From an uncultured Candidatus Altimarinota bacterium (GTDB taxonomy: Bacteria > Patescibacteriota > Gracilibacteria > CAIRYL01): 46,798 nt of DNA. The position numbers and the translations under genes were made by a program. Location of the stretch: contig CAMZKZ010000002.1 of NCBI GenBank assembly GCA_947311645.1, forward strand, positions 1 to 46,798, written 5' to 3'. Below are positions 1 through 46,798 of this stretch, one piece after another (within the stretch, counting starts at the first letter, position 1; each line of letters begins with the position of its first letter). The notes below the pieces were generated by a model, which did no database searches, was not told the DNA's origin, and worked only from the letters and a program-made list of their open reading frames with translations.

Positions 1-13
1 AAATCAAAAACAA

Positions 14-232
14 ATGGCAGAGTTTTATCAAAAATGTTTAAATGCAGGAATTCAGGTGTTTGATTTTTCTGATATTATGCGAAAAGCACATACTGATGAA
101 GATATGCAAAAAGGGTATAAAGCAAAAAAAACTTCTGAAATTGAATATATGGCAGTTGGAGCACTTATCCCAAGTGATTTTGAAAAAGAGTTTTTAAGTG
201 GGTTAGAATTGTTTGGGAGTGAGAAAAGATAA
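14..232 (+). CDS. hypothetical protein, possibly 5'-partial because the frame stays open to the window start
   Basis: ORF track. There is no stop upstream in frame within nt 2-13, and the stop TAA is directly followed by the next ATG at 233. I recognise no motif. Confidence 0.3.
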   Translation: MAEFYQKCLNAGIQVFDFSDIMRKAHTDEDMQKGYKAKKTSEIEYMAVGALIPSDFEKEFLSGLELFGSEKR

Positions 233-454
233 ATGAAGTTAAGTTATGTTATAGTCTATACAATGAAAAATACAGTAAAATACATCGTAATTATTGGACT
301 GGCTTTTACCGCTGGGTTTTTAGCAAATATGAGTATTAATATTTCTTTTGATGATATTCTTTCTAACGGAGTAGAGCAGGGTGCAAAAGAAATGTGGAAT
401 TCTCCTAGTAATGCAATGGATAGTGGGAAAGAGTTTATGAAAAAAGTTTGGTAG
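233..454 (+). CDS. small hypothetical membrane protein with one predicted TM helix
   Basis: ORF track. Hydrophobic stretch YIVIIGLAFTAGFLA. The gene abuts the previous ORF's stop. The real start may be the internal Met (MKNTVKY). Confidence 0.3.
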   Translation: MKLSYVIVYTMKNTVKYIVIIGLAFTAGFLANMSINISFDDILSNGVEQGAKEMWNSPSNAMDSGKEFMKKVW

Positions 455-525
455 AAAATAAAAATGCTAGACATGTTCTTTTCTTTTTGATAAGTTATAT
501 TTTGCAACCTTGTGTGTTGCATTGT

Positions 526-600
526 CGCGGGGTGGAGAAGTGGTATCTCGTCGGGCTCATAACCCGAAGATCATAGGTTCGATTCCTATCCCCGCAACCA
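526..600 (+). tRNA. initiator tRNA-fMet (anticodon CAT), CCA encoded
   Basis: Cloverleaf read by eye: acceptor cgcgggg/ccccgca with a C1-A72 mismatch, anticodon stem tcGGG/CCCga with three G-C pairs, loop ctCATaa, T-loop ggttcgattcc, 3' acca. The mismatch and the G-C pairs are initiator hallmarks. Confidence 0.9.
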
Positions 601-696
601 AAAAAGTGTTGTACATAATAATCATAAAATCTTTATTGTTTTCAGAAATTACGATGATAACAGGGAAAATATTATGATTATTTTTTTATAGGCTAT

Positions 697-786
697 GCGA
701 AAGTGGTGGAATGGTAGACACGCTGGCTTGAGGGGCCAGTGACCGCAATTTTGGTCGTGGAGGTTCAAGTCCTCTCTTTCGCACCA
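697..786 (+). tRNA. tRNA-Leu (anticodon GAG), long variable arm, CCA encoded
   Basis: Acceptor gcgaaag/ctttcgc, anticodon stem ctggc/gccag with loop ttGAGgg, long variable arm, T-loop ggttcaagtcc, 3' acca. Confidence 0.9.
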
Positions 787-810
787 TATTTATATAATAA
801 AAATAGTATT

Positions 811-2028
811 ATGCTTAAGGATAAAATGTTGAACTTGTATAAAAGTACTATACAATTCCTTTATGCTCATATTTCAAAATTAAAACGATGGTCGGAGATA
901 GAAAAAGAATTATCTGAAGATGAAAAAAAGATTGAAAAAAAGTTTTTTCTTTCTGTTTTTTTCTTTGGTTTTTTTGTGTTTTCTTCTGCATCTGCATCAA
1001 ATTATTTAGAAAATCAAGGAATATCAACATGTGATGAAGGAGAAAGTGCAAATGAGTGTATTGTTATTGGTGGAACAGATTTTTGGTATATAGCAGATGA
1101 GGTATTTGAGAATACAGATTCTGATTATATGCTTGCGGAAGATGGGTTTTTTGCCAAAGCAAGTGTGCCAACAGTAGGAGAGGCTGATAGATCAGGAATT
1201 GCAACGGTAACACGATATGAAGTACAATCTGGAGATACTATTGGATTGATTGCAAAAAAATTTAATATTACAGAAAAAACAATTAGAGATAATAATAATA
1301 TTAAAGAAAAAGAAGTCTTGGAAACGGGAGATATATTGAAAATATTACCAGTGGATGGGTATTTGTATACGGTAAAAAGAGGGGATACGATTTCTGGAAT
1401 TTCAAAAAAATTTGATATCGATCAGGATTTATTGGTGAAGCAAAATAATTTAGATGTTCGTGGATTAAAATCAGGATTTTCTGTGATTTTGCCAGGAAAA
1501 GAAAAACCGGTATATGTTCCACCAGTTGTTACACCATCACGATATGTAGCAACTCGAAATACTTCTACTCAGTCGTATAATGGAAATAAAACAAATACTG
1601 CGGTTGTAAAACAATATGTAGCACCGCGTACAGGAAAGAAATTTTCATGGCCAGTTGTAGGTGGTGGAACCATAACACAGCGATTCCATTATGGGCATTA
1701 TGCGGTAGATATATGGGGGCCAAATCAGCCTGGAATTAAAGCTATTGGTTCTGGAACGGTTATTAGAGCTGCATATAACTGTGCTCCACGGTCATATGGA
1801 TGTCAGGGAGGATATGGTAATCTTGTTGTTATAGATCATGGAAATGGGTACAAAGGGTTGTATGCACATAATTCAGCAGTATATGTAAAAGTTGGGCAAA
1901 AGGTTACTGCTGGACAAGTAATTGCAAAAATGGGAAATTCTGGAAATACGAGAGGGAGAACGGGGATTCATTTGCATTTTGAACTGACATATAATGGTCG
2001 AAAAATTAATCCTTTAAGTTATTTATAG
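811..2028 (+). CDS. secreted or membrane-anchored peptidoglycan hydrolase with two LysM domains and a C-terminal M23 metallopeptidase
   Basis: Two LysM-like repeats (YEVQSGDTIGLIAKKFNI, YTVKRGDTISGISKKFDI). M23 signature HYGHYAVDIW ... GNSGNTRGRTGIHLHFEL. N-terminal hydrophobic segment. The start was moved to the first ATG (811) because the ORF-track GTG start at 739 lies inside tRNA-Leu. Confidence 0.85.
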   Translation: MLKDKMLNLYKSTIQFLYAHISKLKRWSEIEKELSEDEKKIEKKFFLSVFFFGFFVFSSASASNYLENQGISTCDEGESANECIVIGGTDFWYIADEVFENTDSDYMLAEDGFFAKASVPTVGEADRSGIATVTRYEVQSGDTIGLIAKKFNITEKTIRDNNNIKEKEVLETGDILKILPVDGYLYTVKRGDTISGISKKFDIDQDLLVKQNNLDVRGLKSGFSVILPGKEKPVYVPPVVTPSRYVATRNTSTQSYNGNKTNTAVVKQYVAPRTGKKFSWPVVGGGTITQRFHYGHYAVDIWGPNQPGIKAIGSGTVIRAAYNCAPRSYGCQGGYGNLVVIDHGNGYKGLYAHNSAVYVKVGQKVTAGQVIAKMGNSGNTRGRTGIHLHFELTYNGRKINPLSYL

Positions 2029-2066
2029 TAGTATGGTATAAGATTTATATTATAAAACTTATATCG

Positions 2067-2195
2067 TATTGTGTGGTAATATATTGTTAATATCAGTTAT
2101 AGTATTGTAAAAAAATCTTGCAATAATATATAGAAAATTATTACAAGATTTTTTAAAATCTACAATTGATATTAACAATATATTACCACACAATA
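2067..2195. repeat. composite palindromic element: perfect 26-bp inverted repeat (28 bp with the flanking TA) enclosing an inner terminator-like hairpin
   Basis: The left arm ttgtgtggtaatatattgttaatatc (2069-2094) is the exact reverse complement of 2168-2193, and TA flanks both arms. The inner hairpin (2109-2154) pairs atcttg/caagat and aataat/attatt and sits between an A-run and a T-run. Confidence 0.8.
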
Positions 2196-3049
2196 TGTAC
2201 GCATTAAATAGATCTAAATTCATTGGTTATGTAACAGAAAAACCAGAGATTCGAACAATTCCGAGTGGAATGGAAGTATGTGATGTAAATATTCGAGTTA
2301 TTTCACGGGTAACAAAAGAAGATGGGTCTTCTTTTAATTCAACATCGTTTCATACTGCAACATTTTGGGGTGGTATTGCAAAAACAGTTGGGTCGTATAC
2401 AGATGTTGGTTCTCAAATTTATATAGAAGGACGATTGAAAACTGATTCATGGCAAGGTGATGATGGAAAGGCACGATATAAAACAAAAGTTATTGCAGAA
2501 GATTTAATTCTGCTTTCGCGAAGAGATGGAGATTATCCAGCATTGCAGAGTGCTGTTATTGGTACAGGGTTAAATGAAGTAGAATTGATTGGAAATATAA
2601 CAAAGGATATAGATTTACGAGAAACAACAGCTGGTCAGTCTGTGGCATCAACATCTGTTGCAACAAATCGAAAATGGAAAAATCGACAAACAAATGAGTT
2701 TCAAGAAGAAACAGAATTTCATAATATTGTATTGTGGGGTGATCTTGCAAAAGAAGCTGCTAACACTGTTTCTAAAGGGGCAAAAGTGTATTTAAAAGGG
2801 CGTTTACAAAATAGATCGTGGGAAACTCCAGAAGGGGAAAAACGGTATACTACAGAAGTTATTGTAGAGTCTATTTCAGCATTGGGGCATGAAGCACCAC
2901 TTGCAATGAATGCTGATACTTTTTCAGCACCAGCATCTGCACCAGTCGCACAATCTTCTTCTGTTGAGTCTACTCCTGCTCCTTCGGCAGAGGATATTCC
3001 AACTATTTCATATGAGTCTGATATTAAACCAGAAGATTTACCATTTTAA
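2195..3049 (+). CDS. ssb: single-stranded DNA-binding protein with two tandem OB folds and an acidic C-terminal tip
   Basis: Two SSB-like OB domains (FHTATFWGGIAK...GSQIYIEGRLKTDSWQGDDGKARYKTKV and FHNIVLWGDLAKEAA...GAKVYLKGRLQNRSWETPEGEKRYTTEV). Pro/Ser/Ala-rich linker. The tail ends in EDLPF, resembling the canonical D-D-D-I-P-F tip. Confidence 0.9.
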   Translation: MYALNRSKFIGYVTEKPEIRTIPSGMEVCDVNIRVISRVTKEDGSSFNSTSFHTATFWGGIAKTVGSYTDVGSQIYIEGRLKTDSWQGDDGKARYKTKVIAEDLILLSRRDGDYPALQSAVIGTGLNEVELIGNITKDIDLRETTAGQSVASTSVATNRKWKNRQTNEFQEETEFHNIVLWGDLAKEAANTVSKGAKVYLKGRLQNRSWETPEGEKRYTTEVIVESISALGHEAPLAMNADTFSAPASAPVAQSSSVESTPAPSAEDIPTISYESDIKPEDLPF

Positions 3050-3088
3050 CAGAATTTTCGATAATTGTCTTTATCGTTTTGTTCACAG

Positions 3089-3126
3089 AAAGTTCTTTAT
3101 GTTTTATGATGTAAAGAACTTTTTTG
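3089..3126 (+). terminator. intrinsic terminator after ssb
   Basis: Stem aaagttcttta (3089-3099) pairs with taaagaacttt (3112-3122) and is followed by a T-run. Confidence 0.7.
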
Positions 3127-3154
3127 TTCTTTATTATTTTTTATATAAATATAC

Positions 3155-4453
3155 ATGTTTACACAGAAAAAACTTGAAAATGGGTTACAGATTGTAACAT
3201 CTTCGAGTGAATCAACAAATACTGTAACGCTTCTTATTCTTGTGGGTGCAGGAAGTCGATATGAAACAGATGCAGAGCGTGGAATTGCACATTTCCAAGA
3301 GCATATGTTTTTTAAGGGAGGTGATAGATTTACTACTGCAAAAGAGGTTGCACAAGCAATCGATGGTGTAGGAGGAGATTTTAATGCATTTACAGGGAAA
3401 GAATATGTTGGATATTATGTGAAAATAGCGCGTAAAAAAAAAGAATTTGCATTTGATGTATTATCTGACATGTTGTTGAATGCAAAATTTCCACAAGAAG
3501 AAATTGAAAAAGAGCGTGGAGTGATTTTGGAAGAAATGAATATGTATGAAGATATGCCAATTTATAAAATTGGGTGGGATTTTGAGGAATTGATGTTTGG
3601 GAATCATCCTATGGCAAAAGACCAAATTGGAACTGTTGAGTTAATTAAAACAGTGAATCAAGAGGATTTTCAAAGTTATAAAGAGCGATTATATACTCCT
3701 GATAATATTGTAATTACTGCGACAGGTGGTATTTCAGAAGAAGAAAATATTGCATTAACACAAAAATATTTTGATTTTACAGGGCATGCACAAAAACAAA
3801 CATGTTTTGCAGTTCCATTTTCATGGGATGTATATAATGAAAATAGTGAAAAGAAGAAACGAATTTTTATTCGAAATAAAAAAACAGAGCAGGCACAACT
3901 GGTAATTGGGTTTCCAAGTTTTGATCGTTCAAGTCAGTATACAGAATCAGTAAAACTTCTTTCGATTCTCTTGGGTGGAAATATGTCTTCACGAATGTTT
4001 TCAAGTGTACGAGAAGAAAAAGGGTTATGTTATTCTATAGGTTCGTCGGTTGATGCATATACAGATTGTGCATTGTTTTCGACACGAGCAGGGGTAACAA
4101 TAGAGCGAACAACAGAGGCAATTGAAGCAATTAAAGAAGAGTATATAAAAATTACAACAGAAGAAGGAAAGCCAACAGAAGAAGAATTGGAACGGGCAAA
4201 AAATTATTATAAAGGAAAGCTGACACTACGAATGGAAGATAGTGAATCGGTTGCAAATTTTTATGGAACGCAATTTGTTTTAGGCGATGAAGTGCTTTCA
4301 TTGGAGGAATATTTTAATCGTATAGATGCAATAACAATTGAGGATATTGTATTTGTTGCACAGAAAATATTTGTAAAAGAGAAAATTGCAATGGCGTTAA
4401 TTGGTCCATTTGAGGGGAAAGAAAAGAAGTTAGAAGAAGTTTTACTTGCATAA
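3155..4453 (+). CDS. M16 (pitrilysin/insulinase) family zinc peptidase
   Basis: Inverted zinc motif HFQEHMFFKG (HxxEH) near the N-terminus. Length and two-domain layout are typical of M16. Confidence 0.85.
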   Translation: MFTQKKLENGLQIVTSSSESTNTVTLLILVGAGSRYETDAERGIAHFQEHMFFKGGDRFTTAKEVAQAIDGVGGDFNAFTGKEYVGYYVKIARKKKEFAFDVLSDMLLNAKFPQEEIEKERGVILEEMNMYEDMPIYKIGWDFEELMFGNHPMAKDQIGTVELIKTVNQEDFQSYKERLYTPDNIVITATGGISEEENIALTQKYFDFTGHAQKQTCFAVPFSWDVYNENSEKKKRIFIRNKKTEQAQLVIGFPSFDRSSQYTESVKLLSILLGGNMSSRMFSSVREEKGLCYSIGSSVDAYTDCALFSTRAGVTIERTTEAIEAIKEEYIKITTEEGKPTEEELERAKNYYKGKLTLRMEDSESVANFYGTQFVLGDEVLSLEEYFNRIDAITIEDIVFVAQKIFVKEKIAMALIGPFEGKEKKLEEVLLA

Positions 4454-4527
4454 AATCTAAAAAAATAGATACAATAGCAAGAGAAACAGGTGAAGAAATA
4501 TCACTTAATACTATTTATTAAAAATAT

Positions 4528-5844
4528 ATGAAAATTACAAGAAAGGATCAAAAAAATTCAATTGTTGAACTTACTGTTGTGTTAGACAAAGCAGAGTTTG
4601 CAAAAGCAGAAGAAACTGCATTACGAAAAATTGCAACAACGGTAAAGGTTGATGGTTTTCGAAAAGGGCATGTTCCAGAAGCAGTACTTCGAAAAAAAGT
4701 AGGAGAAGCTGCAATTAAACAAGAAGCTATAGATCTTGCTATTTCTGAAGGGTATATGAAAGCACTTCAACAAGAAAAAGTGAATCCATTAGCACAGCCA
4801 GAAGTTGCAATTGAAAAAATGGATCCATTAGAATTTAAAATTTCTGTTCAAGTATATCCAGAAGTGAAGCTTGGAAAAATTGATACTTCAAAAGTAAAAA
4901 TTACAGCATCAAAAGTTACAAAAAAAGAAATTGAAGAACAAGTAGAAATGATTTGTAATCAGTCAGCAGAAAAAAAATCTGTAGATCGAGCAGCAAAAAA
5001 AGGTGATACTGCGGTTATTGATTTTGATGGAAAAAATGCAGAAGGAGAAACGCAACCAGGAATGAAAAGTGCTGGACATCCATTAGAACTTGGAACTGGA
5101 GCATTTATTCCAGGGTTTGAAGAAGAAGTAATTGGAATGAAAAAAGGAGAAGAAAAAACATTTCCAATTACATTTCCAAAAGATTATCAATCAACGGATA
5201 TTGCTGGAAAAGAATTTTTCTTTACTGTAACGGTAAATGATGTTTTAGAAAAAACACTTCCAGAGTTTAATGATGAATTTGCAGCAAAAATCACTGGAGA
5301 TGAGAAAAAAACAGCAGATGATTTACGAGAAGAAATTAAAGGTCATTTGAAAAAAAATAAAGATGATGCAAAATATGCTGAAGCACAAAAAGAATTATTT
5401 GAACTTATTGGAAAAGGTGTAACGGCAGAAATTCCACCAATTTTTGTAGAAGAAGAAGTGAAAGGAATGATGGATAATATGAAAATGCAAGGATTACAAC
5501 AAGGTCTTCCTTGGGAAAAATATTTGGAAGTAATGAAAAAAACAGAAGATGAGTTGAAAGCAGAAATGAAAAAAGATGCAGAAAAAGCAGTGCTTTCTCG
5601 ACTTGGTCTACAAGCAATGATAAAAGAAGATGATGAAATTACTGTTTCTGAAGAAGAAATAGAAAAAGAAGTGGCATTAGAGTTGGCACGAATTGACGCA
5701 CAGGCCGTGCAACAAAAACGAAAACCAGAAGAAGTTGCAGAGAGAAAAGCATCGTTTCAAAAAGGATATGATGGATGGGCTCAAGTTGAAAATAGACTTC
5801 ATATTCGAAAATTTTTCGATAAATATCTTGGGAAAAAAGCCTAA
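4528..5844 (+). CDS. tig: trigger factor
   Basis: N-terminal ribosome-binding signature GFRKGHVP, a central FKBP-like PPIase region (DFDGK...GFEEEVIGMKKGE), and a typical length of 438 aa. Confidence 0.9.
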   Translation: MKITRKDQKNSIVELTVVLDKAEFAKAEETALRKIATTVKVDGFRKGHVPEAVLRKKVGEAAIKQEAIDLAISEGYMKALQQEKVNPLAQPEVAIEKMDPLEFKISVQVYPEVKLGKIDTSKVKITASKVTKKEIEEQVEMICNQSAEKKSVDRAAKKGDTAVIDFDGKNAEGETQPGMKSAGHPLELGTGAFIPGFEEEVIGMKKGEEKTFPITFPKDYQSTDIAGKEFFFTVTVNDVLEKTLPEFNDEFAAKITGDEKKTADDLREEIKGHLKKNKDDAKYAEAQKELFELIGKGVTAEIPPIFVEEEVKGMMDNMKMQGLQQGLPWEKYLEVMKKTEDELKAEMKKDAEKAVLSRLGLQAMIKEDDEITVSEEEIEKEVALELARIDAQAVQQKRKPEEVAERKASFQKGYDGWAQVENRLHIRKFFDKYLGKKA

Positions 5845-5875
5845 TAATAGTTATAAAATTCTTAGCATTAAAAAA

Positions 5876-5907
5876 AGAGAAGATTACATGCAATCTTCTC
5901 TTTTTTT
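5876..5907. terminator. bidirectional intrinsic terminator between the convergent tig and helicase genes
   Basis: Stem agagaagatt (5876-5885) pairs with aatcttctct (5892-5901), with an A-run upstream and a T-run downstream. Confidence 0.75.
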
Positions 5908-5930
5908 ATATGTATTTATATTTTTTAATT

Positions 5931-7274
5931 TTATCTTTGTCTCTTTGTCTCTTTGTCTCTTTGTCTCGTGTCTAATCTTTTTCTTCCGCCTCTTCCACTT
6001 TTAGAATTTCGTATGCCTCGGTTATTTCTGTCGTTGCTTCGTGTACCTCTTCCTCGTTGTGATTGAGAATGCTTAAAATGTTGTCGTTTTTTTACTGTAT
6101 TTGAGAGTTCATGAGTGGTATGAAAATCATGTTCTTGGTCAATTTTTATTTTTTTTCCAATAAGTTTTTGAATATCATGTATATATGCGACTTCTGTTGC
6201 ATCACAAAATGAAAGTGCGATTCCAGTATTTTGTGCACGCCCTGTTCTTCCAATTCTATGAACATAGGTTTCTGGTTCGTTTGGAATTTCAAAATTAATA
6301 ACATGTGAAAGCTGATCTATATCTATTCCACGAGATGCTAAATCGGTTGCAACAAGAACTTTTATTTTTCCTGATTTAAAATCTTTTAAGGCATTTTGTC
6401 GAAAATTTTGCGATTTATTTCCATGAATAGCAGCAGCACCAACTCCAATACTATTTACAAATTCTGCAATTTTATTTGCTTTATGCTTTGTGCGTGTAAA
6501 AACCAGTACAGATTTTGTTTTTCTATTGAGAAGAATATCTTCGAGTAATTTTTGTTTGTTTTTTGTATCGACCATAAATAATTTTTGATCTACTGTTTCT
6601 GCTGTGGAAGAAACTGGTGCAACGGTTACACGCGTTGGGTTTGTAAGGAGTGAATTTGCGAGTGCAATAATAGAATTTGGCATCGTTGCAGAAAAAAATA
6701 ACGATTGTCGTTTTTCTGGAAGTGCTTTAATTATTTTTTTTACATCGTGTACAAATCCCATATCAAGCATTCTATCTGCTTCATCAAGTGTGAATATTTT
6801 AAGGTCTTTTAATGAGATAATTCCTTGATTCATGAGGTCTAAAAGTCTTCCAGGGGTTGCCGTTAGAATATCTACACCTCTGTTGAGTGCAATAACTTGA
6901 GAATGTTGTTTTACTCCACCAAAAATAACAGTATGTTTTAATCCTGTTCCTTGTGAGTATTCTTTTATATTTTCATCTATTTGAATAGCAAGTTCTCGTG
7001 TTGGAGTTACAATTAAGCATTTTACTCCTTGTTTTTTCCATGCACTCCAGTCCGATCCATTATTTCCTTTGTTTCGTTCTTCTATTAAAATATTGAGTGT
7101 TGGAATAGCAAATGCTGCTGTTTTTCCTGTTCCTGTTTGTGCACATCCTAAAAGGTCTTTTCGCTTAAGAATAGGTTCTATTGCTTGTTCTTGAATTGGT
7201 GTTGGGTGAGTGTATCCTTTTTCTGCAATTGCTTTTTGAATTGTTTTGTGGAGCGGAAGGTCTGTAAAAATCAT
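5931..7274 (-). CDS. DEAD-box ATP-dependent RNA helicase (RhlE-like) with an Arg-rich C-terminal tail
   Basis: Q motif (TPIQ), motif I AQTGTGKTAAF, DEAD, SAT, HRIGRTGRA. The start was moved to the ATG at 7274 (MIFTDLPLHK) because the ORF-track extension to 7421 overlaps the RNase P RNA. Confidence 0.9.
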   Translation of the reverse strand: MIFTDLPLHKTIQKAIAEKGYTHPTPIQEQAIEPILKRKDLLGCAQTGTGKTAAFAIPTLNILIEERNKGNNGSDWSAWKKQGVKCLIVTPTRELAIQIDENIKEYSQGTGLKHTVIFGGVKQHSQVIALNRGVDILTATPGRLLDLMNQGIISLKDLKIFTLDEADRMLDMGFVHDVKKIIKALPEKRQSLFFSATMPNSIIALANSLLTNPTRVTVAPVSSTAETVDQKLFMVDTKNKQKLLEDILLNRKTKSVLVFTRTKHKANKIAEFVNSIGVGAAAIHGNKSQNFRQNALKDFKSGKIKVLVATDLASRGIDIDQLSHVINFEIPNEPETYVHRIGRTGRAQNTGIALSFCDATEVAYIHDIQKLIGKKIKIDQEHDFHTTHELSNTVKKRQHFKHSQSQRGRGTRSNDRNNRGIRNSKSGRGGRKRLDTRQRDKETKRQR

Positions 7275-7292
7275 AAAATTGTAGTGTATAAA

Positions 7293-7655
7293 AGTGAAGT
7301 ATGGGTCATACGCCGAGTTCTGTTTTTCAGAGAAGAATCTATCTAGTTTTATATTCGCATATAAAATCGAGCAGTGGGTGATAAAAATTTCAATAGTACC
7401 ATAAAAATTTTTATACACCATCCCACCTTGCTGAAATATTGGGGTTTACCGTTCATCACTATTACTAGTGAGAATTTTGCAAATGCAAAACGTTTCATAT
7501 CCTCAAGCAAATATATTTGCAAGATTGCTGCGTCTCTGTGGCACTTTCCGTACTTTTTTCAAAGCCCCTTCCGTTAGAAGGCAATACTGGTATCTATCAG
7601 CTCGGACGTTCCTTTTGTGTTTGTAGACACAAATACTTCTCTCACCATACTTCAT
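7293..7655 (-). ncRNA. rnpB: RNase P RNA, bacterial type A
   Basis: Read on the minus strand. P1 is GAAGUAUGG / CCCAUACUUC. P2 is GAGAGAAG / CUUCUCU. P3 is the hairpin UUUGUGU-CUACA-ACACAAA. The P4 5' strand is GGAACGUCCGAGC and the P4 3' strand is ACAGAACUCGGCGUAUGA. Conserved GUGCCACAGAGACGCAGCAA and ACGGUAAACCCCA...AGCAAGGUGGG blocks match the E. coli M1 RNA layout. Confidence 0.85.
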
Positions 7656-7675
7656 ATCTATCCTACAGTATTTTG

Positions 7676-8659
7676 TTATAATCTTATACTTTTTTTTCCT
7701 TCTCGTTGAATTTCTTTTACTTCGACAAATTCAATGTTTTTGTCTTCTCGAGTATTATCGTGTAAAACAATATATTTTTTCTTTTGAAATGTTATATAGT
7801 CTCCAACTTCTACAGTTTCTTTTGTAAAGTGTATAATTCGTTTACTTATATATTTTTCTAGTAATGCATTGTGAATTTCTGGAAGAATATCAAAGTGAAG
7901 ATCTATTAATTTTACGCGTTTTTGGTAATCGTCAAAATAAAAAATTCCTGGCCATGCATTAAATGCTGTGTATTTTTTTGATAATTCTGTTTTTGAAATA
8001 GTTGTAAGGTCTACTTCTCCATCGGATTTTTGAAATTTTCCACAATAACTTGCCTGTTTTTCATTTTGCGGTGTGGGAGAAAGGGTGTGAAATTCTGTAA
8101 TGAGGGTATGTAAAAGGGATTTCCCTTTATGTGTCATTTCTTCTAATACTTGCGTATATGTTTTATTATATTTTTTTGATTGTTGGAGTGTTACTTTTTC
8201 TTGAAGATAAATATCTCCTGCATCCATTGCGGGAACAAGTGAAAAAATAGTGATTCCAGATTCTTTATTTCCTGCGAGTAATGCAGACTGAACAGGCGAT
8301 GCACCTCTGTATTGAGGAAGAAGTGAGAAGTGAAGGTTAAATGTTCCTGATGGTGGAATATCGATTACAGATTGAGGAATAAGTGTTCCATATGCGACGA
8401 TAATGAAAAAATCGGCACAGAGAATTTGAAGATCGGCAACAACATCTTCTGTAAAAACTTCTGGAGTAAAAACAGGAATATTGTTTTTTTGTGCTATTTT
8501 TTTTACTGGTGATGCGGTAAGAATTTTTTTTCTTCCAACATGTCTATCTGGGTTTGTAACCACGCCAACAACTTCTATTTCATGGCTACATTCATCTAAA
8601 AAATAACGAAGAATATCTGCAGAATGATCCGGTGTTCCAAAAAATACAATTTTTTTCAT
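7676..8659 (-). CDS. fmt: methionyl-tRNA formyltransferase
   Basis: N-terminal MKKIVFFGTP and the formyltransferase core HFSLLPQYRGASPVQSALLAG. Confidence 0.9.
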   Translation of the reverse strand: MKKIVFFGTPDHSADILRYFLDECSHEIEVVGVVTNPDRHVGRKKILTASPVKKIAQKNNIPVFTPEVFTEDVVADLQILCADFFIIVAYGTLIPQSVIDIPPSGTFNLHFSLLPQYRGASPVQSALLAGNKESGITIFSLVPAMDAGDIYLQEKVTLQQSKKYNKTYTQVLEEMTHKGKSLLHTLITEFHTLSPTPQNEKQASYCGKFQKSDGEVDLTTISKTELSKKYTAFNAWPGIFYFDDYQKRVKLIDLHFDILPEIHNALLEKYISKRIIHFTKETVEVGDYITFQKKKYIVLHDNTREDKNIEFVEVKEIQREGKKSIRL

Positions 8660-8689
8660 AGAGATAAATAAGAGGGAAAGATTTTTATG

Positions 8690-10183
8690 TTAATAATTAT
8701 CAGATAAATCATTTTGGAATACTATAGTGTCTCCTTTTCGAAGGATATTTGCAAGATCGGCATGTGCTTCAAAGGCAGTTTTATAGGTTTTTATTATCAT
8801 ATTATGATTATTTCCAATGCATTCTAGCATATATTCTGTATTGGTGTTGAGGATAACGAGAAGTACATCAATATATTGAGGATAGAGTTTTGCAAGTTTT
8901 TCATGAGTACTCTTTGCATCGTTTCCGAGTTCTACAATTCCGGGTGTTAAGACAATCTTTCGACCGTTCGCTCTTTTGAGTGTTTTGAGTCCAGATATAA
9001 AACCATTAAGGTTTCCATTGTAGCTATCGTCTATAACGGTTACTCCGGTTTGTTTGTTATGTATTACTTCAAGTCGATGTGGAACATGGTCTAATTTTTG
9101 TATTCCAGTAGTAATATTTTCTTCTGATAACTCTAAAGTTTCTGCAATGTGTAAACAAAAATAAAGAGATGAAACAATATGGTCTGCAATGAGTTTTGTT
9201 TTGCACTGTATATATTTTGAATTATATTTATATTCAAAGCTAATTCCAGAAAAATCTGGTAAATATTCTATGTTTTGAAGAGTTGTATTATTTTTTATAT
9301 CTCCATTTACGAGCATAATTTCAAGAGTTTTGGGCAGTGTATCTTTTTTGTTCTTTTGAAATTCTTCATGATAATTTTTTATCGTTGTATCTGAAATATT
9401 GAGAAATGCTTTTTGTGTTGTTGCTTCTACAATTTCAAATTTTGCTTTTTTAATATTTTCATGACTTCCAAATCTTTCGAGGTGCTGGTTTCCAATTGCT
9501 GTTAAAAAAGAATAATCTGGTTGAATAAACTCACAAATACTTTTAATTTCTCCAATACAAAATGCTCCCATTTCCAAGAGTATAATATCGGATTGTTCGA
9601 TTTCTGTTGTATTTTGTAGTACATAATTTGCAATTCCTAAATCTGTATTTATATTTCCAGGAACAAGAAAAACAGTATATTTTTCCGATAATAAAGATTG
9701 TAAAATTGTTTTAATTGTTGTTTTCCCATATGATCCAGTTATTCCAATACTTATAAACTGTGGATTTTTTTTTCGTATATTTTGTAGTAATTTTTTTGCA
9801 TTATTTAAAATTTTCTTTTTTTGAAATGAAAGAAGCGGAGAAAGTAAATAATCTGCAATAATGATATGAAAAGGTATGAATGCAAATACTAATATGATGT
9901 TAAGTACGAAGAAAAATATGAAAGCATAATCTAGAATGTTTTGGTAATGTAGACTAAAAATCATTGAAATATCAGAGTGAAGATCTCTGTATACAAAATA
10001 ATAAAAATCTACAATAAACAAAACAAGAGAGAGGAATATCAGTATTTTAGCTCGTAGGGTCCAATCAATTTTTCCTCGTTTTTGTAAATTGAACCAATTA
10101 AGATGAGAATATGCAAATTGTAAAAATCTGTTTCGGTCGTAATGTTCAGATTGAAAAATATAGAGTAATTGAGAAAAAATCAT
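8690..10183 (-). CDS. Mur ligase family protein (MurF-like) with an N-terminal multi-TM segment
   Basis: Mur ligase P-loop GITGSYGKTT, DDSYNGN, and the C-terminal domain TPGIVELG. The first ~125 aa are hydrophobic with about 3-4 predicted helices, where the usual MurF N-terminal domain would be. Confidence 0.7.
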   Translation of the reverse strand: MIFSQLLYIFQSEHYDRNRFLQFAYSHLNWFNLQKRGKIDWTLRAKILIFLSLVLFIVDFYYFVYRDLHSDISMIFSLHYQNILDYAFIFFFVLNIILVFAFIPFHIIIADYLLSPLLSFQKKKILNNAKKLLQNIRKKNPQFISIGITGSYGKTTIKTILQSLLSEKYTVFLVPGNINTDLGIANYVLQNTTEIEQSDIILLEMGAFCIGEIKSICEFIQPDYSFLTAIGNQHLERFGSHENIKKAKFEIVEATTQKAFLNISDTTIKNYHEEFQKNKKDTLPKTLEIMLVNGDIKNNTTLQNIEYLPDFSGISFEYKYNSKYIQCKTKLIADHIVSSLYFCLHIAETLELSEENITTGIQKLDHVPHRLEVIHNKQTGVTVIDDSYNGNLNGFISGLKTLKRANGRKIVLTPGIVELGNDAKSTHEKLAKLYPQYIDVLLVILNTNTEYMLECIGNNHNMIIKTYKTAFEAHADLANILRKGDTIVFQNDLSDNY

Positions 10184-10308
10184 ATCTATAAAAATAGTGA
10201 AAAAATAGGAATTAATCGTGTATGTATTATGCAGAACTGAAGAAAAAGGTACAATACCTTTACAAAAAGAGGTAGTATATTAATGTCTATTTTTTACATA
10301 TATCAATT

Positions 10309-11550
10309 ATGAATTTGCAAGCAAAATGTCCACAGTGTTCGTATGAATTTTCTTTGTCGGAAGAATTACAAAAAGGAGTAGAAGAAAAATGGAAAAAATA
10401 TTCTGAAGAAAAAGCAGTGGAGGCAAAAAAACATTACGAAGAGACTTTGCAAAAAGAAAAGATTCAATTATGGAAAGTTGCACAAGAAAAAGCAGATGAA
10501 AAAATTAAATCAGAATATGATACAAAGGTAAAAAATCTTGAAAATCAAAATCTTGAAAATCAAAAAAAATTGGAAGAGTCGCAACAAAAAGAGTTGGAAT
10601 TTCTTAAAAAAGAAAGAGCTTTGGAGGAAAAGTCAAAAAATATAGAATTGGAACTGGAAAAAAAATTGCAAATACAACTGAAGGAAGAGCGTGAAAAACA
10701 AGAGAAAAAAATGGAAGAACAAATATCTGAAGAAAAAAGAAAAATAGAAGAAAATATTAAAAGCAAATTTTTAGATGATCATCGGTTAAAACTTGCAGAA
10801 AAAGATAAGCAAATGGAGCAAATGAAAAAATCGTTAGAAGATGCACAGCGAAGAGCAGAACAAGGCTCTATGCAGATTCAAGGAGATGTAAAAGAAAACG
10901 ATTTACGAGATATGTTACAAAAAGAATTTATTACAGATGTTATAGCAGATGTTCCAACGGGTATTCGTGGTGCAGATATTATTCAAACGGTACGAAACAA
11001 TTTAGGGCAAAAATCTGGAGTGATTGTATGGGAATCGAAAAATACAAAGAGTTGGACAGAAGGGTGGGTGCAAAAATTACGAGACGACCAAGCAAGTATT
11101 GGGGCGGATATTGCAATTTTAGTAACAAAAACATTGCCAGAGGGGGTTGAACAATACGAATTTAGAAATGGTGTGTGGGTAGTAAGTTATGGATTTGCTC
11201 TTTCTTTAGTGTCATTATTACGATTTCATATTTTAGAAATTGGAGTGGTAAAATCAAGCATGGAAGGAAAAGATGAAAAAATGAATATGCTGTATGAGTA
11301 TTTATCATCTCCGCAATTTAAAAATAAAATAGAAAATATTGTTGATGCATTTTCAAGCATGAAGTCTGATTTAGATGCAGAAAAAAGAGCATTTCAAAAG
11401 CATTGGAGTAAGCGAGAAAAGCAATTAGAACGAGTAATGTTGAACACAACAAGTTTTTATGGAGATTTGCAAGGAATTGCAGGAAATTCTTTACCACAAG
11501 TTTCAGCATTAGAATTACCATCAGAGGGAGAAGACGGGGAATTGTTTTAG
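10309..11550 (+). CDS. DUF2130-like protein: N-terminal zinc ribbon, long Lys/Glu coiled coil, conserved C-terminal globular domain
   Basis: CPQCSYEF at the N-terminus, about 170 aa of K/E-rich heptad-like sequence, and a C-terminal block GIRGADIIQTV...VIVWESKNTKSWTEGWVQKLRDDQ...ADIAILVT that I recall from DUF2130 family members. Confidence 0.6.
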   Translation: MNLQAKCPQCSYEFSLSEELQKGVEEKWKKYSEEKAVEAKKHYEETLQKEKIQLWKVAQEKADEKIKSEYDTKVKNLENQNLENQKKLEESQQKELEFLKKERALEEKSKNIELELEKKLQIQLKEEREKQEKKMEEQISEEKRKIEENIKSKFLDDHRLKLAEKDKQMEQMKKSLEDAQRRAEQGSMQIQGDVKENDLRDMLQKEFITDVIADVPTGIRGADIIQTVRNNLGQKSGVIVWESKNTKSWTEGWVQKLRDDQASIGADIAILVTKTLPEGVEQYEFRNGVWVVSYGFALSLVSLLRFHILEIGVVKSSMEGKDEKMNMLYEYLSSPQFKNKIENIVDAFSSMKSDLDAEKRAFQKHWSKREKQLERVMLNTTSFYGDLQGIAGNSLPQVSALELPSEGEDGELF

Positions 11551-11602
11551 TGTTTGTGTTAATACCTCTTCTCTTTCGGATTACTCCTTGTTCCTTTATG
11601 TG

Positions 11603-12259
11603 TTATGCGTATTTTTTAAATTGTAAATATGCAAGTGCCCAAAAAAGTTGAGCCAATGCAAAATATAGAGAGTCGAGTGCAAAATATATTCCGACTGCAT
11701 AGCTGATAGCGTATAATCGTGCTGGTGTTAAAAATGAAATAATATGTACATATTTGCTGAATATGGTTTTAAATAATCCTAGTAATGCAAAGGGTAGAGA
11801 GTACCAATTAATTATTCCAAGAGCATGAATAGATATAATATCTGAAACTCCATAAAAAAATTGTGGATTATGAAAAAAATTTGATGCTCGTGTTCCATTT
11901 CGCTGATGTTGGCTTACAAAAAAATGTCCAATTGCCCAAAAAACAAATGCTCCTGCTGCGATATGCGAGGATATGGCATTTGTATCGAATGAAAAGGTGG
12001 CGTTAGATTGTAGTAACTGTAATTCTATGGAAATCGCAGTAAAGATATTTACAATAGCTAAAACAGTAAAAGGGATACCTATTTTTTTATTATAATATAT
12101 TTCAAAAAATTTAGCACAAAATACAAAAAAAGTTATGAATATATTTGCATACAGTCCAAATGGTCCCGCTTTATATAAAGCTAAAAATGTATTTCCAATC
12201 ATAAATAATGTTGCAGGGTATTGTAATGCGGAATATATAGAATAGAAAAAATGTTTCAT
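11603..12259 (-). CDS. hypothetical integral membrane protein (about 6 TM helices)
   Basis: ORF track. Hydrophobic throughout. No recognisable motif. Confidence 0.5.
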   Translation of the reverse strand: MKHFFYSIYSALQYPATLFMIGNTFLALYKAGPFGLYANIFITFFVFCAKFFEIYYNKKIGIPFTVLAIVNIFTAISIELQLLQSNATFSFDTNAISSHIAAGAFVFWAIGHFFVSQHQRNGTRASNFFHNPQFFYGVSDIISIHALGIINWYSLPFALLGLFKTIFSKYVHIISFLTPARLYAISYAVGIYFALDSLYFALAQLFWALAYLQFKKYA

Positions 12260-12438
12260 GTATGGGAAGTGTAAGTGTGTAATGGTAGTATGAGTGTATC
12301 AAGAAAATATGTATGAATAGAATGGAAGAACATATTTTGATGTTAGAACAGCAGTGAAATAAAAAAATATCGCATTTTTTTTGTTTTTTCTATACTATTT
12401 GCATAAAATAATATTTATAAATATTTGTAATATATCGT

Positions 12439-14925
12439 ATGGCTAAAAATCTTGTAATAGTGGAGTCTCCTGCAAAAGCAAAAACTATCGAAAAATACCT
12501 AGGAAAAGATTTTGTAGTGAAATCAAGTTTTGGGCATATTCGAGATTTGCCAAAAAGTGGAATGTCTATAGATATTGAAGGTGGGACATTTGAACCAATT
12601 TATGAAATTTCACAGGGAAAAAATAAGGTTGTAAATGAGCTAAAGCGAGAGGTTAAAAAAGCAGATATTGTATGGCTGGCAGCCGACGATGACCGAGAAG
12701 GGGAAGCTATTGCATGGCATTTATACGAAGCATTGGGGTTAAAAAATAAAGAAAATAAAAGAATTGTTTTTCATGAAATTACAAAAAAAGCAGTAACGCA
12801 TGCAGTTGCAAATCCGGTTACATTAAATAAAAATTTGGTCGATGCACAGCAAGCACGACGAGTTTTAGATAGGCTTGTAGGGTATGAATTATCTCCTGTA
12901 TTATGGCGAAAAATTCAAGCTGGGCTTTCTGCGGGACGAGTACAAAGTGTTGCAGTTCGAATTGTTGTAGAGCGAGAACAAGAAATCGAAAAGTTTGAAG
13001 CGAACTCTGTATATAAAGTTATTGCAAGTTTTACATTGCGAAGCGGTGAAACACTTTCTGGAGAATTGCCAACAAAGTTTGCAACAAAAGAGCAAGCAAA
13101 GGCTTTTTTAGAACAGTGTATTGTTGCAGATTTTCAAATTGAATCAGTTGAAAAAAAACCATCAAAACGAAATCCATCAGCTCCATTTACAACATCAACA
13201 TTGCAACAAGCTGCATCTACGCGACTTGGTTTTTCTGTAAAACAAACAATGATGCTTGCACAGAGATTGTATGAGGCAGGGAAAATTACATATATGCGTA
13301 CAGATTCTGTGAACTTATCTGGTGATGCTGTAGCAAATGCGGTAAAAAATATTACGCAAAAATATGGAAAAGATTTTGTAGAAACTCGTACATTTAAAAC
13401 AAAATCAAAAGGTGCACAAGAAGCCCATGAAGCAATTCGTCCAACTGATTTTTCTGTTGAAAAAGCAGGATTTGATGAACAGCAAAAAAAACTCTATACA
13501 TTGATTTGGCAAAGAACAATTGCATCGCAAATGGCACCAGCTCAGCTCGAACGAACAACAGTTACTATCGGAGATGCAAATACAACACAGCATCTTGATT
13601 CTGCATTTACGGCAAAAGGCGAAATTGTTACATTTGAAGGATTTTTAAAAGCCTATGGTGCCGATGATAAAGATAAACTGTTGCCAAATGTATTAGTTGG
13701 AGACATGGTAAAACTTGAAGAATTATCAAGTCGAGAAACATTTTCAAAACCACCAGCACGATATACAGAGGCATCGCTTGTAAAAATTTTAGAAGAAAAA
13801 GGGATTGGGAGGCCTTCTACATTTGCTCCAACTATTTCAACAATTCAAGCACGAGGGTATATTATAAAAGGAGAAGCAGATGGAGAAGAAAGAAAATATA
13901 TAACTCTGCGATTAGATGATGAGAAAAAAAATATTACAGAGCTTGTATTATCAGAAAAAACAGGGAGTAATAAAGGGAAGTTGATTCCAACTTCGATAGG
14001 GGTTGTTGTAAATACATTTTTAACAACGCATTTTTCACAAATTGTAGACTATGATTTTACAAAAAATGTAGAAGAAGAATTTGATGATATTGCAGAAGGA
14101 AAAACACAATGGAATAAAATGATTTCAGGGTTTTATGGTGATTTCAAGAAAAATATCGATGTGAAAATGGATACGGTAGATAGAGCCGAAGCAATAAATG
14201 AAAGAGTTTTAGGGGTAGATGAAAAAACTGGAAAACCACTTTCTGTTCGAGTTGGTCGATTTGGTGCATATGCACAAATTGGAACAAAAGACGATGAAGA
14301 AAAACCTACATTTGCCTCGTTGAGACCTGGTCAGCATATGGATACTATAACATTTGAAGAAGCTCTTGAGTTATTTAAAATGCCACGACTGGTTGGAAAA
14401 ACACAAGAAGGGCACGATATTAAAGCAAATTATGGGCGATTTGGTCCGTATATAATGTTTAAAGATGATACAGCTGGAAAAGTATTGTATCAATCACTTG
14501 CCAAAATAAATGCAGATCCAATGGATGTTACATTAGAACAATGTTTAGAATTGGTTGCATTTAAAAAGCAGGCAGAAATAGAGAAATACATCAAAAATTT
14601 TAAAGATGATCCAGATGCAAAAACAGAAGAGGATAAAGCAATTGAAATTTTAAAAGGTCGATGGGGGCCATATGTTACAGATGGAGATAAAAATATTCGT
14701 GTTCCAAAAGAGATTGAAGATGCTACAACTCTTACTCTGAAAGACTGTAAAGATCTTTTGAAAAAAGCAAAACCTGGAAAGAAAAAGAAAGTTGTGAAGA
14801 AAAAAGCAGTAAAGAAAAACGCGGTGAAGAAAAAAGTGGTAAAAAAGCAGGTTGTGAAAAAGAAGACAACACCTAAAAAGACTGTTTCAAAAAAAGTACT
14901 GAAGAAACCTGTTGTGAAAAAATAA
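12439..14925 (+). CDS. topA: DNA topoisomerase I with a Lys-rich C-terminal tail
   Basis: Toprim start LVIVESPAKAKTIEKYLG. C-terminal repeats GRFGAYAQIG, GRFGPYIMF and GRWGPYVTDG. Terminal (V/A)VKKK repeats. Confidence 0.95.
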   Translation: MAKNLVIVESPAKAKTIEKYLGKDFVVKSSFGHIRDLPKSGMSIDIEGGTFEPIYEISQGKNKVVNELKREVKKADIVWLAADDDREGEAIAWHLYEALGLKNKENKRIVFHEITKKAVTHAVANPVTLNKNLVDAQQARRVLDRLVGYELSPVLWRKIQAGLSAGRVQSVAVRIVVEREQEIEKFEANSVYKVIASFTLRSGETLSGELPTKFATKEQAKAFLEQCIVADFQIESVEKKPSKRNPSAPFTTSTLQQAASTRLGFSVKQTMMLAQRLYEAGKITYMRTDSVNLSGDAVANAVKNITQKYGKDFVETRTFKTKSKGAQEAHEAIRPTDFSVEKAGFDEQQKKLYTLIWQRTIASQMAPAQLERTTVTIGDANTTQHLDSAFTAKGEIVTFEGFLKAYGADDKDKLLPNVLVGDMVKLEELSSRETFSKPPARYTEASLVKILEEKGIGRPSTFAPTISTIQARGYIIKGEADGEERKYITLRLDDEKKNITELVLSEKTGSNKGKLIPTSIGVVVNTFLTTHFSQIVDYDFTKNVEEEFDDIAEGKTQWNKMISGFYGDFKKNIDVKMDTVDRAEAINERVLGVDEKTGKPLSVRVGRFGAYAQIGTKDDEEKPTFASLRPGQHMDTITFEEALELFKMPRLVGKTQEGHDIKANYGRFGPYIMFKDDTAGKVLYQSLAKINADPMDVTLEQCLELVAFKKQAEIEKYIKNFKDDPDAKTEEDKAIEILKGRWGPYVTDGDKNIRVPKEIEDATTLTLKDCKDLLKKAKPGKKKKVVKKKAVKKNAVKKKVVKKQVVKKKTTPKKTVSKKVLKKPVVKK

Positions 14926-14950
14926 TATAATTATAATTTTAACTAAAAAA

Positions 14951-15550
14951 ATGACAAATAATGCAACTTCGAAAAGCCATTTTGCAGAAATAACATCACG
15001 AACAATACAGTTAGATATGAAGGATATTGATACTGATATTATTATTCCTGCTGAATTTTTAAAAATTGTTACAAAAGAGGGGTTAGGAAAAAATGTTTTT
15101 TATAACCTTCGACAAAATGATGCAAATTTTCCAATGGATAGGGAAGAGTTTAAAGATGCAAGAATTGTGGTTGCAGGAAAAAACTTTGGATGTGGGTCAA
15201 GTCGTGAACATGCACCATGGGCATTAAAAGATGCAGGAGTAGATATTGTGATTTCAAGTGAATTTGCAGATATTTTTAAAGGAAATGCAGAAAAAAATGG
15301 GGTATTACCTGTTATATTAGATGAAAAAGTTGTTCAAAAACTGTTAAATAATCCAGAATTAGATGAGCTAACAGTAGATTTAGCATCGCAACGGGTTATT
15401 GAAAAAGATGGTTCTGTGCATTTATTTGAAATTGCAGAGTTTACCAAACGACGATTTTTAGAAAATATATCAGATCTTGATTATTTATTGGATCATGCAG
15501 ATGAAATTAGAAGTATAGAGAAAAAAAGAAAAGAGCATTTATATTTTTAG
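14951..15550 (+). CDS. leuD: 3-isopropylmalate dehydratase small subunit-like protein (aconitase swivel domain)
   Basis: DTDIIIPAEFLK and GKNFGCGSSREHAPWAL motifs. The sequence is collinear with E. coli LeuD over its full ~200 aa length. Confidence 0.85.
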   Translation: MTNNATSKSHFAEITSRTIQLDMKDIDTDIIIPAEFLKIVTKEGLGKNVFYNLRQNDANFPMDREEFKDARIVVAGKNFGCGSSREHAPWALKDAGVDIVISSEFADIFKGNAEKNGVLPVILDEKVVQKLLNNPELDELTVDLASQRVIEKDGSVHLFEIAEFTKRRFLENISDLDYLLDHADEIRSIEKKRKEHLYF

Positions 15551-15553
15551 GGT

Positions 15554-16030
15554 TTATATTTCATCGCTTGCAAGTAATGCAATAGCGAGTGCATCAGCAG
15601 CATCATCGGGTTGTGGAATAGTATTGAGACCAAGTCGCATTTTAAGAATTGTTTGGAGTTGAAATTTTTCAGCTTGTCCATGTCCTACAATTTTACTTTT
15701 AATTTCGGTTGGAGAATATTCAATTATTTCGCATCCAGATTTCCTGCATAAAAATTCTATAACTCCTCTTGCTTCGGCAACACGAATAGCATTGTTTACA
15801 TTTTGTCCCCAAAACATTTTTTCTATAGCGAGAATCGTTGGGGAGTATTGTTGTAGAAGTTCAGATATATCCTGTGCGAGGTTGCAGAGTCTATCTTGAA
15901 ATATATCATTTTTATCTGTTGTTATTACACCAAAATCAAGTACTTCAAACGGAGAAGTACTTGATTTTTTTATGAGAATGGCAAATCCACATCGATCGTA
16001 TCCTGGGTCGATTCCGAGAATAGTATGCAT
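15554..16030 (-). CDS. ruvC: crossover junction endodeoxyribonuclease RuvC
   Basis: ILGIDPGYDRCGFAIL N-terminus, a length of 158 aa, and a C-terminal DAADALAIAL motif. Confidence 0.9.
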   Translation of the reverse strand: MHTILGIDPGYDRCGFAILIKKSSTSPFEVLDFGVITTDKNDIFQDRLCNLAQDISELLQQYSPTILAIEKMFWGQNVNNAIRVAEARGVIEFLCRKSGCEIIEYSPTEIKSKIVGHGQAEKFQLQTILKMRLGLNTIPQPDDAADALAIALLASDEI

Positions 16031-16046
16031 GAAACAGTGTTATTGT

Positions 16047-16979
16047 TTAAAATTTTGATACATAGTTGAATATTGAATTTGCAGCAACTGCACCTTCTCC
16101 AACAGCCGTAGCAATTTGATGAAAATGGTTTGATCCTGTTGTAACATCACCGGCAGAGAATAATCCTGCATGATTTGGAAGTGCTTGTTCTTTTGTTACT
16201 TCAATATATCCACCTTTATCTTTTTCAATAGTGAACGGGTCGAGTAGGGCAGTATTTGGGTCTGCACCAATTTCTATGAAACATCCATCAAGGGTGAATT
16301 CTTTTCCATCGGTAGAAATAACTTTTTCGAGTTTGGTATCTCCTGCAAATTCTCCAATAGAAGTGTTATATACAATTTCTATGTTCTTTTTTTCCAGAAG
16401 TTTTTCTTGCCAAATTGGTTCTGCTCGCATTGTATCTTTTCGTACAAATAAATATACCTTTGGACAAAGGTCTGCCATATAAATAGCTGCTGTTACAGCA
16501 CTATCTCCTGCACCAACGATTCCAACAGTTTTTTCTTTAAAAAACATTCCGTCGCATGTTGCACAATATGTAACACCTTTTCCGTAAAATGTATCTTCCC
16601 CAATAGCTCCAAGTTTTCGATTTTTTGTTCCAAGAGCGAGAAGAACTGTTTTTGTTGTGAGGGTTTCTCCTGAGTATGCAAGATGAAGAGAGTATGTATT
16701 ATCTGCATTTTTTTCTATTGTTTTTACTTCATCCATTTTTGTTTCTGCTCCATATTCAACAGCAGATTCTTTAAATTTTTTCATTAATTCTGGTCCTTTT
16801 ATGCTTACAAAACCTGGATAATTTTCTATATCATGGGCGAGTGCACTTTGTCCTCCTTCTTGAAGTCCAATTACAAGTGTTTTGAGTTTGTATCGTACTG
16901 TGTATAAAGCAGCAGTATATCCTGCAGCTCCTGCACCAATAATAATAGTATCATAATCTGTTTGTGTAGGGTTCGTCAT
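16047..16979 (-). CDS. trxB: thioredoxin-disulfide reductase
   Basis: FAD-binding site IIIGAGAAG, redox centre CATCDG, NADPH-binding site GIVGAGDSAV. Confidence 0.9.
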   Translation of the reverse strand: MTNPTQTDYDTIIIGAGAAGYTAALYTVRYKLKTLVIGLQEGGQSALAHDIENYPGFVSIKGPELMKKFKESAVEYGAETKMDEVKTIEKNADNTYSLHLAYSGETLTTKTVLLALGTKNRKLGAIGEDTFYGKGVTYCATCDGMFFKEKTVGIVGAGDSAVTAAIYMADLCPKVYLFVRKDTMRAEPIWQEKLLEKKNIEIVYNTSIGEFAGDTKLEKVISTDGKEFTLDGCFIEIGADPNTALLDPFTIEKDKGGYIEVTKEQALPNHAGLFSAGDVTTGSNHFHQIATAVGEGAVAANSIFNYVSKF

Positions 16980-17020
16980 ATTTTTTTTGTAAATGTATAT
17001 AAAATGATAAATATATTGTA

Positions 17021-17407
17021 CTACAGAGTAGCAATAATTTCAATCTCAACTTTTGCATCAAGGGGAAGTTTTGCGACTTGAAAACAACTTCTCGCTGGAG
17101 GAGTAATATCTCCAAGAAATTCAGCATATCGTATATTTACTGCATCATAGTCATTAAGATCAGCAAGATAAATTACGACTTTTGCAATGTGTTCTTTTGT
17201 TATATTTCCTGCAGAAAGTAATGCTTCGATATTTGTAAAAACCTGTGTAAGTTCTGTGTCTAATGTTGCATTATTCATTTTCCCTTCGGGAGTGAGTGCG
17301 ATTTGTCCTGAAAAATAAAAAGTATTTCCTGCTTGTACGGCAGGTGAGTATGGAGCTGCTGGTTTTGCTGCATTTTCTGGGTAGATTGCTGTTATTTTTG
17401 TAGTCAT
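17021..17407 (-). CDS. ridA: RidA/YjgF family reactive-intermediate deaminase
   Basis: PYSPAVQAGNTFYFSGQIAL signature, 128 aa. Confidence 0.85.
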   Translation of the reverse strand: MTTKITAIYPENAAKPAAPYSPAVQAGNTFYFSGQIALTPEGKMNNATLDTELTQVFTNIEALLSAGNITKEHIAKVVIYLADLNDYDAVNIRYAEFLGDITPPARSCFQVAKLPLDAKVEIEIIATL

Positions 17408-17483
17408 ATGAAAGTATGTATAAGAAATTATATAAGTATGATACTGTTTTTTTTATGGTTTTGTAAAATAAAAAGAACAGATA

Positions 17484-17512
17484 TTGACAAATTTTATATT
17501 TTTTTAGATAAT
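17484..17512 (+). promoter_or_regulatory. sigma-70-like promoter for rpsU
   Basis: TTGACA (17484-17489), a 17-nt spacer, then GATAAT (17507-17512), about 40 nt upstream of the rpsU ATG. Confidence 0.6.
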
Positions 17513-17552
17513 GACTGAGTAAAAAAACAATATATTCTTTCTTAAGAAAAAC

Positions 17553-17768
17553 ATGGCTACTTGGGCAGTAAAAAAAGATGATGGAAACGAAACAAATGAG
17601 CGACTTATTAAACGATGGAAACGACAAATGAATAACTCTCGGGTTATGCTTAATGTTCGAAACGGTCGATATTTTAAAAAAGCACTTACAAAACGACAAA
17701 TTCGAGAAGGTGCAGTAATTGCAGATGGATATAGAGCAGAAAATAAAAGAAAAGCATTTTACGCATAA
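17553..17768 (+). CDS. rpsU: 30S ribosomal protein S21
   Basis: Small basic protein. The pattern ERLIKRWKRQ...RNGRYFKKALTKRQ matches the S21 pattern (E..L.RFKR ... R...Y.KP...R). Confidence 0.65.
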   Translation: MATWAVKKDDGNETNERLIKRWKRQMNNSRVMLNVRNGRYFKKALTKRQIREGAVIADGYRAENKRKAFYA

Positions 17769-17794
17769 TTTTGTTTTGCTTTCTCTTTCATTTA

Positions 17795-17826
17795 AAAACA
17801 GATTTGTAATGAATCTGTTTTTTGTG
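17795..17826 (+). terminator. intrinsic terminator after rpsU
   Basis: Stem aaaacagatt (17795-17804) pairs with aatctgtttt (17812-17821), followed by a T-run. Confidence 0.75.
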
Positions 17827-17861
17827 TTTTTTAATAAAATTATTTAACTATAAGCTGTTGT

Positions 17862-19964
17862 ATGAAGCTTTTTTCAGATGATGGGGGAGAAATCGAAAGT
17901 GGTGAAAGAAAAAGAATACGGTTATTACAAAAAGAAATTAAAGAGTATCAAAAAGAGTATTATGAGAATAATATATCAAAAGTATCAGATGAAGTATTTG
18001 ATGCTCTCTTTTTAGAGCTTAAAACTTTGGAAAAACAATATCCTGAGTGTGTTGTATCAGATTCACCTACTCAAAAAATTTATACTCCACAACAAACGGT
18101 TATACAGAAAACAAAGCATATTGTTCCCATGATTTCATTGGGAAATGCATTTACAGATACCGACTTATTTGATTGGGAGGATCGTTTTGTAAAAATTTTA
18201 GAGAAAGAAGGGGTGGTGTTTTTAGATGAAGAAGCTCCGCGTTATATTGTAGAACCAAAGTTTGATGGACTTGGAATTTCATGTGTATATGAAAAAGGAA
18301 AATTTGTGCGTGCAGTAACACGAGGAGATGGAGAAGAAGGGGAAAATGTAACAGAAAATGTAAAAATGATTTCTGATTACAGTTCCTCTCTCTCTTCTTT
18401 GCAAGCTGTAGACAAATATGCAGACCTAGAAACCTTTGAATTGAGGGGGGAGATTGTTATGCGAAAATCCGTATTTTCTGCGGTGAATGCTCAGTTGGAA
18501 TTGGATAAAAAGAAAGTCTTTTCTACTCCACGAAATGCAGCAGCAGGAAGTTTACGCCAATTAAACCCTGAAATCACCAAAGAGAGAAATTTATCAATAT
18601 TTTTTTATGAAACTCCTCTTCCTTCGTCTCATTTGCATTTTGGTACATATGAAAAAACACTGAAATTCTTTGAGAAAGAAGGTATTTCTCATTCTAAAGA
18701 ATATTATGCATGTAACTCTCTTCAAGAAGTTTTATCTGCAATACAAACCATTTCTGATATGCGAGACGGGTTCGATTTTGATATTGATGGGGCGGTTGTG
18801 AAGGTAAATAGGTATGCATTACGAAATATTATTGGTGCAACAGGGCATCATCCAAGATGGGCTATCGCATGGAAATTTCCTGCAGTGCAGGTTACAACAA
18901 TTTTGGAAGCAGTAGAATGGCAGGTTGGAAGAACCGGTGTTTTAACTCCTGTTGCACATTTAAAAGATGTGATGATTGATGGGGTAAAAGTAAATCGTGC
19001 AACTCTTCATAATCTTGATTATATACAAGAAAAAGATTTATATATAGGGGATACTGTATTGCTTGAGCGTTCTGGTGATGTTATTCCAAAGATTTTAAAA
19101 AGTATTGCTTCTGATAAAAAAAATCCTATATCTCTTCCAGATGTTTGTCCTGTGTGTGGAAGTGTTACTATAAAAAATACTGATGAGGTTGCACTACGGT
19201 GTTCGAATGAAGATTGTCCGCAAGTATTAAAGGGGAAATTGGAGCATTTTGTAGGAAAAAAATGTTTAAATATAAAAGGGTTTGGTGCTGAAATATGTGA
19301 TGATATAGTAGAAAAAAAACTTATTACGCGATTTTCTGAATGTGCAAAAATATATTCTTTTTCTGTTTCGGAGTGGGAACAGATAAAGAATTTTAAGAAA
19401 AAATCTATTGATAATATGCTATTGGCACTTGAGAAGAGTAAAAAACAACCATTTTGGAGGCTTATTCATGGAATGGGGATTGCTGGAGTTGGAGAAAAAA
19501 CATCAAAAACGCTTGCAAAGTCTTACTCAAATTTTTTAGAATTTTCGCATATTTCAAATCGTTCACTCGAGAATTTGAAAAATATTGAAGATATAGGTGA
19601 AAAAATAGCACATGAAGTTATTACATTTGTGCAAAAAGAAGATCATCAGGAATTATTTCTTGCCTTGGAGTCTGTCTTTCATACAAGGAATTTTGAAAAT
19701 ACGGCAGAAAGTGATGCTGTGAAAGAAGGGTTTTTGTATGAAAAAAAAATAGTAATTACTGGAGGGTTTTCGCAGTTTACAAGAAATGAGTTGAAAGAAT
19801 TGGTAGAAAAAAATGGGGGGAGTTGTATGAGTAGTGTTTCAAAAAATACAGATATACTTTTGGCTGGAGAAAAAGCGGGAAGTAAAAAAGTAAAAGCTGA
19901 AGAGTTAGGTATTAAAATTGTAGATATTGATGCTTTTCTTCTGTTGATCGAAGCTGAAAAATAA
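17862..19964 (+). CDS. ligA: NAD-dependent DNA ligase
   Basis: Adenylation motif EPKFDGLGIS, zinc finger CPVCGS...CSNEDCP, HhH region, C-terminal BRCT domain (IVITGGF...). Confidence 0.95.
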   Translation: MKLFSDDGGEIESGERKRIRLLQKEIKEYQKEYYENNISKVSDEVFDALFLELKTLEKQYPECVVSDSPTQKIYTPQQTVIQKTKHIVPMISLGNAFTDTDLFDWEDRFVKILEKEGVVFLDEEAPRYIVEPKFDGLGISCVYEKGKFVRAVTRGDGEEGENVTENVKMISDYSSSLSSLQAVDKYADLETFELRGEIVMRKSVFSAVNAQLELDKKKVFSTPRNAAAGSLRQLNPEITKERNLSIFFYETPLPSSHLHFGTYEKTLKFFEKEGISHSKEYYACNSLQEVLSAIQTISDMRDGFDFDIDGAVVKVNRYALRNIIGATGHHPRWAIAWKFPAVQVTTILEAVEWQVGRTGVLTPVAHLKDVMIDGVKVNRATLHNLDYIQEKDLYIGDTVLLERSGDVIPKILKSIASDKKNPISLPDVCPVCGSVTIKNTDEVALRCSNEDCPQVLKGKLEHFVGKKCLNIKGFGAEICDDIVEKKLITRFSECAKIYSFSVSEWEQIKNFKKKSIDNMLLALEKSKKQPFWRLIHGMGIAGVGEKTSKTLAKSYSNFLEFSHISNRSLENLKNIEDIGEKIAHEVITFVQKEDHQELFLALESVFHTRNFENTAESDAVKEGFLYEKKIVITGGFSQFTRNELKELVEKNGGSCMSSVSKNTDILLAGEKAGSKKVKAEELGIKIVDIDAFLLLIEAEK

Positions 19965-19997
19965 AAAAAAGGGAATCTATTGTAGATTCCCTTTTTT
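19963..19997. terminator. bidirectional intrinsic terminator between ligA and gap
   Basis: Stem gggaatcta (19971-19979) pairs with tagattccc (19983-19991), with an A-run before and a T-run after. Confidence 0.8.
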
Positions 19998-20018
19998 AAT
20001 AATGATGGATATATTTTT

Positions 20019-21038
20019 TTATTTTAGCGTTTCAAGTCTTGAAAGAAAATCAATCATTCGTGCTACATATCCCCATTCGTTATCATACCAAAAAAGCATT
20101 TGGGCAGTTTTTCCATTTACTACTTTTGTAGAATCAGCATCTAAAATTGAAGATCGAGTGTCTGCAATAAAATCTGTAGATACAAGTGGTTCATATGAAA
20201 CTCCTAAAATTTCTGGAATTTCTTTCGATTTTTCTTCTATTACTGTGTTTAATTCTTCTGCGGTTACATCTTTAGAAAAATTAATAGTAAGGTCTGAAAT
20301 ACTAGAAGTTGCAAGTGGTACTCGGATAGCCATACCGTTTCCTTTTCCATCGAGTTCTTTTACAACTTTTCCAACAGCACCTGTTGCACCTGTTGTTGTT
20401 GGGATAAGATTTTGTACACCACTTCGTGCTTTTCTCATATCTTTTGCAGAGTTATCAAGAAGATTTTGAGAATCTGTATATGAATGAATGGTTGTAAGGA
20501 GAAAACTTTCAATTCCAATTGCATCATGTAATGCTTTTAATGGTGCAGCAATACAGTTTGTTGTACATGATGCGTTTGAAAGAATTGTCATATCTGCAGT
20601 AATTTCATCATCGTTTGCTCCGAATACATGCATTGCAGATCCATCTTTCATTGGTGCAGATACTAAAACTTTTTTAGCACCAAGGTCTATATGTTTTTGT
20701 GCAAAGTTTGCTTTTGTTGCCATTCCTGTTGCTTCAACTACAACATCAATATTAAGTTCTTTCCAAGGAAGATCGTCAATATTTCCAATATTTAAAGATT
20801 GTGTTGTAAATGTTTTTCCATTTTTTTTCACAATGATGTTTTTATCATCAGCAGAAATATCAAGAGGTGATGTTCTATAAATAGAGTCTCTTTTAAGAAG
20901 ATGTGCTCGTTCTGCAGGAGTGTTTCGTCGAGAATTTACTGCAACGATTTCTATTCCTTGAATATCGTTTTCGATTAATTGTCGGTGAAGCATTCGTCCG
21001 ATTCGACCGTATCCTTGAATTGCAACTCGTAAAGCCAT
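20019..21038 (-). CDS. gap: type I glyceraldehyde-3-phosphate dehydrogenase
   Basis: N-terminus VAIQGYGRIGR and catalytic motif SNASCTTNC. The start was moved to the ATG at 21038 (MALRVAIQGYG). The 28 codons upstream in the ORF track look non-coding. Confidence 0.9.
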   Translation of the reverse strand: MALRVAIQGYGRIGRMLHRQLIENDIQGIEIVAVNSRRNTPAERAHLLKRDSIYRTSPLDISADDKNIIVKKNGKTFTTQSLNIGNIDDLPWKELNIDVVVEATGMATKANFAQKHIDLGAKKVLVSAPMKDGSAMHVFGANDDEITADMTILSNASCTTNCIAAPLKALHDAIGIESFLLTTIHSYTDSQNLLDNSAKDMRKARSGVQNLIPTTTGATGAVGKVVKELDGKGNGMAIRVPLATSSISDLTINFSKDVTAEELNTVIEEKSKEIPEILGVSYEPLVSTDFIADTRSSILDADSTKVVNGKTAQMLFWYDNEWGYVARMIDFLSRLETLK

Positions 21039-21120
21039 GGGAGGTAAGGGGTAAAAATGTAAGAGAAAACTGCGGTAGTAGTATATCTGCAGTTTTGTGG
21101 TTATTATACTATATGTATAC

Positions 21121-21150
21121 AAAAAAAGATAGTCATTATAACTATCTTTT
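21121..21150 (-). terminator. intrinsic terminator after rpmB
   Basis: Stem aaaagatagt (21124-21133) pairs with actatctttt (21141-21150). On the minus strand it is followed by a 7-T run (the complement of 21121-21127). Confidence 0.7.
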
Positions 21151-21163
21151 AGAGTGGGTAAGA

Positions 21164-21433
21164 TTACGCAGCAGCTTGTCTTTTTTCTAATTTTCGTCGC
21201 ATTTTTTTCATTTCATGCTTAGAAGGTTCTTTGTACAATGTTCGAAGTGAGCTCATTGCAACTCGCATTTTAATTGTTTTTACAGCTTTTTTTCCGTTTT
21301 TATCAATATATTCAACTTCAACTTTTTTAACTTGAAGGTTTGGAAGCCATCGTCGGATAGTTCTTCTTTTCGAGTGAGAAACATTATGACCAGTTGTTGG
21401 TCGTTTCCCTGTAAGCATACATACTTTAGACAT
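21164..21433 (-). CDS. rpmB: 50S ribosomal protein L28
   Basis: [34 protein letters not shown] is the canonical L28 N-terminus. Confidence 0.9.
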
Positions 21434-21466
21434 TCGTTCGTGTTTTAAATTATAAAAATCTATGGA

Positions 21467-21495
21467 ATTATTTCAAAAAAAACAGATATTGTCAA
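21467..21495 (-). promoter_or_regulatory. sigma-70-like promoter for rpmB
   Basis: On the minus strand: TTGACA (21490-21495), a 17-nt spacer, then AATAAT (21467-21472), about 35 nt upstream of the rpmB ATG. Confidence 0.45.
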
Positions 21496-21675
21496 ATAGA
21501 ATACAAGAAAACTATTATTTTTTTGAAATCGAACATTTAAGGTTATATTAGACCACTTTGTAAAAAAAATTGTTATTCCTTGATTTCCGCCGTTATTATC
21601 TCTTGTAATACTATTCGTTTGCGGTTGTTTTATAATTAGCGTACTATAATTTTTGTATACTTTGATATAAAAATT

Positions 21676-22677
21676 ATGAAAAAAATATTACTCCTTGGGG
21701 CTCAAGGAATGTTAGGATCGGAAATTTTTAATATTTCTCTTGATAGAGAAGATTTTGAAATTGTTCCATTTTCTCGATTTAATTTAGATCTCACAAAAGA
21801 AGAAGAAATTATTGAAAAACTTACTGCTGTTATAGCAGAAAAAAATATAGATGCAGTGGTAAATGCTTCAGCATATACGGTTGTGGATAAATGTGAAAGT
21901 GGTAAAGGAGAAGAGCTTTCTTTTGCAATTAATGCGGTAGCTCCACGGTATATAACACAAGCATGTTCAGAGCAAAATATTCCATTGTTTCACTTTTCAA
22001 CAGATTATGTATTTTCTGGAGATACAAATCAATCGTTTTGTGAAAATGATGATACAGAAAAATTTCCACCAATGAATAAATATGGAATGCATAAGCTTTT
22101 TGGGGAAAAAGAAGTGCTGCAATATGACAAAGGGTTTGTATTACGAACTTCATGGCTTGCGGGTCAATATGGGCAAAACTTTGTAAATAAAATGGTACAT
22201 TTAATGAAAAATGTTTCAGAAATAAAGATAGTGAAAAATGAATGGGGAAGTCCTTCGTTTACACATGATGTAGCAGAAAGTGTTATAAAAATTATGATTT
22301 CTGATACTCTTCCGAAAAATAAAATTCTTCACATTGTGAATGAGCGTTCTGGAGAGTATAAAGGAGGAGTTTCGCGACTTGCATTTGTTGAAGAAATTAA
22401 AGAGTATCTTGGGTTTGAAACTCGTATTACACCTGTAAAAACATTTGATACAGTAGCAAAAAGACCGATTTCAACAGCATTAAATAATACAATGGCTGAA
22501 AAGCTTCCTGATTGGAAAGATGGGTTACATGTATTTTTAGCAAAGGAAAAAGAAAAAATAGAAAAAAAAAGAGCAGTTGAAAAAAAGAAACAAAAAGCTG
22601 CAGAGATTTATCGTGCACAACAAGAAAAATTGCGAGCAGAACGAGCAGAAAATACAAAAGAAGAAACTGAGAAATAG
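21676..22677 (+). CDS. rfbD: dTDP-4-dehydrorhamnose reductase (RmlD-like) with a ~46-aa Lys/Glu-rich C-terminal extension
   Basis: Rossmann start KILLLGAQGMLG, STDYVFSG, catalytic YGMHK. The charged tail is LAKEKEKIEKKRAVEKKKQK... Confidence 0.8.
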   Translation: MKKILLLGAQGMLGSEIFNISLDREDFEIVPFSRFNLDLTKEEEIIEKLTAVIAEKNIDAVVNASAYTVVDKCESGKGEELSFAINAVAPRYITQACSEQNIPLFHFSTDYVFSGDTNQSFCENDDTEKFPPMNKYGMHKLFGEKEVLQYDKGFVLRTSWLAGQYGQNFVNKMVHLMKNVSEIKIVKNEWGSPSFTHDVAESVIKIMISDTLPKNKILHIVNERSGEYKGGVSRLAFVEEIKEYLGFETRITPVKTFDTVAKRPISTALNNTMAEKLPDWKDGLHVFLAKEKEKIEKKRAVEKKKQKAAEIYRAQQEKLRAERAENTKEETEK

Positions 22678-22735
22678 TACTATTTAGCGATTGTTATAGG
22701 CTATAAACACGATATAAATATTTATAATAAAACAA

Positions 22736-24082
22736 ATGAAATTTTTTTTTGGACTACTTGTAGGAATTGTAGGAGGAGGAGTGTTTTCTTATTTTGTTCC
22801 AATTGATTTTGAACAGGATATGGGAAATGAGTATGAATTATCTCAAGCCGAAAATTTTATTGAAGGAGAAAATACAAAAAATAATATTGAAACGAATGAA
22901 AGTCAATTTATTCGAATTGATGCAACTGTAGAACCAAAAAAAATTACTTCTTTTGATGCGTCAATTATAGAAAAAGTTTCAGATAAAAAATTTCAACAAG
23001 TGTATTCTTTGTTGAAAAGAAATTATTATCAGCCTGAAGATATTACAGATGAAAAGATTGAAGAGTGGTTGATTCGTGGGTTATTATATTCTGTTGAAGA
23101 TCCATATACGGATTATTTTAATGAAGAGCAAAGTGAGGAATTCAAAGAAGATATGAAAGGAGATTTTGAAGGGGTTGGAGCTGTTTTAGAAAAAAGAAAA
23201 AAGAGTTTATATGTAACAGAAGTTCTAAAAAAAAGACCTGCTGCAAAAGCAGGATTATTACCTGGTGATATTATTGTTGAGGTTGATGGAAAGTCTGTAC
23301 GAGATGAAACTATTTGGGATACAATATTGAGAATTCGTGGAGAAAAAGGAACAGATGTAACTCTTAAAATTGTGAGAGGAGGAGAGTCTAAAGATATTAC
23401 AATTACACGAGCAAATATCCATGTTGAAAATATTACATTTGAAATGTTGGGAGAAAATTCGAATATTGCATATTTTGATATTTCACAGTTTGGAGATACA
23501 TTAAATGATGAATTTGAGAAAGCGTACAAACAATTTCTACAGAATAAATCTGAGAAAAATATATCAGGAATAATATTAGATTTACGATATAATGGTGGTG
23601 GGTATTTAGATGGAGCGGTAAATTTAGCATCATATTTTTTAGAAACAAATGTTGTTATTTTACAAATTGAAACGAATAAAGGAATTGAAAGTGTATTACA
23701 ATCAAAGCAATTATCAGTTTTTTCTGGACTACAAAAAGATACTACTACGCCAATTGTTATTTTGGTGAATGGAGGAAGTGCGAGTTCTTCGGAAATTTTT
23801 ACCGCAGCATTGCAAGAGCATAAACGAGCAATTGTTGTTGGAGAAAAAACATTTGGAAAAGGGGTGGTGCAACAGCTCTTTCCTTTAGGAGGTGGAAGTG
23901 ATGAATTTATAAAAATTACTATCGCAAAATGGCTAACTCCAAATAAAAAAAATGTAACGCATGAAAATCCTATAGTTCCAGATGAAATAGTGGAATGGGA
24001 GAGATCTGAGCGTACAGATAAAGAGTTTGCATCAGGGTATGATCCACAGTTGGAACGAGCAATAGAGATACTTGAAAAATAG
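22736..24082 (+). CDS. ctpA: S41 carboxy-terminal processing protease with an N-terminal TM anchor and a PDZ domain
   Basis: PDZ region (PAAKAGLLPGDIIVEVDG), catalytic Ser region NGGSASSSEIF, and Lys region GEKTFGKGVVQ. Confidence 0.85.
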   Translation: MKFFFGLLVGIVGGGVFSYFVPIDFEQDMGNEYELSQAENFIEGENTKNNIETNESQFIRIDATVEPKKITSFDASIIEKVSDKKFQQVYSLLKRNYYQPEDITDEKIEEWLIRGLLYSVEDPYTDYFNEEQSEEFKEDMKGDFEGVGAVLEKRKKSLYVTEVLKKRPAAKAGLLPGDIIVEVDGKSVRDETIWDTILRIRGEKGTDVTLKIVRGGESKDITITRANIHVENITFEMLGENSNIAYFDISQFGDTLNDEFEKAYKQFLQNKSEKNISGIILDLRYNGGGYLDGAVNLASYFLETNVVILQIETNKGIESVLQSKQLSVFSGLQKDTTTPIVILVNGGSASSSEIFTAALQEHKRAIVVGEKTFGKGVVQQLFPLGGGSDEFIKITIAKWLTPNKKNVTHENPIVPDEIVEWERSERTDKEFASGYDPQLERAIEILEK

Positions 24083-24157
24083 AGAAAATATAATTAGAGT
24101 TGAGAGATAGTGTTATTAAAAGTATAATAGATTTATATATATTTTAGCCTAAAGTTT

Positions 24158-25909
24158 ATGTGTGGAGTTTTTGCAATTTCAAGTGCGGATATAAATAATG
24201 CAGGTGAAAAAGTGATTGAAGGGTTAAAAAAGTTGGAATATCGAGGATATGATTCTTGGGGTGTTGCAACTTCACATGAAATGAAAAAAGAAGTAGGAAA
24301 AATTTCATGTGCAACAGTGGTATTTAAAGAAGATTCAAAGGCAATTGGGCATTCGCGGTGGGCAACGCATGGGGGAGTAACATCAGAAAATTCACATCCT
24401 CATACATATAAAACGGTAACACTTGTGCATAATGGAATTTTTGAAAATTATCTTTCTGCAAAAAATCGCTTACTTCAAAAAGGAGAAAAATTTCTTTCGG
24501 ATACAGATTCTGAGGTTATTGCTCATTTAATTCAAGAACAGCTCGATTTATCACATACTCCTGAAACAGCAATTCAAAATGTTTCACAGTCCATAACAGG
24601 GAGATTTTCTATTGTTGTAATGATAGAAGGGGTTGAAGAGATTTTTGTTGCACGAAGAGGTTCTCCGTTAATTATAGGAAGGGGAAAGGGGGAACTTTCA
24701 AAAACAACTTTTATTGCATCAGATATTCCTGCTTTTCTTGAGTATACAAATGTAGTGAATTATATTGATGATGATGAAATGGCTATTATTTCAAATGAAT
24801 CGGTACAGTTTTATAACTTGCTTTCTGGCGAAGAAATAGAAAAACGAAATATTGAAGTTTCGTGGAAAGAGGAAGTTGCGGATAAAGGAGATTATAATCA
24901 TTTTATGATTAAAGAGATTTTTGATCAAAAGCAATCTCTTATGTCTGCTATAAATCATACAGAAGAAGAAATTCAAGAGTTTATATCGGTATTACAGTCT
25001 GGAAATGGAGTCTATATGGTTGCATGTGGAACAGCACATAAAGCATGTATTGCAGCAGAATATTATTTTTCACAAATAGCAGGGCGAAAAATAAATGTTG
25101 TGCCTGCGTCTGAAATGCCAGCATTTGAACGATTTATCAATAATAAGACAGTGTTATTTGCAGTATCGCAAAGTGGAGAAACGGCAGATATTTTAGAAGT
25201 ACTCGAATTTGGAAAAAAACGAGGAGCAAAAGTTATTTCTATTACAAATGTTGAAAGTTCGTCTATTGCACGAATTTCACAAAATCATTTGCCGTTGCGA
25301 GCAGGAAAAGAAAAAGCAGTAGCTTCAACAAAGGCAACAACTTCTCAAATGGCTCTTTTATTATTATTAGCATATGCGGATAATAATCGATTAAATGAGG
25401 GAAGGTTAGTCTTACAGAGCTTAGCATCAAGTGTAAATGATTTATTAAATCCTCGGTATGAAGAATATATTAAGTCGGTAGCAGAAACATTACATGATTG
25501 TCGTAATATTTTTATAATTGGAAGAAATTCATTGTTTCCAATGGCATTGGAGTCAGCAATTAAAATTATGGAGGTGTCATATATTCATGCACAGGGGTTC
25601 GCTGCAGGTGAAATGAAACATGGTCCAATTGCTTTAATAGAAAAGGGAACTCCATGTATTGTTTTAGGGTGTGATAGTGAAACAATTTCAAATGCTATGG
25701 AATTAAAATCGAGAGGTGCAAAAATTATTGGAGTATCGAATAAAAATAATATTTTATTTGATCAGTGGTTAAAAATTCCATCTGCAGGAACTGCAATTTC
25801 TATTGCTTCCTTGCTTCCAATACAAATTTTGTCATATTATTTAGCAACGCTTCGAGGGTTAAACCCAGATATGCCACGAAATTTAGCAAAAAGTGTAACG
25901 GTAAAATAA
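24158..25909 (+). CDS. glmS: glutamine--fructose-6-phosphate aminotransferase
   Basis: MCGVFAI N-terminal nucleophile, two SIS domains (SQSGETADIL), and the C-terminal AKSVTVK. Confidence 0.95.
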   Translation: MCGVFAISSADINNAGEKVIEGLKKLEYRGYDSWGVATSHEMKKEVGKISCATVVFKEDSKAIGHSRWATHGGVTSENSHPHTYKTVTLVHNGIFENYLSAKNRLLQKGEKFLSDTDSEVIAHLIQEQLDLSHTPETAIQNVSQSITGRFSIVVMIEGVEEIFVARRGSPLIIGRGKGELSKTTFIASDIPAFLEYTNVVNYIDDDEMAIISNESVQFYNLLSGEEIEKRNIEVSWKEEVADKGDYNHFMIKEIFDQKQSLMSAINHTEEEIQEFISVLQSGNGVYMVACGTAHKACIAAEYYFSQIAGRKINVVPASEMPAFERFINNKTVLFAVSQSGETADILEVLEFGKKRGAKVISITNVESSSIARISQNHLPLRAGKEKAVASTKATTSQMALLLLLAYADNNRLNEGRLVLQSLASSVNDLLNPRYEEYIKSVAETLHDCRNIFIIGRNSLFPMALESAIKIMEVSYIHAQGFAAGEMKHGPIALIEKGTPCIVLGCDSETISNAMELKSRGAKIIGVSNKNNILFDQWLKIPSAGTAISIASLLPIQILSYYLATLRGLNPDMPRNLAKSVTVK

Positions 25910-25933
25910 GCTATTTGTTTGAGTACTATACTG

Positions 25934-25969
25934 AAAAAAAAGAGAGTCAAGTTGATTTTCTTTTTTTTT
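25934..25969 (+). terminator. intrinsic terminator after glmS
   Basis: aaaagagagtcaa (25937-25949) pairs with ttgattttctttt (25952-25964), including two G-U pairs. It is followed by a long T-run and preceded by an A-run. Confidence 0.6.
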
Positions 25970-26137
25970 GATATAGTACTAGATTTTTATTGTATTTATG
26001 TGTATAATGATTTGATATTTAACATAAATACCATACAGCACACATATTTGTATTGTCGGCATAGTAGAGGAAATGCTCTTTTTGGTGAAACAAGGGTAGT
26101 ATTTGTGGAAGTTCGTCTTGCTGATGGAACAGAGGTT

Positions 26138-29100
26138 ATGAGAAATGCAAATGGGGCAGAGTGTAAATTGGAAAATCTACAGGAAATATCAGAACAAATG
26201 AAGAGGGGAACTGAAGAAAAGCTTGCATTGTTTGGAGAAAAGTCTAATTTGGTATGCTTGCAATCAGAGGTTGATCAATCATTTTCTGATATTCCTGCTT
26301 TTCCTGAAGATGATAGTATCGATAATACTGAAAATAAAGGGGGGAGTAAAAGCGTGTCAAATGTAGAAAAATTGTACAGAAGTGATGGAGGAAAAGAATT
26401 ATATGAAATTTTGCATAGATTTGGAGATGTGCGAACGAATAGTAATGCACGGTTATTTGTAAATATGTTATCTGATGATATTCAGAAAAATGCAAAAACT
26501 GGAATAACTATTGATAATTTACAAGATACATGGCTTGGGAATAACGATGAAAAAAGTGTAAAAAGAGGTGTTTTTAACGCAATTCATCCGAAAGGTAATA
26601 ACGGAGGAGGAAAGATTCAGAACTCAACATTTCTAGAATATAAAAAAGGAAAAGATTCAGTGCAAGCGTTTGTATCGAAGAAGACATTGTTTTTGCGAGA
26701 TTTTTCAGAAGAGTATACTGAAAAGAGGCAAAATTTAGCACAAATACAACAGCAGTTTTTTGCAACGCTTCCTTCTATTGAGAATGATGCAATATCAAAT
26801 TTGCAAAAGAAGGGATTATTTTCTGAAATTCCAAATTTATATACCTTTTTGCAGACAAAAATAACAAAACCACAAACTCCACAGTTATCAAATAATACAT
26901 CAACTTCAACTGAAGCAGAGGGAGTTTTTGAAGGCTTGAGTAGTGCTGTTATTGAAAAAGAGTTGAAAAAAATTAATATTCTCCAAAGAGATGGAGTGGT
27001 TCAGCATTCAGAAGAATTTCCAAGTGGATCAATACTTACAGATGGAGAAAAACAAATATTACAAGAGTATAAAAACATTTTAGAAGGAATGCGAAGCATA
27101 AATCTTCTGAAACAAAAGAAAAATATACTTGAAAAAGTTGATGTAGATAATAATGGAGGAGATGCTATTGATTTCGTGAATACAAAGATTTCAACCATAA
27201 TAAATAGAATTAAGGAACTCAAGCACAAAAAATTGATCGCAGAAAATGAGTATCCTGTTAATGACAATAAAATTGCATTATTAGAGCAAGATATTCGGTA
27301 TTTACAAGAAGAAAAAGACTTTTATAAAGATCTGCAGGATATGACTTCTTCATTAAACCCTATGGGGTCTCTATATGATGATATTTTTGAGCATGTGTGG
27401 CGTGATGGAAAAATTGTCGCAACAAAGGTGAAAAATATGAATGATACAATTTCTGATTTACATGAATATAGTGAATGGATTATGAAAACACTCTTTGAGG
27501 GGATTCCTACTCCATCAAATCCAGATGTTCGTGCAGTGCTTGTTTCAAGTGCATATCGTGGAAATTTTTCTCCACAACAATTGAATGAAGTGTTGTTAAA
27601 TATGTATCATGGGAAAAAAAATATTGCTGAGTTTTATGAACAAGTTGCAACAGTAATGTATGCATCAGACGATGGGCAAGCACAGGAAGACTTTTTAGCG
27701 TATATTTCGAGCCATACGGAATTTTCTGCAATATCTTTTAAACTTCATGAGGCATCGTTTTTTTGGAATGATACGCTTGCAGGAAATACTGCACATTTCG
27801 ACGAGTCGAACCCTCTTATTTTAAGAGAGGAAAATAGCCGTGAGGAATTTAAAAAAAATTGGGGCTTTAATATACGCTTAGCATATGCAGAGTATAAAAA
27901 ATTACGAGTGTATCCAGTAAAACCATCAGAGGATAATTTACAAAATTCTCTTAAAAAAAATAATCAGGTTTTAGATATATCATTGTGGATTACAAGAGAT
28001 AAAGAAACGCAAAAAAGTATGGTAAATGATTCGCCAGAAATGAAAAGTTATTTATCTCAATTATTGCAAAAAAGTTTACGAATATCTTCTGATGAAGAAA
28101 TAGGAGAGAAGATTGATTCTCTGGAAATTACAGATGAAAAAAAAGCAATATATAAAAAAATTATTGCGGGAGAGTGGCAAAAAGATGATGCAGAAGTGAT
28201 GGTATTTGTACAAACACTGAAATCAGAATTTACAGAAGAAGAAAAAATAGACCAGCGTTTTGCTCTTAAGAATAGTCGAGTTGCTGTAGAATCTGTAGTA
28301 AAAAGTTTTGATGATGATGGGAGTACAATAATGGAAAGTGTTTCGTATATATGGGATAGGGCAACAAGTTTAGATCCAACATATGTTGGAGTGGTTGGTC
28401 TCTTTGCATATTTAATGATGAAAGATAATTCTGGAGAAGAGAAGTCAGGATTATTAAGTTTGTTTAAAACAGTGGCATGGGGAGCAGGGGGTGCTGCTCT
28501 TATCAATTCTGTATCTGATGATATGTTTGATGTTGATCTTTTTGCAAAAGGAAAAGAATTGATTATGGGAGAGGATAAAAATATGCAATTTAGTCCGTCT
28601 GGAGTTGCATTGCTAGAGATGAAAAAAGTACCAGAAGAAAACGAAGATATGGATTCAAAAGAATTTAAAAGAGCGGGTGTTGCATTAAGTAATGGAAATG
28701 TAAAAGAAACACTTGATTGGTATACACATTGTCAAAAGTTGCAAGCTGATCCGAATCGATCTGTAAACGATACAATATATACACAGAAATTACCAAGTGG
28801 TATTAAGCATCTTATTTCTCATATTTATGCAGATGAAGGTTCTGTTGGGGCTGGGCATTCTAAAGAAGATGCAGCACATAAAGTCTTTACATTTTTAGAG
28901 TTGTATTTTAAGAGTGTTTCGTTGCAGTTACATCCAAATGCTGGGGATGGGGCAGGAAATGCGAATATGGGGTATACCTCTATTGCTGATGAATTTTATT
29001 ATCCTGATGAAAACGAGAATAAAACATATACAGAGGTTGGAACAGATATTCTGAAACAAGGGTATACAATGGGAGAGGTAATGCGGGCACGAGTTGCGAG

Positions 29101-29275
29101 AGAGTCTATTCTTAAATTTGATGATGAAATGAATTCTATAGCAGATGCTGTAGGTGTTGGAGCACAGAGTACAAGTGATTTTGTTGGTGATGTAGTAGCA
29201 TCTGTAGGAGATAAGAATGAAAATACAGTACAAACAGATGAAAAAATACAGAGAAATATACAGAGAAATGCATAG
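26138..29275 (+). CDS. large orphan protein (about 1045 aa from the first ATG) with no recognisable catalytic motif
   Basis: Long uninterrupted ORF with coding-like composition. The ORF-track start (TTG at 25919) runs through the glmS terminator and an AT-rich promoter-like stretch, so I place the start at the first ATG (26138). An in-frame GTG at 26105 is an alternative. There are two hydrophobic segments near 28379-28511. Confidence 0.6.
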   Translation: MRNANGAECKLENLQEISEQMKRGTEEKLALFGEKSNLVCLQSEVDQSFSDIPAFPEDDSIDNTENKGGSKSVSNVEKLYRSDGGKELYEILHRFGDVRTNSNARLFVNMLSDDIQKNAKTGITIDNLQDTWLGNNDEKSVKRGVFNAIHPKGNNGGGKIQNSTFLEYKKGKDSVQAFVSKKTLFLRDFSEEYTEKRQNLAQIQQQFFATLPSIENDAISNLQKKGLFSEIPNLYTFLQTKITKPQTPQLSNNTSTSTEAEGVFEGLSSAVIEKELKKINILQRDGVVQHSEEFPSGSILTDGEKQILQEYKNILEGMRSINLLKQKKNILEKVDVDNNGGDAIDFVNTKISTIINRIKELKHKKLIAENEYPVNDNKIALLEQDIRYLQEEKDFYKDLQDMTSSLNPMGSLYDDIFEHVWRDGKIVATKVKNMNDTISDLHEYSEWIMKTLFEGIPTPSNPDVRAVLVSSAYRGNFSPQQLNEVLLNMYHGKKNIAEFYEQVATVMYASDDGQAQEDFLAYISSHTEFSAISFKLHEASFFWNDTLAGNTAHFDESNPLILREENSREEFKKNWGFNIRLAYAEYKKLRVYPVKPSEDNLQNSLKKNNQVLDISLWITRDKETQKSMVNDSPEMKSYLSQLLQKSLRISSDEEIGEKIDSLEITDEKKAIYKKIIAGEWQKDDAEVMVFVQTLKSEFTEEEKIDQRFALKNSRVAVESVVKSFDDDGSTIMESVSYIWDRATSLDPTYVGVVGLFAYLMMKDNSGEEKSGLLSLFKTVAWGAGGAALINSVSDDMFDVDLFAKGKELIMGEDKNMQFSPSGVALLEMKKVPEENEDMDSKEFKRAGVALSNGNVKETLDWYTHCQKLQADPNRSVNDTIYTQKLPSGIKHLISHIYADEGSVGAGHSKEDAAHKVFTFLELYFKSVSLQLHPNAGDGAGNANMGYTSIADEFYYPDENENKTYTEVGTDILKQGYTMGEVMRARVARESILKFDDEMNSIADAVGVGAQSTSDFVGDVVASVGDKNENTVQTDEKIQRNIQRNA

Positions 29276-29305
29276 AGAAATACGTAGAGAAATACAGAGA
29301 AAAAT
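29246..29305 (+). repeat. 12-nt tandem repeat, 5 units (2 perfect, 3 degenerate), spanning the stop codon of the large ORF
   Basis: Units are atacagagaaat, atacagagaaat, gcatagagaaat, acgtagagaaat, acagagaaaaat. In frame, the first two encode IQRN IQRN. The third carries the TAG stop (29273-29275). Confidence 0.8.
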
Positions 29306-29613
29306 ATAAATGATGAGACGGATAGAATATGAAATATTATTTTGAAACAAATTTTTATAGATACCTAATGAAATGAGTATACAAAGAGAGTGTAAACACA
29401 GTATAATGTGTATGATTTTCCCGTCGTAGTACGAGTTTACGGAACAATTTAAAACTTTCTATTACAACTTACAGGGAACAGATCTTTCTTTTGTACCGTG
29501 GTGCAAGGTCGTTCGTTCCATTCTTGGATTACTCTGTTTGTTTTAAATTATAACCGTTCGTCTATTGAGGGGATTTTCTTTTATCCGAATTTTCCTCTAC
29601 ATATAGTTATATT

Positions 29614-30654
29614 ATGGCAATAGCATCATCTTTAGACTCCTCTCAGCACGCAACAAAAAACAATAATACACTTAAGGAAGGGGTTACAGAAAAAAAACAA
29701 CATATTACAGAAAAAAAATTTGAGCGTGGTTTGCGTCCAGAAAGTTTTTCAGAATTTATTGGGCAAGAAACACTTGTGAATAATTTACAAGTGTTTATTT
29801 CTGGGGCAAAAAAAAGAAAAGAACCGTTATCTCATATGCTGTTATCTGGTCCTCCTGGGCTAGGAAAAACAACATTATCAGGAATTATAGCATATGAAAT
29901 GGGTGGAAATTTGCGTATTACTTCTGGTCCAGCATTGGAAAAAAGTGGAGATTTGGCAGCACTTTTAACATCATTAAAAGATAATGATATTTTATTTATA
30001 GACGAAATTCATCGTTTAAAAAAACCATTAGAAGAAATGCTTTATTCTGCAATGGAGGATTTTGCGATAGATTTAATTGTCGGAAAAGGAGCTGGTGCAA
30101 AATCGATGCGTCTTTCTTTACCTCCATTTACACTTATTGGAGCAACAACAAAATTGGGAAGTATAGCAGGACCATTGCGTGATCGATTTGGAAATATTGC
30201 GAAGTTTCAATTTTATGAAGAAAATGAAATGCAAAAGATTGTGGAACGAACTGCAAAAATATTAGAAATAGGTATTGAACCGAATGCGAGTAAAAAAATA
30301 TCGCTTGCATCTCGTTCTACTCCTCGAATTTCGAATAGAATAGTGCGACAATTGCGAGATTTTGCACATGCGGAAAATCTCAGTGTGATAAATGATGAAA
30401 CATGTCGTATTGGGTTTACTGCATTGGGGATTGATAATTTAGGATTAGATGAGCATGATCGAGAGTATCTTCGTTTAATTGTAGAAACATTTGGAAATCA
30501 GCCTGTTGGAATTTCAACACTTTGTGCTGCATATTCAGAAGAAAAAGAAACAATAGAAGAAATTATTGAACCATATTTATTGCAAAAAGGATTATTGAGA
30601 AGAACTCCTCAGGGGAGAGTGGTTACAGATGCTGGAAAAGAAGTGGTGGTATAA
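29614..30654 (+). CDS. ruvB: Holliday junction branch migration ATPase RuvB
   Basis: LRPESFSEFIGQE, Walker A GPPGLGKTTL, Walker B ILFIDEIHRL, and a C-terminal winged-helix region. Confidence 0.95.
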   Translation: MAIASSLDSSQHATKNNNTLKEGVTEKKQHITEKKFERGLRPESFSEFIGQETLVNNLQVFISGAKKRKEPLSHMLLSGPPGLGKTTLSGIIAYEMGGNLRITSGPALEKSGDLAALLTSLKDNDILFIDEIHRLKKPLEEMLYSAMEDFAIDLIVGKGAGAKSMRLSLPPFTLIGATTKLGSIAGPLRDRFGNIAKFQFYEENEMQKIVERTAKILEIGIEPNASKKISLASRSTPRISNRIVRQLRDFAHAENLSVINDETCRIGFTALGIDNLGLDEHDREYLRLIVETFGNQPVGISTLCAAYSEEKETIEEIIEPYLLQKGLLRRTPQGRVVTDAGKEVVV

Positions 30655-30669
30655 AAACTGTAGCAGGTA

Positions 30670-31164
30670 TTAATTTTTACTAAACTCAAAAATATATTTG
30701 AGAGAAAACATATTGTTATTAAATTGTTTACAACATTTTTTGCATGCAATATGTTGTGTTTTAAAGAAGGTTTTTTGCGGAAGGGTATTTCGCTGTATTT
30801 CTGTTTTACATATTGCGTAATTTTTGCATCGCCCAGTGTATTTTAGCATTGGTGTTGTTATTTCTGACCCATAACATCGTTGTGGGGTTTGTCCAAGAGA
30901 ATGCATGATATCTTTCCATTTTTTTCCGTGTCCTGCACTGTGTCCTGCGAGAGCATGGGCTATTTCATGGAGAAGTGTTTCGGTGACATGTTCTCTGGAG
31001 TTGAGCTCTGTAATATGTTTTGAAAGGGATATTATTTTATGGGTATAGTTACATAATCCAAATCGTTTTTTTGCACGGTCAAATTGGAATTTCCAGCCTT
31101 TTTGTTCGAGTCCGTGTAAAAATAATAATTCATTTGCCAATATTTGTGCATGAAATATGTTCAT
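30670..31164 (-). CDS. SprT-like zinc metallopeptidase-fold protein with a C-terminal Cys-rich zinc ribbon
   Basis: LLHEIAHALAGHSAGHGKKWK (HExxH followed by HG..W, as in the SprT family), and CKNYAIC...ACKKCC at the C-terminus. Confidence 0.7.
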   Translation of the reverse strand: MNIFHAQILANELLFLHGLEQKGWKFQFDRAKKRFGLCNYTHKIISLSKHITELNSREHVTETLLHEIAHALAGHSAGHGKKWKDIMHSLGQTPQRCYGSEITTPMLKYTGRCKNYAICKTEIQRNTLPQKTFFKTQHIACKKCCKQFNNNMFSLKYIFEFSKN

Positions 31165-31711
31165 AGTTTTTGTGGTGCGTAACTTGTTGTTGTAAAATTT
31201 TTAGTGTTTTTTGAAAGCGAAAATTTCTGTGTTTTTTCAATAAAAAAAGTTTTGTATACAGGTTGTTATTATCAATATGTATATATTGTATTGAAAAAGA
31301 AATATTGTAGAGTAAAGAGAGGGTTTGTATCGCTTCTGTACAATATGTACGAAGTGCTATATCAAAAATAATGAGTTTTTTATGCTGAGAAGCCGTATAT
31401 TTTTTATTCATATAAGCAGAATAGAGTATTTCTATGATATATGAAGTGATGAGTTTTTTGAATTTTTTATTTAAAAGAAACCATGTTTTTTTGGTATAAA
31501 AATTAGAATGGCTTCCTGAGTAAAATAAAATTTTTTGTAATTTTTGCGTATTTATGTTTTGTTTTTGGTGTATCGATTTTACAAAATCATCTATATTGAT
31601 GTATTGAATATAGTTTTTATGAAATTTTATTGTATGAAGCGTATGTATTAATTTTTTGCAAAAAGTTGTTTTTCCTGTTCCAATTTTCCCTGATACACAT
31701 ATAATTTTCAC
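31130..31711 (-). CDS. divergent P-loop NTPase/kinase, weakly dephospho-CoA-kinase-like
   Basis: Walker A VSGKIGTGKTT at residues 6-16. The pattern IDDF..., LIIFDIAL resembles the CoaE layout. Composition is very Lys/Ile/Asn/Tyr-rich. The GTG start overlaps the upstream TAG stop by 1 nt. It is the only ORF here that ends in TGA. Confidence 0.4.
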   Translation of the reverse strand: MKIICVSGKIGTGKTTFCKKLIHTLHTIKFHKNYIQYINIDDFVKSIHQKQNINTQKLQKILFYSGSHSNFYTKKTWFLLNKKFKKLITSYIIEILYSAYMNKKYTASQHKKLIIFDIALRTYCTEAIQTLSLLYNISFSIQYIHIDNNNLYTKLFLLKKHRNFRFQKTLKILQQQVTHHKNYEHISCTNIGK

Positions 31712-32325
31712 TATTGTCGTGGTAAAAATCCATTTTCACTTCCATACTTCCATACATGTTGGTTTACCATTTCACTTAAAATTGTTTCCATTTCGTTACT
31801 ATCGGTAAGTCGTTGAAATTTTGTAAAGTTTGTTTTGTATTTTCTCAGTATTTGTTCGGCATTTTGTGGGTCTGCTATATTAGAAAAGAGTGTTTTTCCG
31901 CCAGACATTGTAAATATTTCTATTTGTCCATAGTTAAATATTGTTTGTAGTATTCCATCGGTAGAGATATTAAGCTCTTTCATGTCTTCGTACTCTATTC
32001 GAGAAGATTCTTTTTCAAATATTCCATGCCATTGCACATGAATAATTGAGTAATTTGTAATAAGTATTACATCAAAATACCAGTCGATAATATGATATAT
32101 AATCCATGAAAGAGAAATTATTATCCATGCTGTAGCCCACCACCAGCTGTAATTATATCCTAAATTATGAGCATAAAGAGTTATAGATATTGGAATGAAG
32201 AGGCCTATGATACTCCATGAAATAAACCTTCCCCACATTTCAATTGAATGTCGATGGAAAATTTCAAAAAGTTTTTCACCAGTATCAAGGTGTTCTTTAA
32301 ATATATATTTTTGTAAAAACAGCAT
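31711..32325 (-). CDS. membrane protein with a bacterial PH domain (bPH_2, YdbS/YdbT-like)
   Basis: Two TM helices followed by DVILITNYSIIHVQWHGIFEKESSRIEYEDMKEL...FNYGQIEIFTMSGG, matching the bPH_2 architecture. Confidence 0.6.
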   Translation of the reverse strand: MLFLQKYIFKEHLDTGEKLFEIFHRHSIEMWGRFISWSIIGLFIPISITLYAHNLGYNYSWWWATAWIIISLSWIIYHIIDWYFDVILITNYSIIHVQWHGIFEKESSRIEYEDMKELNISTDGILQTIFNYGQIEIFTMSGGKTLFSNIADPQNAEQILRKYKTNFTKFQRLTDSNEMETILSEMVNQHVWKYGSENGFLPRQ

Positions 32326-32329
32326 GAGG

Positions 32330-33268
32330 TTATGAGAGAGTTGTAGTATAGGCTTGTTGCTGATTGGTATATGTTTTTAATAAAAGAGCTTTCATTTTTT
32401 TCATATTTGCAACATTGCTAAATGTAATAGCATGTTCTTTTGCGCCTGTATCTATATGAAATGTTCCTGAATTTAGAAAAAAATTTACTATACCAAATGC
32501 ACTTGGGTGAATTTCTTTTATGGCTGGAAAAGGAGTAGTTATGATATCTGATCCGAATATATGAGCATCAGATATAACAAGTCTTTTATTTGTTATATAA
32601 ATTATATCATAATGAAAATCTATCCAGTTTTTACTAAAAATCACTACAGCAATAAGAAGGGGTAATAGTGCTATGATTATACTTATAGTATTATATGTAA
32701 ATATTGTGAATACGATAATGGAAAGCGTAGTAAAGAAAAAAACGGGAAGAAGAGAGAAAAAGAATATAATAGGGTGTTTTTGAATAATTCCTATTATTTC
32801 TTCGTTATCTCCTTTTTCAAATTCACCATGAGATGTAAGTGTTGAAATATTATTCGCTATAGAATCTCTTTCATTTTTATAGATAAAAAAGAGTTTTATA
32901 ATTCGAATGAGTCGAATTGTAAGTAAAAGAGGTATAGATGTGTTTATGATTCCATAGTGAGATAATAGAAGTGGTCCTATGGCGATAATATCAATGATTC
33001 CAGAGAATGAAAATATATAGCGAAGTCTGTTTTCTGAAGACCATAATCGTATAATATATTCTATTGTGAATATTATGGCAGTATAGAATTCAATGGTATG
33101 AAGAATGGGGTAAGAATCTGAAAAATAATCAATAAAAAAAAGAGGAGTAATTGCCACAGTAACAATAATAAGTATTGCTATAAATCCATCAAGAAGTATT
33201 GATGCTTTATTATCGTTGTAATGAAATATTTTATTGAAGAGTTTCCATATTTTTGTATTTTTTAGCAT
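32330..33268 (-). CDS. pore-less voltage-sensor domain (S1-S4) fused to a 2-TM bacterial PH (bPH_2-like) module
   Basis: S2 is LHTIEFYTAIIFTIEYIIRLW (acidic and aromatic charge-transfer residues). S3 is GIIDIIAIGP. S4 is LLLTIRLIRIIKLF (R/R/K at every third position, nt ~32890-32935). No K+ or Na+ selectivity-filter sequence follows. The C-terminal part is DIIYITNKRLVISD...GTFHIDTG, preceded by two TM helices. Confidence 0.6.
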   Translation of the reverse strand: MLKNTKIWKLFNKIFHYNDNKASILLDGFIAILIIVTVAITPLFFIDYFSDSYPILHTIEFYTAIIFTIEYIIRLWSSENRLRYIFSFSGIIDIIAIGPLLLSHYGIINTSIPLLLTIRLIRIIKLFFIYKNERDSIANNISTLTSHGEFEKGDNEEIIGIIQKHPIIFFFSLLPVFFFTTLSIIVFTIFTYNTISIIIALLPLLIAVVIFSKNWIDFHYDIIYITNKRLVISDAHIFGSDIITTPFPAIKEIHPSAFGIVNFFLNSGTFHIDTGAKEHAITFSNVANMKKMKALLLKTYTNQQQAYTTTLS

Positions 33269-33384
33269 AAAAAAGGAAAAGATATATAAGTTGAGATGTA
33301 TTGAGTATACGACCGAATCAATAATAAATGCAAATATTGGGATATGTAGGTATTAAGATTCTATTGAATATGATACTACAGAAG

Positions 33385-33417
33385 AAAAACTCAAAAGAAA
33401 ATTCTTTTGAGTTTTTA
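33385..33417 (-). terminator. intrinsic terminator after rpsO (structure is bidirectional)
   Basis: ctcaaaag (33390-33397) pairs with cttttgag (33404-33411), with A and T runs on both sides. Confidence 0.7.
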
Positions 33418-33448
33418 TATTATGCGAAGATTATAGTTTTTTAAAAAA

Positions 33449-33703
33449 TTATTTTCGAATTCCTAATGTTTCCATAAGTTTAGCTGCAGCTTCTGGTTGT
33501 TTTTCTTTGTAATTTTTCAACAGTTTTCGTCGTTTCGAAACCATTTGTAAAAGACCTCTTTTTGAATGTAAGTCTTTTTTATTTACTTTTAAATGCTCTG
33601 CTAAGTGAAGAATTCGTGCAGTTAAAATAGTGATTTGAACTGAGTACGATCCTGTATCTTTTGCATGAATTTGTGCATCTGAAATCAATTTTTTTTTGTC
33701 CAT
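33449..33703 (-). CDS. rpsO: 30S ribosomal protein S15
   Basis: [47 protein letters not shown] is a canonical S15 sequence. Confidence 0.9.
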   Translation of the reverse strand: [84 protein letters not shown]

Positions 33704-33859
33704 AGTGTAAGGTTAAATGTCGAGATATTTCGTAGTATATACCAAATTATCCGTATTATATGAAGAAGTATATCTTCTTCTCAAAAAATTATTACAAAAA
33801 AAATATATAAAATCAATACCTTTGGCTTGATTTTTAAGGAAAATAGTATGGATAAAGGC

Positions 33860-33888
33860 TTGGAAGAATGAAAAGAGTATGATATAAT
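33860..33888 (+). promoter_or_regulatory. extended -10 sigma-70-like promoter for the surface-protein / giant-protein gene pair
   Basis: TTGGAA (33860-33865), a 17-nt spacer, then TATAAT (33883-33888), with TG at 33880-33881 giving TGnTATAAT. Confidence 0.55.
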
Positions 33889-33966
33889 ACTCTGAATAAT
33901 TCCTAGAATAGTTTTATGATAAAGGAATATTTACGACACACATATTAAAGATATAATTACTTATTT

Positions 33967-35361
33967 ATGAAAAATACACTTTCTTTTCAGTTTTATTTTC
34001 ATTATTTGCACCGCTATTTTCGTGAGAGTGTATTCTCATTTTTTTATTGTATTGGAATAAGTATTGTCTTTTCTTTTTTTCTTTTTACAGGTGTATTTGC
34101 ACAGTCTTCTTCTGCAACACTAGTATTTCAATCGTGTGAAAATGTAGTATGTACAGATATAGAAAATGGGATATTGGAACAAAAATTTGAAATTGGAGAC
34201 CAATTGCCAATGCGAATTGTGATTAAAAATCCAGAAAATGCACCAGTATTTTCTGTGCAAAGTTGGGTAAAATTTAATGCATCGGTAGTTGGAATTTCAG
34301 GATTAAGTGCAGATGAAAGTGCATTTGATCTTGCAGCTCCAGGAGAATTTAAAGCGGTAAATTCTGATGGTGAATTACGAATAGGGAGAGCAACTACAGG
34401 GTCTGCAAGTAAAGATTCAGAAATTATTGTGGCAGATTTTATTGTAGAAATTAAAAAAAATCCAAATCTTTCAACTCTTCAATTTCTTGATTTTAAAAAA
34501 GATGCTATCGGGAAAACATCTATAGTTACTATTCAGGGGAATATTCCCGCAAATATACTTGAGGAAAATCCAAAAAATCTTGTATTTAAAAATTTAAAAT
34601 CAGCACCTCTTTCGGTAGAAACTGTGCAGAACAATACATCTGTACAGGGATTGGGAAATGGGGAAGTAAGTGTGTTGTCTCAAAATAATACACTTTCTCA
34701 AAATACTGCAGTAGATATTTCTGCTCATAATATATCTATTTCTGTAGAAGGAACAGACGAAACGGTTACATCGTTACCTCAGCCTTCTGGGTTTCGAACA
34801 CGAACATTTTCTGATGGTCGAGTAGAAATGATATGGGAGTTGGATCAGGATACAGCAGTAAAAGGGTATTATTTATATTATTCTAATGTTTCTGGAACCT
34901 ATATGCATAGAAGAGATATGGGGAAAACGAATGTGTATACATTTGATAAAGATTTTTTCAAGCAAGGGAAAAAAGTATTTTTTGCAGTGCAGGCATATTC
35001 AAGTAATGGAACAGTATCTGATTTTTCAAATGAAACATTTGTGATAACTGGAGAAGAAGGAAGTGCTTCTCATCCATTTTTCGAGCAGATCTTCCCTGAT
35101 GCAGAAAAAATAGGTGAAGATATTGAAAAAAATAAAGCGTATTATGTGCAAGCAGGAGAAAGTAATGAAAACAGTGGAAATGCTGGTGGAGTATCAGCAA
35201 ATTTTTCAACAGTGCAAACTGCAGGTAATAAAAATAGTGTTATTGTTGGAAATAAAACTATTGAGTCTGGAAGTCGTTATGAAGTATTTCTTCTATTATT
35301 AGGATTAGTTATGATTATGGGGTCTGGAGGATTTATGCTATTTGCACGACGAGAGCGTTAG
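33967..35361 (+). CDS. cell-surface protein: signal peptide, cohesin-like beta-sandwich, FN3 domain, C-terminal TM anchor
   Basis: Signal-like segment ISIVFSFFLFTGVFAQSSSA. The block GDQLPMRIVIKNP...VQSWVKFNASVV...DGELRIGRAT...IIVADFIVEIKK resembles cohesin domains. The FN3-like block is PSGFRTRTFSDGRVEMIWE...KGYYLYYS...FFAVQAYSSNGTVSDFS. The C-terminal helix is VFLLLLGLVMIMGSGGFMLFARRER. Confidence 0.6.
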   Translation: MKNTLSFQFYFHYLHRYFRESVFSFFYCIGISIVFSFFLFTGVFAQSSSATLVFQSCENVVCTDIENGILEQKFEIGDQLPMRIVIKNPENAPVFSVQSWVKFNASVVGISGLSADESAFDLAAPGEFKAVNSDGELRIGRATTGSASKDSEIIVADFIVEIKKNPNLSTLQFLDFKKDAIGKTSIVTIQGNIPANILEENPKNLVFKNLKSAPLSVETVQNNTSVQGLGNGEVSVLSQNNTLSQNTAVDISAHNISISVEGTDETVTSLPQPSGFRTRTFSDGRVEMIWELDQDTAVKGYYLYYSNVSGTYMHRRDMGKTNVYTFDKDFFKQGKKVFFAVQAYSSNGTVSDFSNETFVITGEEGSASHPFFEQIFPDAEKIGEDIEKNKAYYVQAGESNENSGNAGGVSANFSTVQTAGNKNSVIVGNKTIESGSRYEVFLLLLGLVMIMGSGGFMLFARRER

Positions 35362-35395
35362 GGAGTATACTGTGAGTATTCTATAATATTGTGTA

Positions 35396-38300
35396 ATGCA
35401 AAAAATAATAAATATACATTCTTCGGTTTCGATACAATTTCATTATACGCAAAATATGTGTGTAACAGAGTCTCGACTTGTGTATAAAGGAATACTTGAA
35501 GGGTATAAAGAACAAGAAAATTTTAAAGCTTCTGTAAAAAAAGAAGAATTAAAAGATAAAAAATTACGAGCAAAGGCGTATAAAAGAGAAGAGCGAGAAT
35601 TGCAAAAAAATATAAAAAAATTATGTACACTTTCTGGAAAAAAAGAAAAAAATCGTTTGGAGAAAGAGGTGTATTCGCAAATTCTTTTCTTGGAAAAAGA
35701 AGGTGTATTTTCTGTTATTTCACAAAATATTCTTAACAATATAGGGAAAAAAAAAGAGAAAGAGTTTGCACAGGATATTGTAGAAAACTTTAAAGAAAGG
35801 TATGAAAAACAAAATGATAAAAAGGTTGATAGATTGCTTGCAAGTATTCATGCAGAGAAACCTTTTATTGAAAATGAAATAGAGATTATTGCAGAAGTTG
35901 GGGTAGGAAAAATACTTTCTGTGTTATCGGGAAAGGTAGAAAGAAATAGCTTTTTTACATTGTTTTCAAAGATTACAGATTCTGATGAGTTATATGCTTC
36001 GTTAGATGGAGATTTAACAGATTTATTGGAAGATGAAGATATTTCAACACATCATAAAGATATTATTTTTACTGTATTTATAGAGTTATATTGTGTTGAA
36101 AAGAAAATATCAGCAAAAAAAAGAAAAACAGTGCAATCAGAAATTATAGCAGAAAAAAACATGCATGAGTTTGATTATATAAAAAACTTTTTAAAAACAC
36201 TGAAAAAAGAAAAAGATACGATAAAAGAATTGGTGAGAAATACGCTTCCTGAAGATACAGATGATTTGCGAGAGAGGGATAGTGCACGCCAGAAAAAAGA
36301 AGAAGAAATGCTGAATTCTGTTAGAAATTTGTTGGGAGAAGAGAGTGCAAGAGAGGCACAAAAAAAGATGGATGAATATGCAAAAACAGACTATGAAAAA
36401 CGACAGATAGCATATTTTAAATATATAAACGAAGAGATAAAACCATCGCTGGAGATGATTAAAAAAAGAGAGATAAAGAGTGTAAAAGAATATGTACGCA
36501 AACAGCAAAAAGTACTAGAGTTTTCTTTTTCTGTAATGCCAGCACTTTCAAAAGAACAGCAGCAGCAAAAACAAAAAAAAATAGCAGAAGAGTTTGGAAT
36601 TTTTTATGAATATTTAGACGCATTAGCATTGTCTGAACAACAAAATTCATATTTGCCGATTATAGATTTTTTAACAGATGGAGGGCGAACAAAGTCTCAA
36701 CGGGAGGCCATGCGAAATTTACATATATTTACAGAAGAAGATATTGCAATTCTTAAAGAAGTTGAATCGAAGCGACTTATTTTTAGAGATGTTCTTGAAT
36801 CTCAACGATTACAATATTCTGAAGATACATCGTCTTTAAATGTTATATTGGAATCATCTCAATATAAAGCATTAAAAGAAAAAGATCCAGAATGTACAGA
36901 TGAGTTATTGTCTTTTATGCAAGAAAAAAATATCCTTACAGATGAAGGAATTATTGCAATTTGTGGAAAAGAAGATGCGAGTTATCGTCCAGAGTATTTT
37001 ATGAAGGCGTATAATTTTTTAGAATCTGAACTTGGGGGGCGAAAAAATAAACATGTTCTCAATAAGCTTATTGAAGATGTGCATGAGACTGCATTGCCAA
37101 AATATGTAATAGAAAAATATGGAAAAGTAGTATCAAAAAGTGGGAAAATATCAGAGAATATATATGCGTTTTTTAGCACACCGCGTTTAAGCAATGGCTT
37201 AGGTGATATTATACATTCTGTATCAAAAGTTTCTACAGATATTGTTGAGTATTCAAAAGAGACAGGAAAATTTTCTGAAAAGGGAATTATGGGAGAATTG
37301 AAAGAAACATATGCATTTTTTTCAACAATAGAGAAATTAATAGAACGCAAGAAAGAAGCTATTCGAGAAATAGGGAAAATGTTGCATGCAGTGGTACAAG
37401 AATCAGGAAATATGAAGACTTCGTATACATCTGAGATACAAAAAATTTTGAAGGAGCTTGAAGAAAACTATACCGCTCTTCAAGATGATGTACGCAACAG
37501 GAAAGTTCCTTCTTCGATAGCAGCACAACGCTATGTTTCACAAGAATTAAAAAATTTTATTGATGAGGCAACAACAGACGACGAAAAAGAATCTCGTTTA
37601 GAATTGGTAAATGCAGAAATTAAAAAATTGGCACAACAGTTTAGTGAAGAAAATTTGCAAAATTTGCTTGCAGATGCAAAAAATGCATTAGAAAAAGATA
37701 CAGAAGAGAAAACAGGTGGGAAATATTTATATACACTGTTAACCGGTTTGGATACAAAAAGATTGGAAAAACGCACTATTTCTATTGCGGAAAAAATTCT
37801 ATTTGACTTGATTGCAGAAAAGAAGGGAGTATCTGTTGAATCGATTGTAGCATTGCAAGATTTAATGAATACAGAAAATTCGTATGGTGAGCCATATATT
37901 ATTGAAGGAGAAAGTACAGCATATTATCCAGAAAAAAATCAGATAGAGCTTGAATCTCATATTTTTGTAGAAGTAAAAAAATTTGATATACAGAGTGATG
38001 TAGAAATGTTGCAGTATTCTGCAGAAACAAAAGATTTTTATGAAAATTTAAGTAAAGTTTTTCATGAACTTGGGCATAGTATGGTTGCGAAAAAAGGGCT
38101 TATGCGTGTGCGATTTTCTAGTATTTTACAATCGGAATTTGGGAACGATTATGGAGAATTTACAGAAAAAGTGGATACTGTTTATGGGTATGAAGCATCA
38201 GAAGACAATATGGAAGAGTTGCTTGTGGAGATTGGAGCATTATTGCAATTTGAACCGCAAGTAAGAGCAAATTTTATAGAAAAGGATTCTGTTATAGATG

Positions 38301-46798: not shown

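Follow-up and report, generated by a model that had tools for sequence, protein, structure and literature searches.

The first gene of a packed four-gene cluster, located in the window analysed here (the whole stretch of 46,798 nucleotides), encodes a VSD-bPH fusion protein, in which an S1-S4 voltage-sensor domain (VSD) of the channel type, as identified by sequence comparison and structure modelling, is followed by a two-transmembrane (2TM) hairpin and a bacterial PH (bPH) domain. The fusion represents a conserved, previously unstudied protein family. Its sensor appears to be of the Kv lineage and is probably functional, and conserved linkage of the four genes is lacking.

The ORF listing of the window placed the four packed ORFs on the minus strand at positions 30670-33268. 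The features of the region were as follows:

32330..33268, minus strand: gene 1, VSD-bPH fusion protein (312 aa, ATG start, TAA stop)
32852..33208, minus strand: voltage-sensor domain S1-S4 of gene 1, residues 21-139 (AlphaFold2 helices, Kv4 sensor alignment, residue conservation)
32333..32851, minus strand: linker, 2-TM hairpin and bacterial PH domain of gene 1, residues 140-312 (AlphaFold2, Foldseek, Pfam matches of the family)
31711..32325, minus strand: gene 2, stand-alone 2TM and bPH_2 protein of the YdbS type (204 aa, ATG start, TAG stop)
31130..31711, minus strand: gene 3, P-loop protein (GKIGTGKT), probable divergent dephospho-CoA kinase (193 aa, GTG start, TGA stop)
30670..31164, minus strand: gene 4, SprT-like zinc metalloprotease-type protein (164 aa, ATG start, TAA stop, HEIAH, Cys-rich C-terminus)
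33385..33416, minus strand: AT-rich hairpin followed by a T-run, likely terminator, just after rpsO (RNA folding)
33449-33703: rpsO

The coordinates and junction sequences agreed with the packing given in a preliminary description of this DNA: a 4-nt gap between genes 1 and 2 (TAA-CCTC-ATG), a 1-nt TAG/GTG overlap between genes 2 and 3 (TAGTG) and a 35-nt overlap between genes 3 and 4. The last of these was peculiar to the window genome, in which gene 3 has a frame-shifted 16-residue tail ending in TGA; in the orthologues the two genes overlap by ATGA or lie 2 nt apart. The hairpin downstream of rpsO has a 14-bp stem (-15.4 kcal/mol, z = -4.76). It probably acts as a terminator, which would place the start of the gene 1-4 unit on its downstream side. 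With such packing and a terminator hairpin upstream, co-transcription of the four genes, suggested in the preliminary description, is plausible. A scan for consensus promoters performed no better than on shuffled sequence (25 sites vs. 23.5 expected). Genetic code 25 (UGA = Gly) was considered in view of the Gracilibacteria label of the nearest relative and rejected, as real genes showed no in-frame TGA under this code. All gene 3 orthologues stop at TGA, two of them sharing an ATGA with the start of gene 4, which also speaks against code 25. The only other TGA-ending ORF was antisense to GAPDH and spurious. An anti-phage defence system was likewise rejected, since none of the four proteins matched the PADLOC defence models.

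The Pfam analysis of gene 1 revealed an Ion_trans match of 33.9 bits (cut-off 25) over residues 26-128, which ended at profile position 110 (positions 4-110 of 241) and hence covered S1-S4 only, whereas Ion_trans_2 gave no match. The motifs quoted earlier were all present: IIFTIEYIIRLW in S2, GIIDIIAIGP in S3 and TIRLIRIIKLF in S4. The resemblance to a voltage sensor clearly exceeds chance: in a profile search against the PDB, S2-S4 aligned with the sensors of Kv4, Kv2 and Kv1 (E = 1.2e-6). The AlphaFold2 model (pLDDT 94.4, pTM 0.88) contained helices S1 (21-45), S2 (47-77), S3 (88-104) and S4 (112-139), the last being a single continuous helix followed by a strand (158-164), the TM hairpin and the PH sandwich. 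Foldseek matched this model to Kv sensors and to the bacterial PH domains 3dcx and 3hsa, the PH domain match having an rmsd of 2.4 A. The key residues of the sensor are E60, F67, E70, R74, D93, R119, R122 and K125. Among them, the charge-transfer centre (F67 and E70 on S2, D93 on S3) aligned with the Kv4 S2 and S3 residues, and R119, R122 and K125 occupy every third position of S4. Neither the extent of the Pfam match nor the AlphaFold2 model included S5, a pore helix, a selectivity filter or S6. A PTEN-like phosphatase with a C2 domain had no Pfam match after S4, where the fold is the TM hairpin and PH domain. The Pfam, AlphaFold2 and Foldseek checks confirmed in this way the complete four-helix sensor without a pore that had been read from the sequence.

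The VSDs of Kv channels (Ion_trans PF00520; Kv4, Kv2, Kv1, KCNQ) were the best matches to S1-S4 in both sequence and fold. They have in common with gene 1 the outer acidic residue of S2, the S2 Phe and Glu, the S3 Asp and an Arg/Lys at every third S4 position. In Kv channels, however, the sensor is followed by the S4-S5 linker, S5, pore helix, selectivity filter and S6, all missing from gene 1, in which S4 continues into a PH-domain strand. Moreover, only three S4 charges are conserved in the gene 1 family, with up to five in some members.

The C-terminal half of gene 1 comprised, in the AlphaFold2 model, a conserved E156...H165 strand, TM5 (166-189), a 4-residue loop, TM6 (194-220), the PH sandwich (222-287) and a C-terminal helix (289-311). 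The Pfam bPH_3 match of the window copy stayed below the cut-off (17 vs. 23 bits). Among the homologues, bPH_2 was matched in 23 of 42 (best E = 1.6e-11) and bPH_3 in 27 of 42, and the PH domains of genes 1 and 2 were 31% identical (E = 1e-8). The model, the Foldseek matches and the bPH matches among homologues bear out the proposed fusion of the sensor to a 2TM-bPH module. The same module makes up the whole of gene 2 and occurs in YdbS/YdbT (COG3402/COG3428), DdE/DdF, LnqC/D and Orf7/8, with a pre-TM E...H strand, a TM hairpin, a W-D-x3-D...T-x2-R motif and the PH sandwich as common elements. The known pairs of this type have no sensor domain and show low sequence identity to genes 1 and 2. 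They come from Firmicutes and Actinobacteria, some from leaderless-bacteriocin clusters; bacteriocin genes were not seen here.

The closest relatives of this half (E about 1e-13 to 1e-9) were cNMP_binding + 2x(2TM-bPH_2) proteins, one of which is annotated 'YdbT with pleckstrin-like domain'. They differ from gene 1 in having a cyclic-nucleotide-binding sensor and two bPH modules per chain (550-600 aa, one 815), but the sensor is attached at the same conserved N-terminal E...H strand as the VSD. A cyclic-nucleotide-binding domain at the same junction suggests that the 2TM-bPH half acts as a sensor-controlled effector module.

The VSD-bPH family consisted of 31 representatives at E <= 1e-30 and about 45 full-length clusters at 50% identity, with members of about 290-400 aa. 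An Ion_trans match was found in all 42 members analysed and a pore in none. A genome scan with a query alignment of 12 sequences detected the gene in at least 28 species-level genomes, which among the matches listed were all Gracilibacteria, Peribacteria, Peregrinibacteria or Altimarinota. The profile search with the 42-member alignment returned mostly channels and added almost nothing to the family. Conservation counted over the 42 members was very high for the charge-transfer centre (F67 39/42, E70 41/42, D93 40/42) and for S4 (R119 38/42, R122 41/42, K/R125 38/42; family motif LRxLRILK), with the outer E60 kept in 34/42, at an overall identity among the sequences of only 17-40%. The number of members, their Ion_trans matches, this residue conservation and the spread over genomes indicate that the gene 1 family is under selection. 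Identity between the window and its nearest relative was 56% for gene 1, 79% for gene 2 and 87% for RuvB, making gene 1 the fastest evolving of the three.

Gene 2 exceeded the Pfam cut-off for bPH_2 (24.8 vs. 22 bits), in line with its earlier description as a stand-alone 2TM bPH_2 protein, and its AlphaFold2 model was weak (pLDDT 68). It was 76-79% identical in the three near relatives, and its homologues made up at least 21 clusters (52-78% identity), almost all of them 204 aa long; its C-terminal tail is conserved. A recent duplication of the gene 1 C-terminus as its origin was rejected, because the best 150 profile matches included the CNBD-bPH and other stand-alone bPH proteins and not gene 2.

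Genes 1 and 2 were separated by no more than 9 nt in each of the four close genomes, also where the upstream context differed. A small and a larger bPH gene stand adjacent and co-oriented in the window and its three close relatives, as they do in ydbST and ddEF (PMC8657885), but not in 26 of the 27 wider loci. Genes of the YdbS/YdbT type occur as adjacent pairs and act as pairs, DdE and DdF both being needed for EntDD14 export (PMC8657885). Gene-2 orthologues at 58-65% identity were found elsewhere without gene 1, beside another 2TM-bPH paralogue. Taking all seven contexts seen for gene-2 orthologues at >=58% identity, some second bPH-module gene was adjacent in each. In the MAG GCA_054036535.1, the gene-1-type and gene-2-type genes were located on different contigs. 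A gene-2 partner is not generally required, since 26 of 27 gene-1 loci had no second bPH gene within 5 kb. By analogy with the known pairs, it is plausible that genes 1 and 2 form a YdbT/YdbS-like pair in a narrow clade.

The best explanation of these data is that a Kv-lineage VSD steers the bPH module, with gene 2 as a possible partner and genes 3 and 4 as passengers, an account that we consider, as a whole, moderately probable. In the model, S4 of gene 1 does not enter a pore but is joined through a short cytoplasmic linker to the first beta-strand of the YdbS/YdbT-type module. A change in membrane potential would move S4 (R119, R122, K125) through the F67/E70/D93 charge-transfer centre and so displace the linker and the E156...H165 strand, a path read from the secondary structure of the AlphaFold2 model. 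Displacement of the strand may then alter the bPH module at the inner membrane face in its conformation or oligomeric state, whereby voltage would control the output of the module. In the narrow clade where gene 1 appears to be co-expressed with gene 2, the two proteins may act together. The output of 2TM-bPH modules is poorly understood in general. In Firmicutes, peptide export requires such modules, which are also linked to the envelope-stress regulon. Weighing against the account are the fast evolution of gene 1, the replacement or loss of R119 in two family members, the PH region of the window copy scoring below the Pfam cut-offs and, for the pairing, the many gene-1 loci with no second bPH gene nearby.

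An alternative that we consider rather unlikely is a non-canonical voltage-gated conduit, in which VSD-bPH subunits, with or without gene 2, would assemble via a cytoplasmic bPH ring, and the TM5-TM6 hairpins would line a passage for ions, peptides or lipids gated by the sensors. Crystals of PHb domains show C5 and 12-mer rings, and TM-PHb proteins were proposed by Xu et al. to be pores or transporters (PMC2817789). The requirement of DdE and DdF for peptide export (PMC8657885) is consistent with this idea, as are the superficially Kv-channel-like 6-TM layout and the fusion of the same module to a cNMP-binding domain, the second classical type of sensor for channel gating. However, TM5 and TM6 of the family are hydrophobic, contain almost no charged residues (0.02 and 0.08) and belong to the less conserved segments. 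The loop between them is four variable residues long, and neither an Ion_trans_2 nor a P-loop signal was detected. A protein of this kind would be a 6-TM 'channel' without a P-loop. The broader view, in which the 2TM-bPH_2 module would serve generally as a gated effector in the membrane and form a conduit or transporter via bPH rings, appears comparably doubtful.

It is quite improbable that S1-S4 is a voltage-insensitive relic serving as a membrane anchor or scaffold, as in TRP channels, with gene 1 being a plain YdbT-like bPH protein. The fast evolution of gene 1 in this clade would suit this view, as would the occasional loss of the first S4 arginine (R119 is Q in one close relative and missing in another family member). 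However, the charge-transfer centre and the R/R/K triplet are near-invariant at such low overall identity, which would not be expected of a mere anchor.

The pore-less architecture, three S4 charges and the conserved acidic E60, E70 and D93 would also fit an Hv1-like protein, whose sensor conducts protons or ions via a gating pore while the bPH domain serves only for oligomerisation or regulation. Hv1 is recognised by a mid-S1 Asp (the selectivity filter), an RxWRxxR motif in S4 and a C-terminal coiled coil. In gene 1, by contrast, the mid-S1 position is Ser/Thr (S37; 39 S and 3 T among 42 family members), S4 has no Trp and lacks this motif, and the C-terminus is a PH domain. Furthermore, the best sequence matches were Kv and not Hv1 sensors, and a 2024 review states that bacteria and archaea have no Hv channels (PMC13095418), which together leave this reading little likelihood. 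In general layout, gene 1 resembles Ci-VSP, Hv1 and TMEM266/HVRP1, with a pore-less sensor and S4 wired to a cytoplasmic membrane-apposed domain, and VSP is its best analogy. It differs from these eukaryotic proteins in being bacterial, confined to the Gracilibacteria/Peregrinibacteria group, and in having a 2TM-bPH module as effector, where they have a phosphatase or coiled coil. No sign was seen that the fusion shares its origin with theirs.

Genes 3 and 4 have their own affinities. The window copy of gene 3 gave only N-terminal P-loop matches in Pfam, all below the cut-offs, but CoaE was matched in two of four orthologues (best E = 7.6e-6), which upholds its earlier reading as P-loop kinase-like, and the best PDB match was the T. 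maritima dephospho-CoA kinase 2grj (E = 0.05). Gene 3 is a probable divergent dephospho-CoA kinase on this basis. Gene 4, 74-76% identical to its near relatives, was SprT-like with an HExxH motif, as had been proposed (Pfam 57.7 bits vs. cut-off 25.6; NCBIfam SprT E = 5.4e-8; Spartan 6mdx E = 0.009), and contains HEIAH and the conserved C113, C119, C141, C144 and C145. The two genes are an ancestrally coupled pair of their own. With gene 3 CoaE-like and gene 4 SprT-like, both are probably passengers, most likely housekeeping ones in a compact genome; compact CPR genomes routinely place unrelated genes side by side.

The preliminary description suggested a membrane-potential-sensing module of the VSD-bPH fusion and a second bPH protein; in a wider reading, all four genes would be one functional system of this kind. 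Tight packing agrees with a single functional system, as does the retention of the gene 1 block, including the convergent ruvB, in three related genomes, one with a different upstream context. However, genes 2-4 and ruvB adjoined gene 1 only in these three closest relatives. No homologue of gene 2, 3, 4 or ruvB was found within 5 kb of the gene-1 homologue in 26 of 27 genome loci, the exception (L004) being on the contig of L001, which is among the three near relatives. Elsewhere gene 1 occurs by itself, in many cases flanked by dnaK and an unknown gene, and the linkage was also absent around gene-2 orthologues. The neighbourhood survey showed that the four genes do not co-occur beyond the close relatives, which for genes 3 and 4 removes the proposed conserved linkage, and the four-gene functional system is largely refuted by it. 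Considering also the resemblance of gene 3 to housekeeping CoaE, the routine packing of unrelated genes in such genomes and the lack of a PADLOC match, a single four-gene system is highly unlikely. As for a degraded fragment of an ordinary Kv channel, the idea is refuted with hardly any doubt, for although small Kv channels are the nearest non-family sequence matches, architecture and length are kept across the clusters, the PH domain is intact and confidently folded, and no family member has a pore.

In the papers searched, no description of a bacterial pore-less voltage sensor or of a VSD-bPH fusion was found. To our knowledge, sensors coupled to a non-P-loop output are limited to a few eukaryotic proteins (VSP, Hv1, TMEM266, sNHE). 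The VSD-bPH fusion, about 310 aa long, conserved and confidently modelled, offers a simple system for studying transmission from S4 to a non-channel domain. Since a cNMP-binding sensor occupies the same junction in sister proteins, the fusion could likewise open a functional route to the enigmatic YdbS/YdbT bPH membrane proteins. If the 2TM-bPH module were indeed a gated effector, it would define a class of voltage- or ligand-gated membrane devices that work independently of a P-loop, and VSD-bPH would be the first pore-less voltage-sensor protein from a prokaryote to have a non-channel output. The fusion may let small Gracilibacteria-type cells couple membrane potential to an output other than a classical channel, and it could shed light on the way in which ultra-small CPR cells sense their membrane potential.

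The four minus-strand genes of the block encode a VSD-bPH fusion protein (gene 1; VSD being the S1-S4 voltage-sensor domain), a 2TM + bPH_2 protein of the YdbS type (gene 2), a P-loop protein (gene 3) and a SprT-like protein (gene 4). The computed ORFs coincided exactly with the positions given in the preliminary description, and the junctions it had claimed (genes 1 and 2 separated by 4 nt, genes 2 and 3 sharing 1 nt in TAG/GTG, genes 3 and 4 overlapping by 35 nt) were found in the window sequence. The region is laid out as follows:

33449-33703, rpsO, upstream of gene 1
33385-33416, minus strand, AT-rich 14-bp hairpin with a T-run, directly 3' of rpsO (z = -4.76)
32330-33268, minus strand, gene 1, ORF of 312 aa
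31711-32325, minus strand, gene 2, ORF of 204 aa
31130-31711, minus strand, gene 3, ORF of 193 aa with a GTG start
30670-31164, minus strand, gene 4, ORF of 164 aa
29614-30654, ruvB, convergent with the gene 1-4 block

Due to the hairpin and T-run, probably the rpsO terminator, genes 1-4 probably constitute a separate transcription unit. A GC-based terminator scan did not pick up this AT-rich hairpin.

The window is chromosomal DNA (G+C 27-34%) and also encodes recA, GAPDH and glmS-type genes. The stops of its 33 credible genes were TAA (23), TAG (9) and TGA (1), the only TGA being that of gene 3 (31130-31132), and no in-frame TGA was found within the credible genes. The nearest relative carries the label Gracilibacteria, a group known for reading UGA as Gly; in the present lineage, by contrast, the code appears to be the standard one and TGA to be strongly avoided. 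Two plus-strand ORFs at 20002-20880, lying in the same frame with a TGA between them, were considered as a read-through gene and rejected as spurious because they had no domain matches and were antisense to a clear GAPDH gene (20019-21122, minus strand). Three large ORFs, 25919-29275 (1118 aa), 33967-35361 (464 aa) and 35396-40672 (1758 aa), gave no Pfam match at E <= 0.001. In locus L001 of a close relative, the block is flanked by similarly sized counterparts (1093, 440 and 1759 aa), the 440-aa one with a weak Cohesin match. These ORFs probably code for lineage-specific surface or giant proteins, of a kind typical of CPR bacteria.

Gene 1 scored 33.9 bits against Pfam Ion_trans (cut-off 25) over residues 26-128, with the match confined to profile positions 4-110 of 241, corresponding to S1-S4, and no Ion_trans_2 match was obtained in the Pfam search. 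A profile built from gene 1 together with close homologues aligned S2-S4 with the Kv4, Kv2 and Kv1 sensors of the PDB (E = 1.2e-6). The AlphaFold2 model built from a 42-sequence family alignment was of very high confidence (pLDDT 94.4, pTM 0.88) and started with an N-terminal amphipathic helix, followed by these elements (residue numbers of gene 1):

21-45, helix S1
47-77, helix S2
88-104, helix S3
112-139, long helix S4
158-164, beta-strand, reached from S4 through a short cytoplasmic linker
166-189 and 194-220, transmembrane helices TM5 and TM6, joined by four residues
222-287, beta-sandwich, followed by a C-terminal helix

In the Foldseek search against the PDB, the model matched Kv1, Kv4 and KCNQ chains, and its C-terminal part matched the bacterial PH domains 3dcx and 3hsa (rmsd 2.4 Å, 85 columns). 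As the TM5-TM6 loop consists of four residues, a P-loop or selectivity filter cannot fit. Both the complete S1-S4 sensor without a pore and its fusion to a 2-TM + bPH module, proposed in the preliminary description, were thus borne out. The architecture of gene 1 is certain; its voltage sensing and function are what we infer.

A word-indexed search returned only four close homologues of gene 1 (55-62% identity) and then ordinary Kv channels. Exhaustively searching 1.84 billion representatives with HMMER gave 31 matches at E <= 1e-30 and revealed a family matching end to end, whose full-length members, 290-400 aa long, fall into about 45 clusters at the 50% identity level. Ion_trans was matched by all 42 aligned members, bPH_3 by 27 and bPH_2 by 23 of the 42 (best E 1.6e-11). 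The functional residues of the sensor were near-invariant despite overall identities to the window gene 1 as low as 17-40%.

Conservation of sensor residues (gene 1 numbering) among the 42 aligned family members
E60, S2, outer acidic residue: 34/42
F67, S2, charge-transfer centre: 39/42
E70, S2, charge-transfer centre: 41/42
R74, S2: 37/42
D93, S3, charge-transfer centre: 40/42
R119, S4: 38/42
R122, S4: 41/42
K/R125, S4: 38/42

A wrecked channel, the possibility named at the outset as fatal to the proposal, was ruled out by the approximately 45 clusters sharing the architecture and the conserved sensor residues; an intact, conserved family was found instead. A scan in which each GTDB species was represented by one genome detected 28 full-length gene 1-type loci; all of the MAGs concerned bear the label Gracilibacteria, Peribacteria, Peregrinibacteria or Altimarinota. 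Other matches of the scan (Nostoc, Pedobacter and further taxa) were taken as ordinary channels because the alignment was limited to the sensor.

The gene 2 family is strongly conserved: it comprises 21 or more clusters with 52-78% identity, and nearly all members are 204 aa long. The C-terminal half of gene 1 was 31% identical to gene 2 over the PH domain (E = 1e-8), and both have an E...H strand ahead of the hairpin and a W-D-x3-D...T-x2-R motif past it; judged by these sequences, they are paralogous modules. In three loci from elsewhere (L084, 2750-4854; L085, 2908-4906; L087, 669-2719), a gene-2 orthologue (58-65% identity) divergently adjoined a further 2TM-bPH paralogue, 232-266 aa long and ending in a Lys-rich tail, situated immediately 3' of an FtsX/MacB-type permease gene on the same strand. 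Two of these three loci also carried an EVE-domain gene, downstream of the gene-2 orthologue. A second bPH-module gene stood beside gene 2 in 7/7 contexts at >=58% identity, the partner being variable. This agrees with the occurrence of YdbS-/YdbT-like genes as adjacent pairs, among which enterocin DD14 export requires both DdE and DdF (PMC8657885), and makes a putative gene 1:gene 2 hetero-complex plausible in the window's clade.

Gene 3 possesses the P-loop GKIGTGKT, and two of four gene 3 orthologues matched Pfam CoaE (best E = 7.6e-6), in line with the P-loop kinase-like protein described initially. Its best PDB match was T. maritima dephospho-CoA kinase (E = 0.05), with the motif GKIGTGKS; a divergent CoaE-like kinase is suggested, not proven. 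Gene 4 reached 57.7 bits against the SprT-like profile and contains a HEIAH motif and conserved cysteines, as expected for the SprT-like HExxH protein it had been taken for. In two orthologous loci the gene 3 stop and the gene 4 start share an ATGA. The window differs at this junction (31130-31180): close to its 3' end gene 3 changes frame, which results in a non-homologous tail of 16 residues and the 35-nt overlap with gene 4.

The order gene 1-2-3-4 with convergent ruvB was retained in the three closest relatives (loci L001 (= L004), L002 and L003), the upstream neighbourhood being different in L002. When genes 2, 3, 4 and RuvB served as tblastn queries, the sole match in 26 of 27 genome loci was to the PH portion of the gene-1 homologue itself, and clustering of all flanking ORFs detected no second bPH gene near gene-1 homologues. 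The gene-1 homologue adjoined a divergent dnaK in 12 loci from 12 species genomes (L006, L007, L014, L015, L017-L023 and L025), most of them also with a convergent gene (about 570 aa, no recognised domain) past it; such a gene followed the gene-1 homologue in 14 loci. Many loci had both neighbours, and the gene-1 homologue was thus alone on its strand there. This conserved synteny probably has no functional meaning. YebC-like and pseudouridine-synthase-like genes, assigned by eye, were placed farther along in the dnaK-adjacent loci. In other loci, gene-1 homologues neighboured dihydroorotate dehydrogenase, P-type ATPase or aminopeptidase genes. No gene 1, 3 or 4 adjoined the gene-2 relatives at 58-65% identity; in MAG GCA_054036535.1 the gene-1-type and gene-2-type genes were on contigs 43 and 40, respectively, and they were likewise apart in one Logan sample. 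Since the linkage was lost beyond the three closest relatives from the gene 1 and gene 2 sides alike, the four genes together form a local arrangement and no conserved system. Of the single unit envisaged earlier, the tight packing and probable co-transcription stood, whereas conserved linkage was absent in 26 of 27 loci and, outside the window, the four genes adjoined one another in the three closest relatives only. None of the four proteins matched PADLOC defence models.

The nearest relatives of the C-terminal half of gene 1 were not gene-2-type but proteins encoded outside the window, with an N-terminal cyclic-nucleotide-binding domain (CNBD) and two 2TM-bPH_2 modules (P0062, P0066, P0074 and P0079; 550-600 aa, one 815 aa), one of them annotated as 'YdbT with pleckstrin-like domain'. 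They represent an uncharacterised family. Their alignment with gene 1 places the junction of CNBD and module at the conserved strand where S4 meets it in gene 1. Because two different classical sensors, CNBD and VSD, sit on one module, we argue that the 2TM-bPH unit may be a regulated effector. In the preferred reading, linker and strand would relay S4 movement to the PH domain and the hairpin, whose conformation or assembly would change. PHb domains form oligomeric rings in crystal structures, and membrane PHb proteins were proposed by Xu et al. as possible transporters or pores (PMC2817789). It is possible that TM5 and TM6 form a true conduit, but both helices are nearly charge-free, hydrophobic and variable, which speaks against it.

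The gene 1 protein belongs to the Ion_trans sensor superfamily and the bPH_2 membrane-protein class. Its assignment as a P-loop channel, Hv1 or VSP was rejected because the defining features tested for each were absent; Hv1 has an Asp in mid-S1, whereas the gene 1 family has Ser or Thr there. In working principle, we infer a pore-less VSD-effector type, for which VSP would be the best analogy. Searches of a paper library for VSD-bPH fusions or bacterial pore-less voltage sensors found no description, and a 2024 review states that neither bacteria nor archaea possess Hv channels (PMC13095418). We regard the sensor-effector architecture of gene 1 as new and confined to one CPR group.

A 149-aa protein from a 29.9-kb metagenome contig (P0061) apparently consists of a stand-alone S1-S4 with five S4 charges and ends after S4, and the HMMER listing for gene 1 contained many further sensor-only matches of 105-260 aa. 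These are apparently complete stand-alone S1-S4 proteins, and some of the 105-260 aa matches may be fragments. Pore-less sensors may be commoner in metagenomes than the literature implies.
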